Shown: one piece after another, positions 1 to 64,000 of the stretch
Layout of the letters: every line of letters begins with the position of its first letter
How positions within the stretch are numbered: position 1 is the first letter of the stretch
DNA from: Candidatus Multivoradales bacterium
GTDB lineage: Bacteria; Acidobacteriota; Thermoanaerobaculia; Multivoradales; JAHEKO01
Assembly: GCA_965223855.1 (NCBI GenBank)
Contig: CBDCXM010000002.1
Coordinates: forward strand, 160,001-224,000
Length of the DNA stretch: 64,000 nt
Reading direction: 5' to 3'
The notes under the pieces: generated by a model
The model's database searches: none
What the model was told of the DNA's origin: nothing
The model's input: the letters and a program-made list of their open reading frames with translations, nothing else
Translations under genes and position numbers: made by a program

Positions 1-1505
1 CGATCGCCGACAGCAGCGAACACGTCGTCGCCCTCCACCGTGCCCCGGATCGGGGGAGCGCTCGCCACCTCGGCGGATCTGTCGAGCGCGCGATCGGGGA
101 TCGGGAAGGAGGCGAGCAGTCCCTTTCGAGCCCAGGCACACAGCAGATCCCAGCACTGCGGCAGCGGGTCTGCCCCTAGGTAGCCCTCGCCCGCTCGCGC
201 CAGCTCCTCGCTCAACCGCTCGACCGGGAGCCCTTCGCCGAGGCCGAGCCAGAGCGCCGCGGCCGCGGCGTTGAGCAGGTGGAGACGACCGCGCACCGGT
301 TCGTACACGACCAGGCTCTCGCCCAACTCGAAGCTGCGCACGCCGGGAGCGGGCGTGAGGTCGGGTGGGGCGGCCGGGACGTGGGGATCGAGGAGGTGGG
401 CGGCGCCACGATCCGCGGGGCGCAGGAGCGGGAACCCCGAGACGAACGACGCGCACTGCTCGGAGGGCCAGAGCGGTCGCCACTCGCCGAAGTCGCCGTC
501 GAGGTGGCCGAGGACGTCCCGGACGAGCCGCTCTTTGAGTCGTCTCGAGCGACCGAGTGCCGCGGCCTCGCCGATCGGTTCGAGCTCCATCGGCGGACCG
601 GCGTTCGCCTCGAGGATCCAGGGTCGGCCGTCTGTGTCCACCTGAACGTCGATACCGAGGAAGTCGTAACAACCCTCGACGTGTGGCGTCGCCTGGCGAC
701 TGCGGATCAGCGCTTCGTCGCGGCAGGCGAGGACCAGCCCTAGGATGGCGAGCTGTGCCGTTTCCAGGGTCGCCTCGACATCGAAGTCGAAGCTGGTGGA
801 CAGCGAGCGGTAGAGCTCGAGGTCGCCGTCGCGACTCCACCATCGCTGCTCACCGTTACGATCCTGGATCTCAGAGTTGGTGAAGTGAGCCGCGGGTTGC
901 GCCCGTCCATCGGCGTCGAGCGAGTAGGGGAGCGACGCGAAACGGCAGGTACCGACCGGATGCAGGTGGCAACGCAACGGATCGAGCGACTCCAGAAGCA
1001 GATAGAAGCGCAGGCTGTACTTGCGGCCGTCGATCAGGTGCGGGTCGAGGTAGCGCTGCACGATGCGGGGGGTGGCGTCGTCGGCGACCTCGGCCGGGCC
1101 TGCTGCGAGACGCATCCCCCGACCGCGGGTAGAGGCCCAGCGCTTGACGACCCAGACGCCCGGCTCCTGTCTCGCTGCCGACTCCCAGCGGCGACGCTCG
1201 TCCGGCAGCAGAAAGGTCTCCGGGTGATGTCCGAACAGGTCCTCCCGACCGGTCGCCCACAACGCCGCTCGAAGGTTGGCCAGGAGGTTCGGCTTGAGCG
1301 CGAAGGCGCCGATCCCGGGAAAGCGATTCACTCGCCGGCCCGGTTCGAGGGCGGCGAAGACGCCTTCGGGAGGAAGGGCTCGCGCCAGGTAGAGCCGCCA
1401 GTCGCCGTCGCCCGCCGGCGACCACCCTCGACGTTCGAGTTCCGGGCGCCACAGCTCGATCTCGGCGGAGGCGAGCGTCGGATCGGCCGACCAGGTCCTG
1501 GTCAT
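1..1505 (-). CDS. Tubulin-tyrosine ligase (TTL/TTLL)-like ATP-grasp protein fused to a C-terminal PqqD/RRE-like domain; 3' end lies outside the window
   Basis: Manual translation from ATG 1505 (GGAG RBS upstream) stays open to the window edge. TTL-family motifs appear in order: VNRFPG..K, PETFLLP, WVVK..STRGRG, VQRYL.PHLIDGRKYSLR, RFA..Y, HFTN, CYDFLGID, PWILEAN. These are followed by the PqqD-like segment LVVYEPVRGRLHLLNAAAAALW...LSEELAR...WARKGLL. Absent from the ORF track because it has no stop inside the window. Confidence 0.85.
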   Translation of the reverse strand, partial: MTRTWSADPTLASAEIELWRPELERRGWSPAGDGDWRLYLARALPPEGVFAALEPGRRVNRFPGIGAFALKPNLLANLRAALWATGREDLFGHHPETFLLPDERRRWESAARQEPGVWVVKRWASTRGRGMRLAAGPAEVADDATPRIVQRYLDPHLIDGRKYSLRFYLLLESLDPLRCHLHPVGTCRFASLPYSLDADGRAQPAAHFTNSEIQDRNGEQRWWSRDGDLELYRSLSTSFDFDVEATLETAQLAILGLVLACRDEALIRSRQATPHVEGCYDFLGIDVQVDTDGRPWILEANAGPPMELEPIGEAAALGRSRRLKERLVRDVLGHLDGDFGEWRPLWPSEQCASFVSGFPLLRPADRGAAHLLDPHVPAAPPDLTPAPGVRSFELGESLVVYEPVRGRLHLLNAAAAALWLGLGEGLPVERLSEELARAGEGYLGADPLPQCWDLLCAWARKGLLASFPIPDRALDRSAEVASAPPIRGTVEGDDVFAAVGD

Positions 1506-1582
1506 CGCGATCTCCACCTATCGCGGGCCCTCTGGATCGCCACGCTTGAACGGCCCTCCCGGCATCGAGTACCCTTCGCGCC

Positions 1583-2413
1583 ATGTTGCGCACCACAACC
1601 CCTGTCCTGACCGCCGCCGCTTTGCTGACTCTGGTTGCTTTCGCACCGGGTCTCCACGCCGACGAGGAAGAGCTCGATCTCTCCGCGCCGCCGGACGTGG
1701 CGGCGATTCCGGACGATGCCGAGGTCACTGCGAGCGGTCTCGGATCGCGGGTGCTCTCCGAGGGCGACGGTGAGTCGCGGCCGACTCCGACCTCCTGGGT
1801 CCGGGTGCACTACACCGGCTGGACGACGGAGGGCGAGGTCTTCGACAGCTCGCGGCAGCGCGGCAAGTCGCTGACCCTCCCTCTCGACAAAGTTATCGAC
1901 GGCTGGACCGAAGGGCTTCAGCTCATGGTCGAGGGCGAGACGCGCCGGATCTGGGTGCCGGAGGAGCTGGCGTACGCCGGTAAGGAGGGATCTCCGAAGG
2001 GGATGCTGGTCTTCGACGTCGAGCTGCTCGAGATTTTCGAGCTGCCGACGACGCCGGAGCACCTGACCGCTGCACCGGCGAACGCCGAGAAGCACCGCAA
2101 GGGGCTCCGTAGCGTCGTGCTCCAGGAGGGGACGGGAGACCGCAAGCCGAAGGACAACAGCTCGGTGGCCGTCAACTACACCGGCTGGGACGCGAGCGGC
2201 AAGATGATCGACACCAACATCTACCAGGGGCAGCCGGCGACCTTCCCGCTCACGGCGGTGATCAAGGGCTGGACCGAAGGGTTGCAACTGATGGTCGAGG
2301 GCGAGAAGCGCCGCTTCTGGATTCCCGCCAAGCTCGCCTATGAGGGGATCGAGGGAAAGCCGCAGGGGATGCTGGTCTTCGACATCGAACTGGTGTCGAT
2401 CCCGGTTTACTGA
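1583..2413 (+). CDS. Secreted FKBP-type peptidyl-prolyl isomerase with two tandem FKBP domains
   Basis: Signal peptide, then two repeats of V.V.YTGW...VI.GWTEGLQLMVEGE.RR.W.P..LAY.G...P.GMLVFD.EL. Confidence 0.93.
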   Translation: MLRTTTPVLTAAALLTLVAFAPGLHADEEELDLSAPPDVAAIPDDAEVTASGLGSRVLSEGDGESRPTPTSWVRVHYTGWTTEGEVFDSSRQRGKSLTLPLDKVIDGWTEGLQLMVEGETRRIWVPEELAYAGKEGSPKGMLVFDVELLEIFELPTTPEHLTAAPANAEKHRKGLRSVVLQEGTGDRKPKDNSSVAVNYTGWDASGKMIDTNIYQGQPATFPLTAVIKGWTEGLQLMVEGEKRRFWIPAKLAYEGIEGKPQGMLVFDIELVSIPVY

Positions 2414-2446
2414 GTCCTGTTCCCGAAGCGTGACCGGCAGGGGGCT

Positions 2447-4501
2447 TTATTCGCCTCCGCCTGGCCCCTCCTCTCGAGCGTCGTGACGCTCGAACCAGGC
2501 GAGGATGTTGGCGACCTTGGCGATCAATTGACTCGGTCGGGCCGCGATGCCGTGTGAGGCTCCGGGCACCCTGACGAGAGCCGCCGGCACCTTCTCGAGC
2601 ACGAGCGCCTGGTAGTACTGCTCCGATTCGGACATCGGAGTGCGGTAGTCCTCTTCACCGGTCAGCACCATCGTCGGCGTCGTCACGTTGCCGACCAGCG
2701 ACAGCGGTGAGCGCTTCCAATACTGCTCCTGGTGCTCCCAGGGCGGCCCCGGGAACCAGTACTTGTAGAAGAAGTTGTAGGCGTCGGCGGTGAGTACGAA
2801 CGACGTCCAGTGAATGACCGGCTTCGCGACCACGGCGGCGCGGAAGCGGTCGGTCTTGCCGACGATCCAGGCCGTCAGCACCCCTCCGCCACTGCCTCCG
2901 GTGACGAACAGACGGTCCTCGTCGATGAAGCCGCGCTCGACGACCGCATCGACGACCGACATCAGATCGTCGTAGTCCTCGCCGGGGTAGTTGTGGTGGA
3001 TGAGATTGCCGAACTCCTCCCCGTAGCTGCTGCTGCCGCGCGGATTGGCGTAGACCACGACGTAGCCGGCGGCTGCGAACAGCTGGATCTCGGCGGCGAA
3101 CCGCGGGCCGTAGTCGGCGAACGGCCCGCCGTGAATCTCCAGGATCAGCGGGTAGCTCCCTTTCGGGTCGAAGCCGGGCGGGAACGCCACCCACGCCTGG
3201 ATCTTCCTGCCGTCGTGGGAGGATTCGGTCCAGATCTCTTCGACCGGAGCGAGGTCGCGGTGGGCGAGGAGGTCCTCGTTGAGCCGGGTCAGCACCCGTG
3301 ACGAGGTGCTGGATCCCCGGGTGGCCGTCACGAGGTCCGCAGGCCGATCGGGAGTCGTGGTGGTGAAGACCACCCGGTCGCCGTGGGCATCGAACTGGCC
3401 TCCGGAGTAGGGGCGCCCGAGGGAGAGCCCACCGACCGGCTGCGCGACCTCTTCGACGGAGCCGTCGAGCCCGGCGAGCGCAAGTCGGGTCGTGCCGCGG
3501 TCGGTGTAGAGCAGGTAGACGCCTCGCCCGTCGTCGTGCCAGGCGATCTGTCCCACCGAACGTCCGAGATCGGACGCCAGTTCGCGGCGCTCGGAACCGT
3601 CGCGTCGCTGCACGTACAGGCGGTCGAGCTGGTAGCCCTGATAGCGATCGTCGAACCCGCGGTAGGCGACCCACTCGCCGTCCGGCGATAGTGCCGGCGA
3701 ATCGTCCGGGCCGCGACGGTCGGTGAGGGGACGCAGCTCACCCGACGAGACGTCGATCTCCCAGACCTCGCTGTCGTTCGGCTCGTACTCCCAGTCGTCG
3801 CGCCGGTTGGCCGAGAAGACGATGCGGTTCGAGTCGGGGCTCCAGGAGAGCGGGCCGAAATGGTTGAAGTTTCCCGAGGTGAGCTGCCTCGGCGTGCCGC
3901 CGATGGCCGGGAGGATGAACAGGTGCACGTGTCCGGGATCGACGAAACCGGCGCCGTCGAAGCGGTAGATCATCCGCTCGATGACCTTCACCGGCGGCGC
4001 CCATTCCGCTCCCTCCGGTGCGGCCGGCATCGAGGCGAGCGCTTCGGACTCGTCCGGCACCTTCATCGCAAAGGCCAGCGAGGCTCCGTCAGGAGACCAT
4101 TCGAGGGCTCGCGGTGGCGCCTCGAGATGCGACACCCGGGCGTCGCGGCCGTCGCCGAGCCACAGGACGTGGATCTGGCTCGAGCCGCCGCTGCTCGAGA
4201 CGTAGGCGAGCCGGCTGCCGTCCGGGGACCATCTCGGTGAGCGCGGGCTCCCGGGACCGGTCACCAGTGGGCGCGGCACACCGCCGTCGATGTCTGCGAT
4301 CCAGATCTCCGAGCTGCGCTGGTCGACCTGGATGTCCATCGAATTGCGAACGAACGCCACCCGGTCGCCGGCGGGGGAGATGCGGGGATCGGAGGCCCAC
4401 TCGAGCTCGAAGACGTCTCGAAGCTGCAGGGGCTCTCCTTCGAGCGCGACGGGTGCAAGGACGACGAGGAGCAGGGCGATGACGATGCGGGGTCGGAGCA
4501 T
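2447..4501 (-). CDS. S9 family (acylaminoacyl/dipeptidyl) peptidase with beta-propeller, secreted
   Basis: WSPDG propeller repeats, IHGGP, NPRGS, GGSGGG nucleophile motif, EDYRTP, SHG; start placed at MLRPRIVIALL (signal peptide). Confidence 0.92.
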   Translation of the reverse strand: MLRPRIVIALLLVVLAPVALEGEPLQLRDVFELEWASDPRISPAGDRVAFVRNSMDIQVDQRSSEIWIADIDGGVPRPLVTGPGSPRSPRWSPDGSRLAYVSSSGGSSQIHVLWLGDGRDARVSHLEAPPRALEWSPDGASLAFAMKVPDESEALASMPAAPEGAEWAPPVKVIERMIYRFDGAGFVDPGHVHLFILPAIGGTPRQLTSGNFNHFGPLSWSPDSNRIVFSANRRDDWEYEPNDSEVWEIDVSSGELRPLTDRRGPDDSPALSPDGEWVAYRGFDDRYQGYQLDRLYVQRRDGSERRELASDLGRSVGQIAWHDDGRGVYLLYTDRGTTRLALAGLDGSVEEVAQPVGGLSLGRPYSGGQFDAHGDRVVFTTTTPDRPADLVTATRGSSTSSRVLTRLNEDLLAHRDLAPVEEIWTESSHDGRKIQAWVAFPPGFDPKGSYPLILEIHGGPFADYGPRFAAEIQLFAAAGYVVVYANPRGSSSYGEEFGNLIHHNYPGEDYDDLMSVVDAVVERGFIDEDRLFVTGGSGGGVLTAWIVGKTDRFRAAVVAKPVIHWTSFVLTADAYNFFYKYWFPGPPWEHQEQYWKRSPLSLVGNVTTPTMVLTGEEDYRTPMSESEQYYQALVLEKVPAALVRVPGASHGIAARPSQLIAKVANILAWFERHDAREEGPGGGE

Positions 4502-4573
4502 GAGGGCCTCACTTGATCGCGGGCTGCGGCCCGCTGAACGGTTTCCGAATGGGAAGCTGACTATACTGGCGAG

Positions 4574-5347
4574 GTGATCCTCTCCTTCGCGAATCTGAAA
4601 GGGGGAGTCGGCAAGACGACGAGTGCGGTCAGCGTCGCGGCTGCGCTGGCTCGCTCCCACCTGAAGGTTCTGCTCGTCGATCTCGATCCGCAGGCCAACG
4701 CCGCCTACTCGGTGGGAGTGCCGGCGAAGACCGCCGGCGGCTCGCTCGCGGAGGTCTTCATCGACAACCGGCCGCTGCGAGAGGTGCTCTGGGAAACGCC
4801 GATCGAAGGACTCGATGTCGCCGTTGCGGGAGTCGAGCTTTCGACCCGCCAGTTGGAGGTCATGCGGCGCTCGTACCCGACACGGCTGTTGCAGAAGGCG
4901 CTGGTCGGGGTCCGGACTCGCTATGACTTCGTCGTGATCGACTGCCCGGCCGGCCTCGATCTGGCGGCGCTGATGGGACTGCAGGCATCGACTGCGTTTA
5001 TCGTGCCGACATCACCGAACTACCTCGGACTCGAATCGCTCGAGCTCTTCTTCCAGGGGCTCGAGCAGTTGCCGGCCGAACTCAAGCCGAGGGTGCGACT
5101 GCTCGGTATCCTGCTGACCGTGGTGGATCACCGGGTGCGGCTCACCGAGGAGGTCTGCAGCGAAGTGAGGCGGCGCTACGGTCGCGCGGTCTTTCGCACC
5201 GAGATTCCCATCAACGTCCGGCTGGCGGAGGCCGCGGAGTCCGGCCGCGGGATCTTCGGCTACCAGAGCTGGTCGAAGGGCGCCGCCGCCTACAGCCGGC
5301 TGGGCGCGGAGATGCTGCGGCGCGCCCGGCGACTCGGCCTCGAGTGA
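4574..5347 (+). CDS. ParA/Soj-family ATPase (orphan, no parB adjacent)
   Basis: KGGVGKTT deviant Walker A, DLDPQAN, IDCP, NVRLAEA. Confidence 0.9.
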   Translation: MILSFANLKGGVGKTTSAVSVAAALARSHLKVLLVDLDPQANAAYSVGVPAKTAGGSLAEVFIDNRPLREVLWETPIEGLDVAVAGVELSTRQLEVMRRSYPTRLLQKALVGVRTRYDFVVIDCPAGLDLAALMGLQASTAFIVPTSPNYLGLESLELFFQGLEQLPAELKPRVRLLGILLTVVDHRVRLTEEVCSEVRRRYGRAVFRTEIPINVRLAEAAESGRGIFGYQSWSKGAAAYSRLGAEMLRRARRLGLE

Positions 5348-5739
5348 GCCGTCGCGAGTGCGACGCAGGCGCCGTGCGGGGCCTGGGAAGCTCCCTGTGG
5401 CGAGGCTTGCGCGGCCGGTGTCCGGCGTGCGGCGAGGACCGTCTGTTCGAGAGCTGGATTCGCGTGCGGCCGGCCTGCCGCCGGTGCAGCACGGAGTTTC
5501 TGGAGAACCAGGGCGACCCGTGGGCCTTCCTGGTAGTGGTCGATCGGATCTTCGTTCTGCTGCTGGTGGTCCTGATCTACTTTCGCTGGGCTCCTCGCTC
5601 GGCAGTAGGGCTGATCGTACTCTTCGGGGTGCTGACGGGAGCTTTCGTCGCGACGACACCGCATCGCTTCGGTCTCTGTTTGGCGATCGCCTGGTGGGTG
5701 AGGAGGCGGGGGAGGTCGAAGCCTGTCGTCGGGCCGTAG
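5344..5739 (+). CDS. DUF983-like membrane protein with CxxC...CxxC
   Basis: RGLRGRCPACGE..LF....VRPACRRC followed by two hydrophobic helices; overlaps the parA stop (GTGA). Confidence 0.75.
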   Translation: MSRRECDAGAVRGLGSSLWRGLRGRCPACGEDRLFESWIRVRPACRRCSTEFLENQGDPWAFLVVVDRIFVLLLVVLIYFRWAPRSAVGLIVLFGVLTGAFVATTPHRFGLCLAIAWWVRRRGRSKPVVGP

Positions 5740-6089
5740 AGCCGCTGCGCTTCGGTCCCGGCGCCCCTCCTGGTGTTCAAAAGCCGGCAGCCGAGCCCGA
5801 CTGTCCCTCGGCCGGGTGCTGCAGACAAGGCATGCTCCTGGGACAGCGGGCATCTCGATGGAGCTGTGGCTGTCGTCGTAGGCCGGAGCCTCCTCCAGCA
5901 CACGCCTGATCAGACCCTTGCTTTTGTCCAGACGAGCGCCGGGTAGGGCAGGGCCTGCGGGGCTGATACCGAGGCGCTGGGAGGCCCCGCTTCAGGTCTC
6001 GAGTTGGTCGGGCTCCCGGCGAGCGAGCGGGCCTGGCCGAGGGCGATCCGGTGCTCGGGTCGCTCGAACGTCTGAAGTCGGGGGCAGCT

Positions 6090-6926
6090 TCAGTCGTCCC
6101 CGTAGCGGGGGATCGGGTCGAGGTCTGGCTCGAGGAACTCGCCGCGCGCGCCATCCGAGAACAGTCGCTCGGCAGAGTAATGCTCGAGCATCACTCTCGA
6201 ATCGAGGAGCATCGGGTTGCGGTCGAGAAACTCGTCGGCCGACGAACAGGCGGCCGACTCGCGCAACATGAAGTGCCGAACGGCGAGAATCCACGAGCGT
6301 GTGAGCGTCTCGTGGTAGCGAGCCGGATCGACACCGAGGTGGGTGAGGAAGTTGGTAAGAGCACGGCGTGTCCGGTGCTTCGCTTCGGCGGCGGAACGGC
6401 TGCAAAGGTAGACGTACGCCAGCCGGACGTGCGCGCGGTGATCGAAGTCCGGCTCGGCGACCTCGCAGGCTTCGAAGGCTCGCACGAACTCCAGATCGTC
6501 CGCGGAGGCACTGTGGGCAAGCCCCTCTCCGCGCGAGGCCAGGAGTGTGGAGAGCTTCGGAGTCGGCTGCAGCCGGCCGGCCGAGTCCTTCTCGAACGGT
6601 TCGACTCCGACGATGGCGTCGAGTGGAATCGGACCGTAGATGTGAGGGTAGAGCTCGTTGCCGCCCTCCAGATTCTCCCATCGCACCGGAGTCGGAGACG
6701 AGTCGTCGGAGTCGAGTCGGTCGAGAGCGATCTCGAGCAGCAGCAGGTCGTCGCGGCCGCGAAAGATGCGTTCGGCTACGGACAGCACCTGGTGGGCTTC
6801 GGAGCAGTGCACGAAGCCGTCGGCGGCGAACGCGGAGGGAGTGTAGACAGTCCCGGCAGCCGCGTGCTCGTCGCCTTCGGCGATGTGGAATACGGTGAGA
6901 GGCGGGCTCCAATCCTCAGGGGGCAT
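6090..6926 (-). CDS. DUF952-domain protein fused to a C-terminal uncharacterised His-rich domain
   Basis: N-half has GFVHCS...LLLLEI...VRWE...YPHIYGPI (DUF952); C-half has FDHRAHVRLAY...YHETLTRSW...HYS..RLFS..AR.EFLEPDL; start at ATG 6926. Confidence 0.8.
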   Translation of the reverse strand: MPPEDWSPPLTVFHIAEGDEHAAAGTVYTPSAFAADGFVHCSEAHQVLSVAERIFRGRDDLLLLEIALDRLDSDDSSPTPVRWENLEGGNELYPHIYGPIPLDAIVGVEPFEKDSAGRLQPTPKLSTLLASRGEGLAHSASADDLEFVRAFEACEVAEPDFDHRAHVRLAYVYLCSRSAAEAKHRTRRALTNFLTHLGVDPARYHETLTRSWILAVRHFMLRESAACSSADEFLDRNPMLLDSRVMLEHYSAERLFSDGARGEFLEPDLDPIPRYGDD

Positions 6927-6933
6927 CGTGAGC

Positions 6934-7401
6934 CTACTCGGTGCTCCCCTGTGCTTCGATCTCGAGAGCCTCCTCCAGTGTCTTCTCGTCGATGTGCTCC
7001 TGGAGCCCCGCGAGGGCGGCGCCGACTTCGGGGCTGGTGAACATCTCCCGCCCGGCGACCTGGCCCAGGACATTGAAGCTTGCCTCGAAGGTTGCCGCAC
7101 CGTCGTAGCGAAACGCGTCAGCCGCCTCGGTCCGGCAGCTCTCGGTCACCAGCCGCATGATGAGCTCGGCCATGTTTCGGTTGGCGCCATCTGTCTGCTC
7201 TTTGCTGATCGACACGATGTCCTGCACGGCGGGATGGCTGGCAGCCGCCGAGAACATCCATCTCACGAGCGCTGTGCGGTCCTCAGTTGTCGTCGAGTCG
7301 ACAAGGCACTTGCCCAGGGCGTCCGTGTGCGGGCCGGCCAGAACACGAGTCGCTCCGGCAGGCAACGTCATCAGCAATATCGCAAGCCCCAGGACGCGCA
7401 T
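6934..7401 (-). CDS. Secreted conserved hypothetical protein
   Basis: RBS GAGAGGA, signal peptide, GPHTDALGKCLVDSTT...WMF...HP...C; good coding character. Confidence 0.7.
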   Translation of the reverse strand: MRVLGLAILLMTLPAGATRVLAGPHTDALGKCLVDSTTTEDRTALVRWMFSAAASHPAVQDIVSISKEQTDGANRNMAELIMRLVTESCRTEAADAFRYDGAATFEASFNVLGQVAGREMFTSPEVGAALAGLQEHIDEKTLEEALEIEAQGSTE

Positions 7402-7421
7402 TCCTCTCTTCTCCTTGTGAC

Positions 7422-8444
7422 TCATAGTCCTCCGATCGTAGCGGTCGTGACCCAATGCCTTGCCAGTGCGCGACGTGCTTCCTCCTCCTTGAGAGAGAAG
7501 TCCCGTCCGTTGCGGCCGCCCGGCATCCATTTCCACCAGAACATCCCGGCGACGAAGTCCTGTTGCTCGAGCCGGGCGAGAGCGACATCCATCAACCGCT
7601 CGCGGAGGAGGCGATTGCCGGGGGTGTCGTGGCTGCCGTACGTCCAGGGCTCTCGGGCGGCGTGAGTCGCCCGGTTGTAGCCGATCTCGGCGAAGAGCAC
7701 TCGCTTCTCGAAGCGCGAGGACAGCTCCGCGAGCTGCCGGAGGTGGGGGCTCCACCCTTGCTCGATCTTGCCTGCGTCGGGATCCTCCTCACCCGAGAGC
7801 GGAAAGTAGCCGTGTACGCCGATCAGATCGACGGCGTCCCAGAAGCCGACCTTCCCGACACCGTCCCAGTTGGCGGCGTAGGTGAGAGTGCCGGAGTAGA
7901 CGGCTCGCACGGCGGCGATGACGGCACGCCAATCGTCTTCCCGATGCATCGTCCGTTCGTACTCGACACCCACAGCGAGAAGCTCGATGCCGTGACGCTC
8001 GGCGAAGGCCGCCTGATCGACGATGAAGGCACGGTAGTCGGCGAAGAAGCGTTGCCACTTCTCCTCGGTGTCGAAGTCGATCGATCCGCGCCACTCGAAA
8101 CTGCCCCAGTAGCCGAGGTGAGGCTTCCAGAAGATCCGCACCTCGCTCCGCCGCATGCGCTCGACGGCGTCGGCCAGGTAGCCGGTCTCGGCGGCGGGCC
8201 GGAATCGAATCGCCCCGTCGGTGCCGACCCAGGCGTAGGGGTGGATCGAGGCCCAGTTGGCTCCAAGGGAGGTGATCTCTTCGAGCGCCTCACTCATGGC
8301 TGGGGTACCCCAGATCTGTCCGGCGCGTGGGCACGAGATGATCACGCCGCGCACGAAGCCGTCTCCGCTTCCCGTCGAGGCTGAGAGCGGGAGGGCTCCC
8401 GCGATCGCGATCAGTCCGGCCAGGACAGGGCTGCGCCGCGGCAC
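7422..8444 (-). CDS. Glycoside hydrolase family 113-like TIM-barrel protein, secreted
   Basis: GANWAS, KPHL...WRG.I, GVEY, YSGTLTYAANWD, FWDAVDLIG..GYFPL, FAEIGY, GMFWWKW; GTG start at 8444 is approximate. Confidence 0.75.
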   Translation of the reverse strand: MPRRSPVLAGLIAIAGALPLSASTGSGDGFVRGVIISCPRAGQIWGTPAMSEALEEITSLGANWASIHPYAWVGTDGAIRFRPAAETGYLADAVERMRRSEVRIFWKPHLGYWGSFEWRGSIDFDTEEKWQRFFADYRAFIVDQAAFAERHGIELLAVGVEYERTMHREDDWRAVIAAVRAVYSGTLTYAANWDGVGKVGFWDAVDLIGVHGYFPLSGEEDPDAGKIEQGWSPHLRQLAELSSRFEKRVLFAEIGYNRATHAAREPWTYGSHDTPGNRLLRERLMDVALARLEQQDFVAGMFWWKWMPGGRNGRDFSLKEEEARRALARHWVTTATIGGL

Positions 8445-8451
8445 GAGCTCG

Positions 8452-8997
8452 TCAGTTCTTGCGCCGGCTGAAGAGTCTGACGAGCTGATCGCGCGACGTG
8501 TTGGCGGCCGCCTGCTGGCGCTCCCCGATGCTGCCCGGACGATCGGCCTGGCGTCCGGCGACTCGCGCCTCCGCAGCACGCTCTTTCTCGACTGCGGTGC
8601 GGTAGGACTCGACGACCTTGAGGGTTGCGGCTCGCTCGACGAGACCGACGAGGCGCCCATTGTCGATCACCGGCAGGGTAGGGAAGTTGCAGCACAGGAA
8701 CTGCTCCACGACGCGGAAGAAATCCATCCCCGGCTCACACGAAGGAAAGTCGGTCGACATGTGGTCGCCCACCGTCGCCCCTTCGGCGGTCTCGGTGTAG
8801 AGGAGCGAGGAAACGGCGCGCATCGCGTCCTTCTCCGTGAACATGCCGACGACAGCTCCGTCCTCGAGCACCGCGGTGGCGGTGACATTCGCTCCGACCA
8901 GCCTCTCAATCGCCGAGAAGATCGGCTCGTCCGGAGCGAGGCGCAGTCTCGGTTCCCGCATCCAGTCGCGGGCGGCGGGCAGTCTCGGCTGGCTCAA
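8452..8997 (-). CDS. CBS-domain pair protein
   Basis: ARDWM...VVGMFTEKD...VGDHMS...LPVIDNGRLVGLV; overlaps the nqrM stop. Confidence 0.85.
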   Translation of the reverse strand: MSQPRLPAARDWMREPRLRLAPDEPIFSAIERLVGANVTATAVLEDGAVVGMFTEKDAMRAVSSLLYTETAEGATVGDHMSTDFPSCEPGMDFFRVVEQFLCCNFPTLPVIDNGRLVGLVERAATLKVVESYRTAVEKERAAEARVAGRQADRPGSIGERQQAAANTSRDQLVRLFSRRKN

Positions 8998-9218
8998 CCC
9001 GACTCTCCTCGGTGAGCGCCTTCGAGGGTCGCCAGAGCTTCGCGCTTGAGTCGATCCCGGTTCGGGCAGGTGGCACAGGTGATCGGCTCACCGTCGGAGT
9101 CGAGAACCGCGGGACCGCCGCAGGAACCTCGCAGGCAGCGGCCCGTGACGAGGACGCCGACCGACATCGCCAGCATGATGGCGGCAAAGAGTGCCAGGGT
9201 CAGGAGGAGGAGTGTCAT
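8994..9218 (-). CDS. nqrM: Na+-NQR maturation protein NqrM
   Basis: Single TM helix AMSVGV, LRGSCGG, CATC; directly downstream of apbE/nqrF. Confidence 0.88.
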   Translation of the reverse strand: MTLLLLTLALFAAIMLAMSVGVLVTGRCLRGSCGGPAVLDSDGEPITCATCPNRDRLKREALATLEGAHRGESG

Positions 9219-10339
9219 CGTTCTGTCTCTACGGGAAGTGGAAGCTCAGCGGATTCTAGCAATCGATCGAAGGACTCGGAGGTGCGCTCGACGAAGCCGT
9301 CGTCGGTCCGGTCCAGAAAGAGCACCGCCCACCCCTCGACTCGCGCGACTTCCAGCCCCTCTTCGCTTCCCAGGACCAGCATCGCCGTAGCGACGGCATC
9401 GGCGACGGCACATTCGTCATGAAGCACGGTCGTGGACGCGGTGCGATGGGTTGCCGGCCCTCCTGTCCGCGGGTCGAGGACGTGACTGATTCGACGTCCT
9501 TCCACTTCGCGATAGTTCCGATAGTCGCCGCTCGTCGCCATCGCAAGATCCCTCAAGGGAACGACTCGCTGAACGACACCGCGCGCCGCATCCGGACGCT
9601 CGATCCCGAGTGTCCACGCCGCGCCGTCCGGCCGGCGTCCCCCTGCCCGCACCTCCCCCCCGAGCTCGATCAGGTGCCACACGAATCCGAGCGCTTCCAG
9701 CGCCGCCGCCGCGCGGTCGACCGCGTACCCCTTGGCCACGCCCGAAAGGTCGATCTGGAGACCCGGGAGGGCCTTCTCGGCGGTTCCCGCCTCTCGATCG
9801 ATGCTCAGGTGAGCGTCACCCACCACCTCGCGCGCCGTCTCGAGAGTCGTCGGATCCGGATCTCCACGGTGCGCCGCGCTCCCGAATCCCCAGGCTGCGA
9901 CCAGCGGTGCGACCGTGACGTCGAAGGCTCCTCCCGTCCGCGCCGAGACATCAAGTGCGATCGAGAGGACGTCCAGGGTTGGAGGAGACATGGGCTGCGG
10001 CTCGGTCGACGGAGTGTCGTTGAAGCGAGTCACCTCGGACGCTCGATAGGTGGTCATCGCGTCATCCACCGCGCGGAAGGCTTGGTCGACGGCATCCCTC
10101 GCCGCCTCCAGCTCGGCCTCGGTGGCGGGCGTCCCCAACTTCACCGAGTAGGTGGTGCCCATCACCTCTCCCACGAACGAAGCGGGACCGGGCGCGGGAG
10201 CCGGCGCACAGCCGAACCCGAACCACCCAACCATCAACAGGCCGGTCGCCCGAAGGTGCCACACGAATCCGCGGGATGCGGAGGTGGGCCTCACTTCACC
10301 CCTCTTACGCAGGTGCCACACGAATGCGACGGCCTCCAC
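9215..10339 (-). CDS. apbE: FAD:protein FMN transferase ApbE (lipoprotein)
   Basis: MGTTYSV, GAFDVTV.PLV..WGF, DLSGVAKGYAVD, ELGGE, ATSGDYRNY, SHVLDPRTG, ADAVATA; lipobox FGC; GTG 10339 with GAGGA RBS (start uncertain). Confidence 0.93.
   Translation of the reverse strand: MEAVAFVWHLRKRGEVRPTSASRGFVWHLRATGLLMVGWFGFGCAPAPAPGPASFVGEVMGTTYSVKLGTPATEAELEAARDAVDQAFRAVDDAMTTYRASEVTRFNDTPSTEPQPMSPPTLDVLSIALDVSARTGGAFDVTVAPLVAAWGFGSAAHRGDPDPTTLETAREVVGDAHLSIDREAGTAEKALPGLQIDLSGVAKGYAVDRAAAALEALGFVWHLIELGGEVRAGGRRPDGAAWTLGIERPDAARGVVQRVVPLRDLAMATSGDYRNYREVEGRRISHVLDPRTGGPATHRTASTTVLHDECAVADAVATAMLVLGSEEGLEVARVEGWAVLFLDRTDDGFVERTSESFDRLLESAELPLPVETER
9672..9688 (+). repeat. REP-like motif AGGTGCCACACGAATCC, copy inside the apbE coding sequence
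   Basis: Exact 17-nt match to copies at 10254-10270 and 16550-16566. Confidence 0.85.
10254..10325 (+). repeat. Two copies of REP-like motif AGGTGCCACACGAAT (10254-10268, 10311-10325) at the 5' end of apbE
   Basis: Exact 15-nt matches to the motif flanking the transposase at 16488 and 16550. Confidence 0.9.
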
Positions 10340-10408
10340 CCATTCCTCGGCGCAGGAGTGCCAGGCGAATACGAGCGGAACGCGAGCTGCGACCGCTTCT
10401 CGGCAGGC

Positions 10409-11638
10409 TCAACCGCCGAAGTCGTCGAAGAGGATGTTCTCCGGCTCGACCCCGAGGCTGTCGAGCATCTCCCGGCACGCCTGGAGCATCAGCGGCGGGC
10501 CGCAGATGTAGTACTCGCAGTCTTCGGGCGCCGGGTGGTCCTTGAGGTAATTGTCGAGCAACACCTGGTGAATGAAGCCCGTATATCCACTCCAGTTGTC
10601 TTCCGGCATCGGATCGGAGAGAGCCAGGTGCCACTCGAAATTGTCGTTCGCGGCGGCGATCTCGTTGAAGTCGTCCTCGTAGAACGACTCGCGTCGGCTG
10701 CGCGCGCCATACCAGAAGGAGACCTTGCGATCGGTGCCGAGGCGCTTGAACTGGTCGAAGATGTGGGACCGCATCGGTGCCATGCCGGCCCCGCCGCCGA
10801 TGAAGATCATCTCGGCGTCGGTGTCCTTGGCGAAGAACTCTCCGAACGGCCCGGAGATCACCACTTCGTCCCCCGGCTTGAGGTTGAAGATATAGGAGGA
10901 CATCACGCCCGGCGGAGTGCCTTCCGGCGCCCTCGGCGGGGGAGAAGCGACGCGGACGTTGAGCATGATCATGCCGCGCTCTTCCGGGTAGTTGGCCATC
11001 GAGTAGGCCCGCTGCGCCGGCTCGTCCACCACTGACACGTAACGCCACAGATTGAACTTGTCCCAGTCCTCGCGGTACTTCTCGGCGACGTCGAAATCCT
11101 CGTACTTCGCGACGTGAGGCGGGCATTCGATCTGGATATAGCCGCCGGCCCGGAACGGCACCGACTCACCCTCCGGAAGCTCCAGAACCAGCTCCTTGAT
11201 GAAGGTGGCGACGTTGTCGTTCGACCGCACCTTGCAGGTCCACCGCTTGACGTCGAGGATCTCCGGCTCCATCTCGATCGACATGTCACCCTTGACCTTC
11301 ACCTGGCAAGAAAGACGGCAGCCTTCCCGCGCCTCACCGCGACTGATGTGCCCCGCCTCGGTCGGCAGCATCGCCCCGCCGCCATCGAGGACGTTGACCT
11401 TGCAGACTCCGCAGCTCCCCTTCCCGCCGCATGCGGACGGGACGAAGATCCCCTTGTCGGCCAGCGCACCGAGCAGCGTGCCGCCGGCGGAGACGGTCAT
11501 CGCCAGATCCGGATCACCGTTGACCTCGATCGTGACGTCTCCCGACTGCACGAGTCGGGCGCGCGCGGCGAGTACGATCGCCACCAGCGACAGGATGACC
11601 GCCGTGAACATCGCAACGCCGATGAGGATGGTCGACAT
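10409..11638 (-). CDS. nqrF: Na+-translocating NADH:quinone reductase subunit F
   Basis: [12 protein letters not shown] 2Fe-2S motif, [36 protein letters not shown]. Confidence 0.97.
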
Positions 11639-12252
11639 CAGAGCTGAATCCCGGAGAACGCCAGGAAGGCGATAGCGAGCAGGCCGGTCAGAAGGAAGGC
11701 CATTCCGAGGCCGCGCAGACCCTCCGGCACGTTGCTGTAGCGCAATCGCTCCCGGCACGAGGCGAGCGCCACGATGGCGAGCGCCCAGCCGACACCGGAG
11801 CCGAAGCCGAAGACGGCGCTCTCGGTGAGGTTGTACTCACGCTCCACCATGAAGAGCGACGCGCCGAGGATGGCGCAGTTGACGGCGATCAGCGGCAGGA
11901 AGACGCCGAGCGTGGTGTAGAGCGCCGGAGCGTAGCGATCGAGCGCCATCTCGACGATCTGGACCGCTGCGGCGATCGAGCCGATGTAGGAGAGCAGCCC
12001 GAGGAAGGAAAGGTCGTAGCCACCCAGAGACTCGTTGACCCAGGAGAGCGCTCCTTCCTTGAGGAGGTAGGAGTAGACGAGGTTGTTCAGCGGCACCGTG
12101 ACCGTCATGACGAAGATCACCGCCGCTCCGAGCCCGATCGCCGTCTCGACCTTCTTGGAACAGGCGAGGAAGGTGCACATGCCGAGGAAGAAGGCGAGCG
12201 CCAGATTCTCGACGAAGATCGCCTTGATGGCGAGGTTCAGGTACTGTTCCAT
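11638..12252 (-). CDS. nqrE: Na+-NQR subunit E
   Basis: [35 protein letters not shown]. Confidence 0.97.
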
Positions 12253-12875
12253 CAGTCCTCCTCCACCTGCTCGGGCTTCCAGGTCCTCAGCCCCCAGATC
12301 AGGAAGGCGATGAGGAAGAACGCCCCGGGCGAGAGCACCATCAGGCCGTTCGGGACGTACCAACCCCCCTCGGAGACCAGGGGCAGCACCGGATGGCCGT
12401 AGATCTTTCCGGAGCCCAGCAGCTCACGGAAGAAGCCGACGATCAGGAGTACGACGGCGTAGCCGAAGCCGTTGCCGAGGCCGTCGAGAAGACTCTTGCC
12501 CGGCGAGTTCTGCATCGCATATCCCTCGGCGCGCCCCATGATGATGCAGTTCGTGATGATGAGGCCGACGAAGACCGAGAGCTGCTTGGAGACGTCGAAG
12601 AGGAAAGCCTTGAGAACCTGGTCGGCGACGATCACGAACGAGGCGATGATCGTCAGCTGGACGATGATGCGGATGCTCGACGGGATGTGATTGCGCAGCA
12701 GGCTCACGGAGACGTTCGAGGCCGACAGCACGGCGATCACGGCGGCCGACATGACCACCGAGGTCTCGAGCTTGGTCGTTACGGCCAGCGCCGAACAGAT
12801 GCCCAGGACCTGAAGGGCGATCGGGTTGTTCGTGAAGATCGGATCGAGGACGATCTGCGAGTTCTTGTCGGCCAT
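12252..12875 (-). CDS. nqrD: Na+-NQR subunit D
   Basis: [36 protein letters not shown]. Confidence 0.97.
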
Positions 12876-13678
12876 CAGGCGGCGCTCCTCTCGGCGCTGG
12901 GACGATCGTCGTTGGCGAGGCGCAGCTTCTCGAGGTACGGGCCGAACCCATCGGGACCGAGCCAGAAGTCGAGCATGTTGGTGATCCCGCGGCTGGTGAT
13001 GGTCGCCCCGGAGAGGCCATCGACCTGGAGCGGCGCCTCTGAGGCCGGCGGCGCCAGCCCCTTGACCACCTCGAGGGCGGGTTGCCAGGAGTCGTCGAAC
13101 ACCTCCCTGCCGGGCCACAGCGCCTTCCATCTCGGGTTGTCGACTTCGCCTCCGAGCCCGGGCGTCTCCTTGTGCTCGTAGTAGGTGATGCCGACCACGG
13201 TGTCGGTGTCGTCATCGAGCGCCAGATAGCCGTAGAGCGTGCCCCACAGCCCGTAGCCCTCGATCGGCAGCACCACCTTGTCGAGGGCGCCGGAGTCGTC
13301 GAGGACCTTGTAGACGAGCGCCAGTTCGGGCACCCGGTTGACCCGAGCCGGATTGCTCTCGACCGCTCGCGAGCGGGCCGGGTCCTTCTTGGCTTTCTGC
13401 TGGTCGTAGGTCTGAGTGTCGCCTTCCGCCTCTTCGCCGGTGGCGAGGTCGACGAGCACCGCCTCGAGGCGTGCCGACTTGGCGGCGAGCTCGTCGCCTG
13501 CCGGCTTTTCGCCGGCGGCGATCAGTCCGGCCGCCTCGAGCACGTTGAGCTGCCGATCGAGCACCTTGTTGGCCTCCTGCTCTTCCTTGAGAGTGACGGC
13601 GGAGCTCGAGACCATCACCGCGCACAGCACGCAGAGGCCGGCGGAGAAGAGCAGGGTGTAGAGGACGCTATGCCGCAT
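12875..13678 (-). CDS. nqrC: Na+-NQR subunit C
   Basis: [31 protein letters not shown]-attachment motif. Confidence 0.96.
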
Positions 13679-14888
13679 ATCGGGCCTGTCGACGTTTGAT
13701 GTTCGCGCGGACGACGAAGTGGTCGATCGTCGAGGCGAATACGTTCATGAAAAGGATGGCGAGCATCATCCCCTCCGGATAGGCGGGGTTGAGCACCCGC
13801 ACGACGATCGCCATGACACCGACGAGGAAGCCGTAGATGTACTTGCCGGCGTTCGTGTGGGCCGCCGAGACGGGGTCGGTTGCCATGAAGACGGCGCCGA
13901 AGGCCCAGCCGCCGAGGACGATCTGCCAGTGGAACGGCACGTTGATCAGCAGGTTGGTCTCGGAGCCGACAGCATTGAGCAGGGCGGTCGTGGCGAAGGT
14001 GCCGATGACGAGCGACACCATGATGCGCCACGAGCCGATGCCGGAGAGCACCAGGATGGCGGCGCCGATGAGGCACGCGATGGCGGAGGTCTCTCCCATC
14101 GAGCCCGGGATGGTTCCGACGAGCGCGTCCTTCCAGGCCAGTCCCTTCTCGAGACCCGCCACGCCGTCCGTGGCGGCGATCGAGAGCCAGGTCGCGCCGC
14201 TGTAACCGTCGGGGCTCGTCTGGGCGGCGATCCACACCTTGTCTCCGGAGATCTCCGCAGGGTAGGCGAAGAACAGGAACGCGCGCGCCGTGAGTGCCGG
14301 GTTGAGGATGTTCATCCCGGTGCCTCCGAAGACCTCCTTGCCGACGATGACGCCGAAGAGGACGCCGAGGGCGACCTGCCAGAGAGGGATGGTCGGCGGC
14401 AGGGTCAACGGCAGCAGCATGCCGGTGACGAGGAAGCCCTCGTTGATCTCGTGCTTGCGGACGATGGAGAAGAGAGCTTCGGCGTTGCCTCCGACCACGA
14501 ACGTGACGAGAAGCACGGGAAGGTAGTAGAGAGCGCCGTGGGTGATGCAGGCGAGCATGTCGGCCGGGTTGAAGGCGAGACCGAGACGCTCCATCGCCGT
14601 CGTCTGCCAGGTGTCGAGTGGCAGTGCTCCGCCCGTGATCGCCCGATGGGCTTGGAGGCCGGTGTTGTACATCGCCATGAACATCGTCGGGATGAGCGCC
14701 ACGACGACGGTCATCATCATCCGCTTGAGATCGAGCGCGTCGCGGACGTGCGTCGAGCCCGACGTGACCGTCCCGGGGGTGTAGAGGAACGTGTCCGGGG
14801 CCTCGTATAGGGCATGGAACTTCTCGAGCTTGCCTCCGGGCTCGAAATGCTTCGACTGGCGATCGAGGAACCTACGCAGGAACTTCAT
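13668..14888 (-). CDS. nqrB: Na+-NQR subunit B
   Basis: [32 protein letters not shown] site, [19 protein letters not shown]. Confidence 0.97.
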
Positions 14889-16255
14889 CAGCCTTCCTTC
14901 TCGATCGTGGTCAGCATCGACCGCAGGTACTCGCCGTAGTTGTGCTTGCCGGGGCAGACGAAGGACAGCACTCCGAGGTCCTCCTCGTCGAGTTCGAGGA
15001 CGCCGAGTGTCTCGGCCTGCTCCAGGTCTCCGGCGGCGAGCGAGCGCAGCAGATAGGAGGGCGGGATGTCGAAGGGAAACACCTTCTCGTACATGCCGAT
15101 CGGGACGATGGCGCGGTCGGAGCCGTTCTTGGTGGTGGAGAAGGGGAACCTCCGGCCCGGCAGGAGCTTCGAGGCGAACACGTTGACGACGGAGAACTTG
15201 TCGGTGCCGGGCGTCAGCCAACCGAGGAACTCGCGCTCCCGACCCTCGCGCAGGACGGTCACCTGGTTGTGATGCCGGCCGAGGAAGCCGTGGATCTCGC
15301 CCATGGCCCTGCGTCCGTAGAGCGGTGAGCCGGAGATGACGCGGTTGTCACCCTCGACGAGCTCGCCGCGCACCAGATCGTCGAGGTGGGCTCCGATGCG
15401 GGTTCGAAGGAGTCGCGGCCGCTCGACCGCGGGCCCGGCCAGTGCGATCGTGCGCTGCACGTCGAGGTTGCCGGTCTCGAAAAGGTGCCCGATCGCCAGC
15501 ACTTCCTGGTAGCCGATCCACCAGACGGTGCGTTGGCGACTCGCGGGTGCAAGTTGGTGGATGTGGTAGCCGGCCGTGCCGGAGGGATGGGGGCCGGAGA
15601 ACTGCTCGTGCCGGAAGTCGCCCGCGGGCAGCGTCGGAGTGAATCCGGTGTGGGTGCAGACAAAGACCGGCCCGTCGGTCAACTTGCCGAGGGCGGTGAG
15701 GCCGCGCTCCAGGTCTCCTTCGCGACCGGCGATCACCTGTCGCGGATCGGGGGAAAGGGGGTGGGAGTCGGTGAGATTGACGAAGATCGCCGCGGCAGTG
15801 GAGTCGGGTTCGGGAACCCGGCTGAACGGCCGGCGCCGCAGGGCGACCCACTGCCCGGACTCGACCAGCAGTGCCCGAACCTGGTCACCGGTCATCGCGT
15901 TCGGATGCTGACCGGAGAAGGCGCGGAATCGACTGGCACCTCCCTTGCCGCCGCGCTCCGCCGCCGTGAGCTCGACGACGACCGACTGCAGTGCTCGCCG
16001 GTCGCCGCGGTGGACTCCGACCACCTTGCCGTCGGCCGGGGAGGTGTGGAGCACGCCGGGAGTCTTCTTGTCCTCGAACAGGACCTGCCCTCTTTGTACC
16101 GAGTCGCCGACGCCGACCTTCATCGTCGGCTTGAGGCCGACGAAGTCGTGGGCCAGGACGGCGACGCGGGCGACCTGGCGGGCATCCTCGACGATGGCTT
16201 CAGGGCTGCCCGTGATCGGGAGGTCGATCCCGGTACGCGTTCTGTGGTGGGCCAT
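14888..16255 (-). CDS. nqrA: Na+-NQR subunit A
   Basis: [35 protein letters not shown]...FVCPGK, IEKEG. Confidence 0.96.
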
Positions 16256-16309
16256 TCGTATCTGGTTCCAGTGCTGTGAGCCGGGTGGCTGAGAGGCGAT
16301 TCTGTCTGC

Positions 16310-16327
16310 TTGTGAAAAAAATCACAA
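16310..16327. promoter_or_regulatory. Palindromic operator TTGTGA-N6-TCACAA upstream of nqrA (Rex-like or CRP/FNR-like)
   Basis: TTGTGAAAAAAATCACAA, 55 nt upstream of the nqrA start, in an AT-rich patch; matches TGTGA-N6-TCACA and nearly matches TTGTGAA-N4-TTCACAA. Confidence 0.65.
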
Positions 16328-16487
16328 GCTCAATCACACATCCCGCTGACCGGGACTCGACGAAACGAGACGCGGCCGGACCGACGGTTTCCGGCGCAGC
16401 GGTTTGTGAATCCCCATTGTCCCCGACCGCCGAGATCGCCGTCAACACTCCGCCGCCGAGCGTTGCCCCGAGCAGGTGCAGTGGGGA

Positions 16488-17808
16488 AGGTGCCACACGA
16501 ATGTCCGCCGGCCGAGTAGGTGCGCCCGCAGAGTAGGTGCCCGCAGAGTAGGTGCCACACGAATCCAGACAACGAGGTTCTCATCCGCTGTGAGATCCGG
16601 GTGTGCGATGCCGTCTGGCTGGTGTGATGGCACGCCCGCTGCGATACCTCCCTTCAGAGGCTCTGGTAGAAGTTACCTGCCGCGTACTTCAGCGCAGATT
16701 CCTCCTTCGGCCGTCGCCGGCCCTCAACGCGATCGTCATAGGAGCCCTCGCTCGAGGGCAGGAGCGGTACGGGATGAGGGTCTGCGCCTTCATCTACCTC
16801 TCGAACCACTGCCACCTCCTGCTCTATCCGACCGACGGCAAGCAGCTTGCCGACTTCATGCGCTACGTGAACTCGAAGATTGCGCGAGAGGTCTGTCGGC
16901 TGCATGACTGGGGTGAGAAGGTGTGGGGCAGGCGCTATGTGGGCATCAGGGTGTCGGACACGAGGGTAGATCAGGTTCGCCGGCTCCGGTATCTGCTCTC
17001 GCAGGGCTGCAAGGAGGGGCTCGTCGCCTCTCCTCGGCATTGGCCCGGTGCGACGTCCACGAGAGCACTGATGCAGGACGAAGAGGTCGAAGGAGTCTGG
17101 ATCGACAGGACGTCTCAGTACCGTGCCAAAGGAGGGCGAGGAGCAGGGCCCGAAGCTCGGTTCACGACTCGCCATCGTCTGAAGCTCACGCCGCTGCCGT
17201 GCTGGGAAGGTACTCCGGACGCCGAATGGAGAGCAGAGGTGAGGAGGCTCGTCAAGGAGATCGAGGACGAGGCGCCGAGAAAGGTCCTGGGGAGGAGGGC
17301 GATCCTTCGACAGCATCCTCATGATCGTCCGAAAGGGCCTGCGTCATGGAGGCCCGCACCTCGGTTCCACGCCATCGAGCGGGAGGTCAGACAGTCTCTC
17401 GAGAACGCCTATCGGCTGGCGGTCATCGCCTACCGTGAGGCACGCGAGGAACTGCTTGAGGGGAGGGAGGCTCGCTTCCCATGCGGTTGCTTCCCTCCTG
17501 CCCTGAGTTTCGTTCGGATGCAGGTGTGACCGCAGTGTCTGACCGTCCTAGCGACGACAGCAGGATCGCCGGAACTCCGCGCTAGCTGGACGACCGGGAA
17601 GGTAGAGGCGAGGGCTTCACAGAGACCTGGCCCGTCGGCAGCTGCCTTCTGCTTCTCCGGCGCTACTTGGTGCTGTCGTCAGCCCATCGGAACGGGCGGT
17701 GGGCGCGCGAAGGCCGCGCCTTACGCTCCGCATGAAGAGTGGCTCGCGCCGGCGGACCTCCACCGGAGCCCTTGCTACCAGTCGTGGTCGGCAATCGTGT
17801 GGCACTTT
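16488..17808 (+). mobile_element. RAYT-like (HUH/Y1 tyrosine transposase) element with inverted REP-like ends
   Basis: Left side: AGGTGCCACACGAAT at 16488 and 16550, plus three GAGTAGGTGC iterations (16514, 16531, 16546). Right side: inverted AATCGTGTGGCACTTT at 17793-17808. Transposase ORF lies between them. Confidence 0.75.
16627..17529 (+). CDS. REP-associated tyrosine transposase-like protein (Y1_Tnp/HUH)
   Basis: MARPLR..., EVTCR...RFLLRP, LSNHCHLL (HUH), VWGRRY, YLLSQGCKEGLV.SP.HWPG; weaker GC3 bias than neighbouring genes. Confidence 0.85.
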   Translation: MARPLRYLPSEALVEVTCRVLQRRFLLRPSPALNAIVIGALARGQERYGMRVCAFIYLSNHCHLLLYPTDGKQLADFMRYVNSKIAREVCRLHDWGEKVWGRRYVGIRVSDTRVDQVRRLRYLLSQGCKEGLVASPRHWPGATSTRALMQDEEVEGVWIDRTSQYRAKGGRGAGPEARFTTRHRLKLTPLPCWEGTPDAEWRAEVRRLVKEIEDEAPRKVLGRRAILRQHPHDRPKGPASWRPAPRFHAIEREVRQSLENAYRLAVIAYREAREELLEGREARFPCGCFPPALSFVRMQV

Positions 17809-17817
17809 GTTTCTTCT

Positions 17818-19602
17818 CTACTGCGTCTTGTGCCGCGTTGCGACGCGTCGGCGCAGGGACTCGATGGAATCGTCTGGCACCGCGGTGATGAGCTGGCGGG
17901 TGTAGGGGTGTCGCGGGGCGGAGTAGATCCGCTCGGCGGCGCCGAACTCGACGAGGCGGCCGGCTCTCATGACGGCGATCATGTCGGAGGCGAAGCGGAC
18001 GACGGAGAGGTCGTGGCTGATGAAGAGGTAGGCGAGGTTGCGCTCCTCCTGGAGGTCCTTGAGGAGGTTGAGGACCTGGGCCTGGACGGAGACGTCGAGC
18101 GCCGAGACGCACTCGTCGCAGATGACGAGATCCGGATCGACGGAGAGCGCGCGGGCGATGGCGATGCGCTGCCGCTGCCCGCCGGAGAACTCGTGCGGGT
18201 AGCGTTCGAGGTGATCGGCCTCCAGCCCAACTTCGGCAAGCAGGGCGGCTGCTCGTTCTCGACGGTCGCTTCGGCTGTCACCGATTCCGTGGACCGCCAT
18301 CGGCTCCGTCAGCAGGGCGCCGACTCGCATCCTCGGGTTGAGCGAACCGTAGGGGTCCTGGAAGATCATCTGGAAGCGACGGCGGGATCTCCGAAGCACT
18401 TTTCCGCGCAACGTCGCCAGATCCACGCCGTCGAACATCACCGACCCGGCGGTCGGCTCGATCAGTCGCAGGACGGCTCGTCCGAGGGTCGTCTTGCCGC
18501 AACCCGACTCGCCGACGAGCCCGACCGTCTGGCCGCGGTAGATGTCGAGATCGACCGCATCGACCGCCCGGACCGGCGGCGAGCCGCCACGCAACCAGCT
18601 CTGCCGACCGGGATACTCCACCTCCAGGCCTCGGATCGAGAGCAGGGGAGTCTCGCCTTCTTCGACGAAGGTGGCTTCGCTGTCACCGCCTGAGTCGAAC
18701 CCGGGGTGGAGGCGCCGGGGCCGCCCGGCCGATTCGTAGGAGGCGAGGTCGAGCGCTCCACCGTCCCGCTCCGCCGTGAGGAAGTCGCCGACGGTCGGTA
18801 GCCGCCGGAAGGTCGTGTCGAGTCTCGGGCGGCAGGCGAGAAGCCCACGGGTGTAGGGATGCCGCGGCCGCTCGAAGAGTTCGAGCACCGGCGCCGTCTC
18901 GACCAGCTTGCCCTGGAAGAGCACCGCGACATCGTCCGCGATCTCGGCGATAACCCCCAGGTCGTGGGTGATGAAGAGCATCGCCATCCCGCGCTCGTCG
19001 CGCAGCCGGCGGAGCAGTTCGAGAATCTGAGCCTGCAGCGTCACATCGAGCGCGGTCGTCGGCTCGTCGGCGATCAGCAGCCTCGGCGACCCGGCGAGCG
19101 CCATCGCGATCATCACTCGCTGCTTCTGGCCGCCGGAGAGTTCATGCGGAAACGAGTGGTACCTCTCGGCCGGCCCCGGAAGGCCGACCTCCTCGAACAG
19201 TGTTACGGCCCTCTCGGCCGCCTCCCGCCGCGATGTGCGCTCGTGAAGACGGATCGTCTCGGCCACCTGTTGCCCGACCTTGTAGACCGGGTTGAGGGCG
19301 GCGCCCGGCTCCTGAAACACCATGGCAATCTCGGCGCCGCGGATCGGACGCAGCTCGCGCGGCGGAAGCCTCACCAGGTCGCGACCGAGCCAGGAGACGC
19401 TGCCGGCGGTGAGACGGGCGTTGTCCGGAAGCAGTCCGAGCACCGACAGAGAAGTCACGGATTTCCCGGAACCGGACTCGCCGACCAGCCCGAGCGTGCG
19501 TCCGGGCTCGATCGAGAAGCTGACGTCGTCGACGGCGATCGCCGTGCCGCCGAACTCGGTTCTGAGTCCGTCGACTTCGAGCAGCGGCTTGATCTCTGTC
19601 AT
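17818..19602 (-). CDS. Peptide/dipeptide ABC transporter ATP-binding protein (two NBDs)
   Basis: Two [16 protein letters not shown] Walker A motifs, ELSGGQ/EFSGGQ, HPYT motifs. Confidence 0.95.
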
Positions 19603-19738
19603 GGAAGAGGTCTCGAACCCGGGAGCCGTGCCGGTCGCTGACACCGGCGCCTCACGATCGCGAAACTCTAGCAGCGCCTCGCGGACATGCTCGCCTCCTC
19701 GTCTATGATCGGCACGCATCAGCCGAAAGGAGTCGCCC

Positions 19739-21376
19739 TTGACAGCCATCCGCCCCATCACCGAAGTCGCTCGCGACCTCGGAATCGCCGACGATCACCT
19801 CGTCCCGTACGGTAGCGACAAGGCAAAGGTGCGTCTCGCCGCCCTCGAGGGCCGCCCTCAGGGACGACTCGTCCTAGTCTCGGCCATCACGCCGACGAGC
19901 GCAGGCGAGGGCAAGACGACGACCTCGATCGGCCTCGCGCAGGGGCTGGCGAAGATCGGAAAGAAGGTCTGCCTGGCTCTGCGCGAGCCGTCGCTCGGCC
20001 CGACCTTCGGCAAGAAGGGAGGCGCCACCGGCGGTGGCCGTTCGATCGTCGTCCCTACGGTCGACATCAACCTTCACTTCACCGGCGACTTTCACGCGAT
20101 CACGAGCGCCAACAACCTGCTGTCGGCGATTGTCGACAACCACATCTACCATCGCAAGGAGCCCGATCTCGACCCGCGGCGGGTGCTGTGGCGGCGAGTG
20201 ATCGACCTCAACGACCGGGCGCTGCGCCACACCGTGGTCGGCCTCGGCGGGAAGCTCCAGGGGGTACCGCGCGAGACCGGGTTCGACATCACCCCGGCTT
20301 CCGAGATCATGGCGATTCTCTGTCTGGCGCAGGACGAGGACGACCTGCGACGACGCCTCGGCAAGATTCTCGTCGGCTTCACCTACCAGGAGGAGCCGGT
20401 CCTTGCGCGAGATCTCGGTGCCGTCGGGGCGCTGATGGTGCTGCTGCGCGACGCGATCCTGCCCAACCTCGTGCAGTCGATCGAGGGAGTTCCGACGTTC
20501 ATCCACGGCGGGCCGTTCGCGAATATCGCCCACGGCTGCAACTCGGTGCTGGCTACGCGGATGGCGCTCGCACACTCCGACTGGGCGATCACGGAGGCTG
20601 GTTTCGGCTTCGACCTCGGAGCAGAGAAGTTCTTCGACATCAAGTGCCAGTCGGCCGGCCTCGAGACCGCCGCCGTCGTGCTGGTCGCTACGGTGAGAGC
20701 CCTCAAGCGCCACGGCGGCGTGCCGGCCAGACGTCTCGGAGAGGACAATCCTGACGCCGTCGCCAGGGGGCTGCCGAATCTTCACAAGCACGTGCAGAAC
20801 ATCCGCGCCTTCGGCCAGATCCCGGTCGTCGCTCTCAACCGGTTTCATACCGACAGCTCGGAGGAGATCTCGGCGGTCGAGAGCGCTTGTGCCGAGGCGG
20901 GGGTGCCGTTCGCCGTCTCGAACCACTTCGCCGAGGGTGGCGACGGCGCCACCGAGCTCGCCCGCACGCTGGTCGAGCATGCCGAGACTCAGTCGTCCCG
21001 CTTCACGCCGCTCTACGACTGGTCCGAGCCAGTGCGCGACAAGATCGACAAGGTCGCCCGCACCATGTACGGCGCCCGCGAGGTGGTGTACTCCAAGCTC
21101 GCGGACAAGGATCTGGCGCGGCTCGAGGATCTCGGCTACGGCGGCCTGCCGGTGTGCATCGCCAAGGCGCCCACGTCGCTCACCGACGACCCGCGCATCG
21201 CCGGTCGTCCCGAGGACTTCGCCGTCACCGTTCGTTCGTTCGAGCTCTCGGCGGGTGCCGGTTTCCTGATCCCCCTTCTCGGTGACGTCATGAGGATGCC
21301 AGGCCTGCCGCGTGAGCCGCAGGCCGAGTCGATGGATCTCGTCGATGGGGAGATTCAGGGTCTGATGGGAGCGTGA
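19739..21376 (+). CDS. fhs: Formate--tetrahydrofolate ligase
   Basis: TPTSAGEGKTT, LREPSLGP, KGGATGGG, NLHFTGD, HGGPFANIAHGCNS, GAEKFFDIKC, MRMPGLP; TTG start with AAAGGAG RBS. Confidence 0.97.
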   Translation: MTAIRPITEVARDLGIADDHLVPYGSDKAKVRLAALEGRPQGRLVLVSAITPTSAGEGKTTTSIGLAQGLAKIGKKVCLALREPSLGPTFGKKGGATGGGRSIVVPTVDINLHFTGDFHAITSANNLLSAIVDNHIYHRKEPDLDPRRVLWRRVIDLNDRALRHTVVGLGGKLQGVPRETGFDITPASEIMAILCLAQDEDDLRRRLGKILVGFTYQEEPVLARDLGAVGALMVLLRDAILPNLVQSIEGVPTFIHGGPFANIAHGCNSVLATRMALAHSDWAITEAGFGFDLGAEKFFDIKCQSAGLETAAVVLVATVRALKRHGGVPARRLGEDNPDAVARGLPNLHKHVQNIRAFGQIPVVALNRFHTDSSEEISAVESACAEAGVPFAVSNHFAEGGDGATELARTLVEHAETQSSRFTPLYDWSEPVRDKIDKVARTMYGAREVVYSKLADKDLARLEDLGYGGLPVCIAKAPTSLTDDPRIAGRPEDFAVTVRSFELSAGAGFLIPLLGDVMRMPGLPREPQAESMDLVDGEIQGLMGA

Positions 21377-22071
21377 GGCACCTTCGGGCGGCAAGGAGAC
21401 CTCGGCTGCGGCGCCGATCGGAGTCGGCCGGTGAGCAGCCGGTCGTGCTGCTCCACGGTCTCGCGCGGGGACGCTGGTCGATGGCGCGGATCGAGCGTCG
21501 GCTGCGGCGGGACGGATACGTCGTACACAACATCGGCTACCCGTCGAGGCCCCGCTCGCTCCATCATGCACTCGGGTCGGTCGAGGCGGAGCTCGACAAG
21601 CGCGACCTCGTCGGGTCGCGACCGCTGTACTGGGTCACCTACTCCCTCGGCGGCCTCCTGGCGCGCGCCTACATGGGGCGGCATCAGCGCAGTGGCGATC
21701 GGATGGTGATGCTCGCTCCGCCAAACCAGGGGACCGAGATCGTCGACGTCGTCGGCAGCTGGAAATTGTTCCGGGCGGCGTTCGGTGACCTGGCGGCCGA
21801 GCTCGGGACCGAGGAGGGGAGTCTGCCTCGCACCCTCGAGGTGCCCGATGCGGAGGTCGGCGTCATCGCCGGCAACCGGTGGGTCAACCCGCTCGGCCCG
21901 CTGATGTTCGAAGAGGATCACGACGGCACCGTGACCGTCGAAAGCACGAAGCTGCCCAACCTGCGCGACCATCTGGTGGTCCCGCACAGCCACACCTTCC
22001 TCATGGCGGCGTCGGACGTCGCGCGGCAGACCTCACACTTCCTGCGCCACGGCCTCTTCGAGAGATCCTGA
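21373..22071 (+). CDS. Alpha/beta hydrolase (lipase/esterase-like)
   Basis: VLLHGL, TYSLGG nucleophile elbow, LAPPNQG, HDGTV, HSHTFLM. Confidence 0.85.
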   Translation: MRHLRAARRPRLRRRSESAGEQPVVLLHGLARGRWSMARIERRLRRDGYVVHNIGYPSRPRSLHHALGSVEAELDKRDLVGSRPLYWVTYSLGGLLARAYMGRHQRSGDRMVMLAPPNQGTEIVDVVGSWKLFRAAFGDLAAELGTEEGSLPRTLEVPDAEVGVIAGNRWVNPLGPLMFEEDHDGTVTVESTKLPNLRDHLVVPHSHTFLMAASDVARQTSHFLRHGLFERS

Positions 22072-22094
22072 GGCCCGGCAAGTCCCGGGAGACC

Positions 22095-22604
22095 ATGGCA
22101 CCCGACGACGAGTTGGAAGAACTGCGAGACGCGCTCGCCGGGGTGACACCGCTCGACGGGGGGCCGCAGCGGGTTGAGAGGCGGCGTCCGCGAGGGAGGC
22201 GTGCCCACGCGCCTTCCCGATCGTCCAGCGCTCCTCGCATTGAAGTCGAGACGTGGGGGGAGTACCACCAGGGGCTGGCCGCGCGCGGAGACTCGCTCCA
22301 GCTGCGCAAGCTGGAGGCTGGTGAGTGGAAGGTCGATCGCGTGGTCGATCTTCATGGAGAGAGTGAGGAGTCCGCCCGTCTCGTGCTGCTCGAGGAGGTG
22401 CGACGGGCCCGCAGGGCGGGGCAGCGGGTGCTCAGGGTGGTCCATGGCCGGGGGCTTCGTTCTGCCGCCGGGCCGATTCTGCGGAATGCCGTTCGAGGCT
22501 GGCTGGGATCCCCGCCGCTGGCCGCCGAGATCGTCGCCTTCACCTCTGCCGGCCCGCTCGGCGCCGCCGGCGGGGCGACCGTGGTTCTGCTGAGACCCCG
22601 CTGA
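22095..22604 (+). CDS. Smr/MutS2 C-terminal domain endonuclease
   Basis: VDLHG, VVHGRGLRS, GGATVVLL. Confidence 0.88.
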   Translation: MAPDDELEELRDALAGVTPLDGGPQRVERRRPRGRRAHAPSRSSSAPRIEVETWGEYHQGLAARGDSLQLRKLEAGEWKVDRVVDLHGESEESARLVLLEEVRRARRAGQRVLRVVHGRGLRSAAGPILRNAVRGWLGSPPLAAEIVAFTSAGPLGAAGGATVVLLRPR

Positions 22605-22655
22605 CGTCCCGGCTGACGTCCCGGCTGCCGCCGGCCAGGCCCCGGGCGCGGCCGG

Positions 22656-23387
22656 TTATCGTGCCGCCGCTTCGAGAGTCCGTCGCAGCGCTCGTGCTTC
22701 GTGCTCGAGCGCTGTCGCAGCCCGGACTTCGAGTTTAGCCGCGGACTCGGTCTCTTTCTCGTCGCCCAGGCCGGCGTCCCGAAGCCGCCTCAGGTCGCGC
22801 AGGATGCGGTCGCGCAGGGACTCGGCGTCATCGACTCCGCGGAAGACCGCCTTGTGGAGGTCGTGCTGCTTGCCGTCCTTCTCGAGGTCGTTCTGGCCGC
22901 CGCCGCCCGCCGTGCGAATCTCGAGATCGGCGATGCCGAAGAAGCGCTGCAGCGGCCCCTGGCGCACGCTGACGTTCTGCACGTTGGCGAAGCTCACCGT
23001 CTGCTCGCGGATGCGGAAGATCCCTTCGCGCACCCGCAGGCTTCGATCGGTGACGGCGTACCAGCGCAACTCGTAGTCGAGGCGCCGGACGGCGTAGGAG
23101 AGGACGAGCTGGATCGCGAACAGCCCCAGGGCGAGCAGTTCGAGCCCGCGCACGTAGCGGCCGATCAGCGCGTCGAGCTGCTCCGGCAGCATCGAGCCGA
23201 AGAAGAGGCCGAAGACGATGCCCGCGAGAGCGCCGAGCTGGCGGAGCCCCCACTCGGTGAGCCGATAGCGGAAGTAGCCCGGCGCCGCTCGGAAGACCCT
23301 GGCCGACTCGGCACGGCCGGACGGGAGGTCGGGCGGCGGCGGCACGCGGTAGAGCCGCAGCAGCAGGGAGCGAAGGCGGTCGATCAA
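22656..23387 (-). CDS. Bacterial PH-domain (bPH_2) membrane protein
   Basis: TM helices, then VREGIF...VQNVSVRQGPLQRFFGIADLEIRTAGG. Confidence 0.85.
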   Translation of the reverse strand: MIDRLRSLLLRLYRVPPPPDLPSGRAESARVFRAAPGYFRYRLTEWGLRQLGALAGIVFGLFFGSMLPEQLDALIGRYVRGLELLALGLFAIQLVLSYAVRRLDYELRWYAVTDRSLRVREGIFRIREQTVSFANVQNVSVRQGPLQRFFGIADLEIRTAGGGGQNDLEKDGKQHDLHKAVFRGVDDAESLRDRILRDLRRLRDAGLGDEKETESAAKLEVRAATALEHEARALRRTLEAAAR

Positions 23388-23929
23388 GGTTCGAGCCCGA
23401 CCGTGTCGTCAGGCGCCGTGTCGTCAGGCGCCCGGCGCTCCTCCAGGAGACGCCGGATCGCCCGCAGCTCCTCCGTCGCCGCTTCGAGCGCCGCCGCCGT
23501 CGGGCTGTGCTCTTCCTCGTCGGCGAGGCCCCGCATTTTCGAGTAGAGGAAGTCGCGCACCTCCTCGAACTGCGGCAGTCCTTCGAGCGTCATCTCCGCC
23601 TTCGCGCTGGCGCTCGCAGTCTGGATCTGGATGCGCGCGAGGCCGAGCCAGCGCTCGACGGCGTTGCTGACGAGGTGGATGTCCTGGATCCTGGCGTAGG
23701 TGAGGTGGATCTCGCGACGGAACAGCACTCCCCAGCGCATCGAGACTCCCTCTTCGTCGAAGCCGTAGCGCAACGACCGGTACCGGAAGCGAAGGAAGAT
23801 GAGGAAAAGCCAGAAGAGCGGTCCCGCGACCAGCGAGAAGACGATGTAGTAGGTCCACAATGCCGGGTCGGGTCGCTCCAGGCCCCGCACCCGGGCCAGC
23901 GACGGGGTCGCCGGGCGCTCTGAGTTCAC
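23384..23929 (-). CDS. Bacterial PH-domain (bPH_2) membrane protein
   Basis: WGVLFRRE..LTYARIQDI.....ERWLGLARIQIQTAS. Confidence 0.85.
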   Translation of the reverse strand: MNSERPATPSLARVRGLERPDPALWTYYIVFSLVAGPLFWLFLIFLRFRYRSLRYGFDEEGVSMRWGVLFRREIHLTYARIQDIHLVSNAVERWLGLARIQIQTASASAKAEMTLEGLPQFEEVRDFLYSKMRGLADEEEHSPTAAALEAATEELRAIRRLLEERRAPDDTAPDDTVGLEP

Positions 23930-26900
23930 GGCCGGGTCTCTCCGTGCACCCAGCCGTGTTGCTCACCGAGCCGCCGCAGCCAGGTCGAGGTCGCCGGCGG
24001 CAACGTGTCGCCGCCCTCGAGCTCGAAGAAGAACGGTTCCCGGGTGGAGGTCCCGCTGCCGATCTGCGTCATCGTCGAAACGTCGTAGAGACGGCCGTTG
24101 ATCATCGTGTGCGTGACGTACTCGGAGCGCTTCAGGTCAACCAGCGGGTCGCCGTCGATGACGACCAGGTCGGCGAGCTTGCCCGGCTCGATCGACCCGA
24201 TGTCGCCGTCGAGACCGAGATACCAGGCGCCGTCGAGGGTGCCTCCACGCAGTGCCTCCCACGGCGACATTCCGCCTTGTTCCATCATCCACATCTCCCA
24301 GTGCGAGGCGAGCCCCTCCCGCTGGCCGTGGGCGCCGATCATCACGCCGACACCGCGATCCCGCAGCGCCTTGGCGAACCGGGCGACGTCGATGTGGTTG
24401 TAGTGGTCGTCCGGTGCCGTCTGGCGGCGGATCGCCCGCGGTTCGACAAGGAAGCGCGGAACGTAACGCAGCAGGCGCTCGTTCTTCCACACCTCGGTAC
24501 GGTCGTACCAGTAGAACTCACCCGACATGCCGCCGAAAGCGACACCGAACGTCGGCGAGTAACCGGTCCCGCTCTGCGACCACAGTTGCAGCACGTCTTC
24601 GTACCCGCGGGCGAGCGACAGCGAGTGCTCGATGCCGGTGTGCCCGTCGATGATCTCGGTCATGTTGTGCTGGAAGTTCATCCCCCCTTCCGGGACGACC
24701 ATCACTCCGAGCTCGCGCGCCGCGGCGAGGATCTGCTGGCGCTGATCGCGCCGCGGCTGCTGGTAGCTCTTGACGGTGAAGGCGCCGACGTCGTTGAGCC
24801 TCCGAACGTGGAACCGGGCGTCGTCGAGCGAGTCGACCTTGCTCGAGAAACCGGGAACTCTGGCGCCGTAGAGGATGGTGCCTGTCGAGAAGATCCGAGG
24901 CGCCAGGGTGAGGCCGGCGCGCTGCAGCTCGGCCGCCGAGAAGATGCTGGCGGTGTCGTTCGATGGGTCGTGGATCGTCGTCACGCCGAAGGCGAGATTC
25001 GAGTACTGAAGCCAGTTCTGCTGCGGCTGCAGGCCCGAGCGGGCCATCGCCCCGTGCGCGTGGACGTCGATGAAGCCGGGCACGATGGTGCGCCCGTCGA
25101 GCTCGACGACGGTCGCCTCTTCCGGCACGGCGACCTCCGCGGCCGGTCCGACGGTCGTGATCCGGTTCCCTTCCACGAGCACCACGCCGTTGTCGATGAC
25201 CTCCTGCTGACCGTCGCGAGCGCCGCGCATGGTGACGACGCGCGCACCTGTGAGGGCGAGCATGCCGGATGGCCGATCGGCATCGATCGCGAAGCCGAGG
25301 TCGAGGCCCTCCTCTGCCGGTTCCGGGAGCTCTTCCGGCGAGTCGGCGAAGAAGCCGAAGGCGTCGTTCAGCCGCCGCGAGTAGAGGGTCGCACCGTTGG
25401 CCCAGGAGAGCGTCGTTCCGTCCGCCGACCAGTGGAGGAACTCTCCCGAGCGGCCGGAGACCTTCGACACCGGCAGGCCCCCGCCGGAGCCGTCGAGCGA
25501 TAGGGCGCCGCCCGCCCGCGGGAACGCCGCCACGAACGCGTCGTACGACTGCCTGAAGCCGACCCAGCGGCCGTCCGGAGAGACCTCGAACTCGGTGATG
25601 CCCGTACCGCGGGCGTGGGTGAGCTCGTCGTGCCCCGAGAGGTTGACGCTCTTGAGAATCAACTCCTGGTCCTCGCCGTCTTCGGCGAAGTAGATCCGGT
25701 CCTCGCGGGCACCGAAATGCGGACGTGCGCCGCGATCGAGGATCCGCTCGGGCGCTGCGGATCCGTCGGCGGGCACCCGGTAGAGGCCCGGTTCGAGCGA
25801 CCAGAGGGGCGACAGCAGGTATCCACCGGTGATCTTGCGGAAGACCACGGTCTCGCCGTCGGGCGAGAAGGCCGGCTCGACGTAGTGACCCGGATTCTCG
25901 GTCAGAGTGCGACCTTCGCCGCCGCCGATCGGGACGACCCGCACGCTGCCGAGCCCCTGATCGCTCCAGGTCGTGTAGACGACCCGGCGGCCGTCGCGCG
26001 ACACCCGCGGGTGGAACTCCCAGTGATCGCTCTGGCGGGTCAGCCGCCGCCGCTCGCCGGAGGCGACTTCGTGGACCCAGAGATGTCCCAGCGCCTGGAA
26101 GACGACCCGGCTGCGGTCCGGCGTGTACTGCGCCCAGCGCAGCATCCGGATCTTCGCTTCGTCGGGAGCGACCTCCACCGGGACCCGCAGCGTCTCCTGC
26201 ATCCGGCGCTCGGTGGTAATCCGTACCGGGATCTCCGTCACCTGCCGCGACTCGACATCGATTCGGTGGTAGCCGCCACCCGACCAGAAGACGATGGCAC
26301 GGCTGTCGGGCGTCCAGGCGAAGGCGGGGTAGTTGCCCTGATTGCCGTTCGTCTCCTGGAGATCGCGCTCGAGACCGCGATGGATCGCCCACTCCTTGCC
26401 GCTCTCGAGATCCTTGAGGTAGAGCGCGCTCGTGAGGCCCGGGACCCGCTTCACGAAGGCGAGCCGGGTGCCGTCGGGCGACGGGGTCGGGCGGATGGCG
26501 CCGCCCGGACCGCTGGCGAAGGTGTCGCGCACTCCCGTCTCGAGATCGAGCCGCTGGACCACGAAGATCTGACCGGTCGAGTCCTTGTTGTACTGCCAGA
26601 CCCGGCCCGGCGTCGTGTCCTGGCTGTAGAAGAGGTACCGGCCATCGACGGAGAGCGAGGGTTCGGCGAGATTCTTCTGACTCTGCGGTCCGTGGGATCT
26701 CTCCACGAGCTGGACTCCGTCGCCGCCGGACGCGTGGTACAGCCAGATTTCGCCGCCCGGGATCGAGCGCGTTCCGACGATGCCCTTCTTGGCGACGATG
26801 TAGTCGCCGTCGGGGCTCCACCAGGGGTTGTAGATCAGATCCTCGCTCTCGCTGCTGACCTGGCGCGCGTCACTGCCGTCGGCCGCCATCACCCAGATGT

Positions 26901-27318
26901 TGTCGGCTCCGTCGCGGTCGGAGATGAACGCGATCTCCGTGCCGTCGGGGCTGTAGCGCCCCTGGATGTTCCATTCGATCCCTTCGGTCAGCGCGGACGC
27001 CATGCCGCCGGCGATCGGCACGGTGTAGAGGTCGCCGAGCATGTCGAACAGCAGCGTCTCGCCGTCGGGGCTCACATCGACGTTCGACCAGGTGGTCTCG
27101 GTCGTGTCGATGGTGACCGAGCGCCACTCGCCGGGAGGGTTCGAGACGTCCCAATCCTCCTCGGTCTGATCGTCGGGTGGCTCTACGGTGTCCGCGGTCT
27201 CGGCTCTCTCCTCGTCAGGGGAGGCAGCCGGGGCGGCCGCGAAGGCGGAGTCGAGGATCGCACCAAGGGGCACACAGAGAACGAGCGACAGCAGCGCTAC
27301 GGAGATTCGTGGACGCAT
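23926..27318 (-). CDS. Secreted amidohydrolase with N-terminal TolB/PD40-like beta-propeller repeats
   Basis: Multiple SPDG repeats, PGFIDVHAH, GVTTIHDPS, GIEH, GAHGQ, GSIEPGKLADLVV. Confidence 0.92.
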   Translation of the reverse strand: MRPRISVALLSLVLCVPLGAILDSAFAAAPAASPDEERAETADTVEPPDDQTEEDWDVSNPPGEWRSVTIDTTETTWSNVDVSPDGETLLFDMLGDLYTVPIAGGMASALTEGIEWNIQGRYSPDGTEIAFISDRDGADNIWVMAADGSDARQVSSESEDLIYNPWWSPDGDYIVAKKGIVGTRSIPGGEIWLYHASGGDGVQLVERSHGPQSQKNLAEPSLSVDGRYLFYSQDTTPGRVWQYNKDSTGQIFVVQRLDLETGVRDTFASGPGGAIRPTPSPDGTRLAFVKRVPGLTSALYLKDLESGKEWAIHRGLERDLQETNGNQGNYPAFAWTPDSRAIVFWSGGGYHRIDVESRQVTEIPVRITTERRMQETLRVPVEVAPDEAKIRMLRWAQYTPDRSRVVFQALGHLWVHEVASGERRRLTRQSDHWEFHPRVSRDGRRVVYTTWSDQGLGSVRVVPIGGGEGRTLTENPGHYVEPAFSPDGETVVFRKITGGYLLSPLWSLEPGLYRVPADGSAAPERILDRGARPHFGAREDRIYFAEDGEDQELILKSVNLSGHDELTHARGTGITEFEVSPDGRWVGFRQSYDAFVAAFPRAGGALSLDGSGGGLPVSKVSGRSGEFLHWSADGTTLSWANGATLYSRRLNDAFGFFADSPEELPEPAEEGLDLGFAIDADRPSGMLALTGARVVTMRGARDGQQEVIDNGVVLVEGNRITTVGPAAEVAVPEEATVVELDGRTIVPGFIDVHAHGAMARSGLQPQQNWLQYSNLAFGVTTIHDPSNDTASIFSAAELQRAGLTLAPRIFSTGTILYGARVPGFSSKVDSLDDARFHVRRLNDVGAFTVKSYQQPRRDQRQQILAAARELGVMVVPEGGMNFQHNMTEIIDGHTGIEHSLSLARGYEDVLQLWSQSGTGYSPTFGVAFGGMSGEFYWYDRTEVWKNERLLRYVPRFLVEPRAIRRQTAPDDHYNHIDVARFAKALRDRGVGVMIGAHGQREGLASHWEMWMMEQGGMSPWEALRGGTLDGAWYLGLDGDIGSIEPGKLADLVVIDGDPLVDLKRSEYVTHTMINGRLYDVSTMTQIGSGTSTREPFFFELEGGDTLPPATSTWLRRLGEQHGWVHGETRP

Positions 27319-27499
27319 GGGACCTCCCGGTTCGGGCGACGGACCGCCATCTGGATCGTGCGGCCGTCGACGAGGGTGAACCGGGATTCTACGCAAGGGC
27401 GGCCGGACGGACCGATGATCGGTCGTCCGGTTGAACTTCCCGCCTGTGTCCTGAGTGTCGGACGCCGGCCGAGTGCGTCACGGCGCTCGACGATCGGGA

Positions 27500-29554
27500 T
27501 CAGGAGTTGCCGTCGATGATGCGCGGGACCTGCCGGCAGTTGTAGCAGGCGAGCGCGAAGTCCTGATCGGTCGGGTCACCGTTGCCGGGGACGCCGTCCG
27601 AGTTGATGTTGGCGGCGGTGACACGCAGGGTCAGCGGCCGGCTGGGGCCGGGGGCTAGGAACACGCCTTCGGTGTTGTTGGCGCCGTCGGCGCTCCCGCC
27701 GGTCGTCGAGAGACCGTTCGAGGCGAAGTGGTTGCCGCGGAAGGTCGAACCGCCATCGATCACCGTCAGATCGAGGTCGTTGTTCCAGGCCGGCGTCGCT
27801 CCGCCGAGTCCGTGACCGGGAGCGTCGGTCCATACGAGCATGATGTCGACCGGTCGACCCGGGTCATCAGCCTCGATGGTCGTCTGCCATTGCTGGCCGG
27901 TCGCCTGCAGCAGCGCGCTCTGATCCCAGAGCAGCACGCCCTCCTGAGGGTCGAGGACTCGCTCGAGGTCCATCCGGCCCCATCCCTGACGGCTGTCGAA
28001 CGGGTGGCCGAGAGTGCCTCCGTCGGCGTCGTCGTGTCCCGCGAGGTCACGCGCCGCGGCCAGGAAGGTGGCCTTGACGAGGGCCGGGCTCGGGTCCGCG
28101 CCGTCGTAATGTCCGCGATGGCGTTCGATGAAGAGCGCCACCGCTCCGGAAACCTGGGGCGACGCCATGCTCGTGCCACACAGCAGTCCGTAGCTGTTGG
28201 TCGGATAGGTGGCATCGACCCGGCACCCCGGCGCGACGAGATCCGGGAGGTGCCTGCCGTCGAGCGCCGGCCCGTGCGCCGAGTTGGCGGAGAGATCGTC
28301 GATGTTCGGATCCTGCGCGCCGCTCGAGTACTGCATCTTCGTCGAGCCGACACCGAAGAGGTTTTTCGCCTCGTCGGGAGTTCCCTGCGTGCTGGTGCCT
28401 CCGTTGCCGTTCATGATCGACAACACGTAGGTGAACTGCTGGTTCCCGGCGACCGTGTTGTCGGCGTCGCGGACTCCGATGTCCACCTGCATGGTGTGGT
28501 TGTCGTAGCCACGCGGCGAACCGGCCGGGCCCCAGCTGTTGCCCGACAGCAGCGCGCCGTTCTGCCACGACTGACGCATCAGTTTGAGCATGCCTCCGGC
28601 CTGGGTGTAGTGACCGCTGTAGCGCTGTTCGATCAGATTCGCCCCGGGCGCGACCCCGAGGCCACGCAGGAAGCCGCTCGAGTCGGTGACCCCGCTCGTG
28701 CCGTCACCCGCCATGATGCCGGCGGTATGGGTGCCGTGGCCGCTGCTCGTCGTGCTGCAGGTGTCGCCGACGCATGGCAGGAAACGATTCACGAGGTCCG
28801 GGTGCGAGTCCTGCACGCCGCCGTCGACGTTGGCGATCGTCACACCGCTGCCGTCGAGGCCGACCGAGGTCAGCCAGTTCCAGTAGCCGGCGAAGGCGAA
28901 GTTGGAGCCGTTGACGTTGTTGACGTTGACCTGGCTGCTCATCTCCGAGCGCAGCCCGCCGTCGGTCGGCGTCGGCTGGATGGTGTAGGTGCCGCTAAGG
29001 CTCGCCGCCTCCGACAGCAGGTCCGGTCTCAGCTCGAAGCGCACCTCGAGGAAGCGATCATCGATCCACGCGCTGTCGAGAATCCTCGCGCCCAGCTTGT
29101 GGAGCGCCTCGATCGTCAGGTCGAGGCGATCGTGCCGATAGAAGAGCCCGTGATACGACTGCACTCCGTCACCGCCACGCCAGCGGGGGAGTACGCGAAA
29201 GTCGGGGTAGAAGGGCCCGCTCCAGCGGATCCGCTCGGAGTGCCGGCGTGCCGACTCGACGGCGCTCGCGTCTCCCCAGACAATGTAGCTGAACGGATGG
29301 ATGTACTGGACGATCTCCAGCCTGTTGCGCAGCAGATCCTCCCGGGAGGCGTCGTCGATCGGCCCCAGGAACTGAACGAGGTGGAGGTCCGCGCCGGGCG
29401 AGGTCCGGAACCAGGAATCCGACAGGGGCTCGCCGGCGGGCGGTCCGGCGAGAGGGTCGAACGATCGATCGCCCAGGTGGAGGGTGTAGTCGTCCGCCGA
29501 GACGGCGACGACCGCCAGGAAAGCGAGGAGGCAGAGAATGGCGTGACGTTTCAT
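27500..29554 (-). CDS. S8 subtilisin-like serine peptidase, secreted
   Basis: Catalytic D (NVDGG), H (HGTHTAG), S (GTSMASP); signal peptide; C-terminal WTDAPG/NDLDL domain. Confidence 0.92.
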   Translation of the reverse strand: MKRHAILCLLAFLAVVAVSADDYTLHLGDRSFDPLAGPPAGEPLSDSWFRTSPGADLHLVQFLGPIDDASREDLLRNRLEIVQYIHPFSYIVWGDASAVESARRHSERIRWSGPFYPDFRVLPRWRGGDGVQSYHGLFYRHDRLDLTIEALHKLGARILDSAWIDDRFLEVRFELRPDLLSEAASLSGTYTIQPTPTDGGLRSEMSSQVNVNNVNGSNFAFAGYWNWLTSVGLDGSGVTIANVDGGVQDSHPDLVNRFLPCVGDTCSTTSSGHGTHTAGIMAGDGTSGVTDSSGFLRGLGVAPGANLIEQRYSGHYTQAGGMLKLMRQSWQNGALLSGNSWGPAGSPRGYDNHTMQVDIGVRDADNTVAGNQQFTYVLSIMNGNGGTSTQGTPDEAKNLFGVGSTKMQYSSGAQDPNIDDLSANSAHGPALDGRHLPDLVAPGCRVDATYPTNSYGLLCGTSMASPQVSGAVALFIERHRGHYDGADPSPALVKATFLAAARDLAGHDDADGGTLGHPFDSRQGWGRMDLERVLDPQEGVLLWDQSALLQATGQQWQTTIEADDPGRPVDIMLVWTDAPGHGLGGATPAWNNDLDLTVIDGGSTFRGNHFASNGLSTTGGSADGANNTEGVFLAPGPSRPLTLRVTAANINSDGVPGNGDPTDQDFALACYNCRQVPRIIDGNS

Positions 29555-29669
29555 GGGACCCCCGAAAGCACGGAACGGCAGACGGCCACCGGAACACCGA
29601 TGGAGCGAGCGCCCGAGAGGCGCCGGAATTATAGCGCAGCGAGCGACAATAAACGTCGCAATCGGTCGA

Positions 29670-30677
29670 TCACGGGTGGATCAGACGCGCGAAACTCGCC
29701 GGATCGATGTTGGCGCCGCAGACGACGAGCCCGACTCGCCGTCCGGCCAGCCGTTCTCGCAGCGGCCCCCACAAGGCGGCCGTGGACGCTGCGGTGGCGG
29801 GCTCCCCTGCAAGCTTGAGCTCGGTCAGGAGGAGCCGCATTGCCGCCACCAGCGAGTCGTCGGTGACGAGCACCAGTTCGTCGATGTAGCGGCGGCACAG
29901 CGCGAACGAGTACGGCGCGGCGTGGGGCGCTCCCAGGCTGTCGGCGACGGTGTTGACGCTTTCGATGCGCTGCGGGCTTCCAGCTTCGAAGCTGCGATGC
30001 ATCGAGTCGGCACCCTGCGGCTCGACGCCGAACACCCGGCACGAAGGCTGCAACGCCTTGACGGCGGTCGCCACGCCGGCGGCGAGACCGCCGCCTCCGA
30101 CCGGAACGATCACTGCGTCGAGGTCGGGGACCTGCTCGGCGAACTCGAGGCCGACGGTCGCCGTGCCGAGGACGGTCAACGGCCCCTCGAACGGATGGAC
30201 GAAGGCGCGCCCCTCGTCGCGTTCGATCGCTTGAACGATGTCGAATGCGCTGTGCACGTCGGGCGCCTTGACCACCTCCGCTCCGAACGCGCGACACGCT
30301 TCGACACGAGCCGGATTGGCGGACTCGATCATGACGACCTTAGCCGTGGTGCCGAGCTCGCGGGCGGCGTAGGCGACGGCGATCGCGTGATTGCCGGCGC
30401 TCACCGCCGTCACGCCGCGCCCGAGCTGGTCGTCGTCCAGTACCAGCATGTTGAGGAGGGCGCCCCTCGGCTTGAAGGTGCCGGCAAACTGGAACAGCTC
30501 GAGTTTGAGGAACACCTCGGTATCGCTGCCGAGATGGCGCTCGATCTCGAGCCCGCGCCACCGCCATGCGGGCGTCGTGCGGATCCGTGCACCGAGCCTG
30601 ACGCGAGCCTCGCGGATGGCGTCGAGGTCGGGCGGCTCGATGTGGGCGGCTTCGGGACTCGTCTCTTCGAACTTCAG
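29670..30677 (-). CDS. PLP-dependent threonine/serine dehydratase
   Basis: KLELFQFAGTFKPRG, SAGNHA, HPF, PVGGGGL, GEPATA, CGAN; probable CTG start 30677 after GGAGG. Confidence 0.9.
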   Translation of the reverse strand: MKFEETSPEAAHIEPPDLDAIREARVRLGARIRTTPAWRWRGLEIERHLGSDTEVFLKLELFQFAGTFKPRGALLNMLVLDDDQLGRGVTAVSAGNHAIAVAYAARELGTTAKVVMIESANPARVEACRAFGAEVVKAPDVHSAFDIVQAIERDEGRAFVHPFEGPLTVLGTATVGLEFAEQVPDLDAVIVPVGGGGLAAGVATAVKALQPSCRVFGVEPQGADSMHRSFEAGSPQRIESVNTVADSLGAPHAAPYSFALCRRYIDELVLVTDDSLVAAMRLLLTELKLAGEPATAASTAALWGPLRERLAGRRVGLVVCGANIDPASFARLIHP

Positions 30678-30802
30678 TGGCGGGGCCTCCGCGCAGATTC
30701 TCGCACGGCGGCCCCGCCGGTAGAGGGGGCGTGACGCCGGCGGGTCGCGCCGGCAGCCGCCTCTCTGGGACTCCTTGGCGGGAGGACGATTCGCCGGGGA
30801 GG

Positions 30803-31654
30803 CTATTCGCCCGGCACCCCCGGAAGGCCGGCGCAGTCGGTCTCCTCGCCGTTGACGACGCACTCGCAGTCACCGTCGCTGCAGGTGACCTTCACCTCGC
30901 ACTCGTCGGCGCCGCCGCAGTCGAAGTCGCCGAAGGCGGCACCCGCATCGCAGTCGTCGCCGTCACAGTCGAGCTGGAGCACCTTGACGCCGTCCCCGTC
31001 TCCGAAGCGCATCACGTGGTGTTGGCCGTGGGCTCCGGGTCCGATGCGGATCGACTTGCCTTCGCCGTTGCGGAACATGTGCTGCAACCCGTGGCCGTGG
31101 AACGCCATCTTCCGCTCGCGTTCCTCGATCGTCGCCGTCCGCTGCTCGACCTGGCCGTCACGCCAGATCTCGAGAGCCGCGACGTGCCCCTCTTCCAGCT
31201 TCCCTACGGCTCGCGCGAGGCCTACGCTGCTGGTCACGCTCTCCCCGTCGAGCAGGGTGATGATGTCGCCGGCCTCGAGACCGGCTCGCTGGGCGGGACT
31301 GTCGTCTACGACCTTGCCGACCATGACACCGACGTCGGACGGCACGCCGAAGTGTTCTCGGAGCTCCGAGGTCAGATCGGTGAGCTGGACGCCGAGGTAG
31401 CCTGCGGTGCCACCGAAACCGCCGAGGAGTTCGCCGAAGCTCTCTCCGTTCCACTCGAACTCGCCGTCGCCGAGGACCATGACCTCCGCCGGCTCACAGT
31501 CGCCGTCGTCGCAGTGAGTCTTCGTCTCGATCCGGACGACTCTCCTGCCGGAGTCGTCGGCGATCGCGAGGGGGGTCAGGGGCGTCAGTCCAGCCGCGAC
31601 GAACAGCAGGAGCGCGGCGGGGACGAGTGGCAGCCGTCTCTCGTTGGGGTTCAT
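30803..31654 (-). CDS. Secreted PDZ-domain protein with Cys/Asp-rich flanks
   Basis: Signal peptide, GYLGV.L..LT..LR..FG...GV.V..V..DSPA..AGL.AGD (HtrA-type PDZ), no protease domain. Confidence 0.8.
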   Translation of the reverse strand: MNPNERRLPLVPAALLLFVAAGLTPLTPLAIADDSGRRVVRIETKTHCDDGDCEPAEVMVLGDGEFEWNGESFGELLGGFGGTAGYLGVQLTDLTSELREHFGVPSDVGVMVGKVVDDSPAQRAGLEAGDIITLLDGESVTSSVGLARAVGKLEEGHVAALEIWRDGQVEQRTATIEERERKMAFHGHGLQHMFRNGEGKSIRIGPGAHGQHHVMRFGDGDGVKVLQLDCDGDDCDAGAAFGDFDCGGADECEVKVTCSDGDCECVVNGEETDCAGLPGVPGE

Positions 31655-31783
31655 GCGTGATTCCTCCATCGTTGTTGGGTTTCACAGGAGTGCGAGGGAG
31701 ACGCGCTCCGGTCTTTCAATCGAGTAACGCCCGAGTGTCCAAGCGGTTCCGGCGCCGAAGAGCGCGTCGGATAGTCTCTCCCG

Positions 31784-32227
31784 ATGACGCGCCGCCCCCA
31801 ACCCTGGTATCAGGACGGATTGCGATTCGCCTGCACCCGTTGCGGCGCGTGCTGCAAGGGGGAGGGCTTCGTCTGGGTCGACGAACGGGAAGTGAGCGAG
31901 CTGGCCGACTCCATGAGGCTGTCGGTCGACGACTTCGGCCGGCGATTCCTGCGGCAGGTCGGCTCACGCCTCGCACTGATCGACGGGCCCGACGGAGCCT
32001 GCATCTTCTGGGATGACGGGTGCCGCGTCTATCCGGCGAGGCCGACGCAGTGCAGGACCTTTCCCTTCTGGCGTCAGAACCTGGTGACCGAGGGGAGCTG
32101 GCAACAGGTGGCGCAGGAGAGTCCGGGGGTCGGACGTGGCAAGCTCTACTCGTTGGCCGAGATCGAGCAGCTGGTGGCCGGAATCGGAGAGACGGGAAGC
32201 AGAGACGGAAAACGGAGCGAGCGATGA
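31784..32227 (+). CDS. YkgJ-family cysteine cluster (CxxCxxCC) protein
   Basis: CTRCGACC, CIF, CRVYPARPTQCRTFPFW. Confidence 0.9.
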   Translation: MTRRPQPWYQDGLRFACTRCGACCKGEGFVWVDEREVSELADSMRLSVDDFGRRFLRQVGSRLALIDGPDGACIFWDDGCRVYPARPTQCRTFPFWRQNLVTEGSWQQVAQESPGVGRGKLYSLAEIEQLVAGIGETGSRDGKRSER

Positions 32228-32246
32228 TGGAGCTGGAGACCCGACG

Positions 32247-33989
32247 ATGAAATGGGCGATGAGCGGCATGGCGCTGGTCCTTGCCTTCGGCACGGCCTGC
32301 GCGCCGAGAGGTGGCGACGACGGCCCGAAGGCCGATCTCGTGCTGACCGGCGGGCGGGTCGTGACGATGGACGAATCACTCCCCGAGGCGGAGGCCGTCG
32401 CCGTCGCCGGATCGAGGATCGTGGCGGTGGGGTCGGTCGAGGAGATCGCAGCATGGATCGGCGATACCACCCGGGTCATCGACCTCGAGGGCCGGCTGCT
32501 CTCTCCGGGCTTCATCGAAGGCCACGGTCACTTTCTCGGCCTCGGTGAGGCGGAGATGATCCTCGATCTCTCTCAGGCGGCGAGCTGGCAGGAGATCGTC
32601 GATCAGGTCGCTGCCGCAGTCGAGGAGGCGAGTCCCGGGGACTGGATCCTCGGTCGCGGGTGGCATCAGGAGAAGTGGGACGCTCCTCCCTCTCCGGCCG
32701 TCGAGGGCAACCCGGTGCACGCCGGTCTGAGCGCCGTGAGCCCGGAGAATCCGGTGCTGCTGGGACATGCCAGCGGGCATGCGGCGTTCGCCAACGCCCG
32801 GGCGATGGAGATGGCGGGTCTCACCGCCGACTCCGAGCCGCCCGCCGGAGGGGAGTTCGGGCGCGACGACTCGGGTGCGCTCACCGGGCTGCTGAGAGAA
32901 ACGGCGCAGCGGGTCGTTCGCGCCGCGCTCGAGCAGAGCCGAAGCGAGCGGCCGCCGGAAGCGATCGAAGCGGAGCTGAGGCGCCGGGTCGAGCTCGCCG
33001 GGGAGGAGGCGCTGCGTCACGGAGTGACGAGCTTCCATGATGCCGGCGTCAGTTTCGAGACGATCGACTTCTTCCGTCGCCTCGAGGAGGAAGGGGCGTT
33101 GCCGATCCGTCTCTACGCGATGGTGCGCTACGCCTCGAACGACGAGCTGGCCGGGCGGCTGGCCGACTACTACTGGCCCGCCGAGGGTGACGACTACCTC
33201 ACGGTCCGGTCGATCAAGCGACAGATCGACGGCGCGCTCGGGGCCCATGGCGCCTGGCTGCTCGAGCCCTACGAGGACCTGCCGTCGAGCCACGGCCTCG
33301 TCCTGGAGTCGGAAGAGGAGATCCGCCGTACCGCCGAGGTGGCGATCGAAAACGGCTTTCAGGTCAATACGCACGCCATCGGTGACAGAGCCAACCGTGC
33401 AGTACTCGACATCTACGAGTCGGTCTTCGCGGCCGCCGGAGGGGAGGCGGATCTGCGCTGGCGCATCGAGCACGCTCAGCACGTCCACCCGGACGACCTC
33501 CTGCGCTTCGCTCCGCTGGGGGTCATCGCCTCGATGCAGGGTGTCCATTGCACGTCGGACGCCTCGTGGGTGCCGTTGAGGATCGGCGACGAGCGGGCCG
33601 CCAGCGGCGCCTACATGTGGCGCACCCTTCTCGACCTCGGTGTCGTCATCAACAACGGCACCGACGTGCCGGTGGAGAAGATCGACCCGATCGCCAGTTT
33701 CTATGCATCGGTGTCGCGCCGTCTGGCGGGCGGCTCGACGTTCTATCCCGAGCAGAGCATGACGCGCATGGAGGCGCTCGAGAGCTACACACTGAGCAAC
33801 GCCTACGCCGCCTTCGAGGAAGATCTCAAGGGCTCGATCACCGTCGGCAAGCTCGCCGATCTCGTGGTGCTCTCGCGCGACATCCTGGCGGTCGACGAGG
33901 ACGAGATTCCGGGCACCGAGATCGACTACACGATCCTGGGAGGCGAGGTTCGCTACGAGAGGGGGCCTTGGGTGGCTCCGAAGTCCTGA
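32247..33989 (+). CDS. Amidohydrolase (YtcJ/Amidohydro_3-like), lipoprotein
   Basis: PGFIEGHGH, SGHA..AN, DGALG, HAIGDRAN, RIEHAQ, GTDVPVE, GKLADLVVL. Confidence 0.92.
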   Translation: MKWAMSGMALVLAFGTACAPRGGDDGPKADLVLTGGRVVTMDESLPEAEAVAVAGSRIVAVGSVEEIAAWIGDTTRVIDLEGRLLSPGFIEGHGHFLGLGEAEMILDLSQAASWQEIVDQVAAAVEEASPGDWILGRGWHQEKWDAPPSPAVEGNPVHAGLSAVSPENPVLLGHASGHAAFANARAMEMAGLTADSEPPAGGEFGRDDSGALTGLLRETAQRVVRAALEQSRSERPPEAIEAELRRRVELAGEEALRHGVTSFHDAGVSFETIDFFRRLEEEGALPIRLYAMVRYASNDELAGRLADYYWPAEGDDYLTVRSIKRQIDGALGAHGAWLLEPYEDLPSSHGLVLESEEEIRRTAEVAIENGFQVNTHAIGDRANRAVLDIYESVFAAAGGEADLRWRIEHAQHVHPDDLLRFAPLGVIASMQGVHCTSDASWVPLRIGDERAASGAYMWRTLLDLGVVINNGTDVPVEKIDPIASFYASVSRRLAGGSTFYPEQSMTRMEALESYTLSNAYAAFEEDLKGSITVGKLADLVVLSRDILAVDEDEIPGTEIDYTILGGEVRYERGPWVAPKS

Positions 33990-34023
33990 CTGTGGAGAGA
34001 TCGTGGATCGAGGAGGGCGAGCG

Positions 34024-34371
34024 ATGATCGAACTCATCTGCACCCGCACCTGAACGACCTGCCGCAAGGCGGTCGCCTTGCTCGAAGAGAAAGGGGCCGA
34101 GTACCGCTACCGCGAGTACCGGAGCGATCCGCTTTCCGTCGATGAGATTCGCGCCGTCCTCGCCAAACTCGGCGTCGAGCCGGTCGAGGTGCTGCGAAGG
34201 CGTGACCGGGCGTGGAAGGAGCTCGACCTGACCGGCGAGGAGACCGCCGAGGACTGGATCGCCCACATGGCGGCGCATCCGACGCTGCTCCAGCGTCCGA
34301 TTGCCGTGCGCGGCGATCGCGCGGTGGTCGGCCGGCCGGTGGAGCGACTGCTCGAGCTGCTCGAAGACTGA
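34024..34371 (+). CDS. ArsC/Spx/MgsR-family thioredoxin-fold selenoprotein (UGA at codon 10 read as Sec; UxxC motif)
   Basis: RBS GAGGAG, ATG 34024, MIELICTRT-UGA-TTCRKA in frame with the ArsC-like body (HPTLLQRPI...AVVGRP); UGA occupies the catalytic Cys position. Confidence 0.85.
34064..34081 (+). promoter_or_regulatory. Bacterial SECIS element candidate
   Basis: GCAAGGC-GGUC-GCCUUGC: 7-bp stem starting 11 nt after the UGA, with a GGUC loop as in the E. coli fdhF SECIS. Confidence 0.75.
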
Positions 34372-34476
34372 GGAGCGGAGCTACCGGGTGCGAGTCGTCG
34401 GTACGGGGTCCAGGTCGGAGCGCAGTTCGAGGTGCAGTCGCAGGCCCGGTTCGAGATGCGGCCGGGTGACTCGAGC

Positions 34477-35751
34477 ATGACCCTCGAGCTCGCGGATCGG
34501 GATCGCGCCCGGCTTGCGGGAGAGGAGGGCGAGGCGGCGAGGCTCGCCATGCAGGTGCTCGTCGACATGGCCGAGATCTACGGTGCGCGACGGCTGCTCG
34601 ACATCGAGTCGGCGCACGTCGACGGCTGCCTCTACCACGGCGACTCGGGGATCGACTTTGCACAGCGCCTCGTCGCGGGCGGCGGCCGGGTCGCGGTTCC
34701 GACGACGCTCAATGTCGGGGCGCTCGACCTGCTGCATCCCGACGCGTTCCAGGGAGACGAGGTTCGCCGCGGCAAGGCGGGGCGGCTGATGGAGCTCTAT
34801 CGCGACCTCGGCTGCGAGCCGACCTGGACCTGTGCCCCCTACCAGATCGGCCATCGGCCGGCGCTGGGCGCGCAGGTCGCCTGGGCCGAGAGCAACGCGA
34901 TCGTCTTCGTCAATTCGGTCCTCGGTGCGCGCACGAACCGGTACGGCGATTTCATCGACATCTGCGCGGCGCTGACCGGCCGGGCTCCTGACTGCGGCCT
35001 CCACCAGCAGGGAGCGCGCCGCGCCACGCGCGTCTACCGTCTGGAGGGCTTTCCGCAGCGGCTGCTCGAGAGTCCGATGCTGGCGCCGGTGCTCGGCTAC
35101 GCCGTCGGGGCGGACTGCGCCGGTGCCGTTCCCGCCATCGTCGGTCTGCCACCGACGACGGGAGAGGATTTCCTGAAGGCTCTGGGCGCCGCTGCAGCCT
35201 CTTCCGGGGCGGTCGCCCTCTTCCACGCCGTCGGCGTGACGCCGGAGGCGCCCACCCTGGAAGCGGCGCTCCAGGGGGAGGAGCCGACGACGGAGAGGGT
35301 CCTGACGCCGGCCGACCTGGCACCGGTGCTGGCGAAGCTCTCGACCGTGCCCGACGGTGAGATCGCCGCCGTGGCGCTCGGCAGCCCTCACTTCTCCCTC
35401 GACGAGTTCGAGCGCCTGCTGCCGCTGGTGGAGGCGTACCCACCGTTGCCGTCGGTCGAGTTCGTCGTCTGCACGCATCGGGTTGCCCTTGCCGCTCTCG
35501 AGGCGCGGGGCGCCGCCGAGCGGCTCCGTCGCGCCGGGGTGCGGGTGATCGTCGATACCTGCGTGGTCGTGACCCCGATCCTGCGGACCGTCTCGGGGGC
35601 CCTGATGACCGATTCCGGCAAGTTCGCTCACTACACTCCGGGCAACACCGGTCTCGAAGTGATCTTCGGCTCGCTCGAAGAGTGCGTGCGCTCGGCCCAT
35701 CAGGGGACGGTGTGGCGCGATCGCGAGTTGTGGGCGGAGGCGACCTCGTGA
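34477..35751 (+). CDS. Aconitase X catalytic (large) subunit, DUF521
   Basis: AHVDGC, PTTLN, WTCAPY, WAESNA..F.NSVLGARTN, CAALTG, ASSG...LFH..GVTPEA, LGSPH, DTC, TDSGKFAHY. Confidence 0.9.
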   Translation: MTLELADRDRARLAGEEGEAARLAMQVLVDMAEIYGARRLLDIESAHVDGCLYHGDSGIDFAQRLVAGGGRVAVPTTLNVGALDLLHPDAFQGDEVRRGKAGRLMELYRDLGCEPTWTCAPYQIGHRPALGAQVAWAESNAIVFVNSVLGARTNRYGDFIDICAALTGRAPDCGLHQQGARRATRVYRLEGFPQRLLESPMLAPVLGYAVGADCAGAVPAIVGLPPTTGEDFLKALGAAAASSGAVALFHAVGVTPEAPTLEAALQGEEPTTERVLTPADLAPVLAKLSTVPDGEIAAVALGSPHFSLDEFERLLPLVEAYPPLPSVEFVVCTHRVALAALEARGAAERLRRAGVRVIVDTCVVVTPILRTVSGALMTDSGKFAHYTPGNTGLEVIFGSLEECVRSAHQGTVWRDRELWAEATS

Positions 35752-36218
35752 CCGGGGAGCGGACACCGGGTGGGCGGCCCGGAGGGAGAGGAGACGGCGC
35801 CGTGAGCTGCCGCAACCTCGTCGCCGGCAGTGCCGAAGGGAGAGTCGTCGTGCTGGAAGAGCCGCTGAGCTTCTGGGGCGGCTTCGACCCGGAGACCGGC
35901 CGGGTGATCGACCGGCGGCACCCGCAGAAGGGAGCCCGCCTGAGCGGCCGGATGGTCGCCCTCCCTGCCGGCCGCGGATCGAGCAGCGCCAGCAGCGTGC
36001 TGCTGGAGGCGATCCGGCTCGGAACGGCGCCCGCGGCTCTGCTGCTCGGCGAGGCCGACGGCATCCTGGCGCTGGGCGCGGTCGTCGGGCGTGAGCTCTA
36101 CGGCACGGCGCCCGCGCTGGTCGTCGTGCCGGCCGCCGCCCACGGCGAACTGCGGGACGGCGCCTTGGCCGTCGTCGACGAGTCGGGGCTCCTCACCGTC
36201 GACGGCCGGGAGTCGTGA
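35748..36218 (+). CDS. Aconitase X swivel (small) subunit, DUF126
   Basis: G.AEG...EPLSFWGG.DPETG.VID..HP, GRGSSSAS, GTAPAA; start either 35748 or 35802. Confidence 0.9.
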   Translation: MTGERTPGGRPGGRGDGAVSCRNLVAGSAEGRVVVLEEPLSFWGGFDPETGRVIDRRHPQKGARLSGRMVALPAGRGSSSASSVLLEAIRLGTAPAALLLGEADGILALGAVVGRELYGTAPALVVVPAAAHGELRDGALAVVDESGLLTVDGRES

Positions 36219-36334
36219 TAAGTCTGACGACAGCCAAGCCCGGGATGGGGACCGGGGGTGGAGGTCGCGTGAGGCGAGGATCCAAGGTCGAGCAGGTGTG
36301 CCGCAGGCAGAGCGCCTGCGTGCAGGTCGTCGGT

Positions 36335-37984
36335 ATGCTGGCGGTCGGCGCAGCACTGTGGCTCGGCTGCGCCCGTACCGAGCAGGTGGATCTGGTGCTG
36401 CGGGGCGGCACGCTCTACGACGGCTCAGGCTCCGCGCCCCGTGTCGGCGACGTGGCGATCGACGGCGACCGGATCCTGGCGGTCGCCGAGACGCTCGACG
36501 GGTACCGGGGTGTCGAGGAGATCGACGTCAGCGGGCTCGCGGTCGCGCCCGGTTTCGTCAACATGCTCAGTTGGGCGACCGAGAGCCTGCTCGAGGATCC
36601 GCGCGCTCAAAGCGACATCCGCCAGGGCGTGACCCTGGAGGTCTTCGGGGAGGGCTGGTCGATGGGCCCTCTCAACGAAGCGATGACGGCGGAGATGGTC
36701 GAGCGCCAGGGGGACATCCGCTACGACATCGAATGGACGACGCTCGGCGGCTACCTCGAGCATCTGGAAGGGCGGGGGGTCGCTCCCAACGTGGCCTCCT
36801 ATGTCGGGGCGACGACGGTGCGGATCCACGAGCTCGGCTACGAGGATCGCGCTCCGACCGCCGAGGAGCTCGATCGCATGAGGGGCCTCGTCGCGGCGGC
36901 GATGAAGGAGGGGGCGCTCGGCGTCGGCTCGTCGCTGATCTACGCGCCCGCCTACTACGCCTCGACCGACGAGCTGGTGGCGCTGGCGAGCGAGGCCGCG
37001 AGCTACGGAGGGCTCTACGTCTCCCACATCCGCAGCGAGGGTGACGGGCTGCTCGAGGCGATCGACGAGCTGGTCGAGATCTCGCGGCGATCCGGCGCTC
37101 GCGCGGAGATCTACCACCTCAAGGCGTCGCGCCCCGACAACTGGTCGAAGCTCGAGCCGGCGATCGAGAAGATCGAGGCGGCGCGGCGCTCCGGGCTCGA
37201 CATCGCCGCCAACATCTACACCTATCCGGCGAGCGCGACCGGGCTCGACGCCGCGATGCCGGCCTGGGTCCAGGAAGGGGGGCACGAGGCGTGGGTCGCG
37301 CGTCTGAAGGACCCGGCGGTGCGCGATCGTCTGCGCGAGGAGCTGGATCTCCTGCCTCCCGAGAAGATGCTCTTCATCGATTTCCGCAACGAGGCGCTGG
37401 CACCGCTGATCGGCAAGACGCTGGCGGAGGTCTCCGAGATCCGCGGCACCACACCCGAGGACACGGTGATGGATCTCGTCATCGAGGACGACAGCCGAGT
37501 CGGCACGATCTACTTCTCGATGTCCGAGGAGAACGTGCGCCGCAAGGTCGCCGTTCCGTGGGTGAGCTTCGGTTCCGACGCCGGGGCCCCATCGACCGAA
37601 GGGGTGTTCATCGAGTCGAGCACCCATCCTCGCGCCTACGGCACCTTCGCGCGGCTCCTCGGGCGCTATGTGCGCGAAGAGCGGGTCATCCCGCTCGAGG
37701 AGGCGGTTCGACGCCTCACCTCATGGCCGGCGACGAGGCTCGGCATCGAGGAGCGGGGGCGGCTCGAAGCGGGTCTCTACGCCGACCTGGCGGTCTTCGA
37801 TCCGGACGAGGTGGGGGATCGGGCGACTTTCGAGGCGCCCCATCAGTACTCGGTCGGGATGAAGCATGTCCTCGTCAACGGCATCGCGGTTCTAAAGAAC
37901 GGCGAGCCGACCGGCGCGACACCGGGGCGTTTCGTGCGGGGGCCGGGATATGAGCGCCCGCCCGCGCAGGAGGGGGCGAGTTGA
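36335..37984 (+). CDS. N-acyl-D-amino-acid deacylase (D-aminoacylase), probable lipoprotein
   Basis: APGFVNMLSWA, QGVTLEVFGEG, SHIRSEG, YHLK, GSDAG, HPRAYGTFAR; start uncertain (36215-36335). Confidence 0.9.
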   Translation: MLAVGAALWLGCARTEQVDLVLRGGTLYDGSGSAPRVGDVAIDGDRILAVAETLDGYRGVEEIDVSGLAVAPGFVNMLSWATESLLEDPRAQSDIRQGVTLEVFGEGWSMGPLNEAMTAEMVERQGDIRYDIEWTTLGGYLEHLEGRGVAPNVASYVGATTVRIHELGYEDRAPTAEELDRMRGLVAAAMKEGALGVGSSLIYAPAYYASTDELVALASEAASYGGLYVSHIRSEGDGLLEAIDELVEISRRSGARAEIYHLKASRPDNWSKLEPAIEKIEAARRSGLDIAANIYTYPASATGLDAAMPAWVQEGGHEAWVARLKDPAVRDRLREELDLLPPEKMLFIDFRNEALAPLIGKTLAEVSEIRGTTPEDTVMDLVIEDDSRVGTIYFSMSEENVRRKVAVPWVSFGSDAGAPSTEGVFIESSTHPRAYGTFARLLGRYVREERVIPLEEAVRRLTSWPATRLGIEERGRLEAGLYADLAVFDPDEVGDRATFEAPHQYSVGMKHVLVNGIAVLKNGEPTGATPGRFVRGPGYERPPAQEGAS

Positions 37985-40014
37985 GCCGGAGAAGGCCCTT
38001 CGGGAGGTGGGTCCTGCCGGCGCTTCTCCTGTCGTCGGGAGCAGTCACGGCCCAGGAGTCCGAGACCCCGGTGCAGGAGGCTCTCTCTCCCCGCAACGCC
38101 AACTACACGATCGAGGTGCAACTCGATCCGACGACCCGGCTTCTCACCGGCCGGCAGCTTCTGACCTGGACGAATCTGCAGGAGGCACCGACCCGGCGAC
38201 TCTGGTTTCACCTCTACTGGAACGGCTGGCGCAACCGCCACAGCACGTGGATGCGGGAGGATCGGATTCGCGGTCGAAGCAGCCTGGGAGAGAAGGTAGA
38301 CCTCGATGACTGGAGCTACATCGACATCGAGTCGGTCCGCCTGCCCGACACCGGGCAGGATCTGACCCGCACCCTCTATTTCGCCTTCCCCGACGACCGC
38401 AACACCGCCGACCGGACCGTGGTCGTGGTCCTGCTGCCGGAAGCGGTGGCGCCGGGCGAGACGGTGCGACTGGAGATGGAGTGGGAAGCGAAGGTGCCCC
38501 GCACGTTCGCCCGCACCGGCTATCGCGGCGATTCCTACTTTCTGGCGCACTGGTTCCCCAAGCTGGCGGTCTACGAGGAGTCGGGCTGGAACAGCCACCA
38601 GTTCCATGCGGCGACCGAGTTCTACTCGGACTACGGCGTCTACGACGTCTCGATGACGGTGCCGGAAGGATGGGTCCTCGGTGCGACCGGTCGCGAGGTC
38701 GAGGTTCGCAGCAACGGTGACGGCACGGCGACGCACCGCTACCGGCAGGAGGACGTCCACGCCTTCACCTGGACGACCAGTCCCGACTACGTCGTGCTCG
38801 AGGAGCGCTTCGAACACGACGCTCTGCCACCCGTCGATCTGCGGCTGCTGCTGCAACCGGAGCACGTCTCACAGGCAGAGCGCCACTTCGCCGCCACCAG
38901 GGCGACCCTGGAGCGCTACGGCGAGTGGTTCGGCCCCTATCCGTACGGTCATCTGACGATCGTCGATCCCGCCTGGGGCGCGGGCTTCGGCGGCATGGAG
39001 TACCCGACGATCTTCACCTCGGGCACCAGGCTCTTCGCCCCGTTCGGCGGCGGCCGCCCGGAGGGGGTGACGGTTCACGAGGCGGGCCACCAGTTCTGGT
39101 ACGGCATCGTCGGCAACAACGAGTTCGAGTTCGCGTGGCTCGACGAGGGGATCAACACCTACGCCACCGCACGGACGATGATGGACGCCTTCGGGCCGTC
39201 GAAGTACACCTACCGCTTCTTCCGTCCGCCGGGGTTCCGGTCGAGCGGTTTCCTGGCCACCCTCGTCGACGGCTACGACTACGGGGGACGGATGCTCGCA
39301 GGCCGGGTCGGCCGCTACAGGAGGACCGCCGGCCACGACCTGCAGTCGAACCCGACCTGGCGCTACTACCCGGCGAGTGCCGGGAACATCAGCTACAGCA
39401 AGACCGCTCTGTGGCTCGCGACGCTCGAGAACTGGCTCGGCTGGGAGGTCTTCCAGGACGTGATGGCGACCTTCTTCGAGCGTTGGAGCTTCCGGCACCC
39501 GACGGCGGACGACTTCGTCGCCGTGGCGGAAGAGAGGACAGAGCCCGACGTCACCCCCTTCCTGGAGGCGGTGCTCGGCGACGCCGTTTTCGACTACTCG
39601 ATTCAGCAGGTCGCGACCTTCCCTGCCGGCAACGAGGGGTGGCTCAATGACGGCGACGAGCGGGTCCTCGAAGCGCGGCCCGAAGGCGAGCCGGAGCTCT
39701 ACCGCAGCGAGGTTGTCGTGCGGCGCCTCGGCACGGGCGTCTTCCCCGTCGAGGTGCTGATGGTGTTCGAGGACGGGCACGAGATCCGCACCCGCTGGTC
39801 GGGCGAGGAGCGCTGGAAGCTGCTCGTCGAGGAGCATGCGGCGCGGCTGGCATGGGCTGAAGTCGATCCCGATCGCGTGCTGCTGCTCGACACCCATCGC
39901 AACAACAACAGCCGGCAGGTGACTGGGGAGGCCGAGCTCCCGGCCACCAAGTGGGCTGCACGCTGGATGGTCTGGTTTCAGGACTTTCTGGCGACCTTCA
40001 CCGCCTTCGTCTGA
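37981..40014 (+). CDS. M1 family metallo-aminopeptidase, secreted
   Basis: GGMEYP, HEAGHQFW...NNE...WLDEG, YSKT. Confidence 0.92.
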   Translation: MSRRRPFGRWVLPALLLSSGAVTAQESETPVQEALSPRNANYTIEVQLDPTTRLLTGRQLLTWTNLQEAPTRRLWFHLYWNGWRNRHSTWMREDRIRGRSSLGEKVDLDDWSYIDIESVRLPDTGQDLTRTLYFAFPDDRNTADRTVVVVLLPEAVAPGETVRLEMEWEAKVPRTFARTGYRGDSYFLAHWFPKLAVYEESGWNSHQFHAATEFYSDYGVYDVSMTVPEGWVLGATGREVEVRSNGDGTATHRYRQEDVHAFTWTTSPDYVVLEERFEHDALPPVDLRLLLQPEHVSQAERHFAATRATLERYGEWFGPYPYGHLTIVDPAWGAGFGGMEYPTIFTSGTRLFAPFGGGRPEGVTVHEAGHQFWYGIVGNNEFEFAWLDEGINTYATARTMMDAFGPSKYTYRFFRPPGFRSSGFLATLVDGYDYGGRMLAGRVGRYRRTAGHDLQSNPTWRYYPASAGNISYSKTALWLATLENWLGWEVFQDVMATFFERWSFRHPTADDFVAVAEERTEPDVTPFLEAVLGDAVFDYSIQQVATFPAGNEGWLNDGDERVLEARPEGEPELYRSEVVVRRLGTGVFPVEVLMVFEDGHEIRTRWSGEERWKLLVEEHAARLAWAEVDPDRVLLLDTHRNNNSRQVTGEAELPATKWAARWMVWFQDFLATFTAFV

Positions 40015-40017
40015 AGA

Positions 40018-40956
40018 ATGCTGACGCGCGCTCTCGCCACCGGTTGTCGCCTCGTCGCCCGCTCCTGGGCGGTGGTGCTGCTCCTGTGGGCTCTGACCCT
40101 TCTCACGGCGCTGCCGGCGGCGTTGTGGATGAAGAGTGCGGTCGAACAGGGGATCGGGACGAGCCGGGTCCACCTCGATCTGCGGCAGAGGATGGACCTC
40201 GCCTGGCTGAGCGAGTTCCATGCCCGAGCCGGAGAGCTCGGCGACACTCTCGACGCCACGACGACCAGCAGGGTCGATCGCCTCAAGAACCTGGAGTCGC
40301 TGCTGACGGGCGGCCTGTTCGAAAAGGCTCCGGGACTGGTCGCCCTCGGCGTCCTGTTCGCGCTCTTCTGGTTGCTGCTCCAGGGAGGGGTGATCGATCG
40401 CCTGGCGCGAGGCGGCGGGGCGCCGCTGGCGGGACCGTTCCTCGGTGCCTGCGGTCGCTACTGCGGCCGCCTGCTGAGGGTGACGCTCCTCTCGCTGCCG
40501 ATCTACTGGGGCCTCTACGAGCTTGCCGCCTGGTCCTTCGACCGGGTGCAGACCGCGGCGCGAGACGTGACCGCCGAGACGACGGTGTTCGTCTGGTCGC
40601 TGGGCGTCGCCCTCCCGCTCGTAGTGCTGGCGGTGCTGGTCGGAGCGTTCTTCGACTACGCCAGGGTCGCGTCGGTGGCGGCCGAAGAGTCGTCGGCGCT
40701 GCGCTCTCTGGGGCACGCCGCCAGGGTCTTCAGGCGCCACGCGGTCGCCGTCCCCGTGCTCGCCTTGCTGTTCGCGATGCTGGCTGCCGGACTGGTGGCG
40801 CTCCGCTTCGCGATCGACCTGCCGCCGTCCGAAGCGACCGCCGGGGGCATCCTCGCGATCTTCGCCATCGGCCAGCTCCACCTGCTGGCTCGGCTGGCGC
40901 TCGGTCTTTGGGCGACGGCGGCGCAACTCACGGTGTTTCGCTCGGCCAGCCGCTAG
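40018..40956 (+). CDS. Multi-pass membrane protein of unknown function
   Basis: About 6 hydrophobic helices, FDYAR motif, operonic with the M1 peptidase. Confidence 0.75.
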   Translation: MLTRALATGCRLVARSWAVVLLLWALTLLTALPAALWMKSAVEQGIGTSRVHLDLRQRMDLAWLSEFHARAGELGDTLDATTTSRVDRLKNLESLLTGGLFEKAPGLVALGVLFALFWLLLQGGVIDRLARGGGAPLAGPFLGACGRYCGRLLRVTLLSLPIYWGLYELAAWSFDRVQTAARDVTAETTVFVWSLGVALPLVVLAVLVGAFFDYARVASVAAEESSALRSLGHAARVFRRHAVAVPVLALLFAMLAAGLVALRFAIDLPPSEATAGGILAIFAIGQLHLLARLALGLWATAAQLTVFRSASR

Positions 40957-41059
40957 CCGCTAGCCGCAGAGGGGCTCGCCACGCCTGTCTTCCTTCGCTT
41001 CTTCAGGCAGGGCAGGGCCGACCTCGCGCCCGACGAGAGACGCGAGTCCGCCCTCCCGA

Positions 41060-41540
41060 GGCGACTTCCGGATTCCGTTCAGCGATGACGGTGTACTCGC
41101 CGCGGAGGAAGACGCGTGCATGCTGGAGTACCTGAAGGCCTTTCTCCAGGTTGGTGCAGGGCGTGGATTCTGCCATCGGCGCCAGGTTCTCGGAGGTTCT
41201 CGGAGGGCTCGGTCTCGGTCGGTCGAGGCCGGGGCTGCGACGTTCTCGGCCTTTCCATGTCGGCTCTTCCAGGTAAGGCGAAAGACAGGCAGTTTCGCGA
41301 TCGTCGAGAGAGGCGAGTCCGTGGTCCTCGCTCGACTTGGAGCTCCCATGGAGCGATCGCGCTCTCATGCACCGAGTACGTTCCGTGGCCTGCTGTCGTA
41401 CCTGGAGTTCTTTCGCGAAGGTCTACCGAAGATCGAGATGGGCTTTCCTCGAGAGAACCGGGAGGCCAGGGAGGACCGAGCGTTCACACGCCGGCCTCTC
41501 GACCTCTCGCACCGACGACCCGCTCGCCGGCTGAGAGGGA
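41060..41540 (+). pseudogene. Possible degraded gene remnant
   Basis: Protein-like patches in different frames (FRIPFSDDG...LEYLKAFLQ; LPWSDRALMH; GLLSYLEFFREGLPKIE) separated by non-coding-looking stretches; no family recognised. Confidence 0.25.
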
Positions 41541-41559
41541 GGCGATGGCGCAGTTCAGG

Positions 41560-44088
41560 CTAGATCCGCTCCATCAACCTGGCCAGCGCGCCGGTCAGAT
41601 CGGGAGTCGTCTCGAGCATTCCGCGCCAGGGGTCCTTCTTCTGCCGTCGGAGTCGTGTCGGCACCGTCCGGATGTCGAAACGGCTCGGGTCGAGCCTGTT
41701 GTTGACCTCGCGCCAGTGGAGCGGGGTCGAGACGGTGGCGCCCGGGCGCGGACGGACGCTGAAGGGGGAGACGAGCAACTTGCCGTGGCCGTTCTGGATG
41801 GCGTCGACGTAGACCTTCCCTTCGCGTCGTGCGGGGGAGCGGGCGATCGAGGCGGCTTCCGGCAGTTCCTGGCTGACGAGCTGTGCCAGGAGAAACGCCA
41901 ACTGCTTCGACTGCTCGTGGGTGCATTGCCCGCCGAGGGGCAGCAGCACGTGCATGCCGGTGGCACCGCTCGTCTTGGCGAAGGTCGGCAGGCCGATGTC
42001 TTCGCACAGCCGATGGAGGGCCCGGGCGACGGCGACGACCTGCTCGAAGGTGGCGTCCTTGGCGTCGAGGTCGAGGATGCACCAGTCTGGTGCCTGAAGC
42101 GCGCCGAGCCGGCTCGACCAGATGTGGAGAGGGATGGCGGCGGAGTTGACGAGGTAGGTCAGGGTGTCGATGTCGTCGCAGACGAAGTAGCGGGTCTCGT
42201 TGCCGTCGTCGTCCGACCAGACCGGTTCGGTGCGCACCCAATCAGGGGCGAACGAGGGGGCGTTCTTCTGAAAGAACGACTTGCCGAGATAGCCGTCCGG
42301 ATAGCGGTCGAGCACGAGAGGACGGTCGGTGAGGTAGGGGAGGAGGTGGTCGGCGACCGCGCGGTAGTAGCCGATCAGATCGCCCTTGGTGTAGCCCTCT
42401 TCGGGCCAGAAGACCTTCTCGGGTCGCGAGATCTCGACCTTGCGAGGCGGTTGCCGGAGGTCGGGTGCCTCGGCGGTTGGAGTCGGCGGGAGGTCGTCGC
42501 GGCGGCAGTCGGAGACGCGCTTGTCGTCTCGTATTCTCACGAAGACCGGGTGGCGCAGGTGCCCGTCGCGGGTGTACTCGGTGTATCTCGCCTCGATGAC
42601 CTGCTGCGGCTCCACCCAGATGTGCTCGTCGCCCTTCGGCACGCCGCCGCTGCAGGCCGGCTCGGGACGGCGGAACGGTTCCAGCGAACTCCGCAGCGTC
42701 TCGAGCTTGCGCTCGTCGAAACCCGTACCGATCCGACCGGCGTAGACGAGGGAGCCGTCTTCCGCGGCGACAGCGACGTGGAGGGCGCCGAAGCCGGCCC
42801 GACTCCCCTTGGGGCGGGTGAATCCGACCACAGCGAAGTCACCGGTCGCCGCCGCCCTGACCTTCACCCACGCCTGGGAACGACCTCCGCGATAGGGGGC
42901 GTTGGCCCGCTTGGCGACCATACCCTCGAGATCCATCCGCTCGATCTCGCGATAGAAGTCCTCGCCCCTGTCGTCGATGTGGTCGACGAACCTCACCGGT
43001 CCGTGAGGCGGAAGCACCTCGCGCAGGATCGCCTTGCGCTCGGCCAGCGGCAGCGGCCGGAGGTCGTACCCCTCGAGCGCCAGAAGGTCGAAGGCGAAGA
43101 GGGTGGCGGGCTGTCGTGCCGCAGCGCGCTGGACGTCGAGCGGCCGGCTCAGGCGCGCCCGCTGCTGCAGCGCCTGAAAGGAAGGGCGCCCCGACGGATC
43201 GAGGACGACGACTTCGCCGTCGAGCAGGAGGCCGTCGAACGGCAGCGAGCGGATCGCCAGGGCGAGATCGGGGAACAGGGCGGTCGCGTCGAGACCACTG
43301 CGATAGCGCAGGTGCACCTTCGGCGCTGCCGAGGGGCGGCCGCCACCGGAGCGGCCGGCGAGCAGACGGTAGCCGTCGTACTTGATTTCGAAGACCCACC
43401 CGCGGCGCGAGAAGGGCGCCGGCTCCAGGGTGGCGAGCATCGGCTTGAGCTTCGCCCCGTCCACCCGCCGCTTCGGTGCACCCAGCTCGTCGAGGGTCGA
43501 GCGCAGCGCCTTCGCCCGGTCCGAACCGTTTCGCATCTCTTCGACGGAGAGCCCGGAGAGCACCGATCGCGGGTCGAGGTCGGTGGCGTCCTCGCCCGTG
43601 GCTTCGGCGTCGGGCTTCTTGATCAGGAGCCACTCCTTTTCGCCGCGCGACGTCTTGACGAGCGTCCAGAGGCCTCGGAGCTTGTAGCCTCGCAGCTCGA
43701 AGAGCAGCTTCCCCTCGCGAGTTCCCTCGACCGGATCGAGATGGTGGATCGTCGGACCGCGGTCCCACAGGATCACCGCACCGGCGCCGTAGTTGTCCTC
43801 GGGGATAACCCCCTCGAAATCCCCGTACTCGAGAGGATGATCTTCCGTCAGAACGGCGAGTCGCTTTTCCGCGGGGTCGAGCGACGGGCCCTTCGGGACC
43901 GCCCACGAGCGAAGCACCCCCTCCATCTCGAGCCGCAGGTCGTAGTGCAGCCGCCGGGCCGAGTGTTTCTGCACGACGAAGAGGCCGGGGCGGGCGACCT
44001 CTCCGTCTCCGAACGGCTCCGGGGTCGCACCGGCGGAGCGCTTGCGACGATAGTCGTCGAGGGTCGAGGACGGGCGGTGAGGGCTCAT
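41560..44088 (-). CDS. ligD: NHEJ DNA ligase D (phosphoesterase-ligase-polymerase)
   Basis: PE: VQKHSARRLHYDLRLE, SWAVPKGPS; ligase: EIKYDGYR, EGMVAK; polymerase: RYPDG..FFQK, LDLD, KTSG..GMH. Confidence 0.96.
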   Translation of the reverse strand: MSPHRPSSTLDDYRRKRSAGATPEPFGDGEVARPGLFVVQKHSARRLHYDLRLEMEGVLRSWAVPKGPSLDPAEKRLAVLTEDHPLEYGDFEGVIPEDNYGAGAVILWDRGPTIHHLDPVEGTREGKLLFELRGYKLRGLWTLVKTSRGEKEWLLIKKPDAEATGEDATDLDPRSVLSGLSVEEMRNGSDRAKALRSTLDELGAPKRRVDGAKLKPMLATLEPAPFSRRGWVFEIKYDGYRLLAGRSGGGRPSAAPKVHLRYRSGLDATALFPDLALAIRSLPFDGLLLDGEVVVLDPSGRPSFQALQQRARLSRPLDVQRAAARQPATLFAFDLLALEGYDLRPLPLAERKAILREVLPPHGPVRFVDHIDDRGEDFYREIERMDLEGMVAKRANAPYRGGRSQAWVKVRAAATGDFAVVGFTRPKGSRAGFGALHVAVAAEDGSLVYAGRIGTGFDERKLETLRSSLEPFRRPEPACSGGVPKGDEHIWVEPQQVIEARYTEYTRDGHLRHPVFVRIRDDKRVSDCRRDDLPPTPTAEAPDLRQPPRKVEISRPEKVFWPEEGYTKGDLIGYYRAVADHLLPYLTDRPLVLDRYPDGYLGKSFFQKNAPSFAPDWVRTEPVWSDDDGNETRYFVCDDIDTLTYLVNSAAIPLHIWSSRLGALQAPDWCILDLDAKDATFEQVVAVARALHRLCEDIGLPTFAKTSGATGMHVLLPLGGQCTHEQSKQLAFLLAQLVSQELPEAASIARSPARREGKVYVDAIQNGHGKLLVSPFSVRPRPGATVSTPLHWREVNNRLDPSRFDIRTVPTRLRRQKKDPWRGMLETTPDLTGALARLMERI

Positions 44089-44169
44089 GAAAAAGGGGGC
44101 TTTTCAGCGAGTAGGCGAGGTGGTCGAAAGTCGTTTGTTTATCAGACTTTATGGTACGCTTTCCTGACT

Positions 44170-45036
44170 ATGCCTGCACGTCCGCTCGGTTCCGGAATGA
44201 TCTCCTTCGGGCTCGTCGCCATCCCGGTGAAGCTCTACAGCACCGGGGAGAGTTCGTCTGCGGTGCGCTTCAACATGGTGCACGCCGACTGCGGTACCAG
44301 AGTCAAGTACCGCTACTACTGCCCGACCGACGATCGCTTCGTCGAGCGCGAAGAGATCTCGAAGGGGTACGAGTTCGCGAAGAACCAGTACGTCCTGTTC
44401 AGCGACGACGAGCTCAAGGTGCTGCAGCCGGAGGCTACGAACGCGATCGAGATCACCGAGTTCGTGCCACTCGAACAGGTCGATCCGATCTACTTCGAGA
44501 AGTCCTACTACCTCGGCCCCGGACAGGGCGGCGACAAGCCCTACCGGCTGCTGTCGAGTGTGATGAAGGAGACCTCACGGGCGGCTCTGGCGCGCTACGC
44601 CGCTCGCGGCAAGGGGTACCTGGTGCTGCTGCGCCCCTTCGAGAGCGGATTGATCATGCAGCAGCTCCGCTTCTCGGACGAGATTCGCTCGTTCGACGAG
44701 GTGCCGGTCGGTGATGCCGAGGTCGCCGATTCGGAACTCGATCTGGCACGACAGCTGGTGGAGCAGAGCGCTTCCGAGGCGTTCGATCCGAGCGGCTATC
44801 GAGACGAGGTGAGACACCAGGTGCTCGAGCTGATCGACAAGAAGGTGCAGGGCGAGGAGATCGTCGCGCCGCCGGAAGAGTCGCCGAAGGCTCAGGTCAT
44901 CGACCTGATGGAAGCACTCAAGGCGAGCCTCGGCGAGGAGACCGGTGAGAAGGCCGCAGCGAAGAAGGCGAGCAAACGGCCGAAGCGCGCCTCCAAGGCG
45001 ACACCCGGGAAGAAGACGAAGAGCAGCGGCGGCTGA
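44170..45036 (+). CDS. ku: NHEJ Ku protein
   Basis: G.ISFGLV.IPVKLY, KGYE, IDP.YFEKSYYL, VIDLMEALKASL, basic C-tail; divergent from ligD. Confidence 0.96.
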   Translation: MPARPLGSGMISFGLVAIPVKLYSTGESSSAVRFNMVHADCGTRVKYRYYCPTDDRFVEREEISKGYEFAKNQYVLFSDDELKVLQPEATNAIEITEFVPLEQVDPIYFEKSYYLGPGQGGDKPYRLLSSVMKETSRAALARYAARGKGYLVLLRPFESGLIMQQLRFSDEIRSFDEVPVGDAEVADSELDLARQLVEQSASEAFDPSGYRDEVRHQVLELIDKKVQGEEIVAPPEESPKAQVIDLMEALKASLGEETGEKAAAKKASKRPKRASKATPGKKTKSSGG

Positions 45037-45073
45037 GGGGCCGAGCCGGAAGGTGAGCGGGCCCGGATTCGGC

Positions 45074-45922
45074 ATGAGCCTCACAACGGACACCACCGCG
45101 GGCTTCCCGACCCGGCAGGTGCTGCGCATGCTCGATCTGAGCGAGGGGCGCCTGCGCTACTGGGTGCGTAGCGGCTTCGTCGATCCGGCGCGCGGCCCGG
45201 GCAATCGATACCGCTTTCGGTTTCAGGATCTGATCGTCCTGCGCACCGCTCAGGCGCTGATGCAGGCCGGCCTCCCTGCACGCCGGGTGCGGTTGGCCCT
45301 CGACGCCCTGCGGCGCGAGCTGCCCGTAGGGCGCAGTCTGTCGGCCGTTCGGGTCCTCGCGAAGCGCGGTGAGGTCGTCGTTCAGGAGGGGGGGCGGTCA
45401 TGGGAACCCGCGACCGGCCAGTGGCTGCTCGATCTCGACGCCGGCGAGCTGGCGGCGGCCGCCGAGCCGCTGTCGCGAGCCGCAGTGGCGCGACTGCCCG
45501 AGGATCGGGAGGAGTTGATCGCGGCCGAATGGTACGAGCTGGGCCTCGATCTGGAGGCGGTACTGCCCGAGGAGGCCGAGCGGGCCTACCGCCACGCGAT
45601 CGATCGCGATCCGTCTCTGGCAGCGGCCTATCTGAACCTCGGCCGCCTGCGTCACGAGGAGGGCGATCTCGAGGAGGCGGAGGCGCTCTACCGTGGGGCT
45701 CGAGATTGTTCTCCCACGGACCCGACGGCGGCTTTCAATCTGGGGGTCGTGCTGCAGGATGCGGGCCGCTGGGCCGAAGCGGCGAAGGCATACCGCTGCG
45801 CCATCGACCTCGACTCCGGCTACGCGGACGCCTACTTCAACCTGGCCGCGGTCTACGAGCAGCTCGGCGAGGCTGCCGTCGCTCTGCAGAGCCTGCAGGC
45901 GTATCGAAGACTGATCCGCTGA
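45074..45922 (+). CDS. MerR-type HTH plus TPR-repeat protein
   Basis: LRYWVRSGFV.P......YRF.FQDL..LRTA (MerR-like), EPATGQ linker, TPRs (AYLNLGRL, AAFNLG, AYFNLA). Confidence 0.85.
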   Translation: MSLTTDTTAGFPTRQVLRMLDLSEGRLRYWVRSGFVDPARGPGNRYRFRFQDLIVLRTAQALMQAGLPARRVRLALDALRRELPVGRSLSAVRVLAKRGEVVVQEGGRSWEPATGQWLLDLDAGELAAAAEPLSRAAVARLPEDREELIAAEWYELGLDLEAVLPEEAERAYRHAIDRDPSLAAAYLNLGRLRHEEGDLEEAEALYRGARDCSPTDPTAAFNLGVVLQDAGRWAEAAKAYRCAIDLDSGYADAYFNLAAVYEQLGEAAVALQSLQAYRRLIR

Positions 45923-45965
45923 GCGCCCCTCCGGGGGAGGTCAGGGGCCCTGCTCCGGTTGCCGC

Positions 45966-46232
45966 TCAGAGTTCGCGCAGGTACTTGCCGGGCTTGAAAC
46001 GGACCGTCTTGCCGGGCGCGATCTCGACCTCGACTCCGGTCTTCGGGTTGCGGCCGATGCCACGCTTGCGATCCCGAACCTGGAAGACACCGAAGCCTCG
46101 CAGCTCGATTCGCTGACCCTCGCCGAGGGCCGCCTTGAGCGAACCGAAGATGGTCTCGACGGCGCGGGCGGCGACCGCTCGCGGGATTTCAGCCGCCTCG
46201 GCGACGCGGTTGACGAGGTCAGCTTTGATCAT
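45966..46232 (-). CDS. HU/IHF family DNA-binding protein
   Basis: MIKADLV, IELRGFGVF, GRNPKTG, FKPGK. Confidence 0.95.
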   Translation of the reverse strand: MIKADLVNRVAEAAEIPRAVAARAVETIFGSLKAALGEGQRIELRGFGVFQVRDRKRGIGRNPKTGVEVEIAPGKTVRFKPGKYLREL

Positions 46233-46362
46233 GGGGACTCCGGCGAGCGGAGAGCGGAGTGTAGCAACGGCCCCATGGGGTGTCAATCGCCCTCGGGGGA
46301 GCCTAACTTCAAATTTCCCAGCGGTTTGAGTGACCCTCGGCCCAGTCGCTGCGGACGCCCTT

Positions 46363-47640
46363 TCAGGCCGGATCCGGTGCCGATCCTGCCGTGACCTCAC
46401 CGCCTGTGCGGTGGGCGAGAATCCACCGTTCGAGCGCCATCCCGGTGAGGATCGACCCCTGGCGCAGCGTCGCCGACAGGCCCGGCGATGCGTCGAGGCC
46501 GACCGTGACGGCGAGCCCCGCCAGACGCCCCCCGACGTCGATTCTCGTCAGGACCGCCTCGGCTCCGGCTTCGGTGCCCAACCGATCCGGCAGCCCGGCC
46601 GCCTCGGCGGACGGGTCGAGTTCGACCGTCGCCACCGGCTGCGTCCCCACGAGTTCTCGCCAGTGCTTGGAGAGACCGGGTCCGAGCAGAAGTTCCCGTG
46701 TCGAAGATGAGTCGCTTTCGACCTCACCGGCGAGCCAGCCTCTCAGGAGTGCCCCCTCCGGCCGGAACAGAAGGGTCGAATCGCCGAAGCCCGTCAGCAG
46801 GTCGAGGAAGGCGCGGCAGACTCCCGTCGGCGAGTCCGCCCTCCGCAGCTCGCGATCGAGCTCGGCGAGGTCCCTGCCCTCGGCGGACGGAGGGAGCCCG
46901 CCGTCGGAAGCTGCCTGCCGCTCATCGAAAACCTCCGGAACCTCGCTCCCTTCCGACGAGTCTGTCTCGGACGAACCGAAGATCGCTGCTCGCTCGGCCG
47001 GGGTCAGCTCGATCTTGCGATGCGGGTCGGGCTCCGTGGGCGGGCGGAGTCGGTGGCGAACCGAGCGCCGTTCCGGCACGCCGAGCGGCGGACTGGCGAG
47101 GTCGAAGCGGGTCACGCGACGTTCCACGAGAGGCTCGGTCGGGCCGGTCTCCTGAGGAGGCTGCACGAGGCCGCGCTCTAGCCGATCCAGCAGGTGACGG
47201 AGGTGCCCCGTCATCGGCACCGAGTAGTGCGTCTCCAGCGCCTCCGCCAGTCTCGGCTCCGAGGCGACATGCAGTCGCACCCGCTGGCTGAGCACGAACG
47301 CGAGCTCGTCCAGCTGGCCGGGGTCGAGGGCGCTGGCGACCGCGAGATCGATCCGGCTGGGACCGGCAGCGAACGGTACTGCGGAGTAGCGTTGGGCCAA
47401 CTGGGGGCTGAACAGCCCGATGACAGCCTCTGGGATCCCGGCGAGGTCGGCCCGACGGGCGGGCGGCAGGCCGTGATGCCGGGAGAGGGCGTCCTCGAGC
47501 TGAGGCTCCGTGAGATAGCCGGCCTCGAGCAGCGAGGTGTCGATCCGGCCGCCGATGCGGGCGGCGCGGGCTTCAGCTTCGGTCAGCGCGGATTCCGGTA
47601 GCTCGACGAGCTCGCGGAGGATGTCCACGATCGAGGTCAA
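46363..47640 (-). CDS. GspE/PilB N-terminal (MshEN-like/T2SSE_N) domain protein without ATPase
   Basis: GGRIDTSLLEAGYLTEPQLEDALS, AQRYSAVPF, DELAF...HY; no Walker motifs. Confidence 0.7.
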   Translation of the reverse strand: MTSIVDILRELVELPESALTEAEARAARIGGRIDTSLLEAGYLTEPQLEDALSRHHGLPPARRADLAGIPEAVIGLFSPQLAQRYSAVPFAAGPSRIDLAVASALDPGQLDELAFVLSQRVRLHVASEPRLAEALETHYSVPMTGHLRHLLDRLERGLVQPPQETGPTEPLVERRVTRFDLASPPLGVPERRSVRHRLRPPTEPDPHRKIELTPAERAAIFGSSETDSSEGSEVPEVFDERQAASDGGLPPSAEGRDLAELDRELRRADSPTGVCRAFLDLLTGFGDSTLLFRPEGALLRGWLAGEVESDSSSTRELLLGPGLSKHWRELVGTQPVATVELDPSAEAAGLPDRLGTEAGAEAVLTRIDVGGRLAGLAVTVGLDASPGLSATLRQGSILTGMALERWILAHRTGGEVTAGSAPDPA

Positions 47641-47837
47641 GGGTTGAAGTTCCTCTTGATAAAGGACTTACGATGAGGCGGGGAAGTATAGGCAGGGGCC
47701 TGGCGGTTGTAAAGGAGATGCGTGACACCGCGCCACACCCCGGCTGTGCAGGGCTCAGCCGCTCCACCGAGGCCTCGGCACCACGGCACATGAGCCGAAG
47801 CGGAAGGGGGATGCCCGGCTTTGCTATCCTGCGCGCC

Positions 47838-49622
47838 ATGCGCCGGCTGCTCGTCACCCTTTCCGTGCTGGCGGTACCGGTCTGCGCGTCGGCGGTCGAG
47901 AGTGCCGGCGCCTATCACTTCACCCTGGCCAAGATCCTCGTCGATCAGGGGAAGTACCGTGAGGCGGGAGAGAACTTCGAAGCGGCCCTCGACGAGGTGG
48001 CGGACGATCCGTTCCTGCGCGTGGAGTACGCCGAGTTCCTGCTCAACGGTGGTCGGACGACTCGAGCGCTCGAGCAGCTCGCCGTGGCGCGCGGACTGTC
48101 GCCCAGCGACCCGCAGATCGCCAAGGCGTACGGCGAGCTCCAGCTCCAGGCAGCGAGGGAAGACGAGAGCGCCTTCGTCGAGGCGAGACGGGCCTTCGAG
48201 CAGCTCCGTCTGCTGACGCCGGAGGATCCCGAGGCGATGTCGACCCTCGGCAGGATCTACCTGAGCGAGGACCGCTTCGCCGAGGCTGCCGAGGTGTTCG
48301 CAGAGGCCCTGACCTACTGGCCCCGCAGTCGCGGCCTCCATGGATCGCGGATCGATGCGCTGTTGCGATCGGGAGACAACGAAGCCGCCCACGATGCGCT
48401 GGTCGAGTTCCTCGAAGTCGACCCTGCGTCGTTGCGGGCGAGACTGACTCTGGTCGACCTCAAGGAGTCGCAGGACGACGAGGAAGGGGCGAGGGAAGTC
48501 CTGCTCTCGACTCCCCGCGACTCTTCGGGGGACGGCGAGATGTTCCGCCGGCTCGCGGTCGGGCTCTACGAGGCGCGAGCGTTCGACGAAGCGCTCTACT
48601 GGCTCGACCGCAGTCTCGATCAAGCTGAGGACGGGCCGCAGCCGCAGACGCTCTTCCTTCGCGCTCTCCTGCTCACGGCGACTGATCGGAACGCCGAGGC
48701 GAGATCGGAGCTGGAAGCCCTGCTGGTCCTCGAGCCGCAGCGGCGGGACGCCCTCGAGCTCCTGGTCAGGCATCAGCTCGAGGCGGAACTGTGGCAGGAG
48801 GCATTGACGAGACTCGCTCCGATGCTCGAGGACGACAGTGCGGGGGGAGAAGGGCTCGAGGAGCGGGCAGAGCTGGTGATGCTCTACGCCGATGCACTGG
48901 TCGGCGACGATCGAGCGGAGGAGGCGCTCGACTGGCTCTCCCGGCTCTCGCGCTTCGAAGGGGTGGGACGCAGGGCTGTCGCTCGGCAGGCGGGGCTCCT
49001 GTTCACGCTCGATCGAGCCGCGGACGCCGATCGACTGCTCGACGACCTGACCGCGGACGGGGCTCCCCAGAATCTCCTGCTGGCTGCGGAGGTCTGTCAG
49101 CGCAACGAGGAATACGAGCGCGCCATCCCCTGGCTCGAACAGGCTCTCGATGGCGGCGACGAGCCGCTGCAGGCGCTCTTCTGGCTGGGCGCCGCCTACG
49201 AACGGACCGGCAGGATCGCCGACGCCGAGGAGCAGTTCCTGCGGTTTCTCGACATCGAGCCCGACTCCGCACCGGTGCTCAACTACCTCGGTTACATGTG
49301 GGCGGATCACGACATCAATCTCGCCCAGGCGCTCGTCTATGTGGAACGGGCGGTCGCGCTGGACCCTGACAACGGCGCCTACGTCGACTCGCTCGGCTGG
49401 GCGCACTACCGGCTCGGCAACTTCGAGGAGGCCCGGGGGCACCTGGAGCGAGCTGCCGGCCTCGTCGGCGATGACGCCGTTGTCCTCGAGCATCTGGGAG
49501 ACGTCTACAGCGCCCTCGGCGAGACCGACGACGCCCTGCGCCTCTACCGCCAGGCGCTCGACCTCGAGGGCGAGAACGCAGCCGAGATCGAGAAGAAGCT
49601 GCAGCACCTCGACCGTCCGTGA
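47838..49622 (+). CDS. Secreted TPR-repeat protein
   Basis: Signal peptide, many TPRs, LNYLGYMWAD, DPDNGAYVDSLGW, VLEHLGD; typical of the TPR gene preceding lolB/ispE. Confidence 0.9.
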   Translation: MRRLLVTLSVLAVPVCASAVESAGAYHFTLAKILVDQGKYREAGENFEAALDEVADDPFLRVEYAEFLLNGGRTTRALEQLAVARGLSPSDPQIAKAYGELQLQAAREDESAFVEARRAFEQLRLLTPEDPEAMSTLGRIYLSEDRFAEAAEVFAEALTYWPRSRGLHGSRIDALLRSGDNEAAHDALVEFLEVDPASLRARLTLVDLKESQDDEEGAREVLLSTPRDSSGDGEMFRRLAVGLYEARAFDEALYWLDRSLDQAEDGPQPQTLFLRALLLTATDRNAEARSELEALLVLEPQRRDALELLVRHQLEAELWQEALTRLAPMLEDDSAGGEGLEERAELVMLYADALVGDDRAEEALDWLSRLSRFEGVGRRAVARQAGLLFTLDRAADADRLLDDLTADGAPQNLLLAAEVCQRNEEYERAIPWLEQALDGGDEPLQALFWLGAAYERTGRIADAEEQFLRFLDIEPDSAPVLNYLGYMWADHDINLAQALVYVERAVALDPDNGAYVDSLGWAHYRLGNFEEARGHLERAAGLVGDDAVVLEHLGDVYSALGETDDALRLYRQALDLEGENAAEIEKKLQHLDRP

Positions 49623-50314
49623 CCACGCCTCTGCTCAGGCTGCTGGCGGTGTGCTGGCTCGCCGCGGCGCTGGCTGCCTGTGCGAGCCTGCCGCCGCCAG
49701 AAGGGGCCGCTAGACCCGAGGAACCACCGGCTGCTCGCAGCGGGCCGGGCACCCAGTCTCTCTTCCGGCTGGTCTACGACAGCGGCGAGGGCCGGGTCTC
49801 CACCAGGGTGGTACTGCGCCGGCTCGGACCGGACGACTTCCAGTTGCTCGCTTCCGACGTGGCGGGTCGACCGGCGTGGGGCCTCGATCTGCGGGGGGAG
49901 CGCTCCGTCCTCGTCGATCACCGGCAGCGCCTCTACTGCGTCGGTGGAGAGGAGCTGCGGCTCGATGCCCTTCACCCTTCCGAGTTGCCGCTCACCGCGC
50001 TGCCCCGGATCCTCGACGGCGCGCTGCCGTTCCCGCCGCCGGACGACCTGGCGACCCGGGACGGTGAGGTCGAGTGGATCGATGAGGCCGATCGCCAGTG
50101 GAGCGCGGCCTTCGAGGGCGGCGCCCTCCGGCGGTGGACGCTGCTGCGCGCCGGCGAGCCCACCCTCTGGTGGACTGCGAGCGAGGGCGACGCCATTCTC
50201 TCGCGCAGAGGAGGCGAGCAGTATCGCTGGAGCCGGGTCGCTCGCGAGGAGGTGAGCCTCCGCCTCGACAGTCCCGTCCCTGATGGGTTCGAAGAAGGAG
50301 TTTGCGGTGACTGA
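49619..50314 (+). CDS. Lipoprotein of unknown function (in the lolB position)
   Basis: Lipobox LAAC; beta-rich; translationally coupled between the TPR gene and ispE. Confidence 0.7.
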   Translation: MTTPLLRLLAVCWLAAALAACASLPPPEGAARPEEPPAARSGPGTQSLFRLVYDSGEGRVSTRVVLRRLGPDDFQLLASDVAGRPAWGLDLRGERSVLVDHRQRLYCVGGEELRLDALHPSELPLTALPRILDGALPFPPPDDLATRDGEVEWIDEADRQWSAAFEGGALRRWTLLRAGEPTLWWTASEGDAILSRRGGEQYRWSRVAREEVSLRLDSPVPDGFEEGVCGD

Positions 50315-51203
50315 GCACAGCTACCGGAGCTTCGCCAAGATCAATCTCCACCTCGCCGTCGTCGGGCGAAGGGCCGACGGCTATCACGAGCTGCGGACGG
50401 TCTTCCAGACGATCGAGTCTCATGACCGGGTGAGAGTGGCGGTGCGGCCGGGGCGCGGAGTCTCGGTGGTGGTGCCGGGCGGAGGAGCTCCCGAGGGTGA
50501 CTCCAACCTGGCGTACCGGGCCGCGGCGCTGCTGCTCGACGAGCATGGTGTGGAGAAGAAGATCGAGATCGAGATCGAGAAGCGGATTCCCGCCGGCGGA
50601 GGACTGGGGGGTGGGAGCAGCAACGCGGCGACCGTCCTGTTCGCGCTCGACGAGCTACTGGATCTCGGCACGGGGGTCGAACGACTGGCGGCGCTCGGCC
50701 GGCAGCTCGGGGCTGACGTTCCCTACTTTCTCTTCGGCGGAGCGGCCCTCGGCACCGAGCGGGGAGACGTCATCACGCCCCTGCAGGAGGGGGCCCCTTT
50801 CGAGCTCTTCCTGGGTCTGCCGGGGGTGGCGGTGCCGACCGTCGATGTGTTCCGTCGTCTGCGGTTGCCTCCGGAGAGGCCGGACCCACCGGAACTGACC
50901 CGCTGGCTGGAGGGCGTCCCCCCTTCCGAGCCCTCGCTTCCGGATGGTTGGAACGACCTCGAGGAGCCTGTCCTGGCCCACTACGAGGCGGTGGCGGGCG
51001 TATATAATGCGCTGCGCCGAGCGGGAGCTTCGATGGTGCGTCTTTCGGGTAGTGGAGGGACGGTGTTCGCGGTCTTCGGGCCGGACGATGAGACCGTGCC
51101 GCCGACGATCGAGCGTGTCGCTTCTCAGCTTCCGGGAGGCGCGCAGCTCCGGAGGACGAAGACCCTGACCAGGGAGGAGTTCGAGCGACGGCGGCGCGGG
51201 TAG
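50307..51203 (+). CDS. ispE: 4-(cytidine 5'-diphospho)-2-C-methyl-D-erythritol kinase
   Basis: AKINL.L.V.GRR.DGYHEL, KRIP.GGGLGGGSSNAA, GADVP, NDLE, LSGSG. Confidence 0.95.
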   Translation: MTEHSYRSFAKINLHLAVVGRRADGYHELRTVFQTIESHDRVRVAVRPGRGVSVVVPGGGAPEGDSNLAYRAAALLLDEHGVEKKIEIEIEKRIPAGGGLGGGSSNAATVLFALDELLDLGTGVERLAALGRQLGADVPYFLFGGAALGTERGDVITPLQEGAPFELFLGLPGVAVPTVDVFRRLRLPPERPDPPELTRWLEGVPPSEPSLPDGWNDLEEPVLAHYEAVAGVYNALRRAGASMVRLSGSGGTVFAVFGPDDETVPPTIERVASQLPGGAQLRRTKTLTREEFERRRRG

Positions 51204-51294
51204 CCTGCCGTCGGGACGAATCGATCGAAGCCTTCGTGGTGCACGACGAGAGGTGCGTCGGCCCGGGACGAGTCGGCAGTTGCGCGGTGCCGTT

Positions 51295-51744
51295 ATGCGA
51301 GTGACAGAAGTCAAGATCTTCCCCGTCAAGGACCCGAAGCTGAGGGCCTTCGTGTCCGTCGTCTTCGACCATTGCTTCATGGTGAACGACATCAAGGTGA
51401 TCGAGGGGCGAGAGGGACGCTTCATCAGCATGCCGAGCCGTCGCAAGCGCAATGGCAGATTCAAGGACATCGCGCACCCGCTCAACAGCGATACGAGGGC
51501 GATGCTCGAGAGCGAGATCCTCGCTGCCTACGAGGCGTCGATCGGCGACGGCCGCAGCTCCGTTTCCAGAGAGCCGACTCGTGAGGAAGCGCGCGAGGAG
51601 GTGGTGGCCGACGGCGGGACGGGTGCAGTCGCTGAGCCGGCCGGGGATGCGGCCCCGGACCGGGAGCCGTCATCCGACACTGAACCGAGAACCCTCGAGG
51701 AAGTCACGGAGAAGCACCTGAGCGACTCCTTCTGGACGAGCTGA
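51295..51744 (+). CDS. spoVG: SpoVG family nucleic-acid-binding protein
   Basis: TEVKI, FMVNDIKVIEG..G.FISMPSR, FKDIAHPLN. Confidence 0.92.
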   Translation: MRVTEVKIFPVKDPKLRAFVSVVFDHCFMVNDIKVIEGREGRFISMPSRRKRNGRFKDIAHPLNSDTRAMLESEILAAYEASIGDGRSSVSREPTREEAREEVVADGGTGAVAEPAGDAAPDREPSSDTEPRTLEEVTEKHLSDSFWTS

Positions 51745-51776
51745 GCGACGAAGAGAGCCTGAGACCACAGCCATTC

Positions 51777-51851
51777 TGGGGCGTCGCCAAGCGGTAAGGC
51801 ACCGGCCTTTGGAGCCGGCATTCGTAGGTTCGAATCCTACCGCCCCAGCCA
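51777..51851 (+). tRNA. tRNA-Gln (anticodon TTG)
   Basis: TGGGGCG acceptor...CGCCCCA-GCCA; anticodon arm CCGGC-CTTTGGA-GCCGG; T-loop GGTTCGAATCC. Confidence 0.98.
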
Positions 51852-51932
51852 CTGACTTCACCCGGCGCCCGGCCCGACGAATCGAGTTCCAGACGACCGA
51901 CATCCCCAAAGAGCGACGAAAGAGAAGGAACC

Positions 51933-52883
51933 ATGACCTCTGCCTACGGTGAACTGAAGGTGTTCAGTGGCCGCGCCCATCCGGCGCTGGCAACCGAGAT
52001 CTGCGAGAGCCTGGGGATTCCGCTCGGCAAGGTCCACGCGCGCAACTTCCTCGACGGCGAGATCTTCTGCCAGATCCAGGAGAACGTTCGCGGGCGAGAC
52101 GTCTTCGTCGTCCAGCCGATCACCAAGCCGGTGAACGAGAACCTGGTCGAGCTGCTCATCCTTCTCGACGCCTTCCGCCGCTCCTCGGCGGCGCGCATCA
52201 CCGCCGTGATCCCCTACTACGGCTATTCGCGCCAGGACAAGAAGGACCAGCCGCGAGTGGCGATCACCGCCAAGCTGGTCGCCAACCTGCTCTCGGGGGC
52301 GGGGGCGGACAGGATTCTCACCATGGATCTCCATGCCGGGCAGATCCAGGGGTACTTCGACATTCCCGTGGACCACCTGTTTGCCGCCCCGGTGCTGCTC
52401 GATGCGCTCAGTGAGCTCCAGATCCCCGATCTCGTGATCGTGTCGCCCGATGCCGGAGGCGTGGCGAGAGCCCGAGCGATCGCGAAGCGGCTCGGTGTCG
52501 GTATCGCGATCGTCGACAAGAGGCGCACCGCTCCCAACGAGGCCGAGGTGATGAACGTCGTCGGCGACGTCAAGGGGAAGAATCTTCTGATCATTGATGA
52601 CATCATCGACACGGCGGGGACGCTCGTTCACACCGTCGAGGCGCTGCGTGCCAAGGGTGGGCAGCGAGTGCTCGCCGCCGGAATCCACGCCATCCTTTCG
52701 GGACCTGCGCTCGAGCGACTCGAAGAGTCGAGCGTCGAGTCGGTCCTCGTCACCAACACCACACCGCTGGAAGAGAAGCTCGCGGGCTGTTCCAAACTCA
52801 AGCCACTGACCGTGGCACCGTTGCTGGGGGATGCCATTCAGCGCATCCACGAGGACAGTTCAGTGAGCTCATTGTTCGTTTAG
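51933..52883 (+). CDS. prs: Ribose-phosphate pyrophosphokinase
   Basis: F.DGE, ENVRG, PYYGYSRQD, DLHA.QIQG.F, VSPDAGG, DDIIDTAGT. Confidence 0.98.
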   Translation: MTSAYGELKVFSGRAHPALATEICESLGIPLGKVHARNFLDGEIFCQIQENVRGRDVFVVQPITKPVNENLVELLILLDAFRRSSAARITAVIPYYGYSRQDKKDQPRVAITAKLVANLLSGAGADRILTMDLHAGQIQGYFDIPVDHLFAAPVLLDALSELQIPDLVIVSPDAGGVARARAIAKRLGVGIAIVDKRRTAPNEAEVMNVVGDVKGKNLLIIDDIIDTAGTLVHTVEALRAKGGQRVLAAGIHAILSGPALERLEESSVESVLVTNTTPLEEKLAGCSKLKPLTVAPLLGDAIQRIHEDSSVSSLFV

Positions 52884-52893
52884 AGGAGTTGTC

Positions 52894-53580
52894 ATGAGCG
52901 AGACCACAGTTGTCGTCCAGAGCCGGGAAGAGACCGGCAAGAACTCGAATCGCCGGTTGCGTGCGGGCGGATCGATCCCGGCCGTCGTCTACGGCGCGGG
53001 CAAGGACTCCGTGCCGATCACCGTCGACGAGAAGAGCATGCGCGAGTTTCTGCAGGAGACCGGGAGTGAGAACTCGGTCTTTCTGCTCAAGCTCGGCGAG
53101 TCCGGCAAGAGCCGGCACGCGATGATTCGCGACCTGCAGATCGACCCGATCTCCCGCACCATCGAGCACATCGATTTCCAACGCGTACTGATGGACGAGA
53201 AGGTCAAGGTGACCGTCGGGATCGGTCTCGAAGGCACCCCGACCGGCGTGAAGGACGAGGGCGGGGTGCTCGACTTCGTCATGCGCGACGTCGAGATCGA
53301 GTCGCTGCCGGGGAACATTCCGGCCGAGCTGGTGATCGACATCAGCGCTCTCGCGGTCGGCGACCACGTCGAGGCGAGCGACATCGAGCTCCCCGAGGGC
53401 GTCGAGCTGATGACCGAGGGTTCGAGGGTCGTCGCCTCGGTGGCGCACAGCCGCGTCGCCCAGGATCTCGAGGAGGCCGAGGCGGCCGCCGAGGAGGGCG
53501 CGGGTCTCATCGAGGAGATGCCGAGCGAGCCGGAGGTCATCGGTCGCGACAAGGAAGACGAGGTCGAGGACGAAGACTGA
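52894..53580 (+). CDS. rplY: 50S ribosomal protein L25/Ctc
   Basis: GK...RRLR..G.IPAVVYG, HIDFQRV, GVKDEGG, EPEVI. Confidence 0.96.
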   Translation: MSETTVVVQSREETGKNSNRRLRAGGSIPAVVYGAGKDSVPITVDEKSMREFLQETGSENSVFLLKLGESGKSRHAMIRDLQIDPISRTIEHIDFQRVLMDEKVKVTVGIGLEGTPTGVKDEGGVLDFVMRDVEIESLPGNIPAELVIDISALAVGDHVEASDIELPEGVELMTEGSRVVASVAHSRVAQDLEEAEAAAEEGAGLIEEMPSEPEVIGRDKEDEVEDED

Positions 53581-53596
53581 GGAGACCCCACGGCGG

Positions 53597-54145
53597 CTGG
53601 TCGTCGGTCTCGGGAATCCGGGGGATCGCTACGAGGCGACCCGGCACAACATCGGGTTCCAGGTCATCGACGAGCTGGCGAGCCGCTCCGGCAGGTCGCT
53701 CGATCGGGCGCTGTGCAACGCGTTGATCTCCGTAGGGGATCCCTTGCTCGTCGCGCCGCAGACCTACATGAACCGGAGTGGCTACGCCGTGCGCTGCCTC
53801 ACCGAGCGTTTCGAGGTCGCGGCCGAGGATTGCCTGGTGGTCTACGACGAGGTTCACCTGCCGCTCGGCCGGATGCGCCTGCGCACCGCCGGCAGCCCCG
53901 GCGGTCATCGAGGGATGGAGTCGATCATCAACAACCTCAGGAGCCGGTCCGTGCCGCGATTGCGTCTGGGGGTCGGTCCCGACGAGGGCGAGGTCGACGG
54001 CGAGCTACTCGCCGAGTATGTGCTCGAGCCGTTTCGTGCGGACGAAGAGGAGACAGTGCAGGGCCTGGTCTCGAGGGCGGCGGACGCCTGCGAGGCCTGG
54101 CTCGAAGAGGATCCGGAAAGGGTCATGAACCGCTTCAACGGGTAG
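53597..54145 (+). CDS. pth: Peptidyl-tRNA hydrolase
   Basis: LVVGLGNPG..Y..TRHNIGF, PQTYMN.SG, GGHRG..S, RLRLGVG; no in-frame ATG/GTG/TTG upstream of the GLGNPG motif, so CTG 53597 is proposed. Confidence 0.93.
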   Translation: MVVGLGNPGDRYEATRHNIGFQVIDELASRSGRSLDRALCNALISVGDPLLVAPQTYMNRSGYAVRCLTERFEVAAEDCLVVYDEVHLPLGRMRLRTAGSPGGHRGMESIINNLRSRSVPRLRLGVGPDEGEVDGELLAEYVLEPFRADEEETVQGLVSRAADACEAWLEEDPERVMNRFNG

Positions 54146-54187
54146 CGCGAGCCGTCCGTTCAAGAGTTGGAGGGAAGTCACGTGGAG

Positions 54188-56254
54188 ATGCAAACGATGT
54201 TGTACCTGGTGCCGGTGTGCGGCGTGCTCGCGCTGCTGTTCGGACTCATGAGAAGCAAGTGGATCGGCGGTCAGGACGCCGGCGACGAGAAGATGACGAC
54301 GATCGCGGGGCACATCCGCGAGGGCGCGATGGCGTTCCTCGGTCGCGAGTACCGTGTGCTGGCGGTTTTCGTCCTAGTCGTGGCGGCGCTGCTCGCCTGG
54401 TCGAACGCCGGCAAGGAGGGGAGTTCCCCTCTGGTCGGCCTGTCGGTGATCGCCGGTGCCGTCTGCTCCGGCCTGGCCGGCTTCTTCGGCATGCGGATCG
54501 CCACCGCCGCCAACGTCCGGACGGCCGCGGCCGCTCGCACCAGCCTCAACGGTGCGCTCAAGGTCGCCTTCTCGGGCGGCGCCGTGATGGGCTTCTCGGT
54601 CGTCGGCCTCGGCGTGCTCGGCCTGTCGCTGCTCTACCTGCTCTACAACGGCCTGTTCCAGAGCGGTGACGCGCAGCTCGACATGATCACCGTCGTCACC
54701 GTGCTCACCGGCTTTTCCTTCGGTGCCAGTTCGATCGCGCTCTTCGCCCGCGTCGGTGGCGGCATCTACACCAAGGCGGCGGACGTCGGCGCGGACCTCG
54801 TCGGTAAGGTCGAGGCGGGGATCCCCGAGGACGACCCGCGCAATCCGGCGGTGATCGCCGACAATGTCGGCGACAACGTCGGTGACGTCGCCGGCATGGG
54901 TGCCGACCTCTTCGAGTCGTATGTCGGCTCCATCATCGGCGCGCTCGTTCTGGGCGTCAATGCGACGGCCGCCGACGGCACGAGCTACACGCCGGCGCTG
55001 GTGCTGCTGCCGCTGATGATCGCGGGGGTCGGCATCGTCGTCTCGCTCGCCGGCACCCTGCTCGTGAAGACGAAGGAGGGGGGCAACCCGGCCCACGCTC
55101 TGGATCGCGGCACCTTCGGCGCTGCGATCGTGATGCTGGGGATGATCTGGTGGCTGTCGCGCACGATGCTCGACGGGACCTACATCCTGGGCGATACCGA
55201 GTTCGGTGCCACCGGAGTCTTCCTCGCGACCGTGGCAGGCCTCGCCGGTGGCGTCGCGATCGGCAAGATCACCGAGTACTACACCTCTGAGGCGAAGAAG
55301 CCGGCACAGGCGATCGCCAAGGACAGCCAGACCGGCTCCGCGACCAACATCATCTCCGGGCTCGCGGTCGGCATGCGTTCGACCGCGCTGCCGTCGGTAG
55401 TCCTGGTGGCGGCCATTCTCGTCGCCTACAACCAGGCGGGCCTCTACGGCATCGCCATCGCCGCACTCGGCATGCTTTCGACCACCGGGATTCAGCTCGC
55501 CGTCGACGCGTACGGCCCGATTGCCGACAACGCCGGCGGCATCGCCGAGATGGCGGCGTTGGGTTCCGACGTCCGCGCCCGCACCGACAAGCTCGACGCG
55601 GTGGGCAACACGACAGCGGCGATCGGCAAGGGCTTCGCGATCGGTTCGGCAGCGCTGACGGCGCTGGCGCTCTTCGCGGCGTTCCGGACGACGGTCGGGA
55701 TCGAGTCGATCGACGTCGCCAATCCGAAGGTGATGGGCGGCCTCTTCATCGGCGCCATGATGCCGTTCCTCTTCTCGTCGATGGCGATGCAGGCGGTCGG
55801 CCGCGCGGCGTTCGAGATGATCGAGGAGGTCCGTCGCCAGTTCAAGTCGATCCCCGGCTTGATGGAAGGGAAGGCGACCGCCGAGTACGCCAAGTGCGTC
55901 GATATCTCGACCCAGGCGGCGATTCGCGAGATGGTCGTTCCCGGCCTGCTGGCCGTCGTCGCTCCGGTCGCCGTCGGCTTCTACGACACCGCGGCTCTTG
56001 GCGGGCTGCTGGCCGGCGTCACCGCCTCGGGCGTGATGATGGCGATCTTCATGGCCAACGCCGGCGGTGCGTGGGACAACGCCAAGAAGTACATCGAAGG
56101 CGGTGCCTACGGCGGCAAGGGGTCCGATGCCCACAAGGCGGCGGTTGTCGGTGACACGGTCGGTGATCCGTTCAAGGACACGGCCGGGCCGAGCCTCAAC
56201 ATCCTCATCAAGCTGATGACGGTGGTGGCGCTGGTCATCGCGCCGCTGCTCTAG
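54188..56254 (+). CDS. hppA: Membrane-bound pyrophosphatase, K+-dependent type (probably Na+-translocating)
   Basis: [46 protein letters not shown] (Ala signature of K+-dependent enzymes), [10 protein letters not shown]. Confidence 0.96.
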
Positions 56255-56280
56255 CCTGACGTCTCAGGTTGCGGAAGCAG

Positions 56281-56312
56281 AGCCTGCCGGCCCTGGGGGT
56301 CGGCAGGCTTTT
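56281..56312. terminator. Intrinsic terminator hairpin between convergent hppA and the M1 peptidase gene
   Basis: AGCCTGCCGGCC...GGTCGGCAGGCT followed by TTT. Confidence 0.75.
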
Positions 56313-56335
56313 CCCGTTCCGGCCAGGAGTTGAGG

Positions 56336-58666
56336 CTAGAGCTTCTTGACGTCGGCGATCACCGCGTCGCCGGCGTTGAAGGTCACCTTCTTCGGCCGCG
56401 AGGGAAGCGGGAACTCGAAAGTCTTGCGTGGCTGATCGACGAACAGGAGCAGCTCACCCTTCCTGTCCTTGCCGAAGTCGACCTCGAGCGGGATCCCCAT
56501 CCTGAATCCGGGGGCGACGTCCTCCTGTTCGACCTCCACCCGCAGGACCGTCTGCCCCTCGTGGCGGACGATCTCGTGGCGCCAGCGATACGTAGGGATC
56601 TCGGCGCCGTAGACCCACTGGTCGAAGAACCACGACCAGTCGGCCGGCACGTTGCGCTCGAGCGCCGCCTGGAAGTCCTCGGTGCTGGCGTAGCCGCCTG
56701 CGTTCGTGGCCACGAAATCGCGCAGGGTGGCGATGAAGGCGTCGTCCGACTTGGTCATCAGCCTCGTCATTGTACGGAGCATGTGCAGCACCATCGCCCC
56801 CTTGTAGTAGGCGAGAGTGGAGTAGGCGGTCGGGGCCTCCCCGACGCCGGCCCGGAAGCCGTGGCCGATCGGTCCCATCCGCTCCGCCCCCCGCGCCGAC
56901 AGCAACGCATAGCCGGGGCGGGCGAAGCTGCTGAACGCCGCCTCGAGGGAGCCACGGACCTCGTTGTTGTAGGCGGTGATCGCCTTCTGGAACTGGCGCG
57001 CGCCGTCGTCCATCGAGGCCTCGACGAACATCAGGGCGGTGTACTCGGCGAAGCCCTCGCTCAGCCACTGGTCGCGGTAGCTGTTCCAGCCGACGATGTG
57101 ACCCCACCACTGGTGACCGACTTCGTGGGCGCGAAAGCCCTCCACGGCGGCTGCCGAGTCGACGGCGGTGGTGAGCTCGGAGAGGTGGAGAAAGCCCGGG
57201 AAGGCCTGGCCGTGGCCGGCCGGAATCAGGGTGGCGAAGAACTGCTCGTCGGCTAGCGGCGAAGCGAGCAGGTTCTGCAGGAAGTTGGTGGCGTTGACCG
57301 TGTCACCCGCGACGTCGTCGATCCGCTCTTCGTTGAGGACTCGCCTGCCGTCGCTGAGGTCTCCGACGGTCACGATCCGCGGCAGACCTTCGAACTCCAG
57401 CTCCTTGCGGTAGCCGGTCTTCTGCATCGCGAAGGTGGCCATCTTGGCGGGACGGTCGATCTCCCAGACGCTGATCTTGCGGTCGCCTTCTTCACGGCTC
57501 TCGACCAGCGACCCCATCGACTGCAGGTCGTAGCGATCGTCGGTCGTGAAGGTGAAGCGGGCGGTGTGGCGATCCTTCAGGCCGTTGAAGTCCAGCAGGC
57601 CCGGGTACCACGAGCGGCCGGAGGCGTAGCGGGGGAGCGACAGCTCGTAGTAGACGGTGAGCGAGTAGCGCTCGCCGGCCGCGAGCGAACGTCCGGTCAG
57701 GACGATGAGATCGCTGGCGTAGACTTTCTTGTCGATCGTCGAGCTGCGAGAGCCGATGTGGTCGCGAACGAAGTCGAGCTCCTCCCCGGCGGTATCGACG
57801 ACCTTCTCGACCTTGGCACGCGACCGCAGGTAGAGGGGCACGGCCGTCAGCCCTTCGCGCAGGATCTCGACGTCGAGCCGTGCCTCGAACTTGCCGGCGA
57901 GCCTTCGAGGCGCCTGCGAATCGGTCTCCGAGAGGTCGCCGTCGAGATCGACGTGCTGGATGTCGAGTGGGGGGCGCTCGCGGCCGGAAGGTCTCCCATC
58001 TTCGCGACGGTCTTCTTCGCGGTCGAGCGAGAGCCAGCTCTCGACGTAACTGTGCTTGCGATTGAACTGCAGCACGGTCAGCTCCTCGCTGCGGGAGCTG
58101 TCGAAGGTGACCGTCACCCAGCCGTGCTCGCTGGTCTCGATCTCGGCGCGCCAGTAGAAGCCCTCGGGGTCTCCCAGGGCAGCGAGGATCCGAGCGTCGA
58201 TGTCGAGACGCCGCAACTCGAGCGCGTGCTCGTGTCGCTCGTCGTAGATCGCTTCGCGCTCTCCATCCGCCGGTGATGCGCCGAAGCTGGCGAACGGCGG
58301 CCCGCCCGAGGCACGCAGCACCATGCGCTCGAAGGTCAGTTCGAGTTCTTCGACCGCGGGGTCCCTCAGGAAGCGGCGAAGCTGTCGCAGCTCGACTCTG
58401 TCCGGCACCGGGATCGTCACCTTCCCGCGGCCGGAGAAGTAGAGGCCGGCCGGGCTCTCGCCGGGGCCGAGCTGGAGACGCACCGTCCCGGAGTCGAGCC
58501 GCCAGCGGGAGACGTCGACCTCCCACTCGATGCCGACGGACGGCACCGGGACTTCCGGACCGAGCTCGTGGCGGGTGAGGGTCTCGTAGGCGGCGAGGTC
58601 GAGCGTGCTCGAGGCAGCGGGCGCCGCGAGAAGTACCAGCAGCAGACAGCATAGATTTCGAGACAT
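56336..58666 (-). CDS. M1-like (gluzincin) metallopeptidase, secreted
   Basis: GQAFPG, AHEVGHQWWG...DQWLSEGFAEY, YYKGAMVLHMLR, WFFDQW. Confidence 0.88.
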   Translation of the reverse strand: MSRNLCCLLLVLLAAPAASSTLDLAAYETLTRHELGPEVPVPSVGIEWEVDVSRWRLDSGTVRLQLGPGESPAGLYFSGRGKVTIPVPDRVELRQLRRFLRDPAVEELELTFERMVLRASGGPPFASFGASPADGEREAIYDERHEHALELRRLDIDARILAALGDPEGFYWRAEIETSEHGWVTVTFDSSRSEELTVLQFNRKHSYVESWLSLDREEDRREDGRPSGRERPPLDIQHVDLDGDLSETDSQAPRRLAGKFEARLDVEILREGLTAVPLYLRSRAKVEKVVDTAGEELDFVRDHIGSRSSTIDKKVYASDLIVLTGRSLAAGERYSLTVYYELSLPRYASGRSWYPGLLDFNGLKDRHTARFTFTTDDRYDLQSMGSLVESREEGDRKISVWEIDRPAKMATFAMQKTGYRKELEFEGLPRIVTVGDLSDGRRVLNEERIDDVAGDTVNATNFLQNLLASPLADEQFFATLIPAGHGQAFPGFLHLSELTTAVDSAAAVEGFRAHEVGHQWWGHIVGWNSYRDQWLSEGFAEYTALMFVEASMDDGARQFQKAITAYNNEVRGSLEAAFSSFARPGYALLSARGAERMGPIGHGFRAGVGEAPTAYSTLAYYKGAMVLHMLRTMTRLMTKSDDAFIATLRDFVATNAGGYASTEDFQAALERNVPADWSWFFDQWVYGAEIPTYRWRHEIVRHEGQTVLRVEVEQEDVAPGFRMGIPLEVDFGKDRKGELLLFVDQPRKTFEFPLPSRPKKVTFNAGDAVIADVKKL

Positions 58667-58678
58667 GCATGGATTCTA

Positions 58679-58857
58679 GCCCGGGCTTCTCATGCCGGTG
58701 TGCTCTGGTAGGTTGTAGGTTGCTGGAGATACAAGGCTTCCGTTCGTGAGCACCACAGACATAGCCGTAGCTACGTCGAGGAGCGCAGCGAACGGAAAAC
58801 GAAGTAGATTCAGTGACATACGGCCTACCAGAGCGCGGTGGCGTGAGAAGTCCGGGC
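58679..58857 (+). ncRNA. Rod-shaped structured RNA with central bubble; 6S RNA (SsrS)-like candidate
   Basis: 58679-58727 pairs with 58809-58857 over ~49 positions (two mismatches, many G.U pairs on the + strand); purine-rich bubble 58728-58737/58798-58808; stem 58738-58747/58788-58797; apical TAGC-CGTA-GCTA hairpin. Confidence 0.55.
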
Positions 58858-58971
58858 CAGCCCGCACTTCTCCCGACGTCTCCGCAGCAGTCCCGAAGAA
58901 GGCGTCCTCCCGTGCCGTTCTCGCCTCTCGCAAGGGACCTGCTCCGGTCAGCACTTCGGCGCTTCCAGAGC

Positions 58972-58999
58972 TTGCAAAAGGGGCCGCGATCAGTACAAT
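58972..58999 (+). promoter_or_regulatory. Sigma70-type promoter of the rpsF-rpsR-rplI operon
   Basis: TTGCAA-16 nt-TACAAT. Confidence 0.65.
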
Positions 59000-59034
59000 T
59001 CCGCGTTCCGACAGCGGAGTCGTCCGGCTTCGCC

Positions 59035-59090
59035 CCATCCCGCACTTCCTGTTCCCGCCGAGGGGACTTCACAGCCATAGGGAGGCACCA
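59035..59090 (+). promoter_or_regulatory. Probable S6:S18 autoregulatory mRNA leader
   Basis: CTTCCT...CCC segment can pair with the GGGAGG RBS immediately upstream of rpsF; position typical of the S6:S18-binding leader. Confidence 0.45.
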
Positions 59091-59453
59091 TTGAGACTGT
59101 ACGAGTTGATGTTCGTCGTGGACCCTCGGGTTCCCGATGAGGAGGTCGTCGCTCTGACCGACGACGTCAAAGAGCTGCTCACCGAAGGTGGCGGCGAGAT
59201 CGCCAAAGAGCAGAGCTGGGGCAAGCGCAAGCTCGCCTACGAGATCAACAAGCTGACGGAGGGGAAGTACGTCCTGCTGCACGTCCGCGTGCCGGAGGGC
59301 AAGACTCCCTTCCCGTTGCTCGAGCAGCGCATGCAGCAGAACGAGAAGATTCTCCGATTCCTGACCGTGCGCACGGACGTGGGCCGCATGCGGATGCCGT
59401 TCGAGCCTGACCAGGCGCCTGAGCCGGCGGTTGCCGCAGGGAGTGAGAGCTGA
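59091..59453 (+). CDS. rpsF: 30S ribosomal protein S6
   Basis: TTG start after GGGAGG; [24 protein letters not shown]. Confidence 0.96.
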
Positions 59454-59686
59454 TGCCTCGCAAGAAGGACAAGTACCCCCGCCGTCGCAAGGTGTGTCGC
59501 CTGTGTGCCGACAAGAAGACATCGGTCGACTACAAGGACACACGCTTCCTCCAGAACTACATCGTCGAGCGGTCGAAGATCCTCCCGCGGAGGATCTCCG
59601 GCAACTGCGCCCGCCACCAGAGGATGGTGCAGCAGGCGATCAAGCGCGCCCGTCACGTGGCACTGCTGGCGTACGTTTCGGACTGA
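59453..59686 (+). CDS. rpsR: 30S ribosomal protein S18 (Zn-binding type)
   Basis: [26 protein letters not shown]...IKRAR. Confidence 0.97.
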
Positions 59687-59696
59687 GGAGACAGCC

Positions 59697-60143
59697 ATGC
59701 AACTCATTCTTCTCCGTGACGTGCGGAGCCTCGGCACCCGTGGCGATGTCGTCAACGTCAAGCCGGGCTACGCCCGCAACTACCTCATTCCCAAGGGCTA
59801 CGGCCTTCTCGCCACGCCGGCGAACGTCAACTACTACGAGCAGCAGAAGAAGAAGATCGACGCTCGCCACGTGGAGCAGCGAGACGCCGCTGCTGCGCGT
59901 GCCGCCGAGATGGCCGGAATCCACCTCGAGATCGCCAAGCGCGTCGGCGACTCCGAGACGCTCTACGGCTCGGTGACGCCGGCGGACGTCGAGGCTGCGC
60001 TCGCCGAGAAGGGGGTCGAGATCGACAAGCGTCGTCTCGATCTCGGAGGCGGGATCAAGACGCTGGGCGATCACGTCGTGCGGATCGATCTGCATCCCGA
60101 GGTGATCGCGGAAGTCCAGCTCACCGTCGTCGCGGAAGAGTAG
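59697..60143 (+). CDS. rplI: 50S ribosomal protein L9
   Basis: MQLILL.DV..LG..GDVVNVKPGYARNYLIP, LYGSVT, IKTLG, LHPEV. Confidence 0.97.
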   Translation: MQLILLRDVRSLGTRGDVVNVKPGYARNYLIPKGYGLLATPANVNYYEQQKKKIDARHVEQRDAAAARAAEMAGIHLEIAKRVGDSETLYGSVTPADVEAALAEKGVEIDKRRLDLGGGIKTLGDHVVRIDLHPEVIAEVQLTVVAEE

Positions 60144-60147
60144 TCGT

Positions 60148-60657
60148 TTGAGCGACGAGGCCGAGCGGGACCTGTCGCCGGGCCTCGAAGTCTTCGTCGA
60201 AGGTCGCACCGACGCCGCCGAGGACTGGCGCCGGCTCTGGGAGGGGGACCTCGAGTTCCCCATCCGCAGCGAGTCGGGCCTGCGCGGGCGCGTCGTGGTG
60301 GCGCTGAAGCGGCTGCTGCGACCGTTCGTCCGAGCTCCTCAGGCGGACCTGTGGGAGCGCCAGCGGGTGTTCAACCTCGTTATGGTGCGCTCCCTCGAGC
60401 GAATCGTCGCGCTGCAGACCCAGGCAGACGAGATCCACCGCGACCTGACCGAGGTCCGCGCCGACCTCCTGAAGGACATCAAGGAGCACCACCGCCGGCT
60501 GGCACATCTCGAAGAGTTCAAGCGCACCGGTCTCGGCGACTTCGCGCGTCACACCGACGGCCTCTTCGCGCACGTCGATCAGAAGCTCGACCGCTATCGC
60601 CGCGAAAGCCGGGAACTCGCGGAGAGGATCCGGTCGATGCTGCCCGACGACGGCTGA
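60148..60657 (+). CDS. Hypothetical coiled-coil protein
   Basis: GC3-biased ORF following rplI; G..VV.LKRLLRP...ERQR.FN pattern; helical. Confidence 0.65.
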   Translation: MSDEAERDLSPGLEVFVEGRTDAAEDWRRLWEGDLEFPIRSESGLRGRVVVALKRLLRPFVRAPQADLWERQRVFNLVMVRSLERIVALQTQADEIHRDLTEVRADLLKDIKEHHRRLAHLEEFKRTGLGDFARHTDGLFAHVDQKLDRYRRESRELAERIRSMLPDDG

Positions 60658-60660
60658 GGC

Positions 60661-63147
60661 TCAGCCGTCCGCCCAGGCTCGCTCGACGAGACTCCAGTCT
60701 TCGATGTCGTCGGGCATCCGCTCGCCGTCCTTGGGCAGATAGAAGGCTCGCTGCTGGAACCACGGCAGGCGGGCGATGCGCGCCCACTTGAGGTCGTAGT
60801 GCTGGGCCGGTTCGGTCCCGGTGAGGAACGCCTCGTCGACGATCTGCTCGGCGCCGGCTCCGGGCAGCAGCCCGGTGCGGTGCTCGATCGGCGCGAAGGA
60901 GATGCCGGCGGGAACCGCGAACCGCTCTCCCTTGGCGATCCACCCCTCCTCGAGCCCCGCCTCGACGAACGCCTGCCAGATCGGCAGCGCCGCCTCGGCT
61001 CCCGTCATGTTGGTGCCGATCCGTCGTTTCTGATCGTGGCCGACCCAGGTGACGATGGTGTAGCGCGGTGTGAAGCCGGCGAACCAGGCGTCGGTGAAGT
61101 CGTCGGTCGTGCCGGTCTTGCCCGCCAGATCGACGTCGAGGTTGCGCATCCGCTTGCCTGTGCCGCGATCGACGACCCCTTCGAGTATGTGGGTCAGCAG
61201 GTAGGCGATCTGCGGCTCCATCGCCTTGCTCGCCTGGGGGACGTGCTGTTCGAGGACGACATCGTTGCGATCGGTCACCCGCTCGATGAGGTAGGGCTCG
61301 AGCGCGATCCCCTGGTTGGCGATCGCCGCATACGCGGCGGCAACCTGCATCGGGCTGAGATCGGTCACGCCGAGGGCGAGCGATGCATACGGCTGGAGCT
61401 CCGCGTCGACGCCACAGCGGCGGGCGAAGTCGATCACCCGGTCACCGCCGATCAGGTCCTGTAGCTTGACCGCCGTTACGTTGTAGGAGAGTTCCAGCGC
61501 CTGGCGCAGAGTCGAGATGCCGTGGTACTCGCGGTAGAAGTTGCGCGGGCTGTAGCTCATCTGCCGGGTTGCGCCTGCGAAGACGACGGGGGCGTCGAAG
61601 ATGGTGTCGGCCGGCGTGAAGCCGGACTCTAGCGCGGCGCCGTAGACGAAAGGCTTGAAAGCCGAGCCGGTCTGGCGCTTCGCCTGGGTGGCGCGGTTGA
61701 ACTGCGTGCGACCGAAGTCCCACCCGCCGACCATCGCCCGCACGGCTCCGGTCGCCGACTCGATCACCACCGTCGCCGCCTCGAGATTCGGTTGCCGTTG
61801 CAGCTGGAGCACCGCCGGGGCCGCCCCTTCGGCGGACTCGAGGAGCGAGAACCAGCCGAGGTTCCCTCGCTCGACGACGTCGGACACGCGCGAGCGGCCG
61901 GTCCACTCGACTCCGGGCCGCGTCAGCTCGAAGGTGAAGGCTCCGGCCCGGACCGTCGCCGACTCGGGGGTCGCGTCGAGCACGAGTCCGCGAAACCAAT
62001 CGCCACCGGTGGGGTCGAGGCGGCTCCAGGTCGGATGTTCGTAGGTCTCGATCTCCGCCTCGGGAATGCTCTCCTCGACTCCGCGCCACCGCCGCAGACG
62101 CCGGTCGAGGGCGATGAGATGGTCGCGAGTCGCCTTCTCGGCGGCGCGCTGAAGGCGCGGATCGACCGTCGTCTCGACCTGCAGGCCGCGCTGCAGCAGC
62201 CGTTCGCTGCCGTAGCGCGCCTCCAGATCCCGCCGTATCTCCTCGGCGAAGAACGGCGCCACCTGCTCGCGGGCACGCCGCGGGAGCACCTCGAGCGGCG
62301 ACTGCTCCGCGATCGCGTGCTGCTCGGCAGTGAGGAAACCCTCTTCCAGCATCCGCCGCAGGACGTAGTTGCGCCGCTTCACCACCAGGTCGGGCCGGTT
62401 GTACGGGCTGTACGAGCTCGGCCGCTGGAGGATGCCGGCGAGGGTCGCCGCTTCGGTGGCGTCGAGCTCCGGCGCCCCCTTGCCGAAGAAGTCGCGCGCC
62501 GCGGCCTCGAAGCCGTAGTTGCCGTGCCCGAGGTACATCAGGTTGGCGTAGAGGGTGAGGATCTGCGGCTTGCTGTAGTTCTTCTCGATCTCGACGGTGA
62601 GGAGGGCCTCCTCGATCTTGCGTCGCCAGGTCTTTTCCGGAGTCAGATAGAGCTTGCGAGCGAGCTGCATCGTCAGAGTCGATCCGCCGACGCGGCTTCC
62701 CTCGAGAACGTTCTTGATGACAGACCGGAGCACGCCCTGGGGATCGACTCCGCCATGCTCGAAGAAGTTTGCGTCCTCCGCGGCCAGAATCGCCTGCTGC
62801 ACGGTCTCGGGCACTTCGCCCTCGGGGATCAGCTCGCGGCGCTCCTGAGCGTAGGAGGCGAACTCCTCGCCCTCCCGGTCGTAGAAGCGCGAGATCACTC
62901 CGAGCGCGACCTCGTCGAGGGTGTCGACCCGAGGCATACGAATGACCGCTGCGAAGGCGACCCCGCCGAGCGCCCCGATGGCGAGCACCACGAGCGGCAG
63001 CCACAGCGCCCGCCGAACTCGGCCGTCGGGGCGACGCCACCAGGCGTCGTCGCGCTGCTGCACTCGCGGCTGAACTACAGGTCGCGTCGGAGTCTCGGCG
63101 GCCGCTGCCTCCGATGGCGACGGGCGATCTGCAGGAGCGTCGGACAT
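60661..63147 (-). CDS. Class A penicillin-binding protein (PBP1A family)
   Basis: Transglycosylase AED..FF.HGG.D, GGSTLTMQL, RKIEE; transpeptidase SAFK, SYN, KTGT. Confidence 0.95.
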   Translation of the reverse strand: MSDAPADRPSPSEAAAAETPTRPVVQPRVQQRDDAWWRRPDGRVRRALWLPLVVLAIGALGGVAFAAVIRMPRVDTLDEVALGVISRFYDREGEEFASYAQERRELIPEGEVPETVQQAILAAEDANFFEHGGVDPQGVLRSVIKNVLEGSRVGGSTLTMQLARKLYLTPEKTWRRKIEEALLTVEIEKNYSKPQILTLYANLMYLGHGNYGFEAAARDFFGKGAPELDATEAATLAGILQRPSSYSPYNRPDLVVKRRNYVLRRMLEEGFLTAEQHAIAEQSPLEVLPRRAREQVAPFFAEEIRRDLEARYGSERLLQRGLQVETTVDPRLQRAAEKATRDHLIALDRRLRRWRGVEESIPEAEIETYEHPTWSRLDPTGGDWFRGLVLDATPESATVRAGAFTFELTRPGVEWTGRSRVSDVVERGNLGWFSLLESAEGAAPAVLQLQRQPNLEAATVVIESATGAVRAMVGGWDFGRTQFNRATQAKRQTGSAFKPFVYGAALESGFTPADTIFDAPVVFAGATRQMSYSPRNFYREYHGISTLRQALELSYNVTAVKLQDLIGGDRVIDFARRCGVDAELQPYASLALGVTDLSPMQVAAAYAAIANQGIALEPYLIERVTDRNDVVLEQHVPQASKAMEPQIAYLLTHILEGVVDRGTGKRMRNLDVDLAGKTGTTDDFTDAWFAGFTPRYTIVTWVGHDQKRRIGTNMTGAEAALPIWQAFVEAGLEEGWIAKGERFAVPAGISFAPIEHRTGLLPGAGAEQIVDEAFLTGTEPAQHYDLKWARIARLPWFQQRAFYLPKDGERMPDDIEDWSLVERAWADG

Positions 63148-63244
63148 GAGGCGATTATACGGGCGTCCGGTGGCCGCGATGCGTCGCCGCTGAAGGGCTC
63201 CAACGAGACGTTTTGTGCGGGTGGTATCGTCCTCGGGAAGCACG

Positions 63245-63700
63245 ATGAGCGAACCCCTGGAACCCCAGACCCCGTTCTCGCCCGAGGGGCCCAAGCGGGC
63301 CTCTCCCGGCTGCGGGCGGTGGGCCCTGATCGGCTGCGGCGGGCTCCTGCTGCTGCTGGCGATCGCCCTCGTCGCCTTCTTTCTCAACATCGAGAAGCTG
63401 ACGACCTGGAGCCTCGGGCTGTACGAGAGGCAGGTCATGGCGCGGCTGCCGGCCGACACGACCGACGACGAGGTGCGACGGATTCGCGACGGCTTCGCCG
63501 CCGTCAACCAGGCGGTCGCGGACAGGACGATCGACCCGATCGCGCTTCAGCGGTTGCCGCCCGTGGTGGCGCGGTTCGCCGGCCGCGAACGGCCGACCCG
63601 AGAAGACGTGGAGACCCTGATCGAGGTGCTCGAACAGGCATCGGGGATCGCCGACGTCTCGTCGACGCCGGGGCCAAGGCCCTGGCCGGCTTTCGCCTGA
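63245..63700 (+). CDS. Hypothetical single-pass membrane protein
   Basis: [12 protein letters not shown] + TM helix, followed by a helical domain. Confidence 0.7.
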
Positions 63701-63710
63701 GTCGCCCGTC

Positions 63711-64000
63711 TTGGATCGCTTCCAGCTCGTCTCACCGTTCGAGCCGCAGGGTGACCAGCCGGCGGCGATCGACCAGCTCGTGCGTGGGGTGCACGACGGT
63801 CTCGCCGAGCAGGTACTGCTCGGCGTCACCGGCTCGGGGAAGACGTTCACTATCGCGAAGGTGGTCGAGGCGATCAACCGGCCGACGATCGTGCTGTCGC
63901 ACAACAAGACGCTGGCGGCGCAGCTCTACCAGGAGTTCCGCAGCTTCTTCCCTGACAACGCGGTCGAGTACTTCGTCTCCTACTACGACTACTACCAGCC
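63711..64000 (+). CDS. uvrB: Excinuclease ABC subunit B (5' part, runs off window)
   Basis: TTG 63711: [17 protein letters not shown]...[12 protein letters not shown]...[13 protein letters not shown]...[12 protein letters not shown]. Confidence 0.97.

Follow-up and report, generated by a model that had tools for sequence, protein, structure and literature searches.

A bacterial TTL-type ATP-grasp ligase joined to a predicted RiPP recognition element and encoded beside a leader-bearing small protein suggests a leader-guided system for protein modification that has not been described

The TTL/TTLL enzymes are the writers of the eukaryotic tubulin code. Among them, TTL, TTLL6, TTLL7 and TTLL4 belong to the same Pfam family as the bacterial enzyme analyzed here and share with it the fold and the residues that serve ATP/Mg binding and acyl-phosphate formation. 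The acceptors of TTLLs are acidic and Glu-rich, as in the case of TTLL5 and RPGR, a protein that carries Glu-Gly repeats. To our knowledge, the bacterial relatives of TTL/TTLL enzymes have no demonstrated function, and literature searches found none either. No published description of a bacterial system combining a TTL enzyme with a RiPP recognition element (RRE) was found in these searches; the main text of a 2025 survey of RREs (PMC12710340) contains no occurrence of “TTL”, “tyrosine ligase” or “PF03133”, and its supplementary tables may list such fusions.

Several described bacterial systems resemble parts of the locus considered below. RimK, presented in PMC10375531 as a bacterial ATP-grasp enzyme that performs poly-Glu tailing of ribosomal protein S6, is similar to the proposed enzyme in adding amino acids post-translationally to a carboxylate of a bacterial protein, but it comes from a different ATP-grasp family and has neither an RRE nor a leader-bearing substrate. 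Graspetide (microviridin-type) maturases, as outlined in PMC8939145, apply leader-dependent ATP-grasp chemistry to an adjacent ribosomal precursor; they represent other ATP-grasp families, however, and form intramolecular lactone or lactam rings without addition of a free amino acid. The B1 proteins of lasso peptide clusters (TbiB1, 5v1u; 6jx3) are the best match, in fold and in sequence, for residues ~385-470 of our enzyme, and YxxPxL is given as the lasso leader motif in PMC6784204. Lasso clusters include a cyclase and a B2 protease, whereas here the RRE forms part of a ligase and the core is a protein of 60-80 residues.

The locus lies at the left end of the window, that is, of the whole stretch of 64,000 nucleotides that was analyzed, and extends beyond it. 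Its features are the following (genome coordinates refer to contig C2 of the source genome, G000):

3..1517, minus strand: TTL-RRE enzyme gene, the part inside the window (505 of 589 codons), with a start at GTG 1517 or ATG 1505
585..1337, minus strand: TTL/TTLL-type ATP-grasp ligase core, Pfam TTL, residues 61-311 (G000:C2:160585-161337)
126..338, minus strand: predicted RRE, PqqD-like winged helix, residues 394-464, assigned by fold and family profile, with own-sequence HMM matches below threshold
3..95, minus strand: start of a C-terminal domain of ~115 residues (residues 475-589), which continues beyond the left window edge
G000:C2:159377-159718, minus strand: partner gene, 114 aa, starting 30 nt past the enzyme stop codon, just left of the window

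The enzyme gene overruns the left window edge by 252 bases (G000:C2:159748-160000) and occupies G000:C2:159748-161517 in full, encoding a product of 589 aa; a start at ATG 1505 yields the 585-aa version that is present in the protein collection. The unlisted minus-strand ORF in which the earlier note had recognized a TTL/TTLL motif series is real, and the listed motifs are all found in it. A scan of the operon for promoters and terminators was uninformative, detecting no terminator and, within the DUF1579 gene, one weak site that resembles a promoter. Homologues were collected by exhaustive protein search, a word-indexed search with the full protein having matched only itself; related loci were gathered with a 6-sequence alignment, to which a metagenome scan added only 9 more.

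Pfam TTL (PF03133) matches the enzyme sequence with an E-value of 1.2e-36 and 126.9 bits (cut-off 20.1) and is the only family that exceeded its own cut-off in the Pfam scan. The ligase fold is wider than this match and covers about residues 1-375. In the full-length model (pLDDT 90.7, pTM 0.91), Foldseek aligns the enzyme with TTLL6 (6vzt_B) at E 1e-26 and TM 0.79 on the target over 408 columns; TTLL6 is also the nearest solved structure by sequence (E 1.4e-22), and the enzyme-family profile matches it at E 9.8e-83. Matches to small-molecule and other ATP-grasp enzymes are far poorer (D-Ala-D-Ala ligase, E at least 0.043; rimK-related, E 0.31). The TTL family is present in a single copy in the genome and in 0 of 14 control genomes.

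The residues reported as essential in TTLL6, K125, R219, R241, D346 and E359 (bioRxiv 10.1101/2020.06.07.139295), have as their equivalents K75, R170, R192, D290 and E303, which are invariant or nearly so among 71 family sequences; N305 aligns too. The same preprint names K283 and K377 of TTLL6 as donor-Glu lysines that are invariant in glutamylases. The equivalent of K377, K328, is invariant in the bacterial family, and that of K283 is D230 in the enzyme and Asn in the family consensus, a mapping made less certain by the gapped alignment in this region, so that the pair of lysines expected of a glutamylase is incomplete. Since Asp or Asn replaces the lysine at the K283 position, the amino acid added may be other than Glu. 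At the two TTLL6 positions that distinguish branch initiators from alpha-elongators, the enzyme carries R131 and A306, which are initiator-like. The Ser that replaces Asp in the motif RKYSLR, to which a possible change of specificity had been ascribed, is indeed present (residues 165-170), but this position varies (G/T/V/S) across the bacterial family and is little informative alone.

The segment that had been described as PqqD-like (window ~345-115) corresponds to residues ~392-468 and is modeled as three strands (394-398, 401-406 and 411-415) followed by three helices (417-427, 432-442 and 452-464). Its top Foldseek match is TbiB1 (5v1u_B; E 1.4e-3, just outside the 0.001 line, probability 1.00, TMt 0.83), and the top 25 matches are mostly RRE-containing RiPP enzymes. 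VIA-align superposes it on TbiB1 with an rmsd of 2.1 over 84 of 84 residues and a Z-score of 8.6, which is little more than the best Z of 7-8 that unmatched models typically reach; the Z-scores are 8.3 for 6jx3_B, and 6.2 and 5.8 for the PqqD structures 3g2b and 5sxy. At the level of sequence, the enzyme-family profile matches TbiB1 with E 3.1e-11. The enzyme's own sequence stays below the cut-offs of Pfam PqqD (PF05402; E 0.19, 12.5 bits vs 23.4) and of TIGR04353 (PqqD_rel_X), its best NCBIfam match (E 0.026, 15.5 bits vs 35). A PqqD scan of 40 of the 150 homologues listed produced matches with E ≤ 0.01 at the same position in 29, with 16 of the 40 above the Pfam cut-off, and no match at that level in the other 11; a homologue in genome G449 reached 41.9 bits. 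The NCBIfam lasso PqqD model is the commonest match among the homologues (lasso_PqqD_Strm, the sole NCBIfam match in 15 of 19 scanned, always under its cut-off), and some relatives are without an RRE. Residues ~385-470 are predicted to form an RRE closest to lasso-peptide B1 proteins, clearly so at the family level and in fold; to this extent the earlier assignment stands, although the individual sequence remains under every curated HMM cut-off.

A second RRE, suspected at the C-terminus, found no support. Residues ~475-589 are modeled, less confidently, as a small alpha/beta unit, and the fold search gave no match covering them, the alignments obtained spanning model residues 5-93 only. Only the last two helices of this unit align with the C-terminal end of longer homologues; an hhalign comparison of the C-terminal 114 residues with alignment A5, circular in that A5 includes the query, places just these two helices in the conserved end columns.

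The small protein encoded by the partner gene consists of a leader of ~35 residues and an acidic helical core of ~79 residues. The leader, PDRRTFLKR...AVPLFVTLGA, follows the pattern P-D-R-R-x-F-L-K-R ... A-x-x-P-L-F-x-x-L-G-A and recalls a twin-arginine signal as well as the lasso leader motif, the latter through the stretch [YA]-x-x-P-x-[FL]-x-x-x-G; lasso leaders, as far as we know, are devoid of a twin-arginine motif. Of the S/T-R-R-x-F-L-K motif, hydrophobic region and A-x-A end expected of a Tat signal, the leader shows DRRTFLK and an Ala-x-Ala-type end (...LGASA). The protein scores 13.1 bits with the Tat profile TIGR01409 (cut-off 16.7), two of five partners weakly match Pfam TAT_signal, with E 0.0039 at best, and TatC is encoded in the genome (E 3.2e-65). 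Scanned against Pfam and NCBIfam, the small proteins fell into no family and gave sub-threshold coiled-coil-type and Tat matches only, and an ESM Atlas look-up was uninformative (best score 0.85, leads of the Tat-signal type only).

Alignment of the five closest partners shows P, RR, F, P and G to be invariant in the leader. Leaders from four phyla share an h-region of the form A-x-[YA]-x-x-P-[VL]-[FLV]-x-x-x-G while the core changes completely, and the gammaproteobacterial leaders keep it without the RR pair (RQQ, KRG or REQ instead). The cores are of three types: acidic helical ones that end in DIDELLAVD, EIDDLLD or DIEELLAD, those that end in WPPDWCAIC, and gammaproteobacterial ones with (AEGE)n/(EG)n tails that end in GEGEGGY or AEGEAY, two of them closing with Tyr; the C-terminal residue is variable (D, R, C, Y or A). 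With 97-126 aa the partners are bigger than typical RiPP precursors, and their cores, at 60-80 residues, are protein-sized; the pairing of the enzyme with an adjacent gene whose leader is conserved and whose core varies is an arrangement of the RiPP type. Over all six frames of the 4.52-Mb genome, a loose version of the leader pattern matches only 24 times, which amounts to ~0.005 expected per kb; the match at the locus is the only one that looks genuine.

A leader ORF located at most 100 nt downstream of the enzyme gene, or overlapping it, was found at six loci from three phyla, including Gammaproteobacteria: G000, G045 (L006, of the same sequence as L008), L007 (= L025), L009, L010 and L014. 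In L014, this ORF starts 94 nt past the listed enzyme ORF, the last ~110 codons of which overlap a DoxX-like ORF. Within ~1.3 kb, two leader ORFs each are found at L026 and L031 and another in G449, on the far side of an IS element, and a tenth locus, L011, has a candidate partner, identified by eye, after the enzyme gene. Overlapping or near-overlapping stop and start codons recur in these arrangements, and the leader HMM detects L026, which was left out of its building, with E 6.5e-7. The flanks of L013, L015, L016 and L037 contain no leader-type ORF, L012 and L038 offer as candidates only larger proteins, encoded on the opposite strand at a distance of 1-4 kb, and L027, L028 and L030 are too short to be judged. 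Of the 401 genomes sampled from the phylum, exactly three, G000, G045 and G449, contain the close small-protein subfamily (E ≤ 1e-17), and the same three contain the close enzyme (E ≤ 1e-214; co-occurrence 3/3 vs 0/398 others); the small-protein profile additionally gave five weak genome matches (E 5e-4 to 7e-4), mostly to only the first ~39, signal-like positions. The cassette is patchily distributed (2/61 relatives, 6/401 genomes of the phylum). The inspection of the sequence left of the window and of homologous neighborhoods that the earlier note called for thus revealed a conserved partner, the leader-bearing small protein.

A lasso cyclase (Asn-synthetase-like) and a B2 protease were not found among the ORFs scanned around the locus and related loci, which are part of all ORFs there, and the neighboring ORFs scanned include no leader peptidase adjoining the cassette. 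An S9 peptidase is encoded 0.9 kb away (window 2447-4660). S9 peptidases or alpha/beta-hydrolases were considered as cassette members and rejected, as they occur at only some loci (the window, L012, L013 and L016, and as a fusion in P0030) and are not conserved.

Prediction of the complex of the enzyme with its partner gave a score of 0.57 (runs 0.55, 0.60 and 0.57), the best of three controls scoring 0.00. Of 80 solved complexes, 58 attained the mark for a positive prediction, as did 2 of 110 mismatched pairs; only 7 of those 80 did so at scores up to 0.60, along with both passing mismatches. Because alignments made for this analysis were used, these benchmark counts hold only roughly. At least 61% of contacts are shared between the runs, with a partner pLDDT of at least 69 and no interface reported, and the pass may reflect likeness to RRE-leader complexes, since such complexes have been solved. 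Complex modeling thus lends weak support to the predicted binding of the leader by the RRE.

These observations point to an undescribed leader-guided protein-modification system. With moderate confidence, we read the locus as a two-gene protein-modification cassette that combines a leader-guided amino-acid ligase with a small acidic partner as its proposed substrate. The first gene would encode a cytoplasmic enzyme comprising the TTL/TTLL ATP-grasp amino-acid ligase, the lasso-B1-like RRE and the small C-terminal domain, and the 114-aa product of the second would be modified by it. The RRE would bind the partner leader, as suggested by its fold, by the conservation of the leader across phyla and by the resemblance to lasso YxxPxL. 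The ATP-grasp domain, in which the TTLL catalytic set is intact, would convert a core carboxylate into an acyl phosphate and then ligate a free amino acid to it. Since R131 and A306 are initiator-like and the C-terminal residue is unconserved among partners, an internal Glu side chain would be a likelier acceptor than the C-terminus, and the Glu side chains of the partner are probably the sites; a C-terminal alpha-carboxylate acceptor, as in TTL-style tyrosination, ranks lower, given the differing partner ends. In the most speculative step, the modified protein might then be exported via Tat, for which the fit of the leader to a twin-arginine signal and the presence of TatC leave room. The proposal from which the analysis started, a leader-guided amino-acid ligase acting on a precursor peptide or protein, is supported: RRE fold, catalytic alignment and partner conservation were each tested, and none spoke against it.

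Compared with the eukaryotic TTLLs, the bacterial enzyme has no microtubule-binding domain, delivery being proposed to depend on the RRE; it is presumed to modify a small protein that bears a leader and is the product of the adjacent gene; and the donor-Glu lysine K283 of TTLL6 is replaced by Asp/Asn. The (AEGE)n/(EG)n tails of the gammaproteobacterial partners recall tubulin tails and RPGR. A bacterial TTL thus appears to be wired to the substrate-delivery logic of RiPPs, an RRE and a leader, with its candidate substrate encoded alongside, and the role of bacterial TTLs becomes directly testable with two genes. If the proposal is true, leader-guided amino-acid ligation by a TTL would join RiPP-like chemistry, and the partners, some with tubulin- or RPGR-like Glu-Gly repeats, would offer a bacterial model for the choice of Glu sites by TTLLs; an RRE capable of reading a Tat-type signal may come to light as well, and the enzymes could serve for site-specific protein tailing. 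A bolder version, which we hold to be unlikely, makes the leader bifunctional, a Tat export signal and an RRE handle at once: the PqqD-type domain, like a Tat proofreading chaperone, would keep hold of the signal for as long as Glu residues of the acidic core await decoration by the TTL domain, which would restrict export to the modified protein, and TTL “tail coding” of acidic Glu/Gly-rich sequences would be a bacterial leader-guided invention, later redirected to tubulin by eukaryotes.

Other explanations have to be weighed against the two-gene cassette. The small protein could be an ordinary Tat-exported periplasmic protein that shares the operon, the enzyme modifying a peptide or protein from another locus or itself, a reading suggested by the twin-arginine consensus and Ala-x-Ala-type end of the leader, the weak Tat-signal HMM matches, the presence of TatC and the homologous loci without an adjacent leader ORF. 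We consider it improbable: a plain signal peptide is not expected to keep its h-region across four phyla while the core changes; the retention of the h-region without the RR pair in Gammaproteobacteria, the recurrent adjacency with (near-)overlapping stop and start codons, the 3/3 co-occurrence and the one genuine-looking leader in the genome argue in the same direction. It is decidedly improbable that the enzyme is a ligase of small molecules or polymers (a poly-amino acid or a peptide metabolite), with the RRE structural or regulatory and the small protein an anchor, inhibitor or primer. In G449, a close homologue carries a fused PGA_cap domain, known from the synthesis of poly-gamma-glutamate capsules (E 1.6e-70), which would fit such a role, as would the unconserved donor-binding lysine and the relatives without an RRE; the characterized TTL-family members, however, are described as acting on protein carboxylates (bioRxiv 10.1101/2020.06.07.139295), the family profile matches TTLL6 far better than D-Ala-D-Ala ligase or rimK-related models, and in every solved match among the matches listed the RRE is a peptide-binding domain.

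That the cassette is decayed or inactive here, the C-terminal domain being the remnant of a lost kinase-like domain, seems very improbable. This explanation draws on the patchy distribution and on the long homologues (~750-830 aa), which bear an HprK-related-kinase-like domain after the RRE, where the enzyme has ~115 residues, and thereby join the same two domain types as the HPr-rel-A system (TIGR04352 plus TIGR04353, PqqD_rel_X), with which lasso-peptide kinases are also to be compared. The matches to the HPr-rel-A models are all below cut-off (long homologue P0040 vs TIGR04352: E 2.6e-14, 53 bits against 200), and the enzyme, which has neither a match to TIGR04352 (HprK-related kinase A) nor a Walker A motif, keeps at most the terminal helices of the kinase-like domain. 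Against decay, the ORF is intact, all catalytic residues are kept, the predicted fold is confident, and the short form is common to at least six sequences at 36-40% identity, as expected of an old, maintained architecture. Walker A is already confined to 4 among 151 proteins checked, and the Gemmatimonadota enzymes, which stop directly after the RRE (P0008, 513 aa), still retain the partner gene.

The open reading frame (ORF) from which the earlier note had proposed a tubulin-tyrosine-ligase (TTL)-like enzyme fused to a PqqD-like RiPP recognition element (RRE) is real: positions 3..1517 of the window (minus strand) are open for 505 codons and run off its left edge, and the complete ORF, with the sequence left of the window included, comprises 589 codons. 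The protein collection holds a 585-aa form starting at the ATG at window position 1505. Overlapping ORFs on both strands are numerous at this locus because the region has ~68% G+C; codons of the enzyme frame show the expected excess of G+C at the third position over the second (0.83 vs 0.53). The enzyme has no signal peptide. Just outside the window, 30 bases past its stop codon, lies the GTG start of a gene for a small protein, hereafter the partner. On contig C2 of the source genome G000, the window spans G000:C2:160001-224000. The main features, on this contig and in the enzyme, are:

G000:C2:159748-161517, minus strand: enzyme, 589 codons
G000:C2:159377-159718 (L002:14377-14718, the locus extended left of the window), minus strand, as the enzyme: partner ORF, GTG start, 114 codons
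Enzyme residues 61-311: TTL domain (PF03133), Pfam E 1.2e-36, 126.9 bits vs cut-off 20.1

Among the sequences of solved structures, the closest to the enzyme are, in order, TTLL6 (E 1.4e-22), TTLL7, TTLL11 and then TTL, and D-Ala-D-Ala ligases match only at E >= 0.043. A confident model built from 71 family sequences (pLDDT 90.7, pTM 0.91) resembles TTLL6 in a Foldseek comparison (E 1e-26, TM 0.79 on target). Equivalents of TTLL6 residues were derived from HMMER alignments combined with a preprint (bioRxiv 10.1101/2020.06.07.139295), which describes K125, R219, R241, D346 and E359 as essential:

TTLL6 K125 (ATP phosphates): enzyme K75
TTLL6 R219, R241 (transferred phosphate): enzyme R170, R192
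TTLL6 D346, E359 (Mg2+): enzyme D290, E303 (with N305)

These equivalents are aligned and invariant or nearly so across the family, and the enzyme therefore looks catalytically competent. Profile, catalytic residues and fold all place it in the TTL family.

According to the same preprint, alpha-elongators across the whole TTLL family carry Gln at the TTLL6 Q180 position where branch initiators carry Arg, the H362 position is Ile in the initiator TTLL4, and the donor glutamate side chain is held by two lysines, K283 and K377. The corresponding enzyme residues are R131 (Arg in the family consensus), A306 (Leu in the consensus) and, for the lysines, D230 (Asn in most relatives, in a stretch where the alignment is gapped) and the invariant K328. 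From this pattern, the enzyme resembles an initiator that would acylate a Glu side chain, and its donor amino acid is not predictable; TTLL glutamylases have two donor lysines, of which it keeps one (K328), and since the other is missing it is not demonstrably a glutamylase. The RKYSLR segment, noted earlier for its Ser in place of Asp, was correctly read, and family members have G, T, V or S at that position.

The PqqD-like segment placed by the earlier note at window ~345-115 corresponds to residues ~392-468, and its assignment as an RRE is borne out by relatives, family profile and fold. Alone, the enzyme is sub-threshold against both Pfam PqqD (E 0.19, 12.5 bits vs 23.4) and TIGR04353 PqqD_rel_X (E 0.026). 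An exhaustive protein search returned 5240 relatives at E <= 1e-3, of which 95 also reach E <= 1e-30; a Pfam scan of 40 among the 150 listed found TTL in all 40 and PqqD at the equivalent position in 29 (E <= 0.01), above the Pfam cut-off in 16/40. The lasso-peptide PqqD chaperone model was the sole NCBIfam match, below its cut-off, in 15 of the 19 relatives scanned, and the family profile matches the lasso RRE TbiB1 by sequence (E 3.1e-11). In the enzyme model, residues 394-464 show the RRE topology of three strands followed by three helices. When residues 380-589 were modelled separately (pLDDT 77.2), the top Foldseek match was leader-bound TbiB1 (E 1.4e-3, just beyond Foldseek's own line of 0.001; probability 1.00, TM 0.83 on target), and further matches were mostly RRE-containing RiPP enzymes. 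A Foldseek-independent search also ranked TbiB1 first (Z 8.6, rmsd 2.1, 84/84 residues), then the lasso B1 protein 6jx3_B (Z 8.3), and scored PqqD structures at Z 6.2 and 5.8. Since relatives, profile and predicted fold agree, the assignment of residues 394-464 as an RRE is considered secure despite the enzyme's own sequence lying under the Pfam cut-off. Two more PqqD-domain genes of this genome (G000:C8:46853-47053 and G000:C9:1783568-1783765; 52.9 and 50.8 bits, above the Pfam cut-off) may belong to other RiPP-type clusters.

A second RRE, suspected at the last residues visible in the window, is not supported: residues ~475-589 model as a small, less confident alpha/beta unit, and the fold search with the 380-589 model gave no match covering them. 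Three architectures occur in the family: proteins of 470-520 aa ending after the RRE, proteins of about 590-680 aa (the enzyme's own type), and proteins of about 750-830 aa, comprising most members, with an extra ~300 residues like HprK-related kinase A (residues 596-792 of the long-form P0040 vs TIGR04352, E 2.6e-14, below cut-off). In most long homologues the kinase-like domain is probably a pseudokinase, because the Walker A motif (GxSGxGK[ST]) is kept in 4/151 proteins checked (P0088, P0119, P0127, P0138). Of the enzyme's C-terminus, only the last two helices can be aligned to the long forms, at their end; a further profile alignment of this part is circular, since it includes the enzyme itself. 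In another genome, G449, a close homologue of 947 aa (L036 502-3345, minus strand; G449:C1:469391-474229) is a fusion of TTL, PqqD (41.9 bits) and PGA_cap, the poly-gamma-glutamate capsule synthesis family (E 1.6e-70).

The partner begins with MNHPAEKPDRRTFLKRMAQGAAAAVPLFVTLGASA, and its leader is followed by a core of ~79 residues, acidic, read as helix-forming and ending in ...AEDIDELLAVD. An automatic gene call, P0158 (L002 14374-14667), uses an internal ATG and yields 98 aa with the RR motif lost; the 70%-identical homologue P0157 starts where the partner's GTG lies, and family conservation supports this upstream GTG (114 aa) as the true start. In G045, which alone among 60 relatives has the enzyme, a 119-aa partner homologue lies 8 nt after the enzyme gene; the two genes overlap at locus L007, and at the Gemmatimonadota loci L009 and L010 the partner gene overlaps the enzyme gene or follows it within 22 nt. 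In G449, a 111-aa partner (L043 1450-1785, minus strand) is encoded ~1.2 kb downstream of the enzyme, with an IS element carrying a transposase gene in between. Since the remaining neighbours differ between loci, the enzyme-partner pair is the conserved unit.

Aligned with one another, the five partners of G000, G045, L007, L009 and L010 keep an invariant P, RR and F in the leader, followed by an invariant P and G. A search with this alignment retrieved 18 proteins in 5.8 billion, including P0158 and the 116-aa outlier P0171; those bearing names are all 'hypothetical protein'. Their cores are either acidic and helical with a D/E-rich end (Acidobacteriota) or shorter with a WPPDWCAIC end (Gemmatimonadota, as judged by L009 and L010, the two members that could be located). 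Across the six frames of the 4.52-Mb source genome, a loose leader pattern gives 24 matches (about 0.005 per kb) and a stricter one 4, and the only match genome-wide that resembles a genuine N-terminal leader is at the partner locus. The enzyme profile matches 6/401 sampled genomes of the phylum, G000 included (one match is a 50-residue fragment), and the small-protein profile is strong (E <= 1e-17) in exactly G000, G045 and G449, precisely the three genomes with a close enzyme. Five weak matches (E ~6e-4) mostly cover the first ~39, signal-like positions alone, and the leader thus resembles a Tat signal.

One complex prediction, of full enzyme and full partner with an own alignment for each, scored 0.57 (runs 0.55, 0.60, 0.57), against 0.00 for the best of three controls. 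The score mark was reached by 58/80 solved complexes vs 2/110 mismatched pairs, a calibration that holds only roughly because the analysis's own alignments were used; 7/80 solved complexes and both passing mismatches reached it at 0.60 or under. The runs share at least 61% of contacts, with partner pLDDT at least 69, and the prediction reported no interface. It weakly supports binding of the partner by the enzyme, and the pass may reflect likeness to RRE-leader complexes, since such complexes are in the PDB.

On balance, the enzyme and partner fairly probably constitute a leader-guided protein ligase system, in which the RRE would dock the partner's leader and the TTL domain would convert a carboxylate of the acidic core into an acyl phosphate and then add a free amino acid, possibly repeatedly. 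A Glu side chain is the probable acceptor, because the enzyme has initiator-like residues at the discriminating positions and the C-terminal residues of partners vary (D, R, C, Y, A). The modified partner might then be exported via Tat; modification before export is attractive but unproven, the enzyme having no signal peptide, the leader being Tat-like (it matches S/T-R-R-x-F-L-K and has an A-x-A end) and the genome encoding TatC. With that same Tat-like leader on one side and the co-occurrence of the two genes on the other, it seems rather unlikely that the partner is a plain Tat protein sharing an operon with the enzyme. A ligase of small molecules or polymers, of which the PGA_cap fusion of the G449 homologue gives a hint, is less likely still, and a decayed remnant, for a cassette with an aligned catalytic set, is very improbable.

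The proposed leader-guided system has the logic of RiPP systems (conserved leader, variable core, RRE fused to the enzyme); unlike them, it has cores of protein size, with no leader peptidase attached to it. The ORFs scanned around the loci include neither a lasso cyclase nor a B2 protease, and the system is therefore not a lasso system. The earlier interpretation as a leader-guided ligase finds support and gains a concrete candidate substrate, the partner, with chemistry, site, donor and export as proposals. Public records label one of the system's proteins 'PqqD family peptide modification chaperone' and the others 'hypothetical protein'. The literature searched yielded no account of a bacterial TTL-RRE system, mention in survey supplements or older work being possible, and TTL is absent from the main text of a 2025 RRE survey (PMC12710340). 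As proposed, TTL chemistry would here be delivered through RiPP-style leader recognition.

A pattern and an HMM, both built from partner leaders, detected related leaders beside more distant, long-form enzymes. At L014 (Ectothiorhodospiraceae), a small protein contains ...QLLRSLSRGIAYAAPVLAIVAGG..., then (AEGE)n and the end GEGEGGY; the metagenome contigs L026 and L031 each carry, next to the enzyme and a DoxX-like gene, two small genes whose products have (AEGE)n or (EG)n tails, one ending in AEGEAY. L026, outside the training set, is scored by the HMM at E 6.5e-7. By eye, an ORF after the enzyme at L011 (Gaiellaceae) has SRRELLKKVAVYTPPVVFGG and ends in ...SDDSDSDD. Tentatively, L012 and L038 have similar leaders on larger Ser-rich proteins 1-4 kb off on the other strand. 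Pattern and HMM found no leader ORF in the flanks of L013, L016, L037 and L015; L027, L028 and L030 are too short to judge. An ungapped alignment of leaders from Acidobacteriota with gammaproteobacterial ones shows R, L, G, A, A and P in common at constant spacing; the gammaproteobacterial leaders have lost the RR pair (RQQ, KRG, REQ). The element common to both groups, [YA]-x-x-P-x-[FLV]-x-x-x-G, is similar to the YxxPxL motif described for lasso leaders of Actinobacteria in a review (PMC6784204). Clusters of the gammaproteobacterial type (L026 1732-5397; L031 2067-2673; L014 7325-8022) combine a gene for a DoxX-like membrane protein, one or two small genes with (AEGE)n/(EG)n tails and a long enzyme; at L014 the DoxX-like ORF shares, in a different frame, the stretch of the last ~110 codons of the enzyme ORF as listed, pointing to a frameshift or to a true stop further upstream.

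Several neighbouring genes were also observed. An S9 prolyl-oligopeptidase-family gene (window 2447-4660, minus strand) lies 0.9 kb from the enzyme gene; at three Vicinamibacterales loci (L012 8059-10921; L013; L016) the enzyme is followed by genes for an alpha/beta-hydrolase and a homologous S9 peptidase, and P0030 is a Hydrolase_4-TTL fusion. These could represent a reversing or processing hydrolase, or plain synteny. Left of the window, a DUF1579 gene (L002 13694-14263, minus strand; E 3.8e-37) follows the partner gene after a 110-nt gap, and a 177-aa ORF at the G045 locus (L008 12037-12570, plus strand), beyond a large 1174-aa gene, resembles its product by eye. An ORF at window 4574-5347 (plus strand), starting MILSFANLKGGVGKTT..., looks by eye like a ParA/MinD-type P-loop ATPase. 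The divergent gene at window 1583-2413 (plus strand) codes for a protein that has a signal peptide and two FKBP domains and scores above the NCBIfam BamJ family cut-off (133.7 bits vs 100).

Follow-up and report, generated by a model that had tools for sequence, protein, structure and literature searches.

The question raised by this locus is how one short sequence came to be present both at the ends of a transposase gene and, in frame, within a neighbouring gene for a flavin-transferring enzyme. The window, which is the whole stretch of 64,000 nucleotides that was analysed, comes from a genome of 4,520,844 bp (here G000; 9 contigs, 92% complete). Exact copies of the motif AGGTGCCACACGAAT are found on its forward strand at 9672, 10254, 10311, 16488 and 16550, and copies with two mismatches at 10626 (+) and 17793 (-). 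These seven matches compare with 0.08 expected, and seven were reached in none of 100 shuffles. The genome as a whole has six exact copies, five of which sit within the 7-kb nqr-apbE locus and the sixth of which, on contig C9, adjoins a paralogue of the transposase gene. As pointed out in the initial annotation, the copies at 9672, 10254 and 10311 lie on one strand, in the frame of the open reading frame 9215-10339, and read F-V-W-H-L each time. That annotation described the motif as a 15-mer; all its copies are indeed exact, but the conserved unit is really the 17-mer AGGTGCCACACGAATCC, which is AGGTGCCACACGAAT extended so as to end in CC. The copy within apbE and that at 10254 have 18 nt in common. 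Of the spacers and element flanks, only the 15-18-nt units recur elsewhere in the genome, which argues that the units were not brought in within a larger, still detectable repeated block. Logan contigs of four runs, from one study and possibly from the source sample, span positions 9200-10442 wholly or partly with no differences, and they hold no variant at the apbE core site at the contig level, where rare alleles are beyond their reach.

The gene at 16627..17529 (+), whose reading frame is open from GTG 16603, encodes a TIRYT-type Y1/HUH transposase of 300 amino acids. It is recognised by the Pfam family Y1_Tnp (PF01797) with 27.0 bits (cutoff 23), the only Pfam family assigned to the 308-residue reading frame at E <= 0.001; Bac_DnaA_C, HTH_23 and HTH_28 are not found at this threshold. 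The score against the NCBIfam equivalog REP_Tyr_transpos is 44.5 bits, below the cutoff of 80. In a weak alignment (E 0.018) with the TnpA of ISDra2 (PDB 2XM3), the residues H-C-H correspond to H-V-H and rYLlsQ to kYIesQ, the tyrosine of which we take to be catalytic in the protein of the window. The genome has 19 further copies of this gene, one of them split, so that there are about 20 diverged paralogues altogether.

The window gene and most of its paralogues are bracketed by inverted ends of 15-17 nt, outside which the alignments diverge. The left end in the window is a dimer at 16488..16566 (+), with units at 16488-16502 and 16550-16566 separated by partial tandem copies of the flank plus AGTAGGTGC. 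The right end, AAGTGCCACACGATT, is inverted at 17793..17807 (-), 10 nt past the stop codon of an ABC ATPase gene, and only in this lineage does the element occupy the position between this gene and nqrA. We identify the motif as the TIR (terminal inverted repeat) of this element, which is of the TIRYT type with a Y1/HUH transposase. It had been attributed to a RAYT-like transposase; the tie to an HUH gene stands, but the classical RAYT/REP assignment does not, the motif being the non-palindromic TIR of a TIRYT/TIRtron. GTAG directly abuts the 16550 copy and is absent at the other four of the five local copies.

A pattern for the family of end sequences gives 97 matches in the genome, against 2 with a reversed control, and these occur as singles, dimers and clusters, including arrays such as that at C9:1978284-1978684. 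Of 79 family copies, 18 are preceded by tandem copies of a 7-nt flank plus the outer 6 nt of the end, as against 1 of 79 control probes, which points to breakage inside the end sequence. Three other identities for the motif were considered and rejected. No hairpin is predicted for the end sequence (DNA-fold z scores from -0.77 to +1.58), and a hairpin or REP structure is discarded for want of a significant fold; a regulatory RNA is discarded since the region 9000-18500 has no Rfam match at E <= 0.1. A sigma-54 promoter, suggested by the TGGCAC within the motif, is discarded since none of the five copies has a TTGC-like -12 element at the N5 spacing.

The expected genome-wide association of the motif with the transposase family is strong, and absence of association was not seen. 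All six exact copies of AGGTGCCACACGAAT lie within 7 kb of a gene of the family. When up to two mismatches to the ends belonging to each gene are allowed, 22 copies are located at 0.7-10 kb from 17 genes, compared with a sum of 416 for the remainder of the genome, so that the density is roughly 12 times higher near the genes. Perfect 17-mers within genes of G000 number three, while about 0.01 would be expected for some 25 end variants by our own estimate. All three fall in the zone of 4.5-7 kb around TIRYT genes, to which about 6-7% of the genome belongs.

The coding status of the copies was decided individually from orthologues and Pfam. The apbE gene (9215..10294, -), encoding FAD:protein FMN transferase (PF02424, 263.7 bits), is directly downstream of nqrF in the nqr operon, an order shared by 18 of 19 relatives' loci. 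Its product is colinear with the solved ApbE of Vibrio cholerae (6NXI; E 2.8e-69, residues 2-303) and scores 229.8 bits against the NCBIfam equivalog, below the cutoff of 498; the lipobox cysteine codon is at 10210-10208. Upstream lies a nqrF-apbE spacer whose enlarged form is absent from same-genus relatives. It hosts a solo unit identical to the TIR at 17 of 17 positions (10254..10270, +), which overlaps the 5' end of apbE, a second at 10311..10325 (+; 15/15, or 16/17 for the longer unit), upstream of a Shine-Dalgarno-like AAGAGGGG, and a third of another variant, GAGTGCCAGGCGAAT, at 10356..10370 (+). The likely start of apbE is GTG 10294-10292, or else GTG 10264-10262, which is inside the 10254 unit itself. 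The former is preceded at 4 nt by AAGAGGGG, and initiation from it would include the 10254 copy, but not the 10311 copy, in the protein. The 10254 unit furnishes either the initiation codon or a stretch of the n-region of the signal peptide, and at most one of the upstream copies is translated, as a new N-terminus of ApbE. The proposal that the upstream copies code only if GTG 10339 is used does not hold, as GTG 10294-10292 would translate the 10254 copy, and these copies are not codons written into ApbE but ordinary solo TIR units of an enlarged intergenic spacer.

The third copy, at 9672..9688 (+), is truly inside the ApbE core, as had been supposed: it is an exact AGGTGCCACACGAATCC, its coding (-) strand reads G-F-V-W-H-L, and it aligns without a gap to GIENYMVEIGGE of 6NXI, adjoining the E-x-GGE motif. 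None of 19 orthologues has an indel at the pentapeptide, and their DNA matches the motif at 3-8 of 15 nt. The tryptophan at the third position of the pentapeptide is unique among 120 ApbE homologues, in which F, V, H and L each occur. Replacement of codons without an indel is thus upheld as a pattern by the orthologue alignment, in which the relatives lack the motif, and the check for FVWHL in relatives' ApbE did not refute it, the core copy being without counterpart there. No relative above 60% identity was found among 8000 candidates scored; the comparison of the core rests on relatives at most 60% identical, which do not fix the ancestral sequence or the age of the event.

Other genes of the window carry related sequences. 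The nqrF-like gene (10409..11758, -; Fer2, FAD_binding_6 and NAD_binding_1) has a natural look-alike at 10626..10640 (+) matching 13 of 15 positions and read F-E-W-H-L. This was not written here, because the relatives also have a look-alike: at the corresponding position, 13 of 19 of their loci differ from the motif by 2 or 3 nt. It lies 300 nt from the spacer units and stays unconverted, an observation that speaks against the explanation proposed below. The nqrA gene (14888..16255, -; NQRA_N, NQRA_2nd and NQRA_SLBB) has a near-copy, AGGTGCCAGTCGATTCC, at 15925..15941 (-), read G-G-A-S-R-F, which agrees with the right-end TIR consensus at 15 of 17 positions and satisfies all fixed positions of the family pattern. 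Nine relatives match at 4-10 of 17, and against three of the same genus the site is free of indels; several of its codons end in A or T (GGA, GGT, AGT, CGA). The ABC ATPase gene (17818-19761) contains in its 3' end a TIR look-alike CGGTGCCAGACGATTCC (17866..17882, -; A-V-P-D-D-S), which matches at 15 of 17 positions, compared with 10-13 of 17 in same-genus relatives. Because it was end-like sequence that the search was designed to pick up, the lower similarity of relatives at the in-gene sites is partly an effect of ascertainment.

Elsewhere in the genome, a cyclase gene reads CCA CTC GAA TCC at the close of a site that is GAG GTG CCG CTC GAC TAC in relatives. The latter match the end sequence at 10-14 of 17 positions (n = 14) and the gene here at 17 of 17, with all three changes toward the end sequence and no indel. 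Three to four differences per 17 nt are what ordinary divergence yields; their direction alone is odd. An identical 17-mer that could serve as donor is 640 kb off, and the nearest TIRYT gene has a different end variant. A HATPase_c_3 gene at C3:159117 contains the exact 15-mer read as KVPGEW; a search of 120 other genomes from the order gave no orthologue, and of four homologues the one 86% identical shares the peptide and the distant ones (33-37%) are one residue shorter. A 16/17 copy in a GT4 gene could be chance, about 0.7 such copies being expected genome-wide by our own arithmetic.

Comparable replacements have been identified in G032, a 3-contig genome of another family within the same order. 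Its oxidoreductase gene matches at 17 of 17 positions and the orthologues at 6-10 of 17, gap-free in 8 of 10. Its YfhO-like membrane protein gene (GC3 0.95) matches at 17 of 17, against 12 of 17 in an 80%-identical relative, with unchanged length and a two-base synonymous change from CGG to AGA. In G040 there is no convincing in-gene copy among 10 regions examined. G002 has two matches to the strict pattern, both in genes, at chance level and without a second copy of either variant among the pattern matches, and in G003 three matches are left ends of elements. That the motif is always read as FVWHL is true at apbE but not elsewhere, where other frames or the other strand give EVPLES, KVPGEW and GGASRF. 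The notion of look-alike targets gains from these genes, as some in-gene copies sit at natural look-alikes of the relatives (cyclase 14/17, G032 membrane protein 12/17).

A mechanism that would account for these observations begins with solo copies of the end sequence spreading near the element, three of them within the enlarged spacer that now supplies the 5' end of apbE. In the ApbE core, 17 nt may have been swapped by a length-preserving replacement templated by the end sequence, and not by insertion. More generally, sites that are often natural look-alikes and mostly a few kb from a TIRYT gene would become perfect copies of the end, and selection would retain only those versions that the protein tolerates. 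The transposase could recognise end-like single-stranded DNA and cut within or beside the end-like site, after which strand exchange with a true end, or repair primed from one, might follow. Cleavage and rejoining by RAYTs have been demonstrated in vitro. Overwriting without indels is supported as a pattern. The initial annotation had gone on to suggest that the HUH enzyme edits nearby genes: the overwriting it described is borne out, but the enzyme as writer we infer from sequence, as we do its chemistry, and we consider the transposase itself the most likely agent. The combined reading, of a TIRYT element whose TIR overwrites genes by length-preserving templated replacement with the transposase as probable agent, is one that we hold with middling confidence.

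The closest competitor, which we regard as possible though doubtful, dispenses with the transposase: host replication or repair would write the copies by template switching or short-patch ectopic conversion, the nascent strand jumping through a few bases of microhomology to a nearby end copy, copying about 15-18 nt and returning. The identity of the apbE copy with the others ends after just 15-18 nt, the copy nearest to the apbE core shares its strand and is separated from it by 582 bp, and clusters of end sequences occur close to the in-gene copies. The shared bases at the edges fit as well, namely CGG at the GAATCC end with the 10254 copy, one extra base at the AGGTG end with the 10311 copy, and a conserved GC-TGG core between the G032 targets and the end sequence. 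Against it, 640 kb separate the cyclase gene from its identical 17-mer, and, among the matches listed on the contig of the G032 membrane gene, the closest TIRYT gene lies about 366 kb from that gene. Template switching of the classical kind works between inverted repeats spaced by tens to hundreds of bp. A generic process would moreover write varied sequences, and the perfect in-gene copies are all end sequences, these alone having been searched. A gradual approach to the motif through point mutations, driven by a bias or by selection, appears unlikely; end-like sites to which a host factor or the TIRYT protein binds might be favoured in this way, much as uptake sequences build up within genes. 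Such drift is favoured by the intermediates in nqrA and the ABC gene (15/17) and in GT4 (16/17), by mismatches that fall where the protein needs a given residue, such as the serine of GG.SRF, and by pre-existing look-alikes, of which the cyclase gene required three changes only. Yet ApbE and the G032 oxidoreductase require at least 7 specific changes against every relative, the exact 17/17 copies include third positions opposing the GC3 bias (CCA, GAA, AGA), the in-gene sites are without known function, and some 80-97 units per genome are far below the numbers of uptake sequences.

Insertion of a repeat of the REP or Rickettsia palindromic element type, followed by a deletion restoring the length, is very unlikely, although intragenic REPs are documented in the available part of PMC3733652 and the HATPase_c_3 gene is one residue longer at its copy than the homologues of 33-37% identity. 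The five genes concerned (apbE, nqrA, the cyclase gene and the two of G032) keep their length overall, and insertion cannot explain the 12-14 of 17 positions already present in relatives of the cyclase and YfhO-like genes. Chance resemblance or an assembly artefact is harder still to credit: high-GC genomes offer many partial look-alikes and the assembly is incomplete, but the excess in the window, reversed-pattern controls of 0-2 matches, the concordant contigs of the four runs and the recurrence in G032 all weigh against it.

Replacement templated by the end sequence thus being preferred, it would represent an easily missed class of mutation, in which blocks of 5-6 residues are exchanged at once in conserved enzymes (ApbE, cyclase, NqrA) with the genes intact, and it hints at an unrecognised route for mobile elements to rewrite proteins. 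Perfect copies at the 12-14/17 look-alikes of relatives, with length kept, make conversion of look-alikes testable against insertion. A more specific version, which we put forward tentatively as less probable than the combined reading, is that TIRYT transposases are natural short-patch writers that cut end-like single-stranded DNA at fixed positions and swap in the canonical end, overwriting 5-6 codons. Such writing would leave neither indel nor target duplication in the overwritten working genes, would be a block-wise source of protein change and would explain the spread and uniformity of the end-sequence family, and perhaps of REPs generally; to our knowledge, the dispersal of REP- and TIR-type repeats has lacked an explanation since RAYTs were described. 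If enzyme-dependent, it would offer a candidate small tool for sequence-directed DNA writing.

DNA uptake sequences (USS/DUS) are short motifs that accumulate in genes without indels, in tolerated frames and at less constrained positions, through uptake bias and homologous recombination, and reach thousands per genome. The in-gene copies resemble them in all these features of placement, but they are few, cluster near transposase genes and have the sequence of a mobile element's ends. Template-switch (quasi-palindrome) mutagenesis likewise gives clustered, templated multi-base substitutions of unchanged length; there an inverted repeat close by, whatever its sequence, acts as template, whereas here the template is always the end of one family, sometimes without a nearby identical copy. 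With the TnpA of IS200/IS605 the transposase shares the HUH and tyrosine catalytic core, as seen in the colinear weak alignment with ISDra2, but it is longer by a C-terminal half of about 150 residues, and the subterminal hairpins, lack of inverted repeats and tetra- or pentanucleotide target of IS200/IS605 set these apart from the TIRYT element described here.

REP/RAYT systems (REPtrons, REPINs) employ the same enzyme superfamily, with a short flanking repeat dispersed chiefly outside genes and often between co-directional genes, as here. The present units differ in being non-palindromic, mostly without GTAG and numbered in tens rather than hundreds, and the many gene copies contrast with the 1.3-1.8 RAYT genes per replicon given in the accessible portion of PMC5581495. 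Intragenic REPs and Rickettsia palindromic elements are similar in placing a mobile-family repeat in frame within functional genes; according to the sections of PMC3733652 at hand, intragenic REPs add residues, 20 to 30 amino acids for dimers or grouped repeats, whereas here codons are replaced and the length is unchanged.

The closest likeness is to the TIRYT/TIRtron elements of Di Nocera et al. 2013 (PMC3733652), subclass 2.1 of Quentin et al. 2018 (PMC6006769), as far as the available parts of the two papers describe them. Both have a Y1/HUH tyrosine transposase gene between terminal inverted repeats that are not hairpins, with the end sequence also found as singles, dimers and clusters, and a distinct Acidobacteria group has been described, in keeping with the Acidobacteriota-type source names borne by the ApbE homologues here. 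The published end consensus GGGGWSAS (PMC3733652) is matched at 6-7 of 8 positions only (by reading, 6 for GGTGCCAC and 7 for the variant GGTGTCAC), and Pfam shows no C-terminal HTH such as that given for subclass 2.1 (PMC6006769). Within those same parts of the descriptions, the presence of some 20 diverged genes within a single genome, the length-preserving in-gene copies and the stuttering of flank plus half-end are further points of difference. The element is of a known kind, TIRYT/TIRtron.

The 15-mer AGGTGCCACACGAAT occurs exactly at 9672, 10254, 10311, 16488 and 16550 of the window, each time on the + strand, and copies with two mismatches lie at 10626 (+) and 17793 (-). These 7 matches compare with an expectation of 0.08, and 100 shuffles never gave as many; the motif observation is real and far from chance. 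The source assembly GCA_965223855.1 (4,520,844 bp in 9 contigs, 68% GC) contains only 6 exact copies overall, the sixth being located on contig C9, 311 nt past the 3' end of a paralogous transposase gene. Independently assembled contigs from four public runs (one study, with the source sample possibly among them) show no difference to the window across all or part of 9200-10442. None of the four same-genus genomes has the exact 14-mer, which is found once each in 3 of 40 relatives. The actual conserved unit is of 17 nt, AGGTGCCACACGAATCC; identity between copies ends after 15-18 nt and the surrounding sequences are unique in the genome. A regular expression for the family gives 97 matches in this genome vs 2 for its reversed control.

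The ORF at 16603-17529 has been assigned to Pfam Y1_Tnp with 27.0 bits (cutoff 23) and scores 44.5 bits, under the cutoff of 80, with the NCBIfam REP-associated tyrosine transposase. A weak alignment (E 0.018) pairs its H-C-H, and a Tyr further downstream, with the H-V-H and Tyr of ISDra2 TnpA. The 4.5-Mb genome encodes 19 full-length copies and one split copy of this gene, with 53-70% identity to the window copy and no two of the ~20 identical; 1.3-1.8 copies per replicon are given for RAYT groups (PMC5581495). Four to five copies and fragments are clustered at C9:1063-1078 kb. The loci C4:8017-8896 and C9:92914-93795 have near-identical flanks and tblastn finds the C4 copy in two pieces, so that the pair represents either a recent duplication with a frameshift or assembly redundancy. 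Of the 41 related genomes searched, 34 have homologues, a tally that counts the source genome and the unpublished genome G005, on which no claim rests. Similarity between the window gene and its five closest paralogues starts on the left at RRGTGCCAC[AT]CGAATCC and stops on the right at the inverted copy, and the motif is thus a terminal inverted repeat (TIR). It shows no fold (DNA-fold z scores of -0.77 to +1.58 over six contexts). The element matches the TIRYT/TIRtron class as described by Di Nocera et al. 2013 (PMC3733652) and Quentin et al. 2018 (PMC6006769), which comprises tyrosine transposases with flanking inverted repeats that occur also as singles, dimers and clusters, and includes a distinct group in Acidobacteria. 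The kind of element is already known, and little studied.

The ABC-ATPase gene lies ~200 nt upstream of nqrA in three relatives of the same genus, and in the source genome a ~1.3-kb element separates the ABC-ATPase gene (17818-19761) from nqrA. A TGTGA-N6-TCACA palindrome of CRP/FNR type at 16311-16326, 56 nt upstream of nqrA, is the sole match in the window (0.01 expected). As it is kept in this genome and in relatives, the native nqrA promoter region looks intact, with the TIR dimer beyond it. A similar box, cttgtga-N6-tcacaag, is observed upstream of nqrA in several relatives. Natural look-alikes of the end flank the element in NqrF (F-E-W-H-L, 10626-10640) and in the ABC ATPase (A-V-P-D-D-S, 17866-17882); these are conserved protein motifs, present in relatives without this end variant. 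Such look-alikes may guide the element to sites in their vicinity.

The initial annotation described the motif as written in frame into apbE three times, and the ORF at 9215-10339 (-) indeed gives F-V-W-H-L for all three copies. Two of them, which it placed in the N-terminal/signal region, have to be read differently. The start of apbE coincides with the nqrF stop codon, or is within a few bases of it, in all four same-genus relatives and several others, and in the source genome 114 nt separate that stop (10411-10409) from the GTG at 10294. This spacer carries TIR-family units at 10254 and 10311 and a variant at 10356. The apbE orthologues encode lipoproteins whose signal peptides are short, and here the signal peptide has to start either at GTG 10294-10292 (preceded by AAGAGGGG at 4 nt) or at GTG 10264-10262 within a TIR unit. 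Given the relatives lacking the spacer, the short signal peptides and the available starts, the 10254 and 10311 copies represent solo TIR units of an enlarged spacer, of which no more than one is translated, as a new n-region and not overwriting an old one. The third-position GC of apbE (9215-10294) is 0.75, vs 0.84 in nqrF, 0.86 in nqrA and 0.79 in the ORF at 13668-15221.

The copy in the core of apbE, proposed as a substitution without indel, stands. The protein is clearly a member of the ApbE family (Pfam 263.7 bits), colinear with Vibrio cholerae ApbE 6NXI, and GFVWHLIELGGE aligns without gap to GIENYMVEIGGE of the latter. The gene is the sole apbE match in the genome. None of 19 orthologues has an indel inside the pentapeptide, which reads LADYM, HRNYM, VTSYM, FDRYM or similar, and their DNA matches 3-8 of the 15 motif positions. 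Of 120 sequences, made up of this ApbE and 119 homologues, 18 have F at position 1, 11 have V at position 2, 18 have H at position 4 and 48 have L at position 5; a W at position 3 is found only here, and one homologue has a one-residue insertion. With no indel and residues mostly seen in homologues, the block is a same-length replacement, which ApbE can probably tolerate. The closest homologue of 8000 candidates scored is 60% identical, too distant for inferring the ancestral sequence or the date of the event.

Further in-gene copies have been identified. A cyclase-family protein of 563 residues with two tandem Pfam Cyclase domains (C9:2631922-2633610; 420-2111 of the fetched stretch L056), 72-81% identical across many relatives, carries at C9:2632495 GAG GTG CCA CTC GAA TCC (EVPLES), 17/17 to an end variant that also occurs as a solo unit with a typical stutter, described below, at C9:1992626. 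The copy lies within the second domain's conserved (D/E)(L/V)PL motif. At this site 14 relatives carry GAG GTG CCG CTC GAC TAC or near it (10-14/17), 10 of them with 'DY'; all three changes, CCG->CCA (synonymous), GAC->GAA and TAC->TCC, are toward the TIR. The number of differences in this gene is ordinary and only their direction unusual. The commonest end variant, AGGTGCCAGGTGAAT, occurs exactly within a HATPase_c_3 gene (C3:159117; L042 9118-9132), where it reads K-V-P-G-E-W. This copy is oriented like a TIRYT gene and lies 5.6 kb upstream of that gene's left end; a search of 120 other genomes of the order gave no orthologue of the HATPase_c_3 gene. In nqrA, AGGTGCCAGTCGATTCC at 15925-15941 satisfies all fixed positions of AGGTGCCNNNNGAWTCC, a pattern with 9 matches in the genome, 4 of them at this locus, and none in the reversed control; nine relatives match 4-10/17 there, with no indel in three same-genus relatives. 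The 3' end of the ABC gene matches 15/17 vs 10-13/17 in same-genus relatives.

In G032, a genome of the same order and another family, 10 of 25 pattern matches were fetched and two followed up. In an Fe-S oxidoreductase located 2 kb from a TIRYT gene the copy reads R-I-A-W-H-L and is 17/17 to the main end variant of that genome; ten orthologues match 6-10/17, eight having no nearby gap. A YfhO-like membrane protein has the same peptide, also 17/17, where an 80%-identical relative shows P-R-I-G-W-R-R (12/17) and no indel; among the changes is a synonymous two-base CGG->AGA in a gene with GC3 of 0.95.

About 0.01 perfect 17-mers are expected genome-wide for ~25 end variants, estimated by our own calculation with 4^-17 and a search space of 9 Mb, both strands counted, and three occur within genes of the source genome (apbE, the cyclase and HATPase_c_3 genes). 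Each lies 4.5-7 kb from a TIRYT gene, a zone of ~6-7% of the genome. A GT4 site (16/17) is within chance, and lower similarity in the relatives is partly expected since sites were picked by their likeness to the end.

Outside many element ends we observed a stutter, 2-3 tandem copies of a 7-9-nt flank with the outer half of the end (AGGTGCC), of period 12-17 nt, exemplified at 16503-16549, C9:526659 and C9:3183492 and present also in G003 (L074-L078), G020 (L032) and G032 (L041). In the form of a 7-nt flank and the outer 6 nt of the end it lies upstream of 18 of 79 family copies vs 1 of 79 control probes, which suggests that the end sequence breaks and is rejoined internally, near AGGTGCC|A.

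Where 12-14/17 positions pre-exist, an insertion with a later deletion cannot be the explanation. What is seen agrees with a conversion that preserves length and moves sites toward the end sequence, with selection acting as a filter. Overwriting without indels is supported as a pattern, and the HUH enzyme may be the writer: two features, the preference for TIRYT-gene neighbourhoods and the stutter, point to the transposase. Counting against a simple enzyme account, the nqrF look-alike (13/15, conserved in relatives) is unconverted, and the identical template of the cyclase gene is 640 kb distant. A template switch by the host and a slow drive toward the motif are live rivals to conversion by the transposase.

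The putative length-preserving behaviour is supported by the sequences of five sites in two genomes, at two of which relatives hold a 12-14/17 look-alike. PMC3733652 describes intragenic REPs as residue-adding inserts; no replacement of equal length by repeats of this kind was reported in the literature searched, the supplementary intragenic-REP table of that paper aside. As far as we have found, length-preserving in-gene copies are a new behaviour for TIRYT elements, one that bears comparison with uptake sequences and template-switch mutagenesis.
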